Part shown: in pieces, positions 1-64,000 of the stretch
How the letters are laid out: the number at the start of each line of letters is the position of its first letter
Position numbering within the stretch: position 1 is the stretch's first letter
From: Blastocatellia bacterium
Lineage (GTDB): Bacteria > Acidobacteriota > Blastocatellia > UBA7656
DNA length: 64,000 nt
NCBI GenBank assembly: GCA_963765495.1
Contig: CAVXWP010000002.1
Span: forward strand, 416,001-480,000
Reading direction: 5' to 3'
Made by a program: the position numbers and the translations under genes
The notes under the pieces: generated by a model
Seen by the model: only the letters and a program-made list of their open reading frames with translations
Database searches by the model: none
What the model was told of the DNA's origin: nothing

Positions 1-130
1 AAAACTTTTCTCGTAACTGGATCAGCGTAGCCCCACCCTCGGCCATCCGTTCGACCTGTTCGGCGTGCGAAAGGCCGCTCAAACGCAAGTCTGTGATGGA
101 ATAGATTTTTGGGAGGGGGAGGCTCATCAT
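1..130 (-). CDS. thiE: Thiamine-phosphate synthase, N-terminal part (runs off window)
   Basis: Manual translation from ATG at 130: MMSLPLPKIYSITDLRLSGLSHAEQVERMAEGGATLIQLREK. Has the ThiE N-terminal pattern Y.ITD...GG...(I/V)QLREK. Confidence 0.8.
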   Translation of the reverse strand, partial: MMSLPLPKIYSITDLRLSGLSHAEQVERMAEGGATLIQLREKF

Positions 131-168
131 CGCAAATTACAGCGCCAAATAGGAGAGTCGGATTTTTC

Positions 169-243
169 TGACGGGATTAACAAGGCTCCTAAAGAATGGA
201 CAAAAATCATGGCTAATCCAAGCTAATTCTGTTAATCCTGTCA
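169..243. repeat. Inverted repeat of the ACAGGATT(T/A) 9-mer family downstream of accC
   Basis: tgacgggattaaca (169-182) pairs with tgttaatcctgtca (230-243). Related to 54655-54710. Confidence 0.7.
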
Positions 244-261
244 AAGTCTTTTTCACCCTGG

Positions 262-1626
262 CTAGATGCCGCGTTTTGCCGAAGTCTTGCTTTTTGCAAA
301 CCGCTCCATGAACTTTGTAGAAAGGTTTCCGGCTACAAAATCCGGGTCGGCAAGTATCTGCTGATGAACGGGAACAGTCGTTTCTATGCCTTCGATTATC
401 ATCGCTTCAAGCGCCCGACGCATCCGGGCAATTGCCAGTTCGCGCGTATGGTGATGCACTATGAGTTTTGCAACCAGCGAATCGTAATGCGGTGGCACTA
501 CCCAGCCGGGATAGGCCGCTGTGTCTACGCGCACGCCGGGGCCGCCGGGAATGTTGAAAGCCGTAATTCGACCCGGCGATGGCGTAAAGGTCACGGGAGA
601 TTCGGCGTTGATTCTGCACTCAATCGCGTGACCTCTGAAGGTTATGTCATCCTGTTTGAATCGAAGATGCTCGCCTGCGGCAACCTGTATCTGCTCTCGG
701 ACCAGATCGGTGTCGGTCACCATCTCCGTGACGGGATGCTCGACCTGTATTCGGGTATTCATCTCCATGAAGTAATAGTTTTGATCCTGATCGAGCAGAA
801 ACTCTATTGTGCCGGCGTTGGCATAGCCGATTTCCTGGCAGGCGCGCACGGCTGTTTCGCCCATCTTCTGTCTCAGTTCCGGCGTGAGCACAGGCGAAGG
901 AGACTCTTCGATGAGCTTTTGATGCCGCCGCTGAATCGAGCATTCGCGTTCACCCAGATGCAGAACATTTCCGTGCTCGTCGGCCAGCACCTGTATCTCG
1001 ATGTGGCGCGCAATCTCTATGTATTTCTCTATATAAACGGCCGGGTTATCGAAAGCGATCTGAGCTTCCTGTTGAGCGGCGGGAAGCGATGTCAACAACT
1101 CCTCTTTGTCGCGCACGATGCGCATGCCTCGCCCGCCTCCGCCTGCTGATGCCTTGATTATCACCGGGTAGCCGATTTCACCGGCAATCCCTATAGCCTC
1201 GTCCTCACTCTGGATGATTCCGTCAAAGCCCGGCGTGATGGGAACACCGGCAGCCTTCATGGACGCGCGTGCCTGAGCTTTATCGCCCATCAATCTTATG
1301 CTCTGGGGGCTCGGGCCGATGAATTTGATGTTGCAGGCTTCGCATACCTCCGCAAAGTACGCGTTTTCGGCCAGAAAGCCGTAGCCGGGATGTATGGCGT
1401 CTACGTTTGTGACCTCCGCAGTAGAGATTACCTGTGGGATGTTCAGATAGCTTTTCGAGGATGGCGGCGGGCCTATGCAGAAGGCCTCATCGGCAAAACG
1501 CACATGCAGCGAATCGCGGTCGGCTTCGCTGTAGACGGCAACTGTGCGGATGCCCATTTCCTTGCAGGCCCAGATGATCCGCGTGGCAATTTCGCCTCGA
1601 TTGGCTATAAGAATTTTCTTAAACAT
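262..1626 (-). CDS. accC: Acetyl-CoA carboxylase biotin carboxylase subunit
   Basis: [14 protein letters not shown] start, [44 protein letters not shown]. Confidence 0.98.
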
Positions 1627-1703
1627 GCGTTCTTCACTAAAGGACTTTTGTGATTACAAAACCGGACGAGCGAGTATCCCTTCCCGCCCGTGTTGCAAAT
1701 CTA

Positions 1704-2204
1704 TTATTGCACCTTTATTCCAAAAAGCGGCTGACCAAACTCGACGGCCTGACCGTTTTCTACGAATATCTTTGCCACCTCGCCCGTTACCTCGGCGTGG
1801 ATTTCATTCATCAGTTTCATGGCTTCGATAATGCAAACAACCGTCTCGTACTCTACGCTGTCGCCTATCCTTACGAATGGTTCAGAGGTTGGCGAGGCTG
1901 CGCGATAGAAGGTCCCGACTATTGGCGATTTGATGATGTGCAGCTCCGGGTTGGGCTCACTGGTTTGAGATGAAGCGACCGATTGAGCAGGCGCGGCGGC
2001 AATGAGTTGCGAACCGGGTTCGGTTGCGGCGGCCTCGCTCACCGCCACGGGTGAAAGACTTACTTGCGGGGTTTGAGCCGCCGGCCCTGCCTGCCTTGAT
2101 GACCGCGAGATGCGCAATCGAAGCCCCTGGCGCTCAAGCTCGAACTCTGCAAATCCCTTTTCCGCTATCAACTCTATTAACTCTTTGAGTTCGTTCAGGT
2201 CCAT
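1704..2204 (-). CDS. accB: Biotin carboxyl carrier protein
   Basis: [10 protein letters not shown] and EAMKLMNEI biotinylation motif; adjacent to accC. Confidence 0.98.
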
Positions 2205-2274
2205 CCTGGCCTCTCCTCTTCTGATTTGATCCTCGCTCAGGTTGTAGCAAGGATGTACAAGGGTTAAGAAGCAA

Positions 2275-2301
2275 GAGCCTCAACCGCGAAGGCTGAGGCT
2301 C
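2275..2301 (-). terminator. Probable intrinsic terminator of the alpha operon
   Basis: Minus strand gagcctcagcc-ttcgc-ggttgaggctc followed by ttgcttctt, downstream of rplQ. Confidence 0.65.
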
Positions 2302-2422
2302 CCAATTGTTACTTGAAGGCGGATTGCCAAACCACACATGCAAGCTTGCGCTTCGCCTTCGGCCTCCCGATACAGATGTCAGAAAATTCGGCAAAGGCGC
2401 TTATACCGCCCGCAGCCCCGGC

Positions 2423-2944
2423 CTATTCTTCTTTACGGCCGAGACCAAAGAAGCGACGCTTCTTCTTCTCTTGCTTCTCTTCCGACACTGTCTCCTTAGA
2501 TTCGCTGCCTATCAACTCGATCAGAGCCATCTCGGCCCCGTCGCCTTTTCGCGGGCCGAGTTTTAGGATGCGAATGTATCCGCCGGGTCTTTCTGCATAA
2601 CGGGTGGCTATCTCATCGAAGAGTTTATTAAGAGCAAACACGCCCGCCGTTCGAGGCGCGCGGGGCCGCTTGTATCCGCCATCCGGCACGCGATTGGTGT
2701 TGCCTGAATAGAAATAGGCCGAAGCCAGGCGGCGCGCGTGAAGCGCTTTTTCGGGCGAATCGGCGGCAAGCCCCCGCTTGCCAAGCGTTATCACCTTTTC
2801 GGCGAAAGGCCGAAGCTCTTTCGCTTTCGGAAGCGTTGTAATCAATCGCTCGTGCTCGATGAGCGAAGTGCAAAGATTGCGCAAGACCGCGGCCCTGTGT
2901 GCCGATGTGCGCCCCAGTTTTCGGTGAGCAACTTTGTGTCGCAT
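2423..2944 (-). CDS. rplQ: 50S ribosomal protein L17 (with internal insertion)
   Basis: [50 protein letters not shown]; follows rpoA. Confidence 0.97.
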
Positions 2945-3031
2945 TCTATCTACCCCTCTTAGTCGCGGATTTCAGACCGGAGACTTGAAATCTTCGGCCC
3001 GCAATCCGAATTCCCCTTTACGCTAGAGATT

Positions 3032-4042
3032 TTATTCGCCGCTGTCTTGTATCAACCGGCCCTGTTCATCGAATTTCATCCCGAGGCTCAAACCCATCAC
3101 CGAGAGAATCTCTTTTATCTCGTTTAGCGATTTGCGCCCGAAATTCTTTGTCTTCAGCATCTCGGGCTCGGATTTTTGAACAAGCTCGCGTATGGTGCGA
3201 ATATCGGCGTTCTTCAGACAGTTGTAGGAGCGCACGGAAAGCTCAAGCTCATCGACCGAGCGGTCCAGGTTTTCGTTGAATTGAATCTTCTGCGCCTCTT
3301 CGCTATCGGCTTCGGCAAGCTCCGGCTCTTCTTCGAAGTTGATAAAAATCTGCATGTGGTCTTTGATCAGCTTGGAAGCAAGACCTATGGAGTTCTCGGG
3401 TTTTACAGAGCCGTTTGTCCATACTTCGATTGTGAGCTTGTCATAATCGGTGTCCTGGCCGAGGCGCGCAGATTCCACCGTGTAGTTGACCTTCTTGACA
3501 GGCGAGTGAACCGAGTCAATAGGGATGTAACCTACGGCGAGGTCCTCGTCGAAATTGCGGTCGGCTGAGACATACCCGCGCCCGCGCTTGAGCCGCATCT
3601 CGATTGTGAGTGAGCCGCCCTCCGAGATAGTAGCGATATGTACGTTCGGGTCGAGTATTTCGACTTCCGAATCGGCTTCGATCTCGCCCGAAAGCAGCGC
3701 CCCGGCCACATTGCGCTCGACACGCAGGGTCTTGGGACCGGCTCCGTGCAATTTGAATGGTATGCGCTTGAGGTTGAGTATTATGTCTGTCGCATCCTCG
3801 ACGACGCCGGGGATCGAAGAGAACTCATGCAGTACGCCTTCGATTTTCACAGCCGTGATGGCCGCACCCTCGATTGAGGAGAGCAAGGCGCGGCGCAGGC
3901 AGTTGCCTATCGTGGTGCCAAACCCTCGCTCGAACGGCTGAGCGTAGAATTTGCCGTAGCGCCCGGTGAGTGTTTCAGTCTCACATGCGAGGCGCTTGGG
4001 CCTCTGAAAACCGATCATGAATTGAGTTTCTGTTCCGTCCAT
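3032..4042 (-). CDS. rpoA: RNA polymerase alpha subunit
   Basis: [27 protein letters not shown], alpha[15 protein letters not shown]...[10 protein letters not shown]. Confidence 0.99.
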
Positions 4043-4129
4043 TTATTCCTCTCAAAAGCAGTTGAGGGGCCGGACAGCCACAACCGCCCTCGCGATTGAG
4101 CACTTTCCGGCCAGCAGCCCTTAATTCGA

Positions 4130-4771
4130 TTACTTGGAATAAAGCTCGACTATAAGCTGTTCGTTAATGTTCTGCCCGATATCTTCGCGGCGCGGCAGAG
4201 ACACGACCCGTCCGCGCATCTCGTCAGGAGAAGTAATCTCAAGCCAGGCGGGACGACCGCGACCAGAGGCGGTCTGAAACGCGCTCTGGATGTGGATGTT
4301 GGAGCGGCTGCCCTCTCGCACAGAAACATCGTCTCCGACCTTCACCTGAAAGCTTGGGATGTTAACCGACCTGCCATTGACCGTGATGTGGCCGTGATTG
4401 ACCAGCTGACGGGCCTGCGCCCGCGAGGTGGCGAATCCGAGGCGATAAACAGCGTTATCGAGCCTGCGTTCGAGAAGCGCGAGCAGATTTTCGCCCGTCA
4501 CGCCTTTCATCCGCACGGCCCGCTCGAAGTAGAGCCGGAACTGGCGCTCCAACATGCCGTAAATACGCTTGACTCTCTGTTTTTCACGGAGCTGCTGACC
4601 ATAGCCGATCAGAGCCTTTGGACGGCGAGCATTGCGGCCGTGCTGTCCGGGCGGCTGGGTGCCGCGTTTTTCGATGGGGCAACTCGGTTTATAGCACCGC
4701 TCCCCTTTCAAAAACAATTTCATTCCTTCCCGGCGGCACAGTCTGCACACCGGACCACGATATCTTGCCAC
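4130..4771 (-). CDS. rpsD: 30S ribosomal protein S4 (Zn-binding, GTG start)
   Basis: [38 protein letters not shown]. Confidence 0.99.
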
Positions 4772-4944
4772 TTTCTTCCTCCATCTACTGCCCGAAGCCT
4801 TTCGGTCTCCGGGTCCAGCAAAAGTTTACAAACAGGAGAAGACGATCTTTCGGATCGGCCTCATCTGTCCTTCTTCCTTTAAAACGCGCGTGCGGGGGAA
4901 CGGCTCGCGCCATCCTCCCGACCACAATATGCGCTTGAACGTTA

Positions 4945-5352
4945 TTACACTCTGCGACGTTTCGGAGGCCGGCACCCGTTATGCGGTATCGGAGTCACGT
5001 CGCGTATAAGCCTGACTTCGATGCCGGCCGATTGAATGGCTCGAACAGCCGACTCGCGGCCCGAACCCGGTCCTTTCACTCTTACCTCAGCAGTCTGCAT
5101 CCCCATATCGCGGGCGGCCTGGGCTGCGCGCGATGCAGCCTGTTGAGCCGCAAACGGAGTCCCCTTGCGCGACCCTCTGAAGCCAAGCGCCCCGGCCGAT
5201 GACTGGCCTATCAGATTGCCTTCAAGATCGGTGATAGAGATCAGTGTATTGTTGAAGGTCGCCTGGATGTGAACTATTCCTTGCGGGACCATGCGCCGCT
5301 CTTTTCGCTTGAACGCCTTCTTTTTGCCGCCTTTTGTTTGTCCTTTTGCCAT
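4945..5352 (-). CDS. rpsK: 30S ribosomal protein S11
   Basis: [32 protein letters not shown]. Confidence 0.99.
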
Positions 5353-5356
5353 AAAT

Positions 5357-5445
5357 CAGTGTCCAGTGATCAGTAGTCAGTAACCAGTGAGCCGTAGCAG
5401 TGAAGAAGAATCTTACTGACCAGGGGCCACCGGGCACTGACCACC
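5357..5445. repeat. Degenerate CAGTGGT-type 7-mer inverted repeat (rpsM-rpsK spacer)
   Basis: cagtgtc cagtgat cagtagt cagtaac cagtgag ... actgacc aggggcc accgggc actgacc. Confidence 0.6.
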
Positions 5446-5449
5446 GATT

Positions 5450-5833
5450 TTATTTCTTGCCCGGCGCTTTCTTTTTAGCAACCGTCATACGGCGCGGGCC
5501 TTTTCGAGTGCGAGCGTTTGTGTGAGTGCGCTGACCGCGAACCGGCAGTCCACGTCTGTGGCGTAGCCCGCGATAGCATCCAATGTCCATCAATCGCTTG
5601 ATGTCCATCTGGATCTGTTTGCGCAAATCGCCTTCGACCAAGCCTTGCTGGTCTATGATCGAGCGAATGCGATTGACCTCTTCTTCGCTCAATTCGCGTA
5701 TGCGCTTATCAATGCTGATACCGGCTTCGCCCAGTATCTTGTTGGCGCGCGAACGCCCTATGCCGTAAATGTATGTGAGACCGATTTCAGCCCTCTTATT
5801 GGCCGGAAGGTCTACGCCTGAAATGCGTGCCAT
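5450..5833 (-). CDS. rpsM: 30S ribosomal protein S13
   Basis: [38 protein letters not shown]. Confidence 0.99.
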
Positions 5834-5875
5834 AATCCTCCGTAAACCGCGAACCCGAAAGCTCCGGGAGGCAGC

Positions 5876-5989
5876 TTAGCCCTGCCTCTGTTTGTGTTTC
5901 GGGTTGGTGCAGATCACGCGCACCACTCCCTTGCGGTGAATAATTTTACAGTTGTCGCAAATCTTCTTAACCGAAGCCCTGACTTTCAT
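5876..5989 (-). CDS. rpmJ: 50S ribosomal protein L36 (Zn-ribbon type; not in the ORF track)
   Basis: Manual translation [37 protein letters not shown]. Confidence 0.98.
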
Positions 5990-6054
5990 GTCTAACCTTC
6001 CCTTCCCGTGACGCGAGCGCTAGAGCAGGAAAATCCTGTGCGCAAGAAACAGCT

Positions 6055-6084
6055 ATTTTAACATCACGGAGCCGGTGTGCGCAA
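6055..6084 (-). promoter_or_regulatory. Putative sigma70 promoter for the rpmJ-rpsM (alpha) operon
   Basis: Minus strand TTGCGC-18 nt-TAAAAT with TG extended -10. Confidence 0.5.
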
Positions 6085-6095
6085 CCTGATCGAGA

Positions 6096-6872
6096 TCAGG
6101 CCACATTTCGATCCAATTCCGTCTCCTCAAGCGTGGTCAGTATCTGCGGCCCGTCTTCGGTCACGGCTACCGTGTGCTCGAAATGCGCTGACGGGCGGCC
6201 GTCAAGGGTAATCACGGTCCATCCATCTGAGAGGACTTTTACATCGTGCCTGCCAAGATTGATCATCGGCTCGATTGCAATCACCCATCCTGCGCGCAGA
6301 GGTTTCCCCGTTCCCGGTGTGCCGTAGTTTGGAACCTGCGGTTCTTCGTGCATGGCCCGGCCAATCCCGTGCCCGCAATAATTCTGGACTACAGAATAAC
6401 CGAGCGGTATGACATATGATTCGACGGCGTTACAGACATCGCCCAGCCGGTTCCCTACGTGACATCTGGATATCGCCTCGTAAAGCGACTGGCGAGTCGC
6501 CTCCATAAGCTTTTTCACCTCTTCGCTGATGTTTCCCACCGGCACCGTAACAGCCGAATCGCCCACATATCCCAGATATGTCGCGCCGCAGTCTATGCCG
6601 ATGATGTCGCCTTCTCGCAATCTGCGATTACCCGGTATCCCGTGGACGACCTCATCATTCACCGATGTGCAAATCGAAGCCGGATATCCGCAATACCCCT
6701 TAAAGGTCGGTATCGCTCCCGCATCGCGGATCATTTTTTCGGCTTCATGATCCAGATCCCGGGTTGTGACACCAGGCTCGACAATAGAAGAGAGACGAGC
6801 AAGCACAGCGGCAACAATACGACCCGCTTTGCGCATCTTCTCAATCTCAGCTTTTGACTTCCGAATGATCAT
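6096..6872 (-). CDS. map: Methionine aminopeptidase type I
   Basis: Start moved to [14 protein letters not shown] (ATG 6872); [42 protein letters not shown]. Confidence 0.97.
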
Positions 6873-6891
6873 AACAACGAGTCTTCCAGCC

Positions 6892-7635
6892 TCAAGCCCT
6901 CTCCACTTCGGTGTCTTCTCTATCGTGAGCTGGGGCATGAACGGCATCCTGTACGGATTGACTGCCACAGGAGGCCGACATCTGCTCCTCCCCATTTGCA
7001 ACCTCGGCGATTCGGTCAAACACCTCAAGAGGCGACCCTGTTCCTATCACTTTATGCAGCCGACCGGATTTTTCATAGTAATCCAGAAGCGGCAGTGTCT
7101 TTTCATCGTATAATGCCAGCCGTTGGGCTATCGCCTCTTCATAATCATCCGCCCGCTTCACAAGCAATTGCCCATCCAGATCGCATATGCCTTCCTGCTT
7201 GCTCGGGTTGAACTCTACGTGATAAGTCGAACCGCAGGTATTGCACGTGAGCCGACCCGCGAGACGGCTGTGAAGCAATTCGCGCGGAACAACTATTTCG
7301 ATGACGATAATGCGATGTCCCTGGGCCTGCGCGATTCTCTCAAGCAGACGGGTTTGAGGCAATGTCCTCGGGAATCCATCCAAAACATATCCGCCTTCAC
7401 AATCACTCTTGCTCGTGCGCTCACTGACCACTTTGGCAAGTATGTCATCCGACACAAGCTGACCCGAAGCGAGTATGCTTCGCACCTGATCGCCAAGGGG
7501 GGTATCGGCGCGGGCCACTTCGCGCAGCATATCGCCCGTAGCGACAATCGGCAGATTAAAGCGCTCTGCCAGCATTTTCGCCTGTGTGCCCTTTCCTGCC
7601 CCCTGGGGTCCTATTAAGACGATTATACACGGCAT
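6892..7635 (-). CDS. adk: Adenylate kinase (Zn-LID type, C-terminal extension)
   Basis: [25 protein letters not shown]...CDLD; follows secY. Confidence 0.97.
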
Positions 7636-7643
7636 AGGGATTC

Positions 7644-9098
7644 TCACATGCTACAACGGCCGCGCATGCGACGACCTCTCGGCCCCATAAATCCATCGTA
7701 GTGACGCATGATGAGTTGGGACTCGATCTGGTTCATGGTGTCCATCGCCACGCCGACAACGATCAGCAGGCTTGTGCCACCGAAATAGAAGTTCACACCT
7801 ACGCCCGTCGTGAGCCAGGAAGTTAACGGGTTTGATCGCAGCAGGTTATCAACAGACTGACCGATCCACGGAAGATACTGAAACTGAAAGCCTCCGGTCA
7901 TGATCTGCGGCAACAGGGCAACCAGGGCCAGATATATCGCGCCCACGGTCGTCAATCGCGTTAGAATCTCGTTCAGATAATCCGCCGTGCGCTTGCCGGG
8001 TCGAATGCCCGGTATAAAGGCTCCGTTCTTACGTAAATTGTTGGCCACTTCATCCGTGTTGAAGATGATCGACACATAAAAGAACGTGAAGAAAATGATG
8101 GCCGTAGTATAGATCAGCATGTGCAGCGGATGCGAAGAGTTGGTCATCTCCTGCGCAAAGGTTGCAAGCCAGCCCCTCCAACTCCCCGAGGTCGGATCGG
8201 TAGCCCCCAAAAAACCCAGAATAGTCTGGGGGAAGGCCAGTATCGAAGCGGCAAAGATCACCGGGATGACTCCGCCGATGTTTACTTTCAGCGGCATGTG
8301 AGTCTGCTGCTGCGGTATCGACTGGCGACCGACCATTCGGCGCGCGTGGTTGATCGGAACCTTGCGGTAGCCGCGCTCGATAAAGACAATACCCGCGATG
8401 ACAAGTATCATCGCTATTATAAGGGCTATTACGCCGAGCGCCTGCCCGGTGCCGCCGCCGGTCAGCTTTTCGTAAATCGACGAAACCGCAGACGGCAGCC
8501 TCAGCACGATTCCGGCAAAGATGATCAAGCTTATGCCGTTGCCTACGCCACGTTCGGTGATCTGTTCGCCCAGCCACATGATAAAGGTAGTGCCGGTTGT
8601 AAGAGTAAGCATCGTCAACGCGATAAAGCTCACGCCCGGATTTGGCACAAGCGACCCGGTAGCGGTCTGCTGGTTTTGCAGCCAGTAGGCGATGCCAAAC
8701 GATTGTATCGAGCAGAGCAAGACCGTCAGGTAACGGGTGTATTGTGTGATCTTCCGGCGTCCGAGTTCCCCTTCTTCCTGAAGCGCCTTGAGTCGGGCGC
8801 TCACGGTCGTCATCAACTGCAAGATGATTGACGCTGTGATGTAGGGGGTGATGCCAAGCGCAAAGATCGAGACCACCTTGAAGTTGCCGCCCGAAAAAAG
8901 ATCGAGGACACCGGCAAGGCTGCGCTGCAATTCGCCGGTATTCCACAGATTGGCGAGCGCGTCAGCATCGATACCGGGCGTGCGCACGTGCGAGCCGATA
9001 CGATAAACCCCAAGCATTGCAAGCGTAAAGAGTATGCGCTTGCGCAGATCGGGCACGGCAAAGACATTGCGTATGCTATTAATAAAATTCTCTAGCAT
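7644..9098 (-). CDS. secY: Preprotein translocase subunit SecY
   Basis: [58 protein letters not shown]. Confidence 0.99.
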
Positions 9099-9132
9099 GG
9101 GCTTGAACCTTTAATAAACGATGGAGGTGGAT

Positions 9133-9615
9133 TTACTCACCGCCGGCAGTTGAGGAAACCAGCGAAGCCGTGCCGCCCGCAGCTTCGATCTTTTCGCGCG
9201 CGCTCTTGCTGAAGCGATGCGCAGAGACATTGACTGCCCGGGTCAACTCGCCCCGGCCCAGGACAACCACGCCGTATGCGCGGGCAAGCTGGCCCTTCTT
9301 TATGAGACCGCGTTCTACGAGAAGCTCGGGCGTGATCTCATCAACACCTTCGAATCTCTCTCCGAGGTCAGAGAGATTGATTTCGACCCACTCTTTCTTA
9401 AATATATTTGTAAAGCCGCGCTTGGGCAGCCTGCGCTGGAGCGGCATCTGCCCGCCCTCAAACCCGGGACGGCTCGAATAGCCCGAACGCGATTTCTGGC
9501 CCTTGTGACCGCGCCCCGAGGTCTTCCCAAGCCCGGAGCCCGGCCCGCGACCCACTCGCTTCTTATTCTTGTTTGCGCCCTTCGGCGCTCCGATGTTGTG
9601 TATACCTAGTGCCAT
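9133..9615 (-). CDS. rplO: 50S ribosomal protein L15
   Basis: [44 protein letters not shown]. Confidence 0.98.
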
Positions 9616-9640
9616 TAGAAACTCCACAGGCCTCTTTAAC

Positions 9641-9673
9641 CTCAGATTTGAGATTTCAAATCTGAGATTTCAG
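9641..9673. repeat. GATTTGA/AATCTCA 7-mer palindromic element
   Basis: ctcagatttgagatttcaaatctgagatttcag. Same family at 13041-13072, 13833-13868 and 39793-39831. Confidence 0.75.
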
Positions 9674-9680
9674 ACGGCTC

Positions 9681-9899
9681 CTATTCGACTATCCGCAGCA
9701 GGTGCGGAGCCTTTGCCACCATCCCGCGCATCGCCGCTGTATCGGGGCGCTCGACTATCTGATTGAGCTTTGTGAGCCCGATGCTGCGCACCAGTATCTT
9801 ATGCGATTTATTTGCCGCGATGGTAGAGCGATACCACTGTATTTTTATCGTCTTCACGTCCGACGAGCCTTTATCGGCGCGCTTTTTGGCCTCTGCCAT
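9681..9899 (-). CDS. rpmD: 50S ribosomal protein L30
   Basis: IKIQWYRSTI...SIGLTKLNQIVERPDT..MRGMVAK; located between rpsE and rplO. Confidence 0.93.
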   Translation of the reverse strand: MAEAKKRADKGSSDVKTIKIQWYRSTIAANKSHKILVRSIGLTKLNQIVERPDTAAMRGMVAKAPHLLRIVE

Positions 9900-10008
9900 A
9901 ATCGTAACTCCTTGTGCTCATCCCGCCTGAAAAGGCTCTTGTAAGACTACCTGTTCAGACCGGCGCTATGCAAATCTCTCGGGGCAAATCCCTTCAGGGC
10001 AACCCCTC

Positions 10009-10512
10009 TCAGGCGGTTTGAATCTCTTCGACGCTTTGCTTGCGCAGCCGCGCCACGGTGGCCGGATCCTTCAGATCGCGTAGTCCCTCAAAGGTTGCGC
10101 GTACCACGTTATGAGGATTCGATGTGCCGATTGATTTGGTCACGACATCGTGCACGCCTACCGATTGCATTATGGCGCGAACCGGGCCGCCCGCGATCAC
10201 ACCCGTGCCTTCGGGCGCAGGCTTCATAAGAACACGACCTGCTCCGAAGACTCCTACCACCTGATGCGGCAGCGTGGAACCTGTGAGCGGAACGCGGATG
10301 AGATTCTTCTTGGCTGCCTCGATGCCCTTCTTTATTGCCAGAGGCACTTCCCGCGCCTTGCCGGAACCGAACCCGACTATGCCGTTTTCGTTGCCGACGA
10401 CTACCAGAGCCGAAAACGACAGATTCTTACCGCCCTTTACCACTTTGGTAACGCGGTTGATTGAAATGACCTGATCTTTAAGATCGAGACCCGATGCATC
10501 TATCCGTTCCAT
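10009..10512 (-). CDS. rpsE: 30S ribosomal protein S5
   Basis: [35 protein letters not shown]. Confidence 0.99.
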
Positions 10513-10524
10513 AAAACCCCTTAC

Positions 10525-10603
10525 GATTTTGGATTTTGGATTTTAGATTTTGGATTCACGGATTGATCGGCAATCCAAAATCTAAAATCCAAAATCTAAA
10601 ATC
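10525..10603. repeat. GATTTT(G/A) 7-mer inverted repeat, about 32-bp arms
   Basis: gattttggattttggattttagattttggatt ... aatccaaaatctaaaatccaaaatctaaaatc; the right arm overlaps the rplR stop codon. Confidence 0.92.
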
Positions 10604-10962
10604 TAGAATTCCAATCCGCCTTCGCGCGCCCCTTCGGCCAGATTCCTCACGCGTCCATGATAGATATAACCGCCCCGGTCAAAGACCACTCGCGTTATAC
10701 CTTTCTCTTTGGCGCGCTCGGCTATAATCTTGCCGATCTCTTTCGCGGCTGCGACGTTGCCCCCGTAGCGGGTGCGAAAATCAGGCTCTGTTGTAGAGGC
10801 AGACGCTATCGTCTTGCCCGAAGAATCGTCTATCACCTGAGCGTAGATATGATTCAAGCTGCGAAATACCGCAAGGCGCGGGCGCTCGGTCGTGCCCGAA
10901 ATTTTCTTGCGAATCCTCTTATGAACTGCTCGCCGCAATTCGCGGCTCTCTTTCTTAGCCAT
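10603..10962 (-). CDS. rplR: 50S ribosomal protein L18
   Basis: [38 protein letters not shown]. Confidence 0.98.
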
Positions 10963-11051
10963 TTTTGTTTTCTCCAAGTCCGCTGATTGCGCAAAGCGTT
11001 ATTATCTCTATTTGCCTCGCGTCACTTCAGCAGCCCGCCAGAGTCTATCTA

Positions 11052-11609
11052 TTACTTCCCGGTCTTGCCCGGTTTGAGCTTCAGTTTCTCATTCGCATAG
11101 CGAACACCCTTGCCCTTGTAGGGATCGGGTCTGCGAAGGCTGCGCATATCGGCTGCCACCTGGCCTACCTGCTGCCGGTCAATTCCTGTGACCGTCAGCG
11201 TGGTCTGATATTGCTGGACGCCCGGTTTGTTCTGACGTTCGATCTTCACATCTATCCCGTTGGGCAAGGGAAATTCTATGGGATGTGAATAGCCCAGGTT
11301 GAATATCACGCGATTCTTCTGCACCTCGACCTTGTAACCTACGCCGACCACGTCAAGCTGGCGGACAAAGCCTTCGCTTACGCCCACGACCGCGTTGTTT
11401 ACGAGCGCCCGCGCAAGACCGTGGAAAGCGGCCTTGTCATCAGACTCGCGCTCGGCGATCAACTGCTCGCCGTCCTGGCGAAAATTGATCCCTTCCGGCA
11501 ACCGGGTCTTGAGCGAGCCTTTTGGCCCGGTCACCTCGACCTCGCCCTCGTTTATGTTGACTTTCACGCCTTTCGGCAACACTATCGGCTTTTTGCCTAT
11601 CCTCGACAT
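11052..11609 (-). CDS. rplF: 50S ribosomal protein L6
   Basis: MSRIGKKPI start (ATG 11609), [19 protein letters not shown]. Confidence 0.98.
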
Positions 11610-11672
11610 TTGTCCAACTCCCTGCCCGTAACGCGAGACGAGAACTCGCGTCACGCTCTTAAGTAGACCCGC

Positions 11673-12065
11673 TTAGTAGACCCGGCAAAGTATCTCGCCG
11701 CCTACCTTCTGGCGGCGTGCTGCGCGGTCAGTCATCAACCCGCTCGAAGTAGAGAGAATATTGATGCCCATGCCGCCGAGCACTTTGGGTATCTTCATGC
11801 TGTCCACATAAACACGACAGCCGGGTTTTGAAACGCGCTCAAGCTTTGAGACCACCTGCTCGCCTCTCGGGCCGTAGCGCAGGTAGATGCGAATCGTGCG
11901 GTGCACGCCTTCCCCGATCGTCTTATAGTTGTTTATAAAGCCTTCTTCTTTCAGTATCCGCGCGATCTCAAGCTTGAGCTTAGAGAGCGGCACGTCCACC
12001 TTCTGATGCTTTGCCTGTAACGCGTTGCGAATGCGCGTTAACATATCAGCTATTGGGTCTGTCAT
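11673..12065 (-). CDS. rpsH: 30S ribosomal protein S8
   Basis: MTDPIADMLTRIRNA, RVSKPGCRVY, GGEILCRVY. Confidence 0.99.
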   Translation of the reverse strand: MTDPIADMLTRIRNALQAKHQKVDVPLSKLKLEIARILKEEGFINNYKTIGEGVHRTIRIYLRYGPRGEQVVSKLERVSKPGCRVYVDSMKIPKVLGGMGINILSTSSGLMTDRAARRQKVGGEILCRVY

Positions 12066-12081
12066 ACGTCTCCTGAATTAC

Positions 12082-12154
12082 GCGATGCCTGAGGCGTGAC
12101 TCGTGACCGGATTCCAATCCGGTTGAGCATCACCCATCACGCATTACGCATCAC
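12082..12154. repeat. Degenerate GCGTGAT 7-mer inverted repeat
   Basis: gcgatgcctgaggcgtgactcgtgac ... gcatcacccatcacgcattacgcatcac. Confidence 0.65.
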
Positions 12155-12161
12155 TAATCTT

Positions 12162-12446
12162 TTACCAGCTTGACTTCGTCACGCCAGGAATATGTCCTTC
12201 CAGCGCAAGGTCTCGGAAGCAGATGCGACAGAGAGCAAACTTGCGCAGGTAGGCACGGCCGCGACCGCAACGGCGACAGCGATTGTGCACGCGCGAGGTG
12301 AAGACGTTCAGATTCAGACCTTCGGCCTTTGCTTTCTTGATCGTCTTCTTGCTGCTGTTTCCGTACTTTTCCTGTACCCTTTGCCTGGCGTTTTCGAGAG
12401 CGCGTTTCAACTCGTTCGCCTTATACATTGATGATTCTCTCGCCAT
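12162..12446 (-). CDS. rpsN: 30S ribosomal protein S14, Zn-binding, with N-terminal insertion
   Basis: [39 protein letters not shown]; between rplE and rpsH. Confidence 0.96.
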
Positions 12447-12459
12447 CCGTACCTCTCAA

Positions 12460-13005
12460 CTATTTCTGAAACGGCATTCCAAACTGGCGAAGCAGAGCGC
12501 GTCCCTCTTCATCAGTTCGTGCCGTTGTGACTATAGAAATGTTCATTCCCCGCGTCTTGTCAACCTTGTTGAAGTCTATCTCGGGGAATATCAATTGGTC
12601 TTTGATTCCTACCGTGTAATTGCCGCGCCCGTCGAAAGCGCGAGGGCTGACGCCGCGAAAGTCGCGCACGCGCGGCAGCACGGCGTTTATAAACCGGTCC
12701 AGAAACTCGTACATCCGATCACCGCGCAGAGTCACCGATACGCCGACCGGCATGCCTGTTCGCAGTTTGAAGGCCGCGATTGATTTCTTGGCCTTGGTGA
12801 TCACAGGTTTTTGACCCGAAACGGTCGATAGCTCGGAAGCTGCCTGATCGAAAACCTTGGAGTTGTTCTGCGCCTCGCGGCCTACGCCCATGTTCAGGAC
12901 TATCTTTTCAAGCCTCGGCACAGCCATCGGGTTCGGATAGTTGAACTCCTTGGTCAGGGCTTCGAGTATCTCGTTTTTGTATCGTTCGCTCAATCTAGTT
13001 GCCAT
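12460..13005 (-). CDS. rplE: 50S ribosomal protein L5
   Basis: [42 protein letters not shown]. Confidence 0.99.
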
Positions 13006-13040
13006 CTCTAACCTCTTCACTGATGCGTCGCCGTCCCCGT

Positions 13041-13072
13041 AATCTCAAATTTGAAATCTCAAATCTGAGATT
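13041..13072. repeat. AATCTCA 7-mer palindromic element
   Basis: aatctcaaatttgaaatctcaaatctgagatt. Confidence 0.75.
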
Positions 13073-13105
13073 AATAGGCCGCGCGACTGCCTTCAGCAGA
13101 TTCGC

Positions 13106-13438
13106 TCATTGTTTCTCAATCGCCGCCCCGCACCTCTTGCAGGCGCGCGTCCGCTGACCATCGCCCAGCACCTGATGCGCGGTGCGAGTGGCCTCGCTGC
13201 AATGCGGGCAGATCACCATCACGTTTGAGACGTGAATGGGAGCTTCCCGCTCGATGATGCCGCCCTGCACGCCGCTTCGAGAGTTTGCGCGGTTGTGGCG
13301 TTTGAGGACGTTCACTCCCTCGACGATAAGTTTTTTCTTGCGCGGGAGCACCTCGATTACGCGACCCTTCTTACCCCGGTCCTTACCGGCGATGACCACC
13401 ACGCGGTCGTTTTTTCGCACATTGATCTCTGTGTTCAT
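13106..13438 (-). CDS. rplX: 50S ribosomal protein L24
   Basis: KOW motif DRVVVIAGKDRGKKG, EAPIHVSNV. Confidence 0.98.
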   Translation of the reverse strand: MNTEINVRKNDRVVVIAGKDRGKKGRVIEVLPRKKKLIVEGVNVLKRHNRANSRSGVQGGIIEREAPIHVSNVMVICPHCSEATRTAHQVLGDGQRTRACKRCGAAIEKQ

Positions 13439-13446
13439 AACACCTC

Positions 13447-13815
13447 TTAAATGACTTCCGGCGCGAGGCTGACGATCTTCATAAAGCGCTTGTCGCGCAA
13501 CTCGCGCGCTATCGGCCCGAATACGCGCGTGCCTATCGGCTCGTTATCGGGTTTGATCAAAACGGCCGCGTTCTGGTCGAAGCGGATATAAGTGCCGTCC
13601 CTGCGGCGAGTCTCTTTCCGCGTACGAACGATGACGGCGCGAACCACCTGTCCCTTTTTGACCGCACCGTCAGGCGATGCCTCTTTCACCGATGCCGTAA
13701 TGATATCTCCAAGCCCGGCGCGCGACCCCGTGTCACCGCCGAGCGGCAAAATCATTGACAGGCGTTTAGCCCCGGAATTGTCGGCCACTTCGAGCCTTGT
13801 CCTCATCTGAACCAT
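13447..13815 (-). CDS. rplN: 50S ribosomal protein L14
   Basis: [33 protein letters not shown]. Confidence 0.99.
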
Positions 13816-13832
13816 AAATCACCTCAATCAGC

Positions 13833-13868
13833 AATCTGAAATCTCAAATCTCAAATCTGAGATTTCAA
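13833..13868. repeat. AATCTCA 7-mer palindromic element
   Basis: aatctgaaatctcaaatctcaaatctgagatttcaa. Confidence 0.8.
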
Positions 13869-13874
13869 CACGCG

Positions 13875-14324
13875 CTATCTGGCCTTCTGGACTATTTCGG
13901 CAACGCGCCAGCGCTTGCGCGCCGAAAGCGGCCTCGTCTCAACTATCCTCACCATGTCGCCGACCTGAGCACCAAGCTCGTTATGCGCCATGAATTTGGA
14001 CCGGCGGCGAATGTAACGCCTGTACTTCGGATGCTGCACCTGACGCTCGACGCGAACTACGACGGTCTTTTGCATCTTGTCGCTTGTGACAAGGCCGACC
14101 TTTTCCTGTCGGCGGTGCTTTAGCGCGGCTGCGGCGGGCGCTGCCGTTTCGCTTTCGCCCTCCTCAGAGACTGCCTCCTCAGAGACTGCTGCGGCCTCAT
14201 CACCGGAGGAGGCGCTCACCTCCACGGCATCGGCAGACACAGCTTCTGTGGTCTCGTCCTGTCCGGTCGTTTCTCCGGTTGTTTCTTCAACCGGCTCTTC
14301 GTTTATATTCTCGTTCTCTTGCAT
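13875..14324 (-). CDS. rpsQ: 30S ribosomal protein S17 with acidic N-terminal extension
   Basis: GLVTSDKMQKTVVVRVE, HPKY, IVETRPLSARKRW. Confidence 0.96.
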   Translation of the reverse strand: MQENENINEEPVEETTGETTGQDETTEAVSADAVEVSASSGDEAAAVSEEAVSEEGESETAAPAAAALKHRRQEKVGLVTSDKMQKTVVVRVERQVQHPKYRRYIRRRSKFMAHNELGAQVGDMVRIVETRPLSARKRWRVAEIVQKAR

Positions 14325-14373
14325 ACCTATCCTTCACCATCGGCGCAGTCTGAGACTGCACCGGCAAAAGCAT

Positions 14374-14573
14374 TTAGCCCCGGCTTGCCGCAAGCTCGCG
14401 CTCGCGAATCAGAGTCATCACTCGCGCTAGGTCTTTGCGCTGCATGCGCAACTGCTTGACCACATCGGTATTTCCGAGCGCCAGTTTAAAACGCATTCGG
14501 AAGATAGACTCTTTCAATTCGTTGATCTTTTCGTGAAGATCGTCGTCGGATAATTCTCTAAATTCTTCGGCCT

Positions 14574-14577
<4 letters not shown>
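14374..14577 (-). CDS. rpmC: 50S ribosomal protein L29
   Basis: [10 protein letters not shown]...[14 protein letters not shown]; ATGA overlap with rplP. Confidence 0.96.
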
Positions 14578-15014
<437 letters not shown>

Positions 15015-15030
15015 AACACACCAATCTCGA

Positions 15031-15126
15031 ATTTTAGATTTTAGATTTTAGATTTTGGATTCCTGATGTATCGCCTCATGGTCCTGCGGCTCGCAATCCA
15101 AAATCCAAAATCTAAAATCCAAAATC
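15031..15126. repeat. GATTTT(G/A) 7-mer inverted repeat
   Basis: attttagattttagattttagattttggatt ... aatccaaaatccaaaatctaaaatccaaaatc; 1 nt from the rpsC stop. Confidence 0.92.
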
Positions 15127-15127
15127 G

Positions 15128-15784
15128 CTATGTTCTTCTCGCCTGCTGTCCTCGTCTGATGGTCAATTCGTCGCCGCGATAGATCCAGACCTTGACGCCG
15201 ATGACGCCGAATGTCGTATGAGCTTCGGCGAATCCGTAATCAATGTCGGCCCTCAATGTGTGCAGAGGCAGACGACCCTGCAGGTACCACTCCGAGCGGG
15301 CGATTTCGGCCCCGTTCAATCTGCCCGACACGCGCACTTTGATCCCCTGCGCGCCAAAGCGCTGGGCGTTCTCGACAGCGCGCCGCATTGCGCGGCGGAA
15401 AGCGATTCGCTTCTCAAGCTGTTGAGCCACCTGCTCGGCCTGCAATTGCGCGTTCAATTCGGGCTTGTGGATCTCCTGAATATTGACGTAGACCTCGCGC
15501 CCCGTCCGCCCTTTTATCTCCTGCTTGAGCCGGTCAATTTCGGCTCCCTTGCGACCGATGATGATTCCCGGCCGCGAGGTATGGATGATGATCTTCAGCT
15601 TGTTGGCCGCGCGCTCTACGTCTACGTGCGAGACGCCCGCGCCCGCAAATCGAGCCTTCAACTCTTTCTTCAGCTTCAGATCTTCGTGAAGCAGGTCGGC
15701 ATAATCGCGCTTGGCTATCCAATTGGAATGCCAGCCGCGATTGTAGCCCAGCCTGAAACCATACGGATGAACTTTCTGACCCAC
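15128..15784 (-). CDS. rpsC: 30S ribosomal protein S3 (GTG start)
   Basis: [36 protein letters not shown]. Confidence 0.99.
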
Positions 15785-15797
15785 GATTCCTCCAAAT

Positions 15798-15870
15798 CAG
15801 TGGTCAGTGGTCAGTGGTCAGTGGTCAGTGAATCAATATCACCAGCCCCCGGCCCCCGGCCCCTGGCCCC
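15798..15870. repeat. (CAGTGGT)4 / (CCCCGGC)n 7-mer element
   Basis: cagtggt x4 plus cagtg, then ccagcccccggcccccggcccctggcccc abutting the rplV stop. Confidence 0.88.
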
Positions 15871-16229
15871 TATTCTTTTTCCGATTCCACCTCAATAGTT
15901 ATATGGCTCTGCCATCGGCGCTCGCGATATGCCCGGCCCATCGGGGCGGGGCGAACACGGCGACGAAACTTGGTCGGGCCGAGATCTACCATCGCCGTAG
16001 AGACTTTCAAGTCGTCCACGTCTATCGAGATATTCAACTGATCGGCCTTCTGTTCGGCGTTTGCGATTGCCGAACGCAGGGCCGTCTCGATAGGTTTGGC
16101 CGCTCGCTTGCGCGATACCGTAAGCATCGCAAGCGCCTCGTTCACGTTGCGCCCGCGAATAAGGTCAATGACCAGCCTAGCTTTCTGAGGCGAGCCTTTG
16201 ATGTACTTTGCGACTGCGCGTGCTTTCAT
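15870..16229 (-). CDS. rplV: 50S ribosomal protein L22
   Basis: SPQKARLVIDLIRG, LRSAIANAE, SHITIEV. Confidence 0.98.
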   Translation of the reverse strand: MKARAVAKYIKGSPQKARLVIDLIRGRNVNEALAMLTVSRKRAAKPIETALRSAIANAEQKADQLNISIDVDDLKVSTAMVDLGPTKFRRRVRPAPMGRAYRERRWQSHITIEVESEKE

Positions 16230-16232
16230 CGC

Positions 16233-16523
16233 TTACCTGCCTCCCTTCTTGACGGTCTTATCGCTCTTTTCAGGGTGGCCCTTGAACGCCCGTGTGGGCG
16301 AAAATTCGCCGAGCTTATGCCCGACCATATTCTCCTGCACATAGACCGGGATAAACTTTTTGCCGTTATGGACGGCTATAGTGTGACCTACCATCTCAGG
16401 CAATATGGTCGAACGGCGAGACCAGGTCTTATGGACCCGCTTCTCGTTCGCCTGATTCATCTTTGTGATCGCCTTCTCGAGGTGATCATCCACAAACGGC
16501 CCTTTTTTTATTGATCTTGCCAT
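16233..16523 (-). CDS. rpsS: 30S ribosomal protein S19
   Basis: [34 protein letters not shown]. Confidence 0.99.
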
Positions 16524-16589
16524 AACTATCTCAAGTAAAGAGTGAGAAGAGGCGAGCGAAAAGTTGAGCCTTTCGCTCGCCTCCCGTCA

Positions 16590-17414
16590 TTATTTCTTGC
16601 CTCTGCGCACGATGAATTTATCTGTGCGCTTATTGTTTCTGGTCTTATAACCGCGAGTAGGCATACCCCAGGGCGTAACCGGGTGGCGTCCGCCCGATGT
16701 GCGTCCCTCGCCTCCGCCGTGCGGATGGTCTACCGGATTCATCACGACGCCGCGAACCTTGGGCCTCCGGCCCTTCCACCGAGTGCGGCCCGCTTTGCCC
16801 AGAGAAACGTTGCTGTGCTCTATGTTGCCTATCTGGCCAATGGTGGCATAACACTCGATGTTGACTCTGCGAATCTCACCCGAAGGGAGGCGAAGCTGCG
16901 CCCAATCGCCTTCCTTTGCCACAAGCTGCGCCGACCCGCCAGCCGCTCTCACCATCTGCGCGCCTTTGCCGGGGCGAAGCTCTATGTTGTGAATGGTCGT
17001 GCCAAGCGGGATAAATCTCAAGGGCAATGCGTTACCGGCTATGATGTCAGCCTCGGGCCCCGATACGACTTCCTGCCCGACCGTGATGCCTACGGGTGCG
17101 ATGATGTATCGCTTCTCGCCGTCCGCGTAATGAAGCAGGGCTATATGAGCCGAACGATTCGGATCATACTCGATGGTGGCGACTTTGGCCGGAACGCCGA
17201 TCTTGTCGCGCTTGAAATCTATGATGCGATACTGGCGCTTGGCCCCGCCGCCCCTGCGGCGGATCGTAATATGGCCGTCATTATTGCGCCCCGATATGCG
17301 CTTCTTAGGCGCAAGCAACGGCTTGTACGGCTCATCGTTCGTGAGTTCGTCACGAGTCAGATAAGTCTGATAGCGCCGTGCCGGTGATGTCGGTGTGAGC
17401 TTCTTGATTCCCAT
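16590..17414 (-). CDS. rplB: 50S ribosomal protein L2
   Basis: [30 protein letters not shown]. Confidence 0.99.
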
Positions 17415-17423
17415 CACTTCTCC

Positions 17424-17514
17424 ATTTTGGATTTTGGATTTTAGATTTTAGATTGAGGAACAAGCTCGATTAATCATCACTCAATCCAAAATCTAAAATC
17501 CAAAATCGAAAATC
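17424..17514. repeat. GATTTT(G/A) 7-mer inverted repeat
   Basis: attttggattttggattttagattttagattga ... tcaatccaaaatctaaaatccaaaatcgaaaatc; overlaps the rplW stop. Confidence 0.92.
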
Positions 17515-17842
17515 AAATTGCGTCTTCATACATGACAGAGCTTTCGCCGCTCTTGAGCGTAACGTAAGCCTTCTTCCAGTCGGGCCGCTTGCCCATCTCG
17601 CGGCGCGTAGGTATTCGCTTCATCTTGCCGCGATAATTGGCCACACGCACTTCGGCAACCTTTACGCCCAGTATCTTTTCAACGGCGTGTTTGATCTCGG
17701 GCTTTGTGGCGCGAGCGTCAACCTTGAGCGTGAGCATCTGACGGCTATTGCCAGTGCGACCGAGCGATTCAGGCTCGTCCTTCATCGTCAACGCTTTTTC
17801 GGTAATGACCGGCCCTTTGATGACATCCCAAATACTTTTCAT
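17513..17842 (-). CDS. rplW: 50S ribosomal protein L23
   Basis: PVITEKA, ATKPEIKHAVE, WKKAYVTL. Confidence 0.97.
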   Translation of the reverse strand: MKSIWDVIKGPVITEKALTMKDEPESLGRTGNSRQMLTLKVDARATKPEIKHAVEKILGVKVAEVRVANYRGKMKRIPTRREMGKRPDWKKAYVTLKSGESSVMYEDAI

Positions 17843-17854
17843 CGGTAGCTCTCC

Positions 17855-18481
17855 CTACTTGCTCAACTGCTCATCGAGCGCGGCGGCAGCTTCGCGAGTG
17901 AACGCCAGCTGCTCGTGCGTAAGCAGTTCGTAAACATTTACGCCGTTCGGCGAGATGTAGGTGACGCCGGGCAGATTACGCGACGAAAGCGCAAGGTTAT
18001 GATTGTCGAACGCGTCTACGATAAGCGTTCGCCGGTCGAGCCCGAGCGCGGCCAGAGTCGCGGCGAAATCCTTCGTCTTGTGCGATGACAACTCGAAGTT
18101 CTCAACTATGACAAGCCCGCCCTCGCGCAATCGCTCAGACAACACCGAACGTATCGCGCCGCGCCTCATCTTTTTAGGCACGTGGTAGGACCAGTCGCGC
18201 GGCTGCGGCCCGTGTACGTTTCCGCCGCCCCTCCACAAAGGAGAGCGCAGGCTCGCTATGCGGGCGCGACCTGTTCCCTTCTGCCGCCAGAGTTTCTTGC
18301 CCGAACCGCTCGTATCACCGCGCGTCTTCGTAGCCGAAGTGCCGGCGCGCTGGTTGGCAAGATAGCCTTTTACAGCCGAGTAGATGAGCGCTTTATTGAG
18401 CGGAGCGCCGAACACCGCGTCCGACAACTCCAACTCGCCCACCTCTTCGTTGTTCAGATTCTTCACCTTTACAACAGGCAT
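17855..18481 (-). CDS. rplD: 50S ribosomal protein L4
   Basis: [30 protein letters not shown]. Confidence 0.99.
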
Positions 18482-18499
18482 CGTTTCGCTCCATTAAAA

Positions 18500-18594
18500 G
18501 TGATCCGTGAAGAGTGATTCGTGATTTACCAGACTTCGCAGGTTGCTTTGACAACAGACGGCCTGCAAATCACGCATCGCGCATCGCGTATCAC
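18500..18594. repeat. GTGAT(T/G)C 7-mer inverted repeat, degenerate
   Basis: gtgatccgtgaagagtgattcgtgattt ... aaatcacgcatcgcgcatcgcgtatcac next to the rplC stop. Confidence 0.7.
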
Positions 18595-18595
18595 T

Positions 18596-19228
18596 CTACA
18601 TATTCGCCTTCTTAATCAACACGTACGCGCCGTTAGGACCGGGAACCGCACCGCGAATCATCAAAAGGTTGTTCTCGGAATCAACCGCGACAACCCGAAG
18701 ATTCTTTATTGACTTGCGCTCGTTTCCCATATGGCCCGCCATACGGGTCCCCTTTATGACGCGAGACGGATAGGCCGACTGGCCTATCGAACCGGGTGCG
18801 CGGTGAAACATGGAACCGTGAGTGGCGCGCCCCCCGCCGAATCCATGCCTCTTAATAAAGCCGGCGAATCCGCGTCCTTTGGACTTACCTATCACGTCAA
18901 CCAGGTCGTTCTCGTTGAAGATGTCAACCAGCACCTTGTCTCCGACATTCGTGCTTTCATCGCCGCCGTCAACGCGCACTTCTCTGAGCACGCGGGTGGG
19001 TGGCACGCCGGCCCGCTTGAAGTGTCCTTCCGTGGGCTTATTTATTCGACGCGGCGGCCGTTCCTCTACGAATCCCAACTGAATGGCGTTATAACCGTCA
19101 GTATTGACCGTCTTCTTTTGAACGACGATGCAGGGGCCGGCCTTTATCACCGTAACAGGTGTCACCGAGCCATCCGGCGCGAATAACTGGGTCATACCGA
19201 GCTTCTTACCGATTATTCCGTTGACCAT
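18596..19228 (-). CDS. rplC: 50S ribosomal protein L3
   Basis: [34 protein letters not shown]. Confidence 0.99.
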
Positions 19229-19243
19229 AGCAACCTTCAATTA

Positions 19244-19322
19244 AGTTATGAGTTTTGAATTTTAAGTTTTGAGTTAGAGGAATTCACTGAATTCAAAACT
19301 CATAACTCATAACTCAAAACTC
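19244..19322. repeat. GAGTT(T/A)T 7-mer inverted repeat
   Basis: agttatgagttttgaattttaagttttgagtt ... aattcaaaactcataactcataactcaaaactc directly after the rpsJ stop. Confidence 0.88.
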
Positions 19323-19649
19323 TTACTTGTGGTCCTTGCCGAAGGCCTTGATTTCAACATCAACGCCCGCAGGCAGGTCCAGCTTCATCAGTGCGTCCAC
19401 CGTCTGAGGTGTCGGATCAAGAATATCCATGAGCCGTTTGTGAGTGCGAATCTCAAATTGCTCGCGCGACTTCTTATCCACGTGCGGACTGCGCAAAACG
19501 GTATATTTGTTCTTGACCGTAGGCAGTGGGATTGGCCCCGCCACCCGTGCACCCGTTCGCTTGGCCGTGTCAACTATCTCAGCAGTTGACTGATCAAGCA
19601 CGCGGTAGTCATACGCCTTCAGCCGGATTCTTATCTTTTCATTTAGCAT
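19323..19649 (-). CDS. rpsJ: 30S ribosomal protein S10
   Basis: [37 protein letters not shown]. Confidence 0.99.
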
Positions 19650-19715
19650 ATTGCTACCTCAGTCAGATTCGCTGTCACAGGCCGGATTCGCCCGACACTC
19701 GACGCGAATAACTGA

Positions 19716-20903
19716 CTATTCAATGACCTCGGAGATAGTGCCTGCTCCTACCGTTCGCCCTCCCTCTCGGATCGCGAACCTCAACCCCTTCTCCATCGCT
19801 ATCGGCGTGATCAATTCCACTTCCAATGCACTGTTGTCTCCTGGCATCACCATCTCTACTCCTTCTGCCAACTGCGCCACTCCCGTCACATCCGTCGTAC
19901 GAAAGTAAAACTGCGGCCGGTACCCGCTGAAAAACGGCGTGTGTCGCCCTCCCTCTTCCTTCGTCAAGACATACACTTCCGCCTTGAACTTCGTGTGCGG
20001 CGTGATCGACCCTGGCTTCGCTATCACCTGCCCTCGCTCTACCTCTCTTCGCTCCACTCCTCTCAACAACAACCCCACGTTGTCTCCTGCCATCCCAGAG
20101 TCCAACAACTTCTTGAACATCTCCACTCCCGTCACCACCGTCTTGCGAGTCGGCTTCATCCCCACTATCTCTACATCCTCTCCTACCTTCACCTGCCCTC
20201 GCTCGATTCGCCCTGTCGCTACCGTACCTCTCCCGCTGATCGTGAATATATCTTCCACTGGCATCAAAAACGGCTTGTCAACTTCTCGCTCCGGCTGCGG
20301 AATGTAGCTGTCTACGGCTTCCATCAACTCGTCTATGTTCTTCTCCCAGTCCCCTTCTCCGTTCAACGCTCCCAAGGCCGATCCTCTCACCACTGGAATG
20401 TCGTCTCCTGGAAATCCATAACTCGATAGCAACTCTCTTACTTCCAACTCCACCAGATCCAGCAACTCCTCGTCATCTACGGCATCGACCTTGTTCATAA
20501 AGACGACCATCGCTGGCACGCCCACCTGTCGGGCCAAAAGTATGTGCTCGCGAGTCTGAGGCATTGGACCGTCTGTGGCTGCAACGACAAGGATCGCCCC
20601 GTCCATCTGAGCCGCGCCCGTGATCATGTTCTTGATGTAATCGGCGTGGCCCGGGCAATCGACGTGAGCATAGTGGCGGTTAGCCGTCTCGTACTCAACG
20701 TGAGCAGTGGCAATCGTGATACCGCGAGCCTTCTCTTCGGGTGCGTTGTCGATGGAATCGAAGGACCGGAAGGTGATCTTAGGGTTATGCTTAGCAAGCA
20801 CCTTGGTGATAGCAGCGGTCAAAGTGGTCTTGCCGTGGTCGATGTGTCCGATGGTGCCGACGTTGACGTGCGGCTTTGACCTGTCAAATTTCTCCTTGCC
20901 CAT
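19716..20903 (-). CDS. tuf: Elongation factor Tu (str operon copy)
   Basis: [31 protein letters not shown]. Confidence 0.99.
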
Positions 20904-20964
20904 AACTATTCAGCTCCTTTTTCCGCGAACGCGCCAGGGCGCTCGCCTGAGATGGAAAATTAAT

Positions 20965-23064
20965 CTATCTGGCAGTGCCCTGCACCTTTGCGATTATCTC
21001 TTCGCGCACGCTTCGCGGCGCTTCTTCATAACTATTAAAGTGCATCGTATAGGTCGCGCGCCCCTGCGTCATCGAGCGTAGATCGGTCGAATAACCGAAC
21101 ATCTCCGACAACGGCACAAGCGAGGTAATGATCTGTGTGCCGGGCATCGAATCGATGTGTTCGATGCGACCACGACGAGAGTTTATATCTCCGGTGATCG
21201 ACCCCATGTACTCCTCGGGCGCTACGACTTCGACCTTCATAACCGGCTCAAGCAGCACGGGATTGGCTCTATTTGCCGCGTCCTTGAAGGCCATCGAACC
21301 CGCGATCTTGAAGGCCATCTCCGAAGAGTCAACATCGTGGTAGCTGCCAAAGTGCAGCGTGGCCTTGATGTCCACCATTTCGTATCCCGCGAGCACGCCG
21401 CCTTCCATCGCTTCCTTGATGCCCTGCTCGATGGGCTTTATGTATTCGCGAGGCACGACGCCGCCCACTATGGCATTGACGAATTCAAAACCGGTTCCCG
21501 GCTCAAGCGGCTCGAGCTTGACTTCGGCGTGGCCGTACTGACCGCGACCGCCGGTTTGCCGAACGAATTTGCCGACGCCTTCCGACGCTTTGCGAATCGT
21601 CTCGCGATAAGCGACCTGCGGGCGACCTACGTTTGCGTCAACCCCGAACTCGCGCTTGAGGCGATCCACAAGGATTTCGAGGTGAAGCTCACCCATGCCG
21701 CTGATGATCGTCTGGCCGGTCTCCTGATCGGTCGCGACCTTGAAGCTCGGGTCTTCGGCGGCGAGCCGCTGAAGTCCGAAACTGAGCTTTTCCTGATCCT
21801 GTCGGGTCTTTGGTTCGATTGCCTGAGCGATGACAGGCGCGGGGAATTCCAGGGCTTCAAGTATGATGGGTCGGGATTCTTCGCAAATCGTATCGCCGGT
21901 CGTCACCTGCTTGAGACCCGCTATGGCGACTATCTCACCGGCTGAAGCCTGCTCGATGTCTTCGCGTTTATTGGCGTGCATTCGCATGATTCGACCCACT
22001 CGCTCCTTAGAGCCCTTGGTCGAATTCAGCGTGTACGAACCCGTCTTGAGCGTGCCGGAGTAGATGCGAACGAACGAAAGCTGGCCAATGTGTTTGTCGG
22101 CCATGATCTTGAATACCAGCCCCGAAAACGGCGCTTTAGAATCAGGCTCGCGCTCTTCCTCTTCACCTGTTTTCGGATTGATGCCCGTTACCGCCTTCAC
22201 ATCGAGCGGGCTGGGGAGATAATCAATCACTCCGTCGAGAAGCGGCTGCACGCCTTTGTTCTTGAATGCCGTACCCGCAAGCACCGGAACGAGCTTCAGC
22301 GCGATGGTCTCGCGGCGCAAGGCCGCGCGAATTTCGTCTGCGGAAATCTCTTCGCCGCCAAGATATTTTTCGGCGATCTGGTCGTCTGCATCCGCGAGGG
22401 CCTCTATCATCCGTTCTCGCGCCGCTTCGGCTTCGTCCCGCAATTCCGAAGGGATTTCAGTAACATCCGGGACAGCGCCTTTATCTTCCGCGTTGTAAAT
22501 GATGGCATTCATCTCGACCAGATCAATTATTCCCTGAAATTGATCTTCCGCGCCGATAGGCATCTGCACGGGGACGGGATTGGCCCCCAGACGATCTCGA
22601 ATGGTTTGAACTGAGTAATCGAAATTTGCGCCCGGTCGGTCCATCTTGTTCATGAAAGCGATACGCGGGACGCTGTATTTGTCGGCCTGTCGCCAGACAG
22701 TTTCCGACTGCGGCTGCACGCCTGCGACCGCGTCAAAGACCGCGACCGCGCCGTCGAGCACGCGAAGGGAACGCTCTACTTCGATGGTGAAATCGACGTG
22801 GCCGGGCGTATCAATGATATTGACCCGGTAATCTTCGCCGTTGCGCGGCCAGAAACAGGTGGTAGCAGCCGATGTAATCGTGATGCCGCGCTCCTGTTCC
22901 TGCTCCATCCAATCCATAACGGCTGTGCCTTCGTGCACCTCGCCGATCTTGTAGGACACGCCCGTGTAATAGAGAATGCGCTCAGTCGTCGTGGTTTTAC
23001 CCGCGTCGATATGAGCCATGATTCCTATGTTGCGGAATCTATTTAATGGTGCCTGCTTAGACAT
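20965..23064 (-). CDS. fusA: Elongation factor G
   Basis: [40 protein letters not shown]. Confidence 0.99.
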
Positions 23065-23073
23065 AATCTTCCA

Positions 23074-23176
23074 GTGATTCGTGATATGTGAAGCGTGATT
23101 CGTGAACTATGCGAGAGGCTGTGTATCAGCCAAACACTCGACGGTCACACGTCACGCATTACGCATCGCGTTTCAC
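23074..23176. repeat. GTGATTC/GCGTGAT 7-mer inverted repeat, degenerate
   Basis: gtgattcgtgatatgtgaagcgtgattcgtgaa ... gtcacacgtcacgcattacgcatcgcgtttcac next to the rpsG stop. Confidence 0.7.
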
Positions 23177-23178
23177 TC

Positions 23179-23652
23179 CTACCACCTGTAATGGGCGAAT
23201 GCCTTGTTGGCATCGGCCATTCTGTGTGTATCATCTTTCTTCTTGACCGCATTGCCGCGATTCGAGGCGGCGTCGAGGATCTCTCCTGCGAGGCGGTCCG
23301 TCATAGTCTTTTCGCCACGCCCGCGCGCGTAGCTGATCAGCCACCGTATGGCGAGGCTGTTGCCTCGCGAGCGCTGATCAACCTCTATGGGAACCTGATA
23401 GGTCGAGCCGCCCACGCGGCGCGACTTCACTTCTACGCGGGGCTTGACGTTGTCAATAGCCTTCTTGAAGAGCTTGAGTGGTTCTTCCTGCGTCTTCTGT
23501 TGTATCTGATTCATCGCGTCATAGAAGATGCCTTCGGCCACAGACTTTTTGCCGTCCCACATCAGTGAGTTGATGAACCGGGTCACCATAGTCGAGTTAT
23601 AGATGGGGTCCGGCAGAATCTCGCGTCTCGCTGCTACTCGTCTTCTTGGCAT
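23179..23652 (-). CDS. rpsG: 30S ribosomal protein S7
   Basis: [35 protein letters not shown]. Confidence 0.99.
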
Positions 23653-23756
23653 AAGAACCTAATCACAATGCCGGTTCACTATCCGGCGGGTTTCGAGCCC
23701 CTTGGGGCTTCTCTCACTTTAGGCAACCTTTGCGGGCTGCCGTTACCGCTTCCTGT

Positions 23757-24149
23757 CTACTTCTTGGCAGGTGAAGCTTCCTTCGGTCGCTTGGCTCCAT
23801 ACTTGGAGCGACCCTGCTTGCGACCCTGCACGCCTACCGAATCGAGCGTGCCGCGTACTACGTGATAACGCACACCCGGCAAATCCTTGACGCGGCCTCC
23901 GCGAATGAGCACTATCGAGTGCTCCTGAAGGTTGTGCCCGATGCCGGGGATATAAGTAGTGACTTCGATCTGATTCGTCAGGCGGACGCGCGCCACCTTG
24001 CGCAGAGCCGAGTTCGGCTTCTTGGGCGTCTGAGTGTAGACGCGAGTGCAAACGCCACGCTTCTGCGGGCTTGCGTTCAAGGCCGGGCTTGAAGTCTTAT
24101 ACTTAACCTTCTGGCGTCCTTTACGGACTAATTGATTGAGTGTCGGCAC
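23757..24149 (-). CDS. rpsL: 30S ribosomal protein S12 (GTG start)
   Basis: [30 protein letters not shown]. Confidence 0.99.
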
Positions 24150-24462
24150 GCTTTTGCTCCTCTCAACTTCTGCCTAATAAGAGCGCAAGATGGCGAAGCG
24201 GCGCTTGCCACTGTGCGCGGTTACCCTGAAAGGGCTTCTGTAAAACTGTTTCCGGGGATGTTCTGAAAGCTGATGCGGATCCGGCCTCCCCCTAGCCTAA
24301 CTTTTCTGTGGCGTGAGTTCAGAAAACTGCGCTTGGTATCGGGAAGGCAGCGTTTCCTCTGCTTCCTTTTACGCCACAATAACGTTTATTCCGCGTCCGG
24401 TTTCAATCAAATGACGCCTCCGCATGTTCAGAACCAAAAAGCGTCATTGCACCAAACGATAG

Positions 24463-24491
24463 ACTATACCTATTGGATTTCTTCTTGTCAA
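24463..24491 (-). promoter_or_regulatory. Sigma70 promoter of the str operon
   Basis: Minus strand TTGACA-17 nt-TATAGT, about 310 nt upstream of rpsL. Confidence 0.8.
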
Positions 24492-25035
24492 CCCCGCCGA
24501 ATGAATGAATGCGGCGGATGGCTAATTGATCGGGCCATTCGGTTTTAATGAAAAACAATAGACGGCGTCGATCTTGCTCGTGCCCTCGGCTTCACTCATA
24601 AGAAGATTCCCTGTGCTTCTACTCTTCACACATTATTTTTCAACATCGATAGACAGCAGTTTGAGGGCACACCGTCTGCCTGGGCTGAGAATATAACTGG
24701 TGCCACGTCTTGCCCGGCTACGTGGAAACACATAGAAAAATGCGTGTTCCCATGTAGATAAAATACGTAGTTTCCCGGATTCACAAAACCGACCCGCCGA
24801 GTCATAATGCTAGCAATAAGCAACATAAGCTCATTAACATACCACGTAGCCGGTCGCTTCTGCCCAAGCGACCGGACTTTATAATAACGTGACTGAGGCT
24901 CAGGATAAAAATCCTGAGCGCGGCTCACAACCCCTGGCTCTTTAAGGTATACCTGGAATTATGCAGGGAGTCGAAAGTGGAATAGAATGTTGGTCTTTTG
25001 AACAACATACCCCCCTTTCTAACCCCTGCAAAAGT

Positions 25036-25075
25036 TGAGGGAAGAAAAACCTGCTTCAAGGTTTTTCTTCCCTCA
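25036..25075. terminator. Strong hairpin downstream of rpoC (probable terminator)
   Basis: tgagggaagaaaaacct-gcttca-aggtttttcttccctca, perfect 17-bp stem. Confidence 0.75.
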
Positions 25076-25107
25076 TTCATTGTTCAGATGCTACGCCTCT
25101 GTATGGA

Positions 25108-29348
<4,241 letters not shown>

Positions 29349-29382
29349 GTTTTCTGTTACCTTCCTCCGTCAGGAGTGTAAC

Positions 29383-29467
29383 GTGATTGGTGATCCGTGA
29401 TTTTCAGGCAGTCGGCCTTAACCGAGTGCTTGCCCCTTCGGGTCACGAATCACGAATCACGAATCAC
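29383..29467. repeat. GTGATTC 7-mer inverted repeat
   Basis: gtgattggtgatccgtgatt ... tcacgaatcacgaatcacgaatcac, 4 nt after the rpoB stop. Confidence 0.85.
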
Positions 29468-29471
29468 TAAA

Positions 29472-32400
29472 TCATTCAACAACCTCTTCTTCGCTGCGGC
29501 GCATCAACTCAACATCGAGACAGAGCGATTGAAGCTCGCGGATCAAAACGTTGAACGATTCGGGCACGCCGGGATCGAAATCGGCCTCGCCCTTCACGAT
29601 GGCCTCGTAAATCTTCGAACGCCCGGCCACATCGTCAGACTTTGCGGTCAGCAATTCCTGAAGGATGTGCGCGGCTCCATAGGCTTCGAGCGCCCACACT
29701 TCCATCTCTCCGAATCGCTGGCCGCCAAACTGCGCCTTGCCGCCCAGCGGTTGCTGCGTGATGAGCGAGTACGGCCCGATTGAACGCGCGTGAATCTTGT
29801 CGTCTACCAGGTGCGAGAGCTTCATCATGTAGATGTAACCCACGGTCACCTTCTGCTCGAAAGGCTCGCCCGACATTCCATCGTAGAGTATGGTCTTCCC
29901 CGATGTAGGCAGGTTGGCGAATGAGAGCAGATGCTTGATCTCCGCCTCGTGCGCGCCGTCAAATACCGGCGAGGCAAACGGTATCCCTTCGACATAATGC
30001 TGAGCGTGCTCGACGATGGCTTCATCAGACAATGCCGAGTACTGATCCCGAGACTCGGGCGTCGGGAAGATTTCGTGATATATCTTGCGAACCTCCTCGA
30101 CGCGATTTTCTGTCGAAAGCGCCTTCTCGATTATTTCGCCCACGGATTTCGACGCCCATCCGAGATGCGTTTCCAAAATCTGGCCTACGTTCATTCGCGA
30201 AGGAACGCCAAGCGGATTGAGCACGATCTCGACCGGCGTGCCGTCGGGGAGATAAGGCATCTCCTCTTCGGGGAGGATTCGCGCGATGACGCCCTTGTTG
30301 CCGTGGCGGCCCGCCATCTTGTCGCCGACCGAGAGTTTTCTCTTCATCGCCACAAAGACCTTGACCATCTTGATGACGCCCGGCGGCAACTCGTCGCCCT
30401 TCTTTAGCTTCTCGATGTTCTCCTGATGAAGCTGTTTTTGAACGCTCACCTGACGCTCGGTGCGGCGCTCGATCTCAGCTATCTCTCCCTGCACGTCGAG
30501 GCGCGAGCTTGTCACATCGATGCGGCGAAGCGCGCCGATGTCGAGCTGATCGAGGTCTTCATGCGTGAGCTTGGTCCCCTTCGCAAGCAGCTTCTTGCCC
30601 TTATAGTTCAGGTCTTCGGCCAGCTTCTGCCCCTCCAGCAACTCATAGATACGCTTGTTGCGCTCGTCTTCGAGAATACGAATCTCGTCGTGGAGGTTCT
30701 TGAGCAGTTTCTCTTCCTCGGCCTGTTCGATAGACATCGAGCGCTCATCTTTTTCAGCGCCCTTGCGGGTAAAGACCTTCACGTCAACCACGGTCCCATC
30801 AATACCCGGTGGGCAGGTGAGGCTTGCATCGCGCACGTCGCCCGCCTTCTCGCCGAAGATGGCGCGCAGCAGTTTTTCTTCTGCCGTAAGCTGGGTCTCG
30901 CCCTTGGGCGTGACTTTGCCTACGAGTATCGAGCCGGGCTTGACGCTCGCTCCTATTCGGATAATGCCCGAATCGTCAAGATCGCGCAGGGCTGATTCCG
31001 AAACATTCGGAATATCGCGCGTGATCTCTTCGGGTCCGAGTTTGGTGTCGCGGGCTTCGACTTCAAGCTCTTCGATGTGAATGGATGTGAAGGAATCTTC
31101 CTTCACAAGCTTTTCAGAAACCAGGATAGCGTCTTCAAAGTTGTATCCGCGCCACGGCATGAAGGCCACAAGCACGTTGCGACCGAGCGCCAGTTCCCCG
31201 CCCTGCGTGCAGGGACCGTCGGCAATCACATCGCCCTTCTTTATTGGCTGCCCTTCCTGCACAATAGGCTTCTGATTTATACAGGTGTTCTGGTTAGAGC
31301 GTTTGAACTTTGTAAGCGCGTAAATATCGGCGTTGATTTCGCGCGATGTAGTCCCGCCGAGTATCCCGTGCTCGGCGCGAATGATCACGCGCTCCGAGTC
31401 TACAGAGTCAACCACGCCGTCGCGGCGAGCGATTACGACCGCGCCCGAATCCTGAGCCGTTACGCGCTCCATACCGGTCCCGACAAGCGGCGCTTCGGCC
31501 CGCAGGAGCGGAACCGACTGACGTTGCATGTTCGATCCCATCAGAGCGCGGTTCGCGTCGTCGTTTTCGAGGAACGGGATCAGCGAAGCGGCTACCGATA
31601 CGAGTTGTTTTGCGCTGACATCGAGGAACTCAAGATCTTCGCGGTCCACGAATTTGAATTCGCCGGCCTTGCGAGCGGCTGTGCGCTCCTGAACTATCCG
31701 TCCCTGTTTGTCTACCTCTACCGATGCCTGACCAATCGTGTACAGGTCTTCTTCCCACGCGGAAAGATAGAACGGATAGGGCTCGACTTCGGCTGCCTGC
31801 TTGCCTTCATCGAGTTTCTTGTTGGCGCGATCAACCTGATCCTTGGGAACGTGATCGCCCACGTGAAACTCTGTGTCGCCTGCCGCCGTGACCTTCACGT
31901 AATCGATGACGCGGCCGTTTTCCACCTTGCGGTAAGGCGATTCGATAAAGCCGAATTCGTTTATTCGCGCAAAGCAGGAGAGCGACGAAATCAATCCGAT
32001 GTTCGGACCTTCGGGCGTTTCGATTGGACAGATGCGCCCGTAGTGAGTCGGGTGCACGTCGCGCACTTCGAAACCTGCGCGCTCTCTTGAGAGCCCGCCC
32101 GGCCCAAGCGCCGAAAGTCTTCTCTTGTGAGTGATCTCCGAAAGCGGGTTTGTCTGGTCCATAAACTGCGACAACTGCGATGAGCCGAAGAATTCACGAA
32201 CCGCGGCAGTGACCGGCTTCGCGTTGATCAGATCGCGGGGCATCGCCGTCTGCATCTCTTGATGTATGGACATCTTCTCTTTGATGGCCCGCTCCATGCG
32301 CACAAGCCCGATGCGGAACTGGTTTTCAAGCAGTTCGCCCACGGCGCGCACGCGGCGATTGCCCAGATGGTCAATATCATCCGGTTCGCCAAATCCCTTG

Positions 32401-33980
32401 CGCATCTTCAACAGGTAATCGATCACCTGAATGAAATCCGCAGGCGAAAGCGTTTGCTGTTCTATACGGTCGCGTTCGGGTCGGCCCATCTTAATGTTAA
32501 ACTTCAAGCGGCCCACGCGCGAAAAATCGAATTTGCGCTCATCAAAGAACATCCCCCTGAAGAGATTCCAGGCCGTAAGAATTGTCGGCGGATCACCGGG
32601 GCGCATCTTGCGATAGATTTCAAGTATCGCATCGCGCGGCGTCTTGACGCTGTCCTTTTTGAGCGTGGCGCTTGTGGTCGTGCCCACGTTATCGCGTTCG
32701 GGAAAGAATACCTCTATCTCGGTTACGCCCGATTCCAGAATCTGCTGCCACTCTTTCTGGCCAAGCTCGGTGTTTGATTCGGCTATCACCTCTCCGGTTT
32801 CGGTATCGACTATATCGTCTACGATAAACGCGCCTTCGATCTCCTGAGGATCTACCACTACAGACTTGATCTTTGCTTTCACAAGCTGATCGATATCGCG
32901 TTTGGTCAGCTTTTTGGCATTTGAACCGCCGCGCACTATCGTTTCGCCCGAAGAGTCTTCGGCAGATTCGGCCAGGTGCAATCCGATCAGACCTTCACCT
33001 GGTTCAAAGCGCAGCAGACCAGCCTTTATCTCAGCCTTTATGGTCGTATAGAAGAAGCGCAACGTCTCGGCATCCGAGAAGGAGGCGCGTTTGATCTCAT
33101 CCTCAAGCTGGGAATCAGACCCTATGCGATCCAGGTCTATCTTTTCCATCAACCCGAGGGCGCGCAGGAAAATCGTGCCTAAGAACTTGCGTTTGCGATC
33201 TATGCGGACATAGAGCAGATTCTTCGTATCGTATTCGAACTCTACCCACGAGCCGCGATAGGGGATGACTTTGGCCAGAAAATATGTGTTGTTGTTGGCC
33301 TTTTCAAAGAAGACGCCCGGCGAGCGATGAAGCTGGCTGACGATCACGCGCTCGGTTCCATTTATGATAAAGGTTCCGTTGTCGGTCATCAGAGGAATCT
33401 CGCCAAAGAAGACCTCTTCTTCCTTGATGTCGCGTATGGACTTCTGGCCCGTGTCCTCATCCGTGTCCCAGACAGTCAGGCGAATCTTGACCTTAAGGGG
33501 CACCGCGTAGGTCATAGACTTTTCCTGACACTCTTTTTCAGAGTGCTTATGCTGTAGCGTGACCGGCTCGCCGCAGTTGTCGCACAGAGCGGGCGAGACC
33601 GTATTGACCGTGCCGCACTGCGAGCAGACCACATCTTCTGCCGCGTAAGGATTTACGCGCAGTATGGCTCCGCAAGAACGACAGTTTGTTCTAAGATGGT
33701 AAAGGCCTTCGAGTTGGCCGCATTTACATTGCCAGTTGCCTATAGAGTATTCGACAAATTCGAGTTGTGAAGTCTCGCGGAAATCGCTTATCGGGAAGAC
33801 CGAACGAAACACGGCCTGCAACCCGATATTTTCGCGCTCGGCAGGCAACAGGTCCATTTGAAGAAACCTGTTATAGGACTGCCTTTGAACCTCTATCAGG
33901 TTCGGAATTCGAATCGCCGTCTTAATTCTGGAAAAATCGTACCGTTCGCGGCCGATTACATTATTCGCATGTGCTGACAT
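29472..33980 (-). CDS. rpoB: RNA polymerase beta subunit with Cys-rich N-terminal insertion
   Basis: [54 protein letters not shown]. Confidence 0.99.
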
Positions 33981-34252
33981 ATCTCTCCTCGATCACCAGG
34001 CAAGAAAAAGCTTGCAGTCAGTCATTCAAGCTCGGAAAGGTTCTGGAGAAGCTGTCCACGCAAAACGGGGTAAGTCACGCGAGGGTATCTCCCTTTGCCG
34101 GCTCGCCACAAACTCACTGCAAGCTTAAAAGAAAGTAAAGACAAAAATGCGAAGCACGGCTGAAGACACATGCTCCAACCGCGATATTCGCGTTTTTTTA
34201 AGCACCAATTTAACTCTACTATCGTTGTCGTTCCTAATATCGTCCTGGAACA

Positions 34253-34282
34253 ATAATACACTCCAGGCGCTTAAATGGTCAA
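34253..34282 (-). promoter_or_regulatory. Putative rpoB promoter
   Basis: Minus strand TTGACC-18 nt-TATTAT. Confidence 0.55.
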
Positions 34283-34287
34283 GCTCA

Positions 34288-34355
34288 GCAAACGGGCAAC
34301 GGGCAACGGGCAACGGGCAAAGAGCGTTAAACTCTTTGCCCTCAGTATTTTGCCC
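34288..34355. repeat. (GGGCAAC)4 7-mer repeat with degenerate inverted arm
   Basis: aacgggcaacgggcaacgggcaacgggcaaagag ... ctctttgccctcagtattttgcccc. Confidence 0.85.
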
Positions 34356-34376
34356 CGCAATCTATTCACTGATCGA

Positions 34377-34766
34377 CTACTTGAGTTCGACAGTAGCCCC
34401 TGCGTCTGTAAGCTTCTTCTTGACGGCTTCGGCCTCATCCTTGGCCACGGCTTCCTTGATCGGCTTGGGCGCGCTCTCGACAAGGTCTTTGGCTTCCTTA
34501 AGACCAAGCGCCGTAAGCTCGCGAACTACCTTGATGATGCCGATCTTCTTGCCGGGGTCTGCCATGCCGGTAAGAATTACATCAAACTCGTCTTTCTCTT
34601 CCACGGCAGGCGCGGCGGCAGCGCCTGCGGACGGAGCAGCAGCCACGGCTGCTGCGGCAGCCGATACGCCAAACGTGTCTTCCATCATTTTCACCAGCTC
34701 AGAAGCTTCGAGCAGGGTGAGGTCTTTGATCTGATCAACTATTCCTTGCAGCTTATCCTGTGACAT
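34377..34766 (-). CDS. rplL: 50S ribosomal protein L7/L12
   Basis: [35 protein letters not shown]. Confidence 0.99.
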
Positions 34767-34933
34767 AACTAAACGTGTCCTCCTAAATATCTTATCTCAA
34801 TTGACTATGGTCGGCCCGCTCAATTGGTGCATCTCCAAGTCCAGCGCGCCCGCGTGGTCGCCTCACTGACACAAGGCAAAGCGACCGCTCTTGATTGCGA
34901 CAAAATCGAGCGCGAGTTTCCACAAACCCGCTC

Positions 34934-35020
34934 GATTTTAGATTTTAGATTTTAGATTTTGGATTAAATGGGATCGGTGTTTGAGCCCCAATCCAAAATC
35001 CCAAATCTAAAATCCTAAAT
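34934..35020. repeat. GATTTT(G/A) 7-mer inverted repeat
   Basis: gattttagattttagattttagattttggatt ... aatccaaaatcccaaatctaaaatcctaaat next to the rplJ stop. Confidence 0.9.
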
Positions 35021-35021
35021 T

Positions 35022-35546
35022 CTAAGCGTTTTCCTTCTGAGCGCGCACCTGATCTATAACTATCGTCAGGTTGCGCGCGACACCGGCAGTTACGACAGCC
35101 AGCCGTTGAGCGCCACTGTTTATCAGGAACATCATCTTCGAGATCAACTCTTCCTTTGAAGGCATCGTAGCCAGGGCTTCGATGTCTTTGACCTCAATGA
35201 CGCGGCCCTCGACGATTCCGGCCTTAAACTTAAAAACCGGGCTTTCCTTGGCCCACTTGGATAAAACCTTGGCAAGTGTAACGGGGTCATCCTTGGAAAG
35301 CGCCACGGCCGTTGTGCCTACAAAATTCTCTTTTAGGCCTTCCAGCGGTGTACCTTCGGAGGCGCGGATAGCCAGGGTATTCTTCACGACCCGATAAGAG
35401 AGATTGGCCTCGCGCAGTTCGCGCCGCAGCCTCTCGTCGTCAGCCACCTTGATCCCCTGAAATCCAACCAGCAGCGCATTTGGCGCCTCTTGAAATTCTT
35501 TATTGAGTATCTCGATCTCTTGATCCTTTTGTTGCCTTGTCTTCAC
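35022..35546 (-). CDS. rplJ: 50S ribosomal protein L10 (probable GTG start at 35546)
   Basis: LRRELRE, YRVVKNTLA, LATMPSKEELI; between rplA and rplL. Confidence 0.96.
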   Translation of the reverse strand: MKTRQQKDQEIEILNKEFQEAPNALLVGFQGIKVADDERLRRELREANLSYRVVKNTLAIRASEGTPLEGLKENFVGTTAVALSKDDPVTLAKVLSKWAKESPVFKFKAGIVEGRVIEVKDIEALATMPSKEELISKMMFLINSGAQRLAVVTAGVARNLTIVIDQVRAQKENA

Positions 35547-35570
35547 GATTCGACCTCTCAGGTTCCGCAA

Positions 35571-36254
35571 TTAAAACTCTGCGGTGTTCAAATTGATGCC
35601 CGGCCCCATAGTTGATGAGATCGTGGCGTTCTTGACATACTTACCCTTGGCGGCTGCGGGTTTTGCTCGCATAACAGCGTCGATCAGAGTCCTGGCATTT
35701 TCAACCAGCCGTTCTTGATCAAAGCTGACCTTGCCTACCCCGGCGTGGATGACTCCGGTCTTATCAACGCGGAATTCAACCTTTCCGGCCTTGGTTTCTC
35801 GCACTGCGCGGCCCACCTCAATAGTCACCGTGCCGGTCTTTGGGTTGGGCATAAGGCCGCGAGGGCCGAGGATCTTTCCAAGCTGACCGACCGATCTCAT
35901 CATGTCCGGCGTGGCGATCAGCGCATCGAAATCGAGCCACCCGCCCTTGATGCGCTCAACTATGTCGTCGCCGCCGATCTCGTCGGCCCCGGCTTCACGC
36001 GCTTCCTCAACCTTATCGGCCGAGGTGATGACGACTACCCGTTTCGATTTGCCCAGGCCGTTGGGAAGCACTACCGTTCCACGGACCATCTGATCAGCCT
36101 TTCGCGGATCGACTCCGAGGTTCATATCGACTTCGAGAGTCTCATCAAACTTCGCGTAGGCTATCTTTTTGGCGAGTTCGACCGCTTCTTCTACCGAATA
36201 GAGTCGATTGCGATCAACCTGTTCGGCTGCTGCTTTGTATTTCTTTCCTGCCAT
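35571..36254 (-). CDS. rplA: 50S ribosomal protein L1
   Basis: [41 protein letters not shown]. Confidence 0.99.
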
Positions 36255-36450
36255 ATTCTTTCTCCCAGGTGATTAACGTGGCCGGATATTGATCCGGGCC
36301 ACTCCCTAAATAGACTGTCAGGTTTCCTGCTTCTGTTTGGAGGATCGCTCAACCTGAAATCGGCCACAGCAGCCCGTTTGGGCTTATACTACCGGGTGGC
36401 CCGTAGAAGAGGGAAAAGCTACCTTCGCAAAACCGGCGCAGGAGAGAGGA

Positions 36451-36876
36451 TCAGTCTACGACTTCAAGCCCCATATTGCGGGCAGTTCCCTCGATGGTGC
36501 GCATAGCCGACTCTACCGAAGTCGTATTCAGATCGGGCAATTTCGTCCGGGCAATCTCTTCGACCTGTTTGCGAGTAACCCGTCCGATCTTATCGCGGTT
36601 AGGACGAGCGGAGCCCCGGTCGATCCCTGCTGCCTTCTTGAGCAGGTCGGCCGCAGGCGGCGTCTTGGTTATGAAGGTAAAGGAACGATCAGCAAAAACG
36701 GTTATAACCACAGGGATTTTCATATCTCCCATGTTGGCTGTCTTGGAGTTGAAGGCTTTGCAAAACTCCATGATGTTTACGCCGTGCTGACCGAGCGCAG
36801 GACCAATAGGCGGCGCGGGATTTGCCTTCCCGGCCGGCACCTGAAGCTTGATATATGCGGTAATTTTTTTTGCCAT
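36451..36876 (-). CDS. rplK: 50S ribosomal protein L11
   Basis: [38 protein letters not shown]. Confidence 0.99.
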
Positions 36877-36942
36877 AATTGGGTCACTTGCGAGCCGGGC
36901 CACACCATAGCGCGAACACTCGACTCTCCCCTTTCTACTTGA

Positions 36943-37017
36943 AGGATGAGGGATGAGGGATGAGGGATGAAAAAGACTTTAACTGCTTACTCACCCTTGT
37001 TCCTCGATTCTCACCTT
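36943..37017. repeat. (GGGATGA)n 7-mer repeat with degenerate inverted arm
   Basis: aggatgagggatgagggatgagggatga ... tcacccttgttcctcgattctcacctt next to the nusG stop. Confidence 0.8.
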
Positions 37018-37020
37018 CGA

Positions 37021-37584
37021 TTACTCTTCTTCAGAGAACGTTAATCTTTCTACGTCTAAAAAGTTCAACTCAACGGGCGTTGAACGTCCAAATATAGTAA
37101 CCATCACTTTCAGCACGCCTTTGTCCGGGTTTATCTCCTCCACCTGTCCGGTGAAGCCGCTGAATGGGCCCGAGAGTATGCGAACGTGTTCGCCGTGCGT
37201 AAAAGTATGCTTTGGCTTGGGCTTTTCTGCCGCCTCTGTTACATGGTGGACAATCTGATCAACCTCATCCGGGGTGAGCGGTGTAGGCTTTTGCCCGCCG
37301 ACGAACCCTGTCACCTTCGGTGTAGATTTGATTATATGCCAGACCTTCTCAGATACATCGCCCTTCTCATCGGTGTTTATTTCAACGAGCACATACCCCG
37401 GAAAAAACATGCGCGAGGTTTCCACCCGCTTCGAGCCGCGCATCTCAACTACGGTCTCAGTCGGCACGAGCACCTGCGATATTTCGTCCTGCATATCGTA
37501 AGCCTGTATGCGCGAAAGGAGCGATTCGCGCACCTTCTTTTCATAGCCGGAATATGTATGAATTATGAACCATTGTTTTGCCAT
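37021..37584 (-). CDS. nusG: Transcription termination/antitermination factor NusG
   Basis: [51 protein letters not shown]. Confidence 0.99.
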
Positions 37585-37596
37585 AAGTCGCTCCGC

Positions 37597-37914
37597 CTAC
37601 CTTATAGCCTGTTCAAGATACTCGAATCCAATCGTGACAAGCCTGTCTACGCCCCACAAATAGAAACCGAAAAAGACGACCGCTATGAGCACGATTACCG
37701 TAGTGCTCCACACCTCGGTGCGGGTGGGCCAGGTGGTCTTGCGCATTTCCAGTTTGACGTTGTGATAAAAATCGCCGATCCGGCCGCCAAACGACAGCTT
37801 TGGCAGGCTTACGGATCTTCCCTCTCCGCCATCATCACCACCCCCGCCCGTGCGCGCAGGTTCCCCGCGTAATTCTCTTCCCTCTTCTTCCGGGAATTCG
37901 GTTACTCGACTCAT
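37597..37914 (-). CDS. secE: Preprotein translocase subunit SecE
   Basis: EMRKTTWPTRTEV followed by one TM segment; between tRNA-Trp and nusG; SD (ggag) upstream of ATG 37914. Confidence 0.93.
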   Translation of the reverse strand: MSRVTEFPEEEGRELRGEPARTGGGGDDGGEGRSVSLPKLSFGGRIGDFYHNVKLEMRKTTWPTRTEVWSTTVIVLIAVVFFGFYLWGVDRLVTIGFEYLEQAIR

Positions 37915-37969
37915 TACTCCACCTGACTTTCCTTTGCTAAAACGAATACCAGATTCGCTCAAATCTTTC

Positions 37970-38045
37970 TGGCAGGGGTACCAGGATTCGAACCCGGCCT
38001 TACGGTTTTGGAGACCGCCGTGCTAGCCGCTAACACTATACCCCT
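37970..38045 (-). tRNA. tRNA-Trp(CCA)
   Basis: Cloverleaf aggggta...tacccctgcca; anticodon arm gcggt-ctCCAaa-accgt; GTTCGAAT. Confidence 0.97.
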
Positions 38046-38112
38046 GTTCAAAATCGCTCAAAAAAACATCTTCCGACTGAATCGCCTTCAACCTGTTCAG
38101 CGAGCCGCGAGA

Positions 38113-38265
38113 CTACTTGGTTTCCCTGTGGGCAGTGTGATTTCTGCATGTGTTGCAGAATTTTTTAAATTCAAGCCTGTCCGGCGTCTTCTTTTTATTC
38201 TTGGTCGTAAAGTAATTACGATTCTTGCACTCCGTACACTGAAGAACAATGTTATCTCTTGGCAT
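38113..38265 (-). CDS. rpmG: 50S ribosomal protein L33 (Zn type; not in the ORF track)
   Basis: Manual translation [50 protein letters not shown]. Confidence 0.98.
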
Positions 38266-38391
38266 AACCCCTCAACTTCGAAACTTAAATATTAACAGTA
38301 AATTCAACGACCTGCATACCCATCGAGGAATCTTAGGCCGTGTAGTTCCATTGAAAGGGCGAAAAAGCCTCCTTTTTCACCCTTATCATCA

Positions 38392-39579
38392 CTATTCAAT
38401 GACCTCGGAGATAGTGCCTGCTCCTACCGTTCGCCCTCCCTCTCGGATCGCGAACCTCAACCCCTTCTCCATCGCTATCGGCGTGATCAATTCCACTTCC
38501 AATGCACTGTTGTCTCCTGGCATCACCATCTCTACTCCTTCTGCCAACTGCGCCACTCCCGTCACATCCGTCGTACGAAAGTAAAACTGCGGCCGGTACC
38601 CGCTGAAAAACGGCGTGTGTCGCCCTCCCTCTTCCTTCGTCAAGACATACACTTCCGCCTTGAACTTCGTGTGCGGCGTGATCGACCCCGGTTTCGCTAT
38701 CACCTGCCCTCGCTCTACCTCTCTTCGCTCCACTCCTCTCAACAATAGCCCCACGTTGTCTCCTGCCATCCCAGAGTCCAACAACTTCTTGAACATCTCC
38801 ACTCCCGTCACCACCGTCTTGCGAGTCGGCTTCATCCCCACTATCTCTACATCCTCTCCTACCTTCACCTGCCCTCGCTCGATTCGCCCTGTCGCCACCG
38901 TACCTCTCCCGCTGATCGTGAATATATCTTCCACTGGCATCAAAAACGGCTTGTCAACCTCTCGCTCCGGCTGCGGAATGTAGCTGTCTACGGCTTCCAT
39001 CAACTCGTCTATGTTCTTCTCCCAGTCCCCTTCTCCGTTCAACGCTCCCAAGGCCGATCCTCTCACCACTGGAATGTCGTCCCCTGGAAATCCATAACTC
39101 GATAGCAACTCTCTTACTTCCAACTCCACCAGGTCCAGCAACTCCTCGTCATCTACGGCATCGACCTTGTTCATAAAGACGACCATCGCTGGCACGCCCA
39201 CCTGTCGGGCCAAAAGTATGTGCTCGCGAGTCTGAGGCATTGGACCGTCTGTGGCTGCAACGACAAGGATCGCCCCGTCCATCTGAGCCGCGCCCGTGAT
39301 CATGTTCTTGATGTAATCGGCGTGGCCCGGGCAATCGACGTGAGCATAGTGACGGTTGGCCGTCTCGTACTCAACGTGAGCAGTGGCAATCGTGATACCG
39401 CGAGCCTTCTCTTCGGGTGCGTTGTCGATGGAATCGAAGGACCGGAAGGTGATCTTAGGGTTATGCTTAGCAAGCACCTTGGTGATAGCAGCGGTCAAAG
39501 TGGTCTTGCCGTGGTCGATGTGTCCGATGGTGCCGACGTTGACGTGCGGCTTTGACCTGTCAAATTTCTCCTTGCCCAT
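38392..39579 (-). CDS. tuf: Elongation factor Tu (tRNA-cluster copy)
   Basis: Protein identical to the 19716-20903 copy; canonical Thr-Tyr-Gly-Thr-tuf context. Confidence 0.99.
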
Positions 39580-39610
39580 ATCTCTCCTGTATGTAGCTTG
39601 AGTCGTAGGC

Positions 39611-39685
<75 letters not shown>

Positions 39686-39708
39686 CTCGGTCACACTCAA
39701 GAATATAA

Positions 39709-39783
39709 TGGAGCGGGAGACGGGACTCGAACCCGCAACACCTAGCTTGGAAGGCTAGTGCGCTACCATTGCGCTACTCCCGC
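39709..39783 (-). tRNA. tRNA-Gly(TCC)
   Basis: gcgggag...ctcccgctcca; anticodon arm ctagc-ctTCCaa-gctag. Confidence 0.97.
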
Positions 39784-39792
39784 CCTTAAAAA

Positions 39793-39831
39793 TTCAAATC
39801 TCAAACTTCTGATCTCAAATCTGAGATTTCA
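39793..39831. repeat. AATCTCA 7-mer element between tRNA-Tyr and tRNA-Gly
   Basis: ttcaaatctcaaacttctgatctcaaatctgagatttca. Confidence 0.7.
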
Positions 39832-39834
39832 GTA

Positions 39835-39922
39835 TGGTGCTGGGGGTAGGATTCGAACCTACGTAGAGCCTAAGCCCGTCGGGTTTACAGCCCGATGCCA
39901 TTAACCACTCGACCACCCCAGC
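39835..39922 (-). tRNA. tRNA-Tyr(GTA)
   Basis: gctgggg...cccagcacca; anticodon arm tcggg-ctGTAaa-cccga; long variable arm. Confidence 0.96.
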
Positions 39923-39976
39923 ACTCGTGGCAGCCTCAATATTTATTATCAAGCCTGCGCTTAAATCACACAACTC

Positions 39977-40052
39977 TGGAGCCGGTGAAGGGATTCGAAC
40001 CCCCGACCCTCTGATTACAAATCAGATGCTCTACCAACTGAGCTACACCGGC
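39977..40052 (-). tRNA. tRNA-Thr(TGT)
   Basis: gccggtg...caccggctcca; anticodon arm tctga-ttTGTaa-tcaga. Confidence 0.97.
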
Positions 40053-40089
40053 ACACGGGGAAGAAAATCCCCTTCTCCACAAAGGGACA

Positions 40090-40118
40090 ATAATAAGCAA
40101 ACGGATAAAAGATTGCAA
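40090..40118 (-). promoter_or_regulatory. Sigma70 promoter of the tRNA-tuf operon
   Basis: Minus strand TTGCAA-17 nt-TATTAT. Confidence 0.7.
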
Positions 40119-40182
40119 GAGGGAAAAAGAGATTCTTGCGGGCGTGACCTTGTCCGACTCTCTTTGCTATGATTGACCTCCT

Positions 40183-41112
40183 ATGCGACAAATCGCCCTG
40201 GCGATAGTACGGCGGTTACTGGTTCTCCTTCCGGTCCTCTGGGCCGTCGTCACACTTGTATTCCTTCTGATTCATATAGTTCCAGGCGACCCGGCAGTCT
40301 TGCTGGTGGGCGAAAATGCCACTCAGGAGCAAATTCAGGTCGTCCGTCATGATCTCGGCCTTGATAAACCGCTCATCGCGCAATACGGCGATTACTGGAA
40401 AGGATTGGTGAGAGGCGATTGGGGTGTCAATCCCGTGACTCGGCAGCCCGTGCTCGCCCGCATAGCTACCAGATATCCGGCTACGATAAAGCTGGCTCTG
40501 GCTGCGATGTTTATCGCCACGCTTTTTTCGATCCCGCTTGGAGTGACGGCAGCAACTCATCGCGGCAGCTTCGTGGACAGTCTTTCGACGCTTGTTGCGC
40601 TCCTCGGTATCTCGCTTCCCAGCTTCGCTCTTGGCCCGCTCCTTATCCTTCTATTCTCAGTAGAGTTAGGCATTACGCCCGTATCCGGCGCAGGCGGCCT
40701 CGACAATTTGATACTTCCCGCAGTGACGCTCGGCGCGGCTCTTTCGGCGATACTGACGAGGATTGTACGCTCAAGCGTTCTCGAAGAGCTTGGAGAAGAT
40801 TACGTTCGGACCGCCCGGGCCAAGGGATTATCTGAAAAAAGAGTCATCTATAAACATGTGCTGAAGAATGGATTGATCCCCGTCGTCACGGTGCTTGGTT
40901 TACAGTTCGGGGTCTTGCTTGCGGGGGCAATAATCACCGAGCGCGTATTTTCCTGGCCGGGCATCGGAAGCCTGCTTGTCGACAGTATAAGCGAGCGCGA
41001 TTATAAACTGACGCAAGGCTGCATCCTGGCTATCGCAACTACGTATGTGCTGGTAAATACATTGACTGATATCTTTTACCGTTTCCTCGATCCGAGGATC
41101 AAGGTTGATTAA
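40183..41112 (+). CDS. Peptide/nickel ABC transporter permease (DppB/OppB family)
   Basis: PGDPA, LGLDKPL..QY, EAA loop EDYVRTARAKGLSE, TERVFSWPGIG. Confidence 0.93.
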   Translation: MRQIALAIVRRLLVLLPVLWAVVTLVFLLIHIVPGDPAVLLVGENATQEQIQVVRHDLGLDKPLIAQYGDYWKGLVRGDWGVNPVTRQPVLARIATRYPATIKLALAAMFIATLFSIPLGVTAATHRGSFVDSLSTLVALLGISLPSFALGPLLILLFSVELGITPVSGAGGLDNLILPAVTLGAALSAILTRIVRSSVLEELGEDYVRTARAKGLSEKRVIYKHVLKNGLIPVVTVLGLQFGVLLAGAIITERVFSWPGIGSLLVDSISERDYKLTQGCILAIATTYVLVNTLTDIFYRFLDPRIKVD

Positions 41113-41155
41113 GGAGGCAGGCCGTTTTATTGACCCTGTCTACAAACATTAAATT

Positions 41156-41968
41156 ATGAACCGAGTAGCAAAATTCGGATTTGTAGCAGTTGGTCTGCTG
41201 GTATTACTTGCGGTACTGTCGCCCTTGCTCGCCTCGTGGGACAGGGTCCAGAGCCAGGACCTTGGCGCACGCCTGGAATCGCCGGATGCCGCGCATCCGA
41301 TGGGGCGCGACCAGTTGGGACGCGACGTTTTAGCCCGGATAATTTACGGCGCAAGAATTTCTATGCTTGTAGGCATCTCGGTCGTCGGGTTGTCATCCAT
41401 CGCGGGCGTATTGATTGGAGCGATTTCAGGCTATAAGGGAGGATGGACAGACCGAATCATTTCGGGCTTTCTCTTTAATGTCTTTCTCTCCTTTCCGGGC
41501 ATACTTCTGGCCATCGCTATGGTAGCTTTCCTCGGGCCGAGTCTTAAGAATTTGATCATTGCCTTATCGGTGATCGGATGGGTCGGCTATGCCCGGCTTA
41601 TGCGAGCCCAGGTACTGAAGGTTCGCGAATATGATTTCGTCACCGCTGCCCGCGCCCTCGGAGCAAGCGATATAAGAATAATACTCAAACACATATTGCC
41701 AAATTCCATCCAACCCCTGATCGTTCAGGCATCGCTTGGCATGGCGGGCGCTATTCTTGCCGAAGCCGGATTGAGTTTCCTGGGTCTGGGAGTGCCTGAG
41801 CCAATTCCCTCCTGGGGAAAGATGATTGACGATTCACGCGAATTCTGGTTCACCGCCCCGCACCTGTTTATCTTTCCCGGCATAATGATCGCCATCTCGG
41901 TTCTTGCCTTCAACTTTATCGGAGACGGATTGCGCGAGCGCCTCGACCCGAGACAGAGGAAGGGATGA
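41156..41968 (+). CDS. Peptide/nickel ABC transporter permease (DppC/OppC family)
   Basis: HPMGRDQLGRDVLARIIYGARIS, FVTAARALGA, HILPN, EAGLSFLGLG, FNFIGDGLRE.LDPR. Confidence 0.93.
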   Translation: MNRVAKFGFVAVGLLVLLAVLSPLLASWDRVQSQDLGARLESPDAAHPMGRDQLGRDVLARIIYGARISMLVGISVVGLSSIAGVLIGAISGYKGGWTDRIISGFLFNVFLSFPGILLAIAMVAFLGPSLKNLIIALSVIGWVGYARLMRAQVLKVREYDFVTAARALGASDIRIILKHILPNSIQPLIVQASLGMAGAILAEAGLSFLGLGVPEPIPSWGKMIDDSREFWFTAPHLFIFPGIMIAISVLAFNFIGDGLRERLDPRQRKG

Positions 41969-42083
41969 GGGATGAGGGATGAGGGATGAAAAGGACTCTG
42001 AGGAACTATTCTGATAAAGAGCGAGTCACTATTAATCAAGCTGACACGGCAAATTCTTTTTCATCCCTCATCCCTCATCCCTT
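41960..42083. repeat. (GGGATGA)n inverted repeat spanning two convergent stop codons
   Basis: agggatgagggatgagggatgagggatgaaaa ... tttttcatccctcatccctcatccctt. Confidence 0.92.
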
Positions 42084-43143
42084 CCTTTGTTTCTCTGTTT
42101 TCCAGAACATCAATGATGGCCTGCACGGTTCGCCCGGCCATTCCCGTATCGGGGTCTTCGGAAAGACGGCTCTCTCGCGTGCCCGATGCGAAGTGATGAA
42201 AGAGACGCAGCCGGTCTCTTAATCTCGGGTCGCGCAGCGGGCTTTCCGACGGCAGAGGCTCTTTCTCAAATACGTCAAGCGCCGCGCCGGCTATAGAGTC
42301 GTTCAACAATGCTTCGTATAAAGCGCCTTCATCCACTACCGGGCCGCGCGAGGTGTTAATCAAATAGGCTGTCGGCTTCATACGGTTGAAAACTTCCGCA
42401 TCTATAAGGTGATGGGTAGGCGCATCATTTTGACCGGGCATTATCAAAGGCACATGCAGGCTCACGAAATCGGCTCGCTCAATGGCTTTATCAAACGACA
42501 TGTACGCTACAGTGCGCCGCTTGCGTGAAAAGCCCGCTTCAAATCTCAACTGCATCTCGCGGTCGGCGAATTCGACAAATTTCTCATCCCGCCTTCGAGG
42601 GCTGTAGAGCAGCAGGTCCATGTCGAGTCCGATGCATTTTCGCGCAAATGCTTTCCCGATTCGCCCCGCGCCTATGACCGCGACGGTCTTCCCCGTCACC
42701 TCGTCTCCGAGGAAGGGGTGGAAGGGGTGCCACGCGCCCCAGCGATTCTCTTCAACCAGCTTCTCCGAAGAGTAAAGCTTGCGAGAGAGCGCGCCTAGCA
42801 TAAACAGAGCAAATTCCGCCGTGGCTTCTGTCAACACATCAGGCGTATTGGTAAAGGGTATCCCGTAACGATTGGCTGCCTCGCGGTCGATGTTGTCAAC
42901 TCCTACGGCGTATTGCGCGACCACGCGCAAAGTGCTCGCTCCTGCTGCAAAGACCTCTTCATCGATCTGATCGCGCAATGTCGTTATGAGCCCGTCAATA
43001 CCGCTTCTCACTTTTTCGATGATCAGAGATTTCGGCGGCGCTTCCCTCTGCGGATAAACCTCAACCGAATACCCGCGCTCTCGCAATCGACCGAGCGCAT
43101 CACCTATATCTGCGGTCGCATAGATTTGAATTTTTCCCTTCAT
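42061..43143 (-). CDS. D-2-hydroxyacid dehydrogenase (glyoxylate reductase/D-glycerate dehydrogenase family)
   Basis: AVGVDNID, TNTPDVLTEATAE, GAGRIG, SLHVPL, LINTSRGPVVDE, LDVFEKEP. Confidence 0.92.
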   Translation of the reverse strand: MKGKIQIYATADIGDALGRLRERGYSVEVYPQREAPPKSLIIEKVRSGIDGLITTLRDQIDEEVFAAGASTLRVVAQYAVGVDNIDREAANRYGIPFTNTPDVLTEATAEFALFMLGALSRKLYSSEKLVEENRWGAWHPFHPFLGDEVTGKTVAVIGAGRIGKAFARKCIGLDMDLLLYSPRRRDEKFVEFADREMQLRFEAGFSRKRRTVAYMSFDKAIERADFVSLHVPLIMPGQNDAPTHHLIDAEVFNRMKPTAYLINTSRGPVVDEGALYEALLNDSIAGAALDVFEKEPLPSESPLRDPRLRDRLRLFHHFASGTRESRLSEDPDTGMAGRTVQAIIDVLENRETKEGMRDEG

Positions 43144-43303
43144 AACCATCTCCGCAAGCTTTCAATCAATTCGTGCCTACATCTTGAACTCCGTCCGAAT
43201 CGGGCGCAAGTGCGATTGCCGCCTGATGACAAGATATAGTTGGAGGTCAACCGAGCATCGCTATTAGTTGTGCAATTTTCTATCTCCTCGAATCACTTTT
43301 TTC

Positions 43304-43332
43304 TTGACACGAAAGCAGATAAATCTTACTAT
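43304..43332 (+). promoter_or_regulatory. Consensus-like sigma70 promoter
   Basis: TTGACA-17 nt-TACTAT. Confidence 0.8.
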
Positions 43333-43366
43333 GCCGGTAACACCGGAAAGGAGGTGGTCCAAAGCA

Positions 43367-43405
43367 ATGATAAGTTTCAGACCAGGTGAGGTGGCTGAGG
43401 CCTGA
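43367..43405 (+). CDS. Candidate 12-aa peptide MISFRPGEVAEA
   Basis: ATG at 43367 preceded by gaaaggaggtggtcca; TGA at 43403-43405. Confidence 0.45.
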   Translation: MISFRPGEVAEA

Positions 43406-43539
43406 GCGTGGCCAGCCGCATGCGTGCGGCCTACGGAGGAGAAATCCTCTTATCTTATTATTCTTTCGCTGAAAGCAGGATCAGCACGCTCATTCCAGTA
43501 TTTGCGGATAGGCTACGGGCCAATCCCAACAGTCCACCG

Positions 43540-43597
43540 CAAGCCCCGACGTAGAGCATCGGTTCAATCCGGGTAGCCGCGTCGGGGCTTGTTTCTT
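43540..43597 (+). terminator. Intrinsic terminator
   Basis: caagccccgacg...cgtcggggcttg 12-bp stem followed by tttctt. Confidence 0.7.
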
Positions 43598-43664
43598 CTA
43601 TAAGGCAACCCGACACGTATCACCATTCATCGTCATTTTCGTCGGAAGTTTTCTCAAAAACCGG

Positions 43665-43694
43665 CTTGCCCTGATCTATTGGGCAAGGTAAAGT
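43665..43694 (+). promoter_or_regulatory. Putative OPT-gene promoter with overlapping inverted repeat
   Basis: TTGCCC-17 nt-TAAAGT; cttgccc-N9-gggcaag overlaps the -35 and the spacer. Confidence 0.5.
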
Positions 43695-43753
43695 AGCTTC
43701 GGACAACATCCCGCGCATTTTCGTGATTAAACACTTTTTCGGAGGTCTTCTTA

Positions 43754-46321
43754 ATGTCATCTGAAACCGCTGATGGTTCCAATCGGGTTGCCACTACAAA
43801 CGAATACCCGGATATGGTTGGAGCCAAGCCTGAAAACCCCTTCCTCGCGACATTTCGCCCTTACATCCCGGCCGGAACCACGATTAGAGAGTTGACCATA
43901 CTCCCATTGATCATAGGCACGCTCTTAGGGATAGTATTCGGGGCTTCGTCGTTGTATCTGGTTTTGAAAGTCGGCTTGACTGTGAGCGCTTCAATTCCCG
44001 TAGCGGTCATTTCGATAACGCTGTTTCGCCTGCTTTCAACAGTGGGGTTCAGAAATGCTACGATCCTTGAAAACAACATAGTCCAGACGGCAGGCTCGGC
44101 GGGCGAGTCCATCGCTTTTGGCGTGGGTGTAACGATGCCCGCCATCATGATTTTGGGATTCGATCTGGAATTCACTCGCGTGATGCTTGTCGCCGTGCTT
44201 GGTGGGCTGCTCGGAATTCTGATGATGATCCCGCTGCGCCGCGCCCTGATTGTCCAGCAACACGGTCTGTTGAAGTACCCGGAAGGAACAGCCTGCGCCG
44301 AGGTCTTGAAGGCCGGAGCCTCGGAGGAATCGCGCGCCGCCGCATCCGAAGAGGCGAAGGCTCAATGGGCCGAGGCGGGCGAAGGCTCGCAGATCGGCGC
44401 GAAGACCATCTTCACGGGATTTGGCATCGGCTTTATTTATCAGGTAGCGATGGTGGCCCTCAAAGCCTGGAAAGATGTCCCCGAAAAGATATTCGGCGCG
44501 CCTTTCAAGGCCGGGTCCATCGCGGCAGAAATTTCCCCGACCCTGCTCGGCGTAGGCTATATAATCGGGCCTCGCATCTCTTCGATCATGTGCGCGGGCG
44601 GCGTGCTGGCTTACCTTGTGCTGATCCCCGCGATCAAATTTTTCGGCGAAGGTATGACCGGCGTAGTTCCACCCGGAACCATGCCGATAAGCGAGATGGG
44701 GCCTAACGAAATTCGCGGCGCTTATGTGCTCTACATCGGCGCGGGCGCAGTCGCCGCGGGCGGAATCATCAGCCTCTTTCGATCACTTCCCACTATCTGG
44801 CACGGACTCAAAGGCGGCCTCAGCGATCTGAGGGGAGGACAGGCGGCGACCGATGCCGCGCCTCGAACCGATCAGGATATTTCGATGAAGTGGGTCATCG
44901 GCGGCATCATCGCGCTTGTCATATCGATAATGCTTGCTCGATCACTTCATATGAACTTTCTGGGCGCGGTAATGATAGTGGCTTTTGGATTTCTGTTTGT
45001 TACCGTCTCAAGCCGTTTGACCGGCGAGATCGGCTCATCGTCGAACCCGATTTCGGGAATGACGGTCGCTACCCTGCTTTTGACCTGTTTGATCTTTCTG
45101 GTGATCGGGTGGACCGGGCCGCTTTATTACGTCACAGCCCTTTCCGTTGGCGCGATAGTCTGCATAGCCGCATCCAACGGGGGCACCACGTCACAGGATT
45201 TAAAGACGGGCTTTCTGGTCGGAGCCACACCCAGGTATCAGCAGATCGCCATTCTTATAGGCGCGCTCGGATCGGCTCTTGTCCTCGGACCGATTCTGCT
45301 TAATCTCAACAGCGCCTCTACGGTCTTTGTGCCGCGCACCACCTTCGAGCAGGCAACAAAGGTTGAGGGTCAGATCGATCAGGCCAGACTTTCAACTCTT
45401 CCACCTTATACGGGAGATTTCAAACCCGACCAGCCGGGCAATTACCGGCTCTTGAGCTACGCGGCAGGCGAAGCGACTGCTCCTCCCGTGCCCGGGCTTG
45501 AGCCGGGCGATTATCTCGTCAACCAGACGGGGCAGGTCGTCTACAAAGTGCAGCACACGTTCCCCGAGGAGCTTCGCGCTCCTCAGGGACTGCAACAGAC
45601 CGAGAAACTCGAAGGGCCACAGGCTCAGACCGACACCAATACATACTTTGTATGGCAAAAGACCGATAGCGAAGGCGGACCCGAAGGCCGGTATCTGGTC
45701 AACAATCAGGGCGTGCCTGTGTATCTGGTTGATCCGGGCATCAACGGAACGCACAGGACCAGACCCGACGGAACCTCGGTGAATAAATTCGACGCGCCAA
45801 AGGCTACTTTGATGTCATACATCATCAAGGGGATTCTCAACCGCCAGTTGCCCTGGGGGCTTGTATTGCTGGGCGTAATGATTGCGATAGTGCTTGAAAT
45901 GTCGGGCATTCCGTCTCTGGCCTTTGCCGTCGGAGTCTATCTGCCGCTCTCTTCCTCAAGCCCGATCCTGATAGGCGGATTTGTGCGGTGGCTCGTCGAC
46001 ATCGGCCTGAGAAAGAAGTTCAAAGACAAAAACCTGACCGAAGAAGAGTTCGTGGCCGAAACAGACAAAAGCCCCGGCGTGCTGATGGCATCAGGCTACA
46101 TCGCGGGCGGCGCGATAGCCGGTATAGTTATAGCTTTTATGGCCGGGATACTGACAAACGCAAACAAGTCTATCGAAGACTGGGCCGGGGCGAACAATCC
46201 GTTTTTCTCAGGGCCCAATGCCAACCTGCTGTCGATGATCCCCTTCATCATATTGACCGTAGTGCTTTACATGGTAGGCCGTGAATGGCTTTTGGCGGGT
46301 AAGCCGCAGAAGGCGAAATAA
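43754..46321 (+). CDS. OPT-family oligopeptide transporter
   Basis: [78 protein letters not shown]. Confidence 0.95.
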
Positions 46322-46406
46322 TGCGTGATGCGTGATGCGTGACTTTCAGGCAGTTTGCTTTTAATTGATGATTGCCTATTTTCACGCATTACGCATTACG
46401 CATCAC
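46319..46406. repeat. GCGTGAT 7-mer inverted repeat between convergent genes
   Basis: taatgcgtgatgcgtgatgcgtga ... tcacgcattacgcattacgcatcac; starts at the OPT stop codon. Confidence 0.9.
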
Positions 46407-46414
46407 ACAGAAAT

Positions 46415-46822
46415 TCATTGATCTCTTCGCCTGTTTTCGCGGGCTTTTTTGAGTTTCTTCAAAAACTTCCTCAACGACTTTCCGGTTCTCACACCGCGTT
46501 CGATACCCTGCTCCACCTCGTCAATGATATCCGGCTGCGGCGCGGGCTCTACAGGACGGGCTCTGGCCTCCGGCTCAACCTGCGGCTGTGACGTGTTTTC
46601 GTTTTGAACGGGTGGGACGGGGGGTTCATACGGTTTCGTTTGTACCTCAGATGTCGGAGTCGAAGGCGATATAATCGAGCCCAGCCCGATGCCTCCCAGC
46701 CACCCGGCTCCCAGCCCCAGGGCGGCGATGATGACCATCGCTATTATCCTGATAACCCACTGCGTTTCTCTTTCCAGTTTTATGGGTTCGACCTCTTGTT
46801 TTTTTGTAGTCCATCTCGCCAT
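46415..46822 (-). CDS. Hypothetical membrane-anchored protein
   Basis: 135 aa: hydrophobic segment, Pro/Glu-rich middle, basic C-terminus; fills the gap between OPT and nadB. Confidence 0.6.
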   Translation of the reverse strand: MARWTTKKQEVEPIKLERETQWVIRIIAMVIIAALGLGAGWLGGIGLGSIISPSTPTSEVQTKPYEPPVPPVQNENTSQPQVEPEARARPVEPAPQPDIIDEVEQGIERGVRTGKSLRKFLKKLKKARENRRRDQ

Positions 46823-46992
46823 AGCAGTCTCTATCTTTAAAAGTATGCCCTGTTAAACGTTGCAACGAGCGTGCCCGTGCAGGGCTACGAAAAGCGTTCA
46901 AATTCAGCGCACACGCTCGCCGTAAATGACGGGTTCTCGTACAAACCTATGCTTCAATGAGGGCAACCCGGGGGCAGTTGAGGCTTTCGGAA

Positions 46993-48537
46993 TCAGACCT
47001 GGACGGTCAATGAATCGCCTCGTTTCTGGAGCGTGTGACCGCGATAATGCTCGTTGTCCCGATCAGGGTAATCGCTGCGATAGTGCGCGCCGCGCGATTC
47101 GCGTCTTTCAAGCGCGGCCTTGGCAACAAGGCGCGCAAGCGTGACAAAATTCCACGACCTCGTATTGAGCGGGCGCGCTCCTATCTCTTCAAGAGAGACA
47201 AGCGCCTCTTTCAACGAGCCTTCGTCACGCACTATACCAACATTATCCCACATGATTCGTTTGACTTCGGCGCGAGTCCCGTCATCAATTCGCCAATCGG
47301 CCTCCGCGCCATAATCCCAATCGGGGGGTTCGGCTTTTACGATTTCCGAGGGGGCTTCTTTGGAGGCGGTTTCGCCTGCGCGCGCCCCAAAGACAAGACC
47401 TTCGAGCAACGAATTCGACGCAAGGCGATTTGCTCCGTGAACACCCGTGCACGCGACTTCGCCTGCGGCGTAGAGACCCGCAATCGACGTACGCCCAAAG
47501 GTATCGGTGCGGACGCCGCCCATTGTGTAGTGCGCCGCGGGGCTTACCGGGATCAGATCGCGTGAGATGTCTACGTTATACAGCAGGCAGGTGTTATAGA
47601 TTTTCGGGAAACGCTCTCTGACAAATTCACGGTCAAGGCTCCGCATATCGAGCCAGACATGATCGGCAGCGGTTCGCTGCATCTCAAAGTGAATCGAGCG
47701 GCTGACTATGTCACGAGGCGCAAGCTCGGCCCTCTCATCATAGCCGGTCATAAATCGCTCGCCCAGGTCATTGATCAGGATTCCGCCCTCTCCGCGCATC
47801 GCCTCCGACAACAGAAAACGCGGAGCGCCCCGCACGGCAAGCGCCGTGGGATGGAATTGAATAAACTCCATATCGGCTATCACGGCTCCGGCTCTGTAGG
47901 CCATCGCCTGCCCGTCTCCGGTCGCCACATCGGGGTTGGTAGTGTGATGGTAAAGCTGACCCGCGCCTCCCGTTGCAAGCACGACCGCGCGGCTATAGAG
48001 AGCGCAGATTCGATAATTTTTCGGTTCGACGTAAGTGACTCCTACGCACTGTCCATCGCTTACGATGAGAGATTGCGTGCAGGCGTGCGGCAGGTATTCG
48101 ATGTTCGAGTAAAGTTTTGACCAGGCTACGAGGGCACGCACTATCTCGCGGCCCGTAGCATCGCCGCGTGAATGAAGGATACGTGAGCGCGAATGCGCCG
48201 CCTCTCGCGTAAAGGCAAGGTGGTCTCCTGCGCGATCAAACTCCGCTCCGTGCTCGATCAACTCGATGATGTAGCGCGGCCCTTCTTCAACAAGCGTGTG
48301 AACCGCCTCTTCGTCGCAGAGTCCCGCCCCGGCATCAATGGTATCCTGAAAATGGAGGTCGATATTATCGTCATCGCTCAGGACCACGGCGACGCCTCCC
48401 TGAGCATATTCCGTGTTCGATTCTGTAATTTGATCTTTGGTCAGCACGGTGACGCGCCCAAAGGGCGCAAGCGCCACGGCTGCGCGCAGACCCGCGATCC
48501 CGCTCCCCACTACGATGAAATCTGTTTGATCTGGCAT
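46993..48537 (-). CDS. nadB: L-aspartate oxidase
   Basis: VVGSGIAGL, SNTEYAQGGVA, REAAHSRSRILH, DMEFIQFHPT, GVHGANRLASNSLLEGLVFG, RRESRGAHYRSD. Confidence 0.96.
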   Translation of the reverse strand: MPDQTDFIVVGSGIAGLRAAVALAPFGRVTVLTKDQITESNTEYAQGGVAVVLSDDDNIDLHFQDTIDAGAGLCDEEAVHTLVEEGPRYIIELIEHGAEFDRAGDHLAFTREAAHSRSRILHSRGDATGREIVRALVAWSKLYSNIEYLPHACTQSLIVSDGQCVGVTYVEPKNYRICALYSRAVVLATGGAGQLYHHTTNPDVATGDGQAMAYRAGAVIADMEFIQFHPTALAVRGAPRFLLSEAMRGEGGILINDLGERFMTGYDERAELAPRDIVSRSIHFEMQRTAADHVWLDMRSLDREFVRERFPKIYNTCLLYNVDISRDLIPVSPAAHYTMGGVRTDTFGRTSIAGLYAAGEVACTGVHGANRLASNSLLEGLVFGARAGETASKEAPSEIVKAEPPDWDYGAEADWRIDDGTRAEVKRIMWDNVGIVRDEGSLKEALVSLEEIGARPLNTRSWNFVTLARLVAKAALERRESRGAHYRSDYPDRDNEHYRGHTLQKRGDSLTVQV

Positions 48538-48588
48538 GACTATCTAGGATTTTAGCAAGCCTACCGACTCGCCACAATAGACTGTTTC

Positions 48589-48669
48589 TAATGCGTGGCG
48601 CGTGATTCGTGATTCGTGAAAAAGGCAATTACCAATTATCAGCCAATCGTCTGAAGGTCACGCATCACG
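48589..48669. repeat. GTGATTC/GCGTGAT 7-mer inverted repeat
   Basis: taatgcgtggcgcgtgattcgtgattcgtgaa ... tcacgcatcacg, 3 nt after the receptor-gene stop. Confidence 0.75.
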
Positions 48670-48672
48670 TTT

Positions 48673-51600
48673 TCAGAAGATCAGCTTGAGGGCGAGCCTT
48701 ATGCGGCGCGGGGAGGCATCGGTTTCGCCGGAATCGAGAAAACCGAAGCCCCCGGCGTTTTCAAGTACGAAATTCGGTTTCTCTCGATTCGGATGATTGA
48801 ACAGATTGAAGAATTCGGCGCGGAATTGAAGCGAAACTTTTTCCGTCAGCTTCGTCATCTTAAGCAACGCGAAATCTACATTAAACAATTGCGGGCCCGT
48901 AAGGCTGTTTCGCTTCACATCGCCAAACGGGCGACCCGCCGCAAAGGTAGGCCCGAATGCATCGGGCGCGAGTCCAAGCGCGCGGGCGGCCTGTTCCACC
49001 GCAAAGTCGTTGTAGATAAATCGGGCTTCGCCAGGTGAGCCGGAGCGAAAACCTGAGCGGTCGGCAATAATGAATCCGGTTGGGCTCATCAGAGGATTGC
49101 CGTCAGGCCCGTTGAAAAAATGAAAATAAGCATTCGCGGCATTCGAAAAGGCTACCCTGTCAACCGGCGCAAGCGGATTGCCTTCGAATGGACGAATCGA
49201 GCCGAGCCGGTCTGAGAAGATCGATGCAAAAAGCGCCGAAGAGCCCGCGCCGTAGCCTGAAAACTGTAACGGGGTAAAAGGCGAACCGCTCGCAAATTCG
49301 AGGATGCCGCTCGCCTGCCAGCCGCCCAGCAATCGGCCCATCGTGCCTGACTGGCCTCGCATCATCGGCAATGTGTAGAGGAAGTGCGTCGTGGCCATAT
49401 GTGTGCGATTCAGGCTGGAAACGGCTCGCTCTCCCGATGAAATATCGAAAGGATTCTGGGCGAATGAAGGCAATCTGACCGATGCGAGCGACGAGGCGCT
49501 GCCAACCCCTCCCGCAATCTGCGCGCTCCCTTCGGGTACATCGTCCATCAGTCTCGACAGCGTGTAGGTCACTCCGCCCACCAGATCATTTCGCAACTGA
49601 AAATCCAATCTTGTTTGCAGGGAGTGATACGTAGACCGACCCGTGCTCTCATATCTCACAAGCGGCCCTGACGTTGTCGTTCCCGTTATATCGGGGTTGC
49701 CGTCTACGGCGCGGATCAAACCAAGGCCGCGAGAGCCTACGTAACGCATCTCAAACTCGACCGCCTCTTTGATTTCGCGGCTGCCCGAAAGATGCCAGAC
49801 GATTGAATAAGGGGTGCGGAAATCACTGGCTATTTCTGCGCGGGCAAAATTGCGCGGGTCTCCCGAGAGGAGCGAACTCAACTCTGCTGCGCCAGGTACG
49901 CGGGGGAAATCTGAAAGCCCGCCCCGTTCAGGAGTCAGAACGCCGAATAAAACGTTTGGAGCGGTGCGGGCAAATTCGGCCAGAGGCAGATAGGCCGGGC
50001 GGTCGTAGGAAACGCTCACGCCGCCGCGTATAACAGTTTCATCATAGCCGAACAGATCGCGGTCGAGGATGCGAAAACGTGGAGTGTAGGCGAAGCCAAA
50101 ACGCGGAGCGAAATTGTTATTATCGCTTTTGACTCTGGCAGGAACGCGGACATCAAGCGGCAATCGGGTATCGAACAAGGCGGTATTCGGATTAGCCTCG
50201 CGCTCGCGCAATTGATCTATCAATTCGTTGATCGGCTGGCCGGTGTTTTCATAGCTCAGGCCAAACGACAGAGTCAGGTTGATTCGCGCTCGCCACGTAT
50301 CGTCTATCGAGTAATGCTGATCGGTTTCGGCGAAATGCGAATGGGGATCGCCTACGGCCACGGCGAGCGCCGAAGGACGGCCCGCTATAAAATCATCGAA
50401 GGTTGCAAAGGTGAAATTGCCGCCGAGTCCGGGCAAATAATCGAAGCTCGTAAGTCTGCGGCGCAAGCGCCCGCCGAGCCTTACATTGTGACGGCCCGCT
50501 ATGTGTATCAGATGCTCTGACGCTTCGAAAACATTAGAAGCGTGCGAGGTGTCAAGCCCCGGGTTCTGCCCGTAAGCGAGACCGCGAAAGCCCGGAATCA
50601 CACTCGGCAGCGAGGGTTCGAGTTCGGCTGCTGTTTCCGTGCTCGACTGCGTAAACGCAGGCTCAAGCGAAAGCCTCGCTCGATTGAAACCGAAGCCAAC
50701 TTCGTTTGAGGTGCGGGGCGAGATCATGCGGTTCCATCGCAGGCTTCCAAGCTGCGAGCGCCCGCTGCTGTCGCCAAAATACCCGGCGGCTAACCGCCCC
50801 ACGTTGTTGCTGGAATTGCGACCGTCGTACCAGTAGACGGCCCTTAGCGTATCGCGGCGGGTCAGTATCCAGTCAAACCGCGCGCCCGCTTCGTACCCGT
50901 CCGAGGTTGAAGGCAGGATGCGAGCGATCTCGCCAAATTCTACCGGAACGCCAAGCACAGGCAGAGTGAAGGTTCTGAAGGTCTGTAAAACGCCTGGCTG
51001 ACGGGCGAGGGGGCCACGCATCAGGAGGTCGGCGACTGCGGGCGAGTTCGGGAAGGCGCGGGCCAGGCTTGAAAGCCCTGCCTCTGTGGGCGTCAAAAAG
51101 GCAGAGGTCGAATCGCTGAATCGCCGCGCGGTTTCAGACTCTGCCTGAAACGAGCCGAAGATAAACATCCGGTCGCGTCTGATCGGTCCGCCGAAAGTGC
51201 CGCCGTAAATCGTATCCTTAAATCTGGGCGGCTGCTCCAATCCGCTTCGGCGCTCAAGCGGCGAAAGCGCGCCAAATTTGCTGTTCAAATAGTAATCGAA
51301 TATCGTTCCGTGAAAATTATTAGTGCCGGGACGAGTAATCAGATTGATGCCCGCAGCCCCGGCCGGGCTCACATCGCCCGTGCCGCGCGTAGTAACGATA
51401 TGCAGCGTCTCGACCGCGTCCGGGTTGTTGATAGAGATGGCCGGGCGACCGTCAATATCGTTATTGTCCCTGCCGTCGATAGTAAAATAATTCGACCTCG
51501 CGCGGCCTCCGTTGATCAGAAAATCGAATGCCCGATCGCGCTCGGTCATGGCCGACAGCCGCGCCGAGTGATCGAATGCGCCCGTGACTATGCCGGGAGT

Positions 51601-52191
51601 GAGCCGCGCAAACGCATCTACGGGAGCGAGATTCGGCAGGTCTGTCAACCTCTGTGATTCATAATTGGTCGCCGTGTGTGAAGTGGTTGTATCAATAGCA
51701 GGAGCGATTGATGTCACTATTACGGCTTCGGCAGCGCCTCCGGGAGAGAGCGTGATACCCGTAGCCGCGATCTGGCCCGGCACGATTATTACATTCTGAA
51801 CTACGGTCTTATTAAACCCCGGCGCACCGGCTTCGATAGTGTAGACGCCTTCGGGAAGCCCGACCACGCTATAGCGACCATTCGAATCGGTAGTCATCAT
51901 GCGGATAGCGCCCGTAGCGTTATCTTTAATAGTGACGGTTGCGCCCGATATTACCGCGCCGTTCGGATCGACTACGGTGTTGAGCGCCGGGGCCACAGGT
52001 CCCGTCAGGGTAGACAATCCGCCCTGTTTTGAGCGAAAGCGGTTTGCTTTGGTTTCGCCCGCCTTCCCGGTGTCGGACTTTGTCTGCGCGTTGTCGGGTG
52101 GAGGATCACCGAGACCGCTCATTCCCTGCCCCAGGCCCGGGATAGAAATCAGTATGAGGGCTAAAAAGGTAAACACGACTCTAAGCAACAT
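48673..52191 (-). CDS. TonB-dependent receptor, Oar-like, with N-terminal carboxypeptidase-regulatory-like domain
   Basis: Signal peptide (start moved to ATG 52191, after GGAGG); VDPNGAVISGATVTI...G.Y.I..EAPGF; GTNNFHG; DNNNFAPRFGFAY; LQFRAEFFNLFNHPN; C-terminal LKLIF. Confidence 0.88.
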   Translation of the reverse strand: MLLRVVFTFLALILISIPGLGQGMSGLGDPPPDNAQTKSDTGKAGETKANRFRSKQGGLSTLTGPVAPALNTVVDPNGAVISGATVTIKDNATGAIRMMTTDSNGRYSVVGLPEGVYTIEAGAPGFNKTVVQNVIIVPGQIAATGITLSPGGAAEAVIVTSIAPAIDTTTSHTATNYESQRLTDLPNLAPVDAFARLTPGIVTGAFDHSARLSAMTERDRAFDFLINGGRARSNYFTIDGRDNNDIDGRPAISINNPDAVETLHIVTTRGTGDVSPAGAAGINLITRPGTNNFHGTIFDYYLNSKFGALSPLERRSGLEQPPRFKDTIYGGTFGGPIRRDRMFIFGSFQAESETARRFSDSTSAFLTPTEAGLSSLARAFPNSPAVADLLMRGPLARQPGVLQTFRTFTLPVLGVPVEFGEIARILPSTSDGYEAGARFDWILTRRDTLRAVYWYDGRNSSNNVGRLAAGYFGDSSGRSQLGSLRWNRMISPRTSNEVGFGFNRARLSLEPAFTQSSTETAAELEPSLPSVIPGFRGLAYGQNPGLDTSHASNVFEASEHLIHIAGRHNVRLGGRLRRRLTSFDYLPGLGGNFTFATFDDFIAGRPSALAVAVGDPHSHFAETDQHYSIDDTWRARINLTLSFGLSYENTGQPINELIDQLREREANPNTALFDTRLPLDVRVPARVKSDNNNFAPRFGFAYTPRFRILDRDLFGYDETVIRGGVSVSYDRPAYLPLAEFARTAPNVLFGVLTPERGGLSDFPRVPGAAELSSLLSGDPRNFARAEIASDFRTPYSIVWHLSGSREIKEAVEFEMRYVGSRGLGLIRAVDGNPDITGTTTSGPLVRYESTGRSTYHSLQTRLDFQLRNDLVGGVTYTLSRLMDDVPEGSAQIAGGVGSASSLASVRLPSFAQNPFDISSGERAVSSLNRTHMATTHFLYTLPMMRGQSGTMGRLLGGWQASGILEFASGSPFTPLQFSGYGAGSSALFASIFSDRLGSIRPFEGNPLAPVDRVAFSNAANAYFHFFNGPDGNPLMSPTGFIIADRSGFRSGSPGEARFIYNDFAVEQAARALGLAPDAFGPTFAAGRPFGDVKRNSLTGPQLFNVDFALLKMTKLTEKVSLQFRAEFFNLFNHPNREKPNFVLENAGGFGFLDSGETDASPRRIRLALKLIF

Positions 52192-52388
52192 GGCTCCTCC
52201 GTAAATAGCTGGATGAGCTTTCGATTTAAGCATTCGATAGACAGAATGCCCGGCAATTAACGCTCTTGCAAGAAAACTCGAAAAGCGAATGGCATAAGTA
52301 GTCGCTTATCAAGATTATTCAATTTATTGACTTGCAGTCACAATGCGTAAACCATTTTGCAGGTTAGTTTAACCGAAAGGTTTGTGAA

Positions 52389-52490
52389 AATAGGCAGCGG
52401 ATAACGCGGATGCAGCGGATCTACGCGGATATGACAATTTATGATCTAATCCGCGAAAATCCGCTGCATCCGCGTTATCCGCTGCCTATT
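52389..52490. repeat. 42-bp-arm inverted repeat made of CGCGGAT-type units (MITE/REP-like)
   Basis: aataggcagcggataacgcggatgcagcggatctacgcggat ... atccgcgaaaatccgctgcatccgcgttatccgctgcctatt (40/42 complementary). Confidence 0.93.
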
Positions 52491-52702
52491 CTCATTTTCC
52501 CATACTACATTTTGGAAGACTGAACAGTCTTGAGGGTTACAAAAACCTCATAGCGGCTGAAAAATTACTGATGATTTTTCCCCCTCGTTGGTTTATTATT
52601 CCTCTGCCTCCAGTACAATCTAGCCCCATCCGGTTTCAAGTCCCTTTTTTATCAGTTTGCTCCCGTTAAAACTGAACTCATCAGACCAAGTCAGGAGGGC
52701 CG

Positions 52703-54613
52703 ATGCTTCAGTATTCTTTTGATGATCGTTTGGCAAACGCACTCATAAATGAAGGGTTAGTAACCCAGGATCAGCTCCTAAAAGTAAAGAAAATTCGAGA
52801 GCAGATGGACGGGCAGAAATCTCTCGGCGATGTGCTGATCGAGATGAATTATGTCAGCCGCCCTCGGCTGGAAGAATTGATCCGCCGCCAGCGCAGCCGC
52901 GCACGCGTAGGCGAAATACTCGTGAGCCGCCGCGTAGTCTCTGAGCGAGACGTGCAGGTTGCGCTCGAAACGCAGCGAAAATCCGCGCCTCCGGCAAAAC
53001 GCATAGGCGAGATTCTGCTCGACATGGGGCTTATAGAAGAGCGCCATATCATCGAGGCGCTGGCCGAAAAATTTTCGCTCGAAATCGTTGACCCGGATAT
53101 AAGCCAGATAGATCAGGAACTGATTCGCCGCACCTCGCTCAAATACCTCAAACGCCAGATCGCACTGCCTTTGAAACTAGAAGCGGGGCGATTGCAACTA
53201 CTGGTCTCGGACCCGACAAGGACGCCCTTCTTTGAAGAGATCAGCCGCCTCTTTCAATGCCGGGTGCAGTTGGTGCTGGCAACAAGCGCGGTCATAGTCC
53301 AGAAACTTGACCTGATAGACGTAATGCTTCAGGGAAAGGAATCCGGGTTTGCCGACTATCAAAAGGTCAAGTATCACTCGCTTGAAACGCAAGCGCCTCA
53401 GGGCGAAGACCGTGTGATCCAGATGGTTGACCAGTTGATTCGCGCAGCCATTGAAGAGGGCGCATCCGACGTTCATCTTGAGCCAATGGCCAACAAACTC
53501 AGGGTGCGGTACAGGCTCGACGGGGTGCTTGTCCACAAGATGGATTTCCCGCGCGATTACACGCCGCGTATCATCAGCCGCATAAAGATACTGGCCGATG
53601 CCGACGTGGCCGAACGGCGCAAGCATCAGGACGGGCGCATCTTCGTCAAGACCGATAAACAGGAGATTGATATCCGTGTTTCGTTTTATGCGACGGTTTT
53701 CGGCGAAAACGTAGTGCTGCGAATTCTAAATAAGGCTTCTTTGATCGGGTTGCAGGAACTTGGATTCGCTCCAAACATCCTGCGAATATACACGGAAGAC
53801 GTGCTGGCAGCACCCTCGGGGATAACGCTTATCACAGGGCCTACGGGGTCGGGCAAGACGACTACACTTTATAGCTCGATAGACTATTGCAATGATCCTA
53901 CGGTCAAGATAATTACCTGCGAAGACCCGGTAGAATACGTCATTGACGGGATATCGCAATGCTCGATAAACGAAAAGATCGGACTCACCTTTAACGAAAC
54001 GCTCCGTTCGATAGTCCGTCAGGACCCCGACATCATAGTGATAGGCGAAATCCGCGATAAATTCTCGGCAGATGTAGCGGTACAATCTGCTCTCACAGGC
54101 CACAAGGTATTCGCTACCTTTCACACGGAAGATTCCGTGGGGGCGCTCGTGCGCCTTATCAACATGGAGATCGAAACATCGCTGATCGCCTCGACCATAG
54201 GCGCGGTGCTGGCTCAAAGGCTTGTTCGCAAGGTCTGCACAAACTGCCGCGAAGAGTATTCGCCCGAAGACCGCGTACTCAGAAGATTTGGCCTGAGCCG
54301 GACCGACCTCAGCCGGTTTGCGCTCTATAACGGCAAGGGGTGTTCTGTCTGTAACTTCACGGGCTATCGCGGGCGGCTTGGGATTTATGAGCTTCTGGTG
54401 CCGAACGCCGACATCCGAGACGCCATCTTGCAGATGCGAACCATGCAGCAAATCCGCCAGATCAGCCTTGAGTCGTGCAACCTCTGCACCATGCAGGAAG
54501 ACGGCATGGCGAAGGCGCTCACTGGAGTGACGACGCTTGAAGAAGTATTGGAAAACGCGCCTCGCGTCTTTCATCATCGCCCGCTTGATGCGCTGTTCAA
54601 GATCATAGGGTGA
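52703..54613 (+). CDS. PilB/GspE-family secretion/pilus assembly ATPase with tandem MshEN-like motifs
   Basis: ASDVHLEP, VRYRLDGVL, Walker A GPTGSGKTTT, EDPVEY, RQDPDIIVIGEIRD, TGH..F.TFH, CTNC...CSVC. Confidence 0.93.
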   Translation: MLQYSFDDRLANALINEGLVTQDQLLKVKKIREQMDGQKSLGDVLIEMNYVSRPRLEELIRRQRSRARVGEILVSRRVVSERDVQVALETQRKSAPPAKRIGEILLDMGLIEERHIIEALAEKFSLEIVDPDISQIDQELIRRTSLKYLKRQIALPLKLEAGRLQLLVSDPTRTPFFEEISRLFQCRVQLVLATSAVIVQKLDLIDVMLQGKESGFADYQKVKYHSLETQAPQGEDRVIQMVDQLIRAAIEEGASDVHLEPMANKLRVRYRLDGVLVHKMDFPRDYTPRIISRIKILADADVAERRKHQDGRIFVKTDKQEIDIRVSFYATVFGENVVLRILNKASLIGLQELGFAPNILRIYTEDVLAAPSGITLITGPTGSGKTTTLYSSIDYCNDPTVKIITCEDPVEYVIDGISQCSINEKIGLTFNETLRSIVRQDPDIIVIGEIRDKFSADVAVQSALTGHKVFATFHTEDSVGALVRLINMEIETSLIASTIGAVLAQRLVRKVCTNCREEYSPEDRVLRRFGLSRTDLSRFALYNGKGCSVCNFTGYRGRLGIYELLVPNADIRDAILQMRTMQQIRQISLESCNLCTMQEDGMAKALTGVTTLEEVLENAPRVFHHRPLDALFKIIG

Positions 54614-54654
54614 TCGTTAGAGCCTGAGTGACACATTAAGAGTGAGAAAGAATC

Positions 54655-54710
54655 AGACAGGATTTACAGGATTTTCCAACCATCTCTCAATAATCTTGTA
54701 AATCCTGTCT
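54655..54710. repeat. ACAGGATTT 9-mer inverted repeat downstream of the ATPase gene
   Basis: agacaggatttacaggatt ... aatcttgtaaatcctgtct. Confidence 0.85.
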
Positions 54711-54886
54711 AAAAAATTCAACTCTTCACACACACCTTTATCTCTACCAATCTCTTGCGGCTTGATTTAGATCTAATCAGCATTACCGACAGACATTGCT
54801 TTTGGCAGGCATTGTAAACGACAATGATGAGTCACAAGCAAATCAATCGGACCAACGTTTGAAGCTGTATTCAGAGGAGAAGACTG

Positions 54887-56245
54887 ATGAGCGAACCTCT
54901 CTGTTTTGTGCTGATGCCGTTTGGCAAGAAGCCCGATATTGCCGGAACCCTCATTAATTTCGACGCGGTCTATAGCGATCTGATCGCCCCGGCCATCAAG
55001 GAGGCGGGGCTCTACCCCGTGCGCGCCGATGAAGAAATGACCGGAGGGATAATCCACAAACCAATGTTCGAGCGGCTGATCATTTGCGAATACGCGGTTG
55101 CCGATCTGACCACCGCAAACGCGAATGTCTTTTATGAGCTTGGACTCCGCCACGCCGTCCGTGGGTGGAGCACAGTCCTGATTTACTCGAAAGGCGGCAG
55201 CCAGCTCCCGTTCGACGTGGCCCCGTTGCGCGCCATGCCCTACACGCTGACAGCCGAGGGGGTTCCCGCAGATGTGGCTGCAACGAAGGAGGCGATTGTG
55301 AAACGCCTCGTCGAAGCTCGCAAGGCGGCTGCCGATGAGCCTGCTGTTGACAGCCCTGTCTATCAGCTTGTCGAGGGATACCCTTCGGCGATAGATCACG
55401 CGAAGACGGATGTCTTTAGAGAGCAGGTTCTATACTCCGCCGAGCAAAAACAGAAACTGGCGGAAGCGCGGAAAAAAGAACGTGAAGAAGCGGTTGAAGC
55501 GCTCAAGAAACTTGAGGCGGAATTCTCTCCGCTTGAGGATGTTGAATCCGGCGTTGTGATAGACCTCTTCCTCTCCTACCGCGCAGTCAAGGCCTGGAAA
55601 GAAATGATCTCTCTGGTCGCAAAGATGCCGCGCCCGCTTGCCAGAACCGTCATGGTGCAAGAGCAATTCGCTCTTGCGTTAAACAGAGACGGGCAAAGCG
55701 AAGAGGCGGAGAAGATTCTAAGAGAATTGCTTGAACGACGCGGACCTTCAAGCGAGACTCTCGGCCTGTTAGGGCGCGTTCACAAGGATCGCTATGACAA
55801 GTACCTTAATGAGGGTCAGAAAATTAAGGCGGCATCAGAATTGAACAGAGCTATTGATGCTTATCTGAAAGGATTCGAAGCCGATTGGCGCGATGCCTAC
55901 CCGGGGATCAATGCCGTCACTTTAATGGAGCTAAAACAGCCGCCTGACCCTCGCCGCGAACAACTGATCCCCATAGTCACATACGCGGTCGAACGACGCA
56001 TTGCTTCGGGCAAACCCGATTACTGGGATTATGCCACGATGCTCGAACTCGCGGTTCTGGCAAATGATGAGGAAAAGGCGACGGCGGCCCTAGGCGATGC
56101 TTTAACCTCGATGCGTGAAATCTGGGAACCGGAAACGACGCTTCGCAATTTGCGGTTGATCAGCAAGGCGCGCAACCAACGGGGTGAATCGGTGGACTGG
56201 ATCGCAGATATAGAAAAAGAACTGGAGAGCGCAGCACAAGGGTGA
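54887..56245 (+). CDS. DUF4071 / MAP3K TRAF-binding-like protein: N-terminal nucleoside deoxyribosyltransferase/deoxyribohydrolase-like domain plus TPR region
   Basis: CFVLMPFG...RADEE...I...MFERL....AVADLTTANANVFYELGLRHA...LPFDV; then LFLSYRAVKAW, QEQFALALNR, ETLGLLGRVHKD, AIDAYLKGFEAD..DAYPGINAVTL, DYWDYATMLELAVL, WEPETT. Confidence 0.8.
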   Translation: MSEPLCFVLMPFGKKPDIAGTLINFDAVYSDLIAPAIKEAGLYPVRADEEMTGGIIHKPMFERLIICEYAVADLTTANANVFYELGLRHAVRGWSTVLIYSKGGSQLPFDVAPLRAMPYTLTAEGVPADVAATKEAIVKRLVEARKAAADEPAVDSPVYQLVEGYPSAIDHAKTDVFREQVLYSAEQKQKLAEARKKEREEAVEALKKLEAEFSPLEDVESGVVIDLFLSYRAVKAWKEMISLVAKMPRPLARTVMVQEQFALALNRDGQSEEAEKILRELLERRGPSSETLGLLGRVHKDRYDKYLNEGQKIKAASELNRAIDAYLKGFEADWRDAYPGINAVTLMELKQPPDPRREQLIPIVTYAVERRIASGKPDYWDYATMLELAVLANDEEKATAALGDALTSMREIWEPETTLRNLRLISKARNQRGESVDWIADIEKELESAAQG

Positions 56246-56299
56246 GGCTGCGCTCTCCCTCTCAAGACAGATTGATCGGGTTCGAGCGCGTCAGTAGGT

Positions 56300-57421
56300 C
56301 TATTGCAGGAAACCCGCGAAGTGATCTTTCTCAACTCTCTTTTCGGCCACTGCCCTGCCTACCTCTTGAAGCTCTCCTATGTGATCGACCGAATCCATTT
56401 GCTGGACGTTTTCCGGCTTTATATGGTCCAGGCCCAAAGCGGCCAGCCCCTCATAAGATAGCTCTGCGTTGTATCGCAGATAAGTGAATAGCTTTGGCGA
56501 GACGGGACCGCCCTTCCCCTTCATATCCCAGACTTCGCGATCTATTATGTCGCCTGCCTTGCATTCGCCGAACACACGACAAAGGAGGTCCTGCTCGTTT
56601 GAGGCGGCAAACATAAGTGCAGACGGTATCGAGGTAGCGTTGTAGATGAGATTCATCTCGTCGGGCGCGAGATTCAAATTCGCTCTCGGACTGGTCCCCG
56701 TTCCGATTGACACAAGTAACATCTGATCTTCGCCTGTCGGCCAGATCAGATTGTAAGGCTCGACCGTCGCCATCAAGAAAAGCTGAAACGCCGGATTGTT
56801 ATACATCGTGACGCCGCCATCGACAAAAATGAAATTGTTGCTTCCTACCTGTATGACTTCGGGGGGGAAATAGGTAGGAGCAGCGGTGCTTGCGCGCACA
56901 AGCTGCCAGAGAGGAAAATTCAGATTGCAGTCGGGCCTGTTCAGATCGCAGTTATATTTGGCTTTCGGGTTGTTTGAAACCGGCCAGGGCGAATCGGTTG
57001 TTGCGTTTCTCATTACAAGCAGCAATAAGGTTTTGAGTTTGTCGCTACCCAGCGTAGTATCGTCTCCTATAACCTCTCTAAGTTGATTTGCCAGCTTCTG
57101 ATCTTCAAACTTATAGCGAAACCGTCTGAGCAAGCTCGCCTTGTCGAACATCGCCGGGCCGCTGTTTATATAGAATGTTCTGATTTCGTCTACGCGCATT
57201 CCGAGCGAAACGCAGGTAGCGATGATCGCGCCCGTGCTCGTGCCTCCAATGTAATCGAAGTAATCGGCCAGGACGAAGGTGTCATCACACCCAAGCTCGT
57301 GCTGAAGGAGGCTCTCGATTCTGCCGAGCACTTCAATACTGATCATGCCGCGAATGCCGCCACCATCAAGGGCAAGCAATTTTCTTGGTCCCGTTTTGTT
57401 GATCTTATCGCTAACAGACAT
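56300..57421 (-). CDS. Patatin-like phospholipase
   Basis: LLALDGGGIRG oxyanion hole, GTSTG catalytic Ser, ASTAAPTYF, FVDGG catalytic Asp; SD aaggag before ATG 57421. Confidence 0.93.
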   Translation of the reverse strand: MSVSDKINKTGPRKLLALDGGGIRGMISIEVLGRIESLLQHELGCDDTFVLADYFDYIGGTSTGAIIATCVSLGMRVDEIRTFYINSGPAMFDKASLLRRFRYKFEDQKLANQLREVIGDDTTLGSDKLKTLLLLVMRNATTDSPWPVSNNPKAKYNCDLNRPDCNLNFPLWQLVRASTAAPTYFPPEVIQVGSNNFIFVDGGVTMYNNPAFQLFLMATVEPYNLIWPTGEDQMLLVSIGTGTSPRANLNLAPDEMNLIYNATSIPSALMFAASNEQDLLCRVFGECKAGDIIDREVWDMKGKGGPVSPKLFTYLRYNAELSYEGLAALGLDHIKPENVQQMDSVDHIGELQEVGRAVAEKRVEKDHFAGFLQ

Positions 57422-57422
57422 A

Positions 57423-58049
57423 TCAATCTCCTTCTTTAACGAATATCGGATTAATAACTGCCACCTGCCCACCCATCCGCTTCACCCTTGAGGCGAAATC
57501 TGAGGTCCCTCCCGGCCCGTCGCCTGTGGGCTTTTCGTCCCACACCAGAACGGCATATAGATTATCCGCCGAGGTCAGAGCGCCGGCAGTTTCGATGATC
57601 CATAAATTTGCGCTCTCAAAGACTGACATTCCTTCGGGGGGGTCGCCCCTTTCCTCGTGCAGAAAAAATGTCTCGACTCCCTCGCGATTTTTAAGTTTAA
57701 AATAGCGTTCTTCCCAGTCGCTCGCAGGCAGGCGCACCGATTTATCGAGGAATTCCTCCTCGGGCAGAGCTATGAATAACCAGACCCTGGCTCCGCGATC
57801 AGCCGCGAGTTCCGCAAACAATATGTCTCCGCCACGCGCGCAACCGCTGATGGCCAGATCACGCGGACCCACATCCCACTCATCGAGTTGTTTAGCGATC
57901 CGGTCACGGACTGCGCGCTCTTTCTCAGGGGGAAACCGGGGCTCTTTCCGCCCGGGACTGTCTATCATATGCCCGCTAAAGATTACTACTTTATCAAAAC
58001 GCGATTCCGGGTTGCTGAGTTTTGCAAGATGCTCTTCGAGGACTGTCAT
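57423..58049 (-). CDS. SLOG-like nucleotide-binding domain protein (possibly N-terminally truncated)
   Basis: VVIFSGHMID, AISGCARGGDILFAE, LPEEEF..SV, LVWD...DGPGGT; stop 1 nt from the patatin ATG. Confidence 0.7.
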   Translation of the reverse strand: MTVLEEHLAKLSNPESRFDKVVIFSGHMIDSPGRKEPRFPPEKERAVRDRIAKQLDEWDVGPRDLAISGCARGGDILFAELAADRGARVWLFIALPEEEFLDKSVRLPASDWEERYFKLKNREGVETFFLHEERGDPPEGMSVFESANLWIIETAGALTSADNLYAVLVWDEKPTGDGPGGTSDFASRVKRMGGQVAVINPIFVKEGD

Positions 58050-58224
58050 ATTAATCACGCTAGCAGCAATTCGAACTGGCGGCTATTGAAACAGGTCAAA
58101 CAGGATTCAGAATATATACTCCTCGGCGGCATCTATTACAAGAGAGCGGTGCTGTTTCGGGTAGAGGAAGTCAGCCACTTCTCAGAACCATTCAGTTTTC
58201 CGGGATGTAGGATAGGAGAATAAG

Positions 58225-58260
58225 AATAGGCCGCCCGATCCGAGTCATCTGCGGCCTATT
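58225..58260. repeat. AATAGGC-family hairpin downstream of the MltD-like gene (may act as terminator)
   Basis: aataggccgc-ccgatccgagtcatct-gcggcctatt. Confidence 0.75.
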
Positions 58261-58282
58261 GTTCGATTTTTTGCAGCCCTGT

Positions 58283-59956
58283 TCAGTGGCGGCGGCGTGA
58301 AGATTTGCTGCTCGATTTACTGCTTGATTTAGAGCTTTTCTTCTTTTCGGTTTTTGAACTTCTGGAGGCCGTCGTAGTTCGCGCTCGAGTTTCGTTCTTG
58401 CCTCTTTTGGTGCTTCTGACACTGCGAGAGCGAACCTTCTTCTCGGTGTAACGACTGGATCGAACCTTCGACTTGGAGTTGCCTCGCGCCTCACTCACGC
58501 TCTTTGGAATTCGGATGGTCTGCCCTTTTTGCAGTCGGCTGCGAGCAGACATCTTATTCATCTGTGCAAGCTCTTGCACAGATACGCCGTGACGCGCCGC
58601 CAGAGAATTCAGCGTGTCGCCCCGTCTTACTTTATATGTGGCTACTCGTGTGGTGTAGGAGGGTGTGTAATGTTTTTCGGCTACTTCTTCGACCGGGATC
58701 ACGACCTTGCGAGTGCGCTGGTCTTCGGGCAGTTCCGCGTAGGCGATTTCGAACTTCTGCCCCATGCCGTAGGGCAGCTTCAGTTTGTATCGCTGATCGG
58801 GAGGCGAGACCCCCCGGCGAAGCTCGGGGTTTAGATCGCGTACAACCTCGTAGGGAACACCGACGAGGTCTGCCGCCACTTTGAGGTCTGTCTGGTCAGG
58901 CAGTTCAAAAGTGTCGTAACGCAGAGTCGGATCGGGCGTTATATTGAACCCGTAACGATCCTGGTTTTTGCTGACGATAACGATTGAAAGGATTATAGGC
59001 ACATAATTGCGGGTCTCCTGCGGCAACAGATTGAGCCGGTAAAGCTCCCAGAAATCGGCATAGCCACAGGTGGCGATGGCTTTATCCACGCGATTCTCGC
59101 CGGAATTGTAGGCGGCCATCGCAAGCAGCCAGTCGCCCGCAAAATGGTTGTTAAGCCATTTCAAATACTTTGCGGCGGCCCGAGTCGATTTCTCAGGTTG
59201 CGAACGATCATCAACCCATGAGGTCTGAGCCAGACCAAAACGCGTGCCCGTCGAAGGTATAAATTGCCATATCCCCTTTGCGGCGGCGCGCGAAAGCGCA
59301 TTCGGTTTCCAGACCGATTCGGCCTGCGCGAGCCATATCAGATCGAGCGGAACACCCTCTTCTTTGAAGATACGCTCGGCCATCTCGCGAAAACGACCCG
59401 ACCGCTTCAGACCTACTTCCATCGTCGAACGTCCACGCCCAACGGCGAAGTAATCTATAAACTGTACGACGGGAGGCGCTACCGAAAAATTGAAATCGTA
59501 CTCACCATATATGTTAACGCCGTCCGGCGTCACAGCCGCCAGATCGCTGTCTTTGATGTCGGATAATTCATCGAGCACGGACGGCTCGACCACTTCGGCG
59601 TGCTCCTTCTGGTCGTGATCGTCAGAGGGTGCGGCTTCGTGTTTGTGAATGCGTTCGAGCAGGTCGCGGTAGTAAGCCTCAAACCTTGCGTTCGATTTTA
59701 TGCTTATGCCGGATTTGAGGATCTCCTCAACGGCCCGGTCAAACATCTGCCTGCCGAGCGCAAGCTGGCTGTGCGCAAACGCCTCTTCCCCCTTGCGATA
59801 ATACCCTTCCGCGCGTTCTATGATTGCGGGTATGTCCCCTGATGACACTTGTTCCTGGGATTGAGCAAAGGAGGTGAGGGGTCCGGTTAGTAGTATGAGA
59901 AATATGAAGACGATAAAAACAACAAGACTGCGACCAGAGCCGTGTACTAGCCTCAT
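58283..59956 (-). CDS. MltD-like lytic transglycosylase with LysM domain(s)
   Basis: AQAES...A.SRAAAKGIWQFIPSTG, LAMAAYNSGE, LPQETRNYVP, LysM YKVRRGDTLNSLAARHGVSVQELAQMN; start uncertain (59956 or 60067). Confidence 0.9.
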   Translation of the reverse strand: MRLVHGSGRSLVVFIVFIFLILLTGPLTSFAQSQEQVSSGDIPAIIERAEGYYRKGEEAFAHSQLALGRQMFDRAVEEILKSGISIKSNARFEAYYRDLLERIHKHEAAPSDDHDQKEHAEVVEPSVLDELSDIKDSDLAAVTPDGVNIYGEYDFNFSVAPPVVQFIDYFAVGRGRSTMEVGLKRSGRFREMAERIFKEEGVPLDLIWLAQAESVWKPNALSRAAAKGIWQFIPSTGTRFGLAQTSWVDDRSQPEKSTRAAAKYLKWLNNHFAGDWLLAMAAYNSGENRVDKAIATCGYADFWELYRLNLLPQETRNYVPIILSIVIVSKNQDRYGFNITPDPTLRYDTFELPDQTDLKVAADLVGVPYEVVRDLNPELRRGVSPPDQRYKLKLPYGMGQKFEIAYAELPEDQRTRKVVIPVEEVAEKHYTPSYTTRVATYKVRRGDTLNSLAARHGVSVQELAQMNKMSARSRLQKGQTIRIPKSVSEARGNSKSKVRSSRYTEKKVRSRSVRSTKRGKNETRARTTTASRSSKTEKKKSSKSSSKSSSKSSRRRH

Positions 59957-60162
59957 CTTTGGATTGTCCCTTTCGATTTGAGATTCCCTGCCAGGATGAA
60001 ACTGCGATTCAGGCGAAATTGTCCAGAGGCTGTCGCCAGGGGCTACTCCAATCGCAATCTCAACCATCCCGCTCTCAATTCTTGGCGAGTGGGGAGGTTA
60101 TAACACGCAAAGTCCTGTCCGGTCAATAAGAAAGGGGGTGCCGCAACAAATTTGAAACACTT

Positions 60163-60363
60163 GGTCGGGGGCCAGGGGCCAGGGGCCGGGGGCCGGTTTA
60201 GTCAGGGCATTCATCGTATAAAATCGAACTTCATTTTTAGGACAGTGTTAATAGCCCACGGATGACGCGGATCGGGCGGATCAACGCGGATCAACGCGGA
60301 TCAGATTCGTACCGGCTTCAATACCCCCGCCAACTGCCTGCCGGCCCCCGGTCCCTGGCCCCC
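60163..60363. repeat. GGGGCC(A/G) 7-mer inverted repeat enclosing an AATAG-family element (60250-60302)
   Basis: gggggccaggggccaggggccgggggccgg ... ccggcccccggtccctggccccc abutting the lon stop; inside, aatagcccacggatgacgcggatcgggcggatcaacgcggatcaacgcggatc. Confidence 0.85.
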
Positions 60364-62729
60364 TAAAGAATCGCCGTCTTCAACGCCTGGCGAACCGAGT
60401 CAACAAAAACGAAGTTGATCTCCTTAAACAATTCCTTGGGAACTTCCTCCAGATCGCGCCTGTTCTGCTGAGGTATGACTATCGTAGTGACGCGGGCGCG
60501 GCGAGCGGCGAGCACTTTCTCCTTAATTCCGCCCACTGGAAGGACGTTGCCTCGCAGGGTGATCTCGCCCGTCATCGCTACCGACCGCTTTACGGGTTTG
60601 CCCGAAAGGGCGGAAACGAGCGCGGTCGCAAGCGTAACACCTGCCGAAGGTCCATCCTTCGGGATAGCGCCTTCCGGCACGTGGACGTGGATGTCAAAGG
60701 TTGTGAATTTTTCCTGATCTATGCCAAGTTCATCCGCCTTCGACTTGGCCCATGAGAAGGCGGCCTGCGCGGACTCTTTCATCACATCGCCCAGCTGGCC
60801 CGTGAGCAGAAGATTGCCTTTCCCCCTGGTGAGCAGCGCCTCGATAAACAAAATATCGCCGCCCGCAGGCGTCCAGGCCAGCCCCGTGGCCACGCCTACC
60901 TGATCTTTCTTCAGCACTTCATCGGGGTGGATATGAGGTACGCCCAGGAATTCATAGAGTTTCTTGGCCGTCACGCGGACCAGTCCATCATTGCCCTCGG
61001 CAACGCGGCGAGCCACTTTGCGGCAAATCTGAGCGATGTTGCGCTCCAGTTGCCGCAGCCCCGATTCGTGCGTGTACTGCTGTATGACCGCGCTCAATGC
61101 CGACCGGCTGATGGCCAGATGGCGAGAGGTTATTCCGTGCGCATCCATCTGTTTTGGGATGATGTGACGACGGGCAATCTCTATTTTTTCCTCTTCGGTG
61201 TAACCGGCCAGGCGAATGACCTCCATTCGATCACGCAGGGCCGCGTGAATCGTGTCAAGCACATTGGCGGTCGTCATAAACATCACGTTAGAGAGATCAA
61301 ACGGAACACCGAGATAATTATCGCGGAACGAGAAATTCTGTTCCGGGTCAAGGACTTCAAGTAGCGCCGATGAAGGATCGCCCCGGAAATCGGCCCCGAC
61401 CTTGTCTATCTCGTCGAGCATGATAAGAGGGTTATTCGTCCCGGCCTGCTGTATCGATTGAATTATGCGACCGGGCATAGCGCCTATGTATGTGCGGCGA
61501 TGGCCGCGAATTTCGGCTTCGTCGTGGAGGCCGCCCAGACTGAGGCGCTGGAATTTACGATTCAGAGCGCGGGCTATGGAGCGTCCCAGACTGGTTTTGC
61601 CGACGCCGGGCGGACCTACGAGGCAAAGAATCGGCCCCTTGACTTTATCCTTGAGTTTGCGGACGGCGAGCGATTCGATTATTCGCTCTTTGACCTTTTC
61701 AAGCCCGTAGTGGTCTTCATCGAGTATCCCTTCGGCGCGCTTAAGATCGAGGTTCTCTTCCGAGGCGTTGGACCACGGGAGGCTCACCATCACATCGAGG
61801 TAATTGCGAAGGGTCGCGGACTCTGCGGCGTCAGGGTGCATGCGCTCAAGCTTCTTGATCTGGCGGTCTACCTCTTCTTCGACCGCTTCGGGCATTTTGA
61901 TCTGGAGCAACTTCTCGCGGTACATTGCGATCTCTTCGGCCAGTTCGTTGCCCTCGCCCAGTTCGCCCTGAATCGCCTTCAACTGCTGACGCAGGTAAAA
62001 CTCGCGCTGGGTGCGATCAATTTCGCCCTTGGCCTGCGAGTTGATCTCCTGTTGAACGAGCAGCACGTTGATCTCTCTGGCCAGAAGTTCGTTGACGCGG
62101 CGAAGACGATCAGCCGGGTTCAACTTTTCGAGCACGCTCTGCGCGTCAGAGACCTTTAGTTCCAGATTTGAAGCGGCCACATCGGCCAGACGACCGGGGT
62201 CTTCGAGATTGGCAACGATGGCCATCACTTCGGAAGAGATATTCTTCCCAAGCGTGATGGCGCGTTCGAGCGAGGCGCGTACGTTTCTGACCAGAGCTTC
62301 AAGCTCAAGTTCTTCGGCATCAGGCTCGAGGTCTGCCAGCGGCTCGATGTGGGCCAGCATATGAGGCAGGCTGTCATCGTAACGCGTGATGCGCGCTCGC
62401 GTCAGCCCCTGTACCAGAATGCGAATGCGCCCGTCGGGCATTTTTAGCATGCGCATTATGGCGGCAGCCGTTCCGTAATTGTAAAGGTCTTCTCCCGCAG
62501 GCTCCTCTTTTTCAAGATCGCGCTGGGCCGCAAGCATAATCATGCGGCTTTCGGCCAGAGCCTGCTCGACGGCGCGGATAGAGCGTTCCCGCTGCACAAA
62601 GAGCGGGACGATCATAAACGGGAAAATGACTATATCTCTAAGCGGCAGAACCGGCAGCGAGTCGGGCAGTTGTATCTGCTCTTCGCTTGCTTCGATCTGC
62701 ACCTCTTCCGGGTCCATTAGTGATGACAT
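60363..62729 (-). CDS. lon: ATP-dependent Lon protease
   Basis: [47 protein letters not shown] catalytic Ser, VGGIKEK. Confidence 0.98.
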
Positions 62730-62835
62730 ATTCAGTTTGGGTCCTCAGCGTCTAATATTGGATTGTAGGTTGCCAGAGTGATGGTGACAAGTGATTGGCA
62801 GTAAATAAGGAAGAAACGAGGGTACCTGTAGCCGT

Positions 62836-63309
62836 TCACTTTGTTCGGCGAGCGCGGCGGGTGCGGACCAGCGACTTAAGCTCGCTCATGAATTCCGATA
62901 CGTCTTTGAATTCCAGATAGACCGATGCGAAGCGGACGTAGGCCACTTTGTCGAGTTCTTTCAATCGCCGCATAATCATCTCGCCTATCTTATCGGTCGA
63001 ACGTTCGCGGTCGCGCGATTCCTGCACATACTTCTCAATGGAATTGACCAGACCCTCGATCTTCGACATAGGTATAGGCCGCTTCTCGCACGCTTTCATC
63101 ACACCCTGGAGCACTTTTTCGCGGTCGAACATCTCGCGGCGGCCGTCCTTTTTGACCACCATATAAGGTATTTCATCAATCCGTTCGTAGCTCGTAAAGC
63201 GCCGGTCGCATTTCATGCACTCTCTGCGGCGACGGATCACATCGCCTTCACGGCTCTCTCGGGAGTCAACGACTTTATCTTCGATATGACCGCAAAAGGG
63301 ACATTTCAT
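62836..63309 (-). CDS. nrdR: Transcriptional repressor NrdR
   Basis: MKCPFCG..DKVVDSR, IRRRREC..C..RFTSYE, ATP-cone [21 protein letters not shown]. Confidence 0.98.
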
Positions 63310-63346
63310 AGACTAATTTTCTCCACATTATTTTGATGATGCGCAA

Positions 63347-63431
63347 TTCGTGATACGTGATTTTAAGTGAGATGGCATATCTCATATAAATTGCTAACCC
63401 CTCGGATCACGAATCACACATCGCAAATCAC
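63347..63431. repeat. GTGATTC 7-mer inverted repeat, degenerate
   Basis: ttcgtgatacgtgattt ... atcacgaatcacacatcgcaaatcac, overlapping the stop at 63428. Confidence 0.7.
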
Positions 63432-64000
63432 GGCGTTTGTACGGCAACGACCTCTTTATCTTCCTCAGATCGCAAGGCGCCATCCAGCGAATCAACCTCT
63501 TCTACCTGCTTCTCGCCTATGCGCCTCAAGCGGTCGAGCGACATACCGTCTTTAATAACATAAAACAGACCAAACAGCGTAGCAGGCGCGAATATCACAA
63601 GGTGAAGGACGATAGCCACGGATGCGGCCTTGTTTTTGTCTACGCCTAAAAATATAAGCGAGGCCGCCGCCGCCGTATGAAAAGGGCCTGTGGCTCCGCC
63701 CGGTGTCGGCACCACCGACCCGAGCATGGAGATGCCCATAACGAAGACCGCGCCCGTAAAAGGGATCTGGGCATAAGGAATGTCGAAGGCACGCACGACC
63801 AGAAGATGAGCAACCGCCGACATAAACCAGAGCAGCACCGTATAGGAGACGGTGATTGTGAGACTCCTCGCATCGTGAAAGACGGCCAGCCCCTCCGAGA
63901 TGTGATGGAGCAGGCTCATCAGTCCCTGTTTGATATGGCGGGGCAGCCGGTCAAGTTTGCGATCCAGAAACGAGAGGACGCCTTCTCTGCGATGGCGGAA
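63428..64000 (-). CDS. Flippase-like/lysylphosphatidylglycerol-synthase TM-region (UPF0104-like) membrane protein, C-terminal part
   Basis: Multiple TM segments, VPTPGGATGPFH motif; the frame continues to the window edge. Confidence 0.7.
   Translation of the reverse strand, partial: FRHRREGVLSFLDRKLDRLPRHIKQGLMSLLHHISEGLAVFHDARSLTITVSYTVLLWFMSAVAHLLVVRAFDIPYAQIPFTGAVFVMGISMLGSVVPTPGGATGPFHTAAAASLIFLGVDKNKAASVAIVLHLVIFAPATLFGLFYVIKDGMSLDRLRRIGEKQVEEVDSLDGALRSEEDKEVVAVQTP

What the first reader, a model, noticed from the sequence alone, without database searches (positions are those of the whole stretch)
43304..43597. Stand-alone small transcript with a 16-nt complement of the 16S rRNA 3' end, a 12-codon ORF and a multibranch fold
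Seen: TTGACA-17-TACTAT promoter. About 7 nt into the predicted transcript lies GAAAGGAGGTGGTCCA (43346-43361), which pairs over 16 nt (one G-U) with the canonical bacterial 16S tail UGGAUCACCUCCUUUC, far beyond a normal SD. It is followed by ORF MISFRPGEVAEA*, which contains a second SD-like tract (GTGAGGTGG). The stop codon lies in a helix (tgagcgtg/cacgctca) that closes hairpins gccgca/tgcggc, gagga-GAAA-tcctc and ctttc/gaaag. A terminator ends the unit. Inference: a 30S-binding or ribosome-sequestering RNA, a dual-function sRNA/peptide, or a leader. The downstream OPT gene seems to have its own promoter, which favours an independent unit.
Basis: partly seen in the sequence, partly recalled or inferred. 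Interest (0 to 1): 0.78.

Follow-up and report, generated by a model that had tools for sequence, protein, structure and literature searches.

The report
Small ribosome-docking RNA with tiny ORF
This is a real, self-contained small RNA gene, a member of a catalogued family of unknown function found in many soil bacteria, whose start pairs unusually strongly with the ribosome and which carries a conserved 12-codon reading frame.

Summary
Window 43338-43599 (+) holds a promoter, a 17-nt complement of this genome's own 16S 3' end, a 12-codon ORF, a multibranch fold and a terminator.

It is not a new kind of element. It scores 52.3 bits (cut-off 45) against Rfam RF02471, Ms_IGR-5, an actinobacterial sRNA of unknown function.

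A model of its 5' domain finds mostly one copy per genome: 24 of 151 sampled genomes of its own phylum, 79 of 151 Actinomycetota and 3 of 101 Thermodesulfobacteriota.

Across 111 distinct members:
- the complementarity to 16S reaches beyond the searched motif;
- a stop codon (TAG, TGA or TAA) always lies 5 codons (once 6) after a conserved GAGGUG;
- three helices and the terminator covary.

One helix pairs the 3' part of the long Shine-Dalgarno with ORF codons.

Neighbouring genes differ between lineages. In one close relative the module is inverted between the same two genes. It is therefore autonomous and not a leader of the OPT gene.

The closest studied analogue is rreB/rreR of alpha-proteobacteria. 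That small mRNA has a 17-nt SD, binds 30S strongly and is weakly translated. Function remains unknown.

Verdict: a new member of a known kind, of moderate interest.

The parts
43304..43332 (+). Sigma-70-type promoter: TTGACA, 17-nt spacer, TACTAT
   Evidence: 10 of 12 consensus positions, the only such site in 43000-43900. Relatives carry a TTGAC(G/A)-about 17 nt-TAnnnT pair the same distance upstream of the ACAC start (seen by eye).
43338..43599 (+). Whole predicted transcript (about 260 nt), a member of Rfam RF02471 Ms_IGR-5
   Evidence: 52.3 bits against a cut-off of 45, model positions 1-184 of 184, at 43340-43597; fold z-score -3.5. RNA-library contigs of two studies begin at 43338 and 43339, which is only a weak hint of the start.
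43345..43361 (+). Extended Shine-Dalgarno: 17-nt complement of this genome's 16S 3' tail (15 Watson-Crick and 2 G-U pairs)
   Evidence: own 16S tail; longest such run in the genome outside the rrn loci; -30.7 kcal/mol; flanking positions stay pairable across 111 members.
43355..43384 (+). Helix P1: UGGUC (43355-43359, the 3' part of the long SD) pairs with GACCA (43380-43384, ORF codons 5-6). The start codon lies in the loop.
   Evidence: -8.8 kcal/mol; helix 93% paired in 54 sequences. The SD position that forms the G-U wobble with 16S covaries with its P1 partner (G-C 40, A-U 7, G-U 3, other 4).
43367..43405 (+). sORF of 12 codons, MISFRPGEVAEA, with stop TGA
   Evidence: all 111 distinct members have an in-frame ATG, GTG or TTG and a stop 5 codons (once 6) after GAG. 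Stops are TAG 87, TGA 12, TAA 12. Lengths are 11-21 codons.
43386..43394 (+). Internal SD-like tract GUGAGGUGG. GAGGUGG can form 7 pairs with the 16S tail, and it ends 5 nt before the last sense codon.
   Evidence: It was part of the collection search pattern, but it is also kept as GAGGUGG in members found with the model. Duplex with the tail -14.0 kcal/mol.
43390..43397 (+). Helix P2, 5' strand GGUGGCUG (ORF codons 9-11)
   Evidence: 9 pairs, 93% paired, 5 pairs with changes on both sides.
43530..43538 (+). Helix P2, 3' strand CAGUCCACC, an anti-SD-like CCACC that lies 1 nt upstream of the terminator stem
   Evidence: Covariation examples: GGUGACUGC/GCAGUCACC, GGUGGCUAC/GUAGCCACC, GGUGUCCGU/ACGGACACC.
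43403..43492 (+). Helix P3, which holds the stop codon (UGAGCGUG 43403-43410 with CACGCUCA 43485-43492), closing a lineage-variable insert with two or three hairpins
   Evidence: On the MAFFT alignment P3 is only 66% paired, though 8 of 10 pairs change on both sides. The insert differs even between close relatives.
43521..43529 (+). Conserved junction CAAUCCCAA (AAUyC is nearly invariant in both phyla). Its partner is unknown.
   Evidence: A184, A185, T186 and C188 of the first row are at least 90% conserved in 54 sequences.
43540..43599 (+). Intrinsic terminator: stem CAAGCCCCGACG / CGUCGGGGCUUG followed by UUUCUUCU
   Evidence: 12 pairs, 92-96% paired, 11 of them with changes on both sides.

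Best explanation
The element is an autonomous, single-copy gene for a small structured mRNA/sRNA. It belongs to the Rfam family Ms_IGR-5 (RF02471), found here outside Actinobacteria. It is of the same kind as the rre small mRNAs of alpha-proteobacteria.

Proposed mechanism:
1. The transcript starts about 7 nt before a purine tract that is single-stranded (GGAAAGGAGGU). Inferred.
2. This tract seeds pairing with the 16S 3' tail of a 30S subunit. Inferred.
3. The duplex then extends into UGGUCCA by displacing helix P1. This frees the start codon and docks the RNA very firmly on the 30S. Inferred.
4. The 11-21 codon frame is read. Selection acts on the start, the stop and the RNA helices, not on the peptide. 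Shown by comparison.
5. The ribosome melts P2 and P3 in turn. Inferred.
6. It terminates at a stop codon placed so that the internal GAGGUGG lies at SD distance from the P site. Shown from the sequence.

The RNA therefore exists in a ribosome-free folded state and a ribosome-engaged open state. The biological output is unknown. Candidates are control of its own decay, exposure of the CCACC/AAUCC strand, or reporting of free 30S.
For: Identity:
- Full-length hit to RF02471 at 52.3 bits (cut-off 45), the only copy in the genome.

Autonomy:
- The promoter keeps its position and the terminator covaries.
- Downstream genes differ: OPT transporter, class-III aminotransferase, alpha/beta hydrolase, Usp, convergent TonB. 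Actinobacterial neighbours differ by clade.
- In L072 the element with its promoter aligns forward while both flanking genes align in reverse.

Pairing with 16S:
- Own 16S tail read directly; top outlier in the genome; -30.7 kcal/mol.
- In 111 distinct members the positions outside the searched motif stay pairable: -3 in 99%, -2 and -1 purines only (100%), -4 in 86%, +11 in 83%, +12 in 91%. Pairing stops at +13 (29%).
- Members found with the model have runs of 10-18 nt.

P1 gate:
- 93% paired. The R at the 16S wobble position covaries with its P1 partner while staying a purine that can pair with the 16S U.

Reading frame:
- 111 of 111 members have an in-frame start and a stop at a fixed distance, using all three stop codons.
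- 22 of 23 model-found members of the phylum do the same (plus L149 read by eye).
- Codons 5 and 7 of the actinobacterial ORFs are NGG and NGU with all four first bases, giving R/W/G and R/C/S/G (by eye). The conservation therefore lies at RNA level.

Structure:
- 85% of cells paired against 75% in shuffles; covariation score 0.353 against 0.179; 0 of 500 shuffles reach it; slid controls give 35-45%.

Expression:
- Ms_IGR-5 carries ribosome-protected reads in M. abscessus and M. smegmatis (PMC4974804, passage).
- It is validated by RNA-seq in S. lividans (PMC8079986, passage) and is an sRNA transcription unit in S. avermitilis (PMC8780764, passage).
- Contigs from four soil RNA libraries of four studies match 43338-43419 at 95% or better.

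Analogy:
- rreB binds 30S, needs the 5' extension for that binding, is weakly translated, and is stabilised when its start codon is removed (PMC5711450, Results and Discussion read).
Against: - No experiment on this RNA, nor on any Ms_IGR-5 member, shows 30S binding, strand invasion of P1 or translation. Ribosome-protected reads could come from 30S docking alone.
- Expression in the window's own organism is not shown. The RNA-library contigs diverge after 43419, so they come from relatives. Such libraries can also hold DNA.
- Eleven of the 17 SD positions, and GTGAGGTG, were fixed by my collection search, so their invariance in that set is circular. In one acidobacterial family a base is inserted in the SD (GGAGGAUGAUCC or GGAGGUUGAUCC), leaving a 10-11 nt contiguous run.
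- The core GGAGG lies 12 nt before the ATG, longer than the usual spacing (read).
- P3 is poorly supported on the MAFFT alignment (66% paired).
- Sequences are related, so the shuffle controls overstate significance.
- One metagenome member (L228) has the GAGGUGG out of frame with its stop.
- No sequence homology to rre/CC2171 was shown: 15.6 bits against a cut-off of 75, E = 0.6.
- The same-family genome G050 gave no match.
Confidence: 0.6

Rival explanations
1. Peptide-centred reading. The RNA is simply an mRNA for a micro-protein of 11-21 residues ending R-(T/P)-(R/G)-E-V-A-x-x. The peptide is the effector, and the long SD only sets its expression level.
For: The frame, start and stop are conserved. 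A C-terminal EVA motif is seen in all members. Hahn et al. found RreB and RreR conserved within their clades (PMC5711450, Results).
Against: - The conserved residues all coincide with RNA elements: P1, GAGGUGG and P2.
- Codon 5 is NGG and codon 7 is NGU with any first base, which swaps R/W/G and R/C/S/G.
- The N-terminal and last two residues vary freely, and length varies from 11 to 21.
- E and V were fixed by the search pattern.
- Synthetic RreB and RreR were unstructured, and overproduction of the translatable 14c-rreB mRNA, expected to raise RreB, had no growth effect (PMC5711450).
Confidence: 0.12
2. Base-pairing riboregulator gated by the ribosome. The conserved C-rich strand (AAUCCCAACAGUCCACC), masked in P2, is a seed that pairs with G-rich or SD regions of target mRNAs once translation of the sORF opens P2.
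For: The junction AAUyC and the CCACC strand are the most conserved 3' elements. P2 must open when the last ORF codons are read (follows from the geometry). Dual-function sRNAs are an established class (recalled).
Against: No target search was done and no partner was identified. The strand's conservation is already explained by P2. No conserved gene neighbour hints at a regulon.
Confidence: 0.13
3. Ribosome sponge or hibernation RNA that titrates 30S subunits globally.
For: Very strong predicted duplex with the 16S tail. rreB sits mainly in the 30S fraction (PMC5711450).
Against: Nearly always one copy per genome. Hahn et al. report ribosomes in large excess over rreB, and no growth change at 20-fold overproduction (PMC5711450, Results and Discussion). 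The conserved sORF, stop codon and P2/P3 would be unnecessary.
Confidence: 0.06
4. 5' stabiliser only (STAB-SD-like). The 5'-proximal SD holds a 30S to protect the RNA from 5'-end-dependent decay, and the ORF is incidental.
For: The SD lies about 7 nt from the predicted 5' end in all members. STAB-SD of cryIIIA works this way (recalled, not read here).
Against: The stop codon position is under selection. In rreB, removing the start codon raises stability, so ribosome engagement destabilises the RNA (PMC5711450). A stabiliser also needs something to stabilise, which leaves the function open.
Confidence: 0.05
5. Leader or attenuator of the downstream OPT transporter gene.
For: OPT follows 157 nt downstream on the same strand. 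No second promoter passes the scan threshold. OPT is also downstream in L071 and L130.
Against: Five other acidobacterial loci have unrelated downstream genes. In L072 the element is inverted relative to OPT and the dehydrogenase gene. The terminator is conserved and covaries, and I saw no alternative antiterminator by inspection.
Confidence: 0.03

Closest known systems
Rfam RF02471, Ms_IGR-5 (actinobacterial sRNA first found in Mycobacterium smegmatis; the original paper is recalled, not read)
   Same: Full-length match above the curated cut-off. It shares the ACAC start, the long SD, GUGAGGUGG, P2, the AAUyC junction and the terminal hairpin. The 5'-domain model finds it in 79 of 151 sampled Actinomycetota genomes. 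Setting aside five unpublished genomes, all of which have matches, the count is 74 of 146.
   Different: - The host is not an actinobacterium. Its close relatives L071 and L072 are labelled Blastocatellia.
- It carries a 102-nt insert where the model has 28 nt.
- P1 is shifted by one base.
- In the passages I read the family is treated only as an sRNA. The long SD, the sORF and the helices are not mentioned there.
rreB / rreR small mRNAs of alpha-proteobacteria (Hahn et al. 2016, PMC5711450; abstract, Results and Discussion read)
   Same: - A stand-alone small transcript with its own promoter and terminator.
- 16-17 nt complementary to the 16S 3' end, a few nt from the 5' end.
- Only the 5' part of that tract is single-stranded; the rest, with the start codon, lies in a hairpin.
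- A sORF of 14-18 codons.
- The genomic context is not conserved across orders.
   Different: - No detectable sequence homology.
- In rreB the complementarity is perfect and runs into a GTG start. Here there is one internal G-U and the ATG lies 5 nt further on.
- An internal GAGGUGG and the P2 helix were not described for rre.
- That paper reports rre in alpha-proteobacteria only. It does not mention Rfam, CC2171, Actinobacteria or Acidobacteria.
Rfam RF01867, CC2171 (Caulobacter sRNA; expression shown by Northern blot in Methylorubrum, function unknown; preprint 10.1101/2022.01.24.477521, passages)
   Same: Its consensus begins cAAcaAucGAAAGGAGGUGAUCCAG. Four of 20 metagenome loci that carry the long SD followed by GTG pass its cut-off. 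These encode sORFs beginning VSH.... It therefore looks like the alpha-proteobacterial counterpart.
   Different: The window scores only 15.6 bits against a cut-off of 75. An in-frame GAGGU near the stop occurs in only 15 of 96 sORFs of this type.
STAB-SD 5' mRNA stabiliser of Bacillus cryIIIA (recalled, not read)
   Same: An SD-like tract (GAAAGGAGG) close to the 5' end that is thought to hold a 30S subunit.
   Different: STAB-SD is part of a long mRNA leader and is not followed by its own start codon. Here a conserved sORF follows, and the RNA is a separate unit.
Leader-peptide transcription attenuators (trp-type; textbook knowledge)
   Same: A short ORF whose translation would disrupt a downstream helix, with a terminator close by.
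   Different: There is no conserved downstream operon, no regulatory codons, and no alternative antiterminator was seen.

Membership tests
Rfam RF02471 Ms_IGR-5 | Score at or above the curated gathering cut-off over the whole model | tested here: met
   52.3 bits against 45, model positions 1-184 of 184, E = 8e-11 on the 651-nt stretch.
Rfam RF02471 Ms_IGR-5 | Shared sequence blocks: ACAC-R-rich-GGAGGUGRUCC, GUGAGGUGG, AAUyC-n-CAG-n-CACC, then a terminal hairpin | tested here: met
   Alignment to the model and to 53 other members.
Rfam RF02471 Ms_IGR-5 | Conserved secondary structure with covariation | tested here: met
   P1, P2 and the terminator are 92-96% paired, and 27 of 36 pairs change on both sides. 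P3 is weak (66%). My structure differs in part from Rfam's first hairpin.
Rfam RF02471 Ms_IGR-5 | Expressed as a discrete small RNA | tested here: inconclusive
   RNA-library contigs of four studies cover 43338-43419 and then diverge, so they come from relatives. Nothing was obtained for the window's own organism.
rre small mRNAs (rreB/rreR) | At least 16 nt complementary to the 16S 3' end directly upstream of a sORF | tested here: met
   17 contiguous pairs with this genome's own 16S tail, two of them G-U. The sORF starts 5 nt later.
rre small mRNAs (rreB/rreR) | Complementarity runs into a GTG start codon | tested here: not met
   The start is ATG at 43367, 5 nt after the pairing ends. Some relatives do have GTG directly after CCAG. 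Hahn et al. also report an ATG variant in Azospirillum.
rre small mRNAs (rreB/rreR) | Stand-alone transcript with its own promoter and terminator | tested here: met
   By prediction and comparison only.
rre small mRNAs (rreB/rreR) | Strong binding to the 30S subunit and weak translation | not testable with these tools
   Needs sucrose-gradient co-sedimentation and reporter fusions, as in PMC5711450.
rre small mRNAs / Rfam RF01867 CC2171 | Sequence and structure homology to the alpha-proteobacterial family | tested here: not met
   15.6 bits against a cut-off of 75, E = 0.6. Only the SD tract and a terminal hairpin align.
Leader-peptide attenuator of the OPT gene | Constant linkage and orientation to the regulated gene | tested here: not met
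   Different downstream genes in five acidobacterial loci. Orientation is inverted in L072.
STAB-SD-type stabiliser | The 5'-proximal SD raises RNA half-life without serving a start codon | not tested
   The family is known to me only from memory. A start codon does follow here.

The most novel reading that the evidence does not exclude
Ms_IGR-5 (Actinomycetota, Acidobacteriota and scattered other phyla) and CC2171/rre (alpha-proteobacteria) are branches of one ancient, widespread class of 30S-docking mini-mRNAs. In this class the 16S tail itself acts as the ligand. It invades P1, licenses translation of a sORF whose only role is to unzip P2 and P3, and is recaptured by the internal GAGGUGG at the stop codon. 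The RNA would thereby read out the supply or integrity of free 30S subunits (their mature 16S 3' ends) and convert it into a regulatory signal.
Probability: 0.15. Interest if true: 0.85.

Novelty: new member of a known kind. Interest (0 to 1): 0.5.

Why it matters
The family is single-copy in about half of the sampled actinobacterial species genomes, a sample that includes Mycobacterium and Streptomyces. It is present in about one in six sampled genomes of the window's phylum. Its function is nevertheless unknown.

This analysis gives the catalogue entry an anatomy:
- a 5' tract selected to pair with about 17 nt of the 16S tail;
- a helix that hides part of that tract together with the start codon;
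- a reading frame kept for its start and stop rather than for its peptide;
- a second SD-like tract locked in a long-range helix.

It also links the family to the one experimentally studied analogue, rreB. That link yields concrete, cheap tests in tractable hosts such as M. smegmatis and Streptomyces.

If the RNA reports or regulates ribosome status, it would be a widespread layer of translational control. If not, the practical gain is a corrected taxonomic range and structure for RF02471.

Tried and rejected
As the tool advised, I modelled only the 5' domain (A2, R1). P2, P3 and the terminator therefore rest on a MAFFT alignment of 54 sequences, not on a structural alignment.
- RF02471 as a search model in the window's phylum: only 8 of 151 genomes at E <= 0.01. 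I judged two of those (L007, L008) false by eye. R1 found 24 of 151. I judged one (L154) false because it looks coding and has no GAGGUG.
- Collection pattern scan: 5 of the 125 stretches examined (119 from this scan plus L001-L006) were ordinary genes or lacked the sORF. I dropped L065, L075, L102, L115 and L131.
- Conserved-neighbour search by all-against-all BLAST of flanking ORFs: only clade-local synteny was found. Examples are a GCV_T-domain gene and a THAP4 heme-binding gene in 14-16 loci each, and citrate synthase plus PNPOx in 9-10 loci. High-GC spurious ORFs make these counts rough.
- Frame test on indels: in 12 members with an ATG at a fixed offset, the ATG-to-GAG distance is 42, 45 or 48 nt, always a multiple of 3. 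That is too few independent events to weigh much.
- Homology of the alpha-proteobacterial type with this family through an 'EV near the stop' motif: only 15 of 96. Not established.
- A pseudoknot partner for the AAUyC junction, and an antiterminator alternative to the terminator: looked for by eye only; none found.
- RNA runs: all shares of words were small (at most 0.08). The contigs laid do not cover 43420-43828. That gap says nothing about the 3' end or about the window's own organism.
- Supplementary files of papers are closed. Fig. S1 of PMC5711450 (rre alignments) and the tables of the Ribo-seq paper may bear on the comparison, and I did not see them.
- Not in print, as far as the library reaches. 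No paper links Ms_IGR-5 with a long SD or with rre. Searches: 'Ms_IGR-5', 3 papers; CC2171 and sRNA, 4; extended SD terms, 18; rreB and Shine-Dalgarno, 1; title phrase, 4; terms absent from PMC5711450.
- One search listed 18 papers that cite the M. smegmatis Hfq study. I opened none of them.
Full report
**What is in the window.**

- The promoter TTGACA-17-TACTAT (43304-43332) is the only promoter-like site in 43000-43900 (10 of 12 consensus positions).
- It would start transcription near 43338-43340, at AACACC.
- GGAAAGGAGGUGGUCCA follows at 43345-43361.
- The ORF is ATG (43367) ... TGA (43403-43405), encoding MISFRPGEVAEA.
- The second SD-like tract GUGAGGUGG is at 43386-43394.
- A multibranch region follows, and then a GC-rich hairpin (43540-43591) with a U-rich tail.
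- The 263-nt stretch folds better than all 200 shuffles (z = -3.5).

**Pairing with the 16S tail.**

The genome holds two 16S genes. Both end ...CUGGAUCACCUCCUUUCU. The pairing is therefore with the organism's own rRNA, not with an assumed consensus. It amounts to 17 contiguous pairs, 15 Watson-Crick and 2 G-U.

I scanned all 11,429 GGAGG sites of the 7.3-Mb genome in register with that tail. Apart from the antisense of the rRNA genes themselves, this is the longest run. The runners-up are 16 (5 G-U) and 15 (4 G-U). The genome does use long SDs: many sites have 12 perfect pairs. The 14-mer AAGGAGGTGRTCCA occurs only here and at the two rrn loci. The predicted duplex energy is -30.7 kcal/mol, against -11.6 for AGGAGG and -22.2 for a 12-nt SD.

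**It belongs to a catalogued family.**

A scan against Rfam gives a full-length match to RF02471, Ms_IGR-5: 52.3 bits against a cut-off of 45, at 43340-43597. It is the only copy in the genome.

The model's consensus shows the same ACAC start, GGAAGGAGGUGGUCC, GUGAGGUGG and terminal hairpin. The window carries a 102-nt insert where the model has 28 nt.

A much weaker match (15.6 bits, cut-off 75) aligns the same 5' tract to the start of the Caulobacter sRNA family CC2171, RF01867.

**Relatives.**

- RF02471 finds few relatives in the window's own phylum. Eight of 151 sampled genomes match at E <= 0.01, and two of those look false.
They came from many Actinomycetota and from Acidobacteriota of several classes: Terriglobia, Blastocatellia/Pyrinomonadaceae, Bryobacterales and Polarisedimenticolia.
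- Among the 80 record titles shown there were also single metagenome-assembled genomes labelled Thermodesulfobacteriota, Myxococcota and Heliobacteriaceae.
- Five stretches were ordinary genes or lacked the sORF and were dropped.
- From 112 distinct 5' domains I built model R1. It finds:
  - 24 of 151 genomes in the window's phylum. One match is false, each genome has one match, and the single same-family genome sampled has none.
  - 79 of 151 Actinomycetota, or 74 of 146 without five unpublished genomes. One genome has two matches.
  - 3 of 101 Thermodesulfobacteriota, including the genome used as centre. One of these is a clear member.

**What is conserved.**

*(a) The complement of the 16S tail.* Eleven positions were fixed by my pattern, so only the flanks count. 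In 111 distinct members:
- position -3 is G in 110;
- positions -2 and -1 are always purines, which pair with the tail's U's;
- position -4 is pairable in 86%, +11 in 83% and +12 in 91%;
- position +13 drops to 29%.

Selection therefore maintains about 17 pairable positions. Members found with the model have runs of 10-18 nt. One acidobacterial family has a single base inserted after GGAGG.

*(b) The reading frame.* All 111 members have an in-frame ATG (59), TTG (36) or GTG (16). All have a stop 5 codons (once 6) after GAG, using TAG (87), TGA (12) and TAA (12). ORF lengths run from 11 to 21 codons. Of the 23 genuine phylum members, 22 keep the stop. In L148 it reads TAT, and the sequence after it looks disrupted.

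A site that changes only among the three stop codons points to selection for termination.

The peptide itself looks unselected. Codon 5 is NGG and codon 7 is NGU with all four first bases, giving R/W/G and R/C/S/G. The ends vary freely.

*(c) Structure.* On a 54-sequence alignment I tested four helices.
- P1 pairs the 3' part of the long SD (G-R-U-C-C) with ORF codons 5-6 and puts the start codon in its loop. It is 93% paired. The SD base that makes the G-U wobble with 16S covaries with its P1 partner (G-C 40, A-U 7, G-U 3, other 4) and always remains a purine that can pair with the 16S U.
- P2 pairs GGUGGCUG (the ORF end) with CAGUCCACC, which lies 1 nt upstream of the terminator stem. It is 93% paired, and 5 of 9 pairs change on both sides.
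- P3 holds the stop codon. It is only 66% paired on this alignment.
- The terminator is 92-96% paired, and 11 of 12 pairs change on both sides.

Overall, 85% of cells pair, against 75% in shuffles and 35-45% in slid controls. The covariation score is 0.353 against 0.179, and 0 of 500 shuffles reach it. The sequences are related, so these controls overstate significance.

**It is autonomous.**

- Downstream genes in six acidobacterial loci are unrelated.
- Actinobacterial neighbours are conserved only within clades.
- The closest relatives keep the window's neighbours, a 2-hydroxyacid dehydrogenase gene and the OPT gene.
- In L072, however, the element and its promoter align forward while both neighbours align in reverse. 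The module has flipped between the same two genes.

This is hard to reconcile with a leader of OPT.

**Expression.**

Passages in three papers report the following:
- ribosome-protected reads on Ms_IGR-5 in M. abscessus and M. smegmatis (PMC4974804);
- RNA-seq validation in S. lividans (PMC8079986);
- an sRNA transcription unit in S. avermitilis (PMC8780764).

For the window itself, no run held more than 8% of the sampled words. Contigs from four soil RNA libraries of four studies match 43338/43339/43350/43353 to 43413/43419 at 95% or better and then run on unlike. They therefore come from relatives with another insert. Two of them begin at the predicted start, which is only a weak hint.

**The closest studied system.**

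A literature search led to Hahn et al. 2016 (PMC5711450). I read its abstract, Results and Discussion. They report that rreB of Bradyrhizobium has these properties:
- it is a 165-nt stand-alone mRNA with a 17-nt perfect complement of the 16S tail and a 14-codon ORF;
- only the 5' part of the tract is predicted to be single-stranded, and the rest, with the start codon, lies in a hairpin;
- the RNA co-sediments with 30S, and this depends on the 5' extension;
- translation is weak;
- replacing the start codon raises the half-life from 10 to 37 min;
- 20-fold overproduction does not change growth.

They report such genes in alpha-proteobacteria only. They do not mention Rfam, CC2171, Actinobacteria or Acidobacteria.

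A metagenome scan for the long SD followed by GTG returned 120 loci:
- 96 encode sORFs starting VS...;
- 16 encode other sORFs, 11 of which contain GTGAGGTG;
- 8 are truncated.

Of the 20 loci I gave to Rfam, 4 pass the CC2171 cut-off and 2 pass the Ms_IGR-5 cut-off. CC2171 thus appears to be the alpha-proteobacterial counterpart. Homology between the two types is not shown. An in-frame GAGGU near the stop occurs in only 15 of 96 of the VS... type.

**Reading.**

I am fairly confident of the following:
- this is a real, autonomous, single-copy small-RNA gene of the Ms_IGR-5 family;
- its 5' tract is selected to pair with the 16S tail;
- its short frame is read or at least terminated;
- P1, P2 and the terminator form.

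The following is inferred. The single-stranded purines seed 16S pairing. The duplex spreads by displacing P1 (-8.8 kcal/mol against -30.7) and frees the start codon. The ribosome then opens P2 and P3. At the stop codon the internal GAGGUGG sits 5 nt from the P-site codon, where the 16S tail could pair again. The biological output is unknown.

The rivals are given separately with their odds:
- a peptide effector;
- a ribosome-gated base-pairing seed;
- a global 30S sponge;
- a pure 5' stabiliser;
- an OPT leader.

**Novelty.**

The family and the kind are both known, so this is a new member of a known kind. As far as my searches reach, three things have not been said in print:
- the family extends into Acidobacteriota and other phyla;
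- it has the long SD, the sORF and the P1/P2/P3 anatomy described here;
- it parallels rre and CC2171.

Noticed in passing
L072:1215-1470 compared with window 43290-43557: In this close relative (a Blastocatellia genome) the element and its promoter lie between the same two genes as in the window, the dehydrogenase and OPT genes, but in the opposite orientation. This is a local inversion of the about 300-bp module.
   Followed up: partly
window 43435-43460: A small GGAGGA-GAAA-UCCUCU hairpin followed by UAUCUUAUUAUU was flagged as terminator-like. If it is active it would give a short form of about 110 nt. It lies in the lineage-variable insert and is not conserved.
   Followed up: no
L148 (G111:C16), about locus 1500-1900: This copy has TAT where the stop codon should be (GCC TAT AGA), and the sequence after it no longer resembles the family. 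It may be interrupted by an insertion.
   Followed up: no
L139, L142, L143, L145, L147, L148, L150 (mostly acidobacterial family f30): One extra base sits inside the long SD (GGAGG-A-UGAUCC or GGAGG-U-UGAUCC). This splits the 16S complement into about 10 plus 8 nt. In the A variants it creates an AUG that is in frame with the sORF.
   Followed up: partly
alignment A1, columns about 270-280 (actinobacterial members, L002, L004): The motif GUCC is conserved in the loop of a hairpin nested in the terminator stem. It repeats the SD strand of P1 and could pair with the same GGAC. It is absent from the window's own copy.
   Followed up: no
window 37973-40052 (- strand): A cluster of five tRNA genes.
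   Followed up: no
window 40183-41968 and 43754-46321: Two oligopeptide-type ABC permease genes (BPD_transp_1, OppC_N) and an 855-aa OPT oligopeptide transporter gene flank the element. Together they form a peptide-uptake neighbourhood.
   Followed up: no
own genome G000, for example C9:736081, C9:841562, C8:686959: This genome has many very long ordinary SDs. There are 18 sites with 12 pairs, of which ten are perfect 12-mers such as GAAAGGAGGTGA. There are also two 13-nt runs with one G-U, at C9:553434 and C16:32493.
   Followed up: no
metagenome loci L157-L276: Among sORFs that follow the long SD plus GTG, several discrete peptide families recur. VS(Y/F/C)xKRCHLAGIAR has 14 aa (21 loci have that length). 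VSRxxLExxV... has 18 aa (14 loci). VSHC... has 21-25 aa. In 48 of the 96 loci of this type the ORF contains CTGGA, the complement of the SD's TCCAG, which is like P1.
   Followed up: partly
G176 (Actinomycetota): C17:3900-3972 and C126:9388-9460: This is the only genome of 151 with two matches to the 5'-domain model.
   Followed up: no
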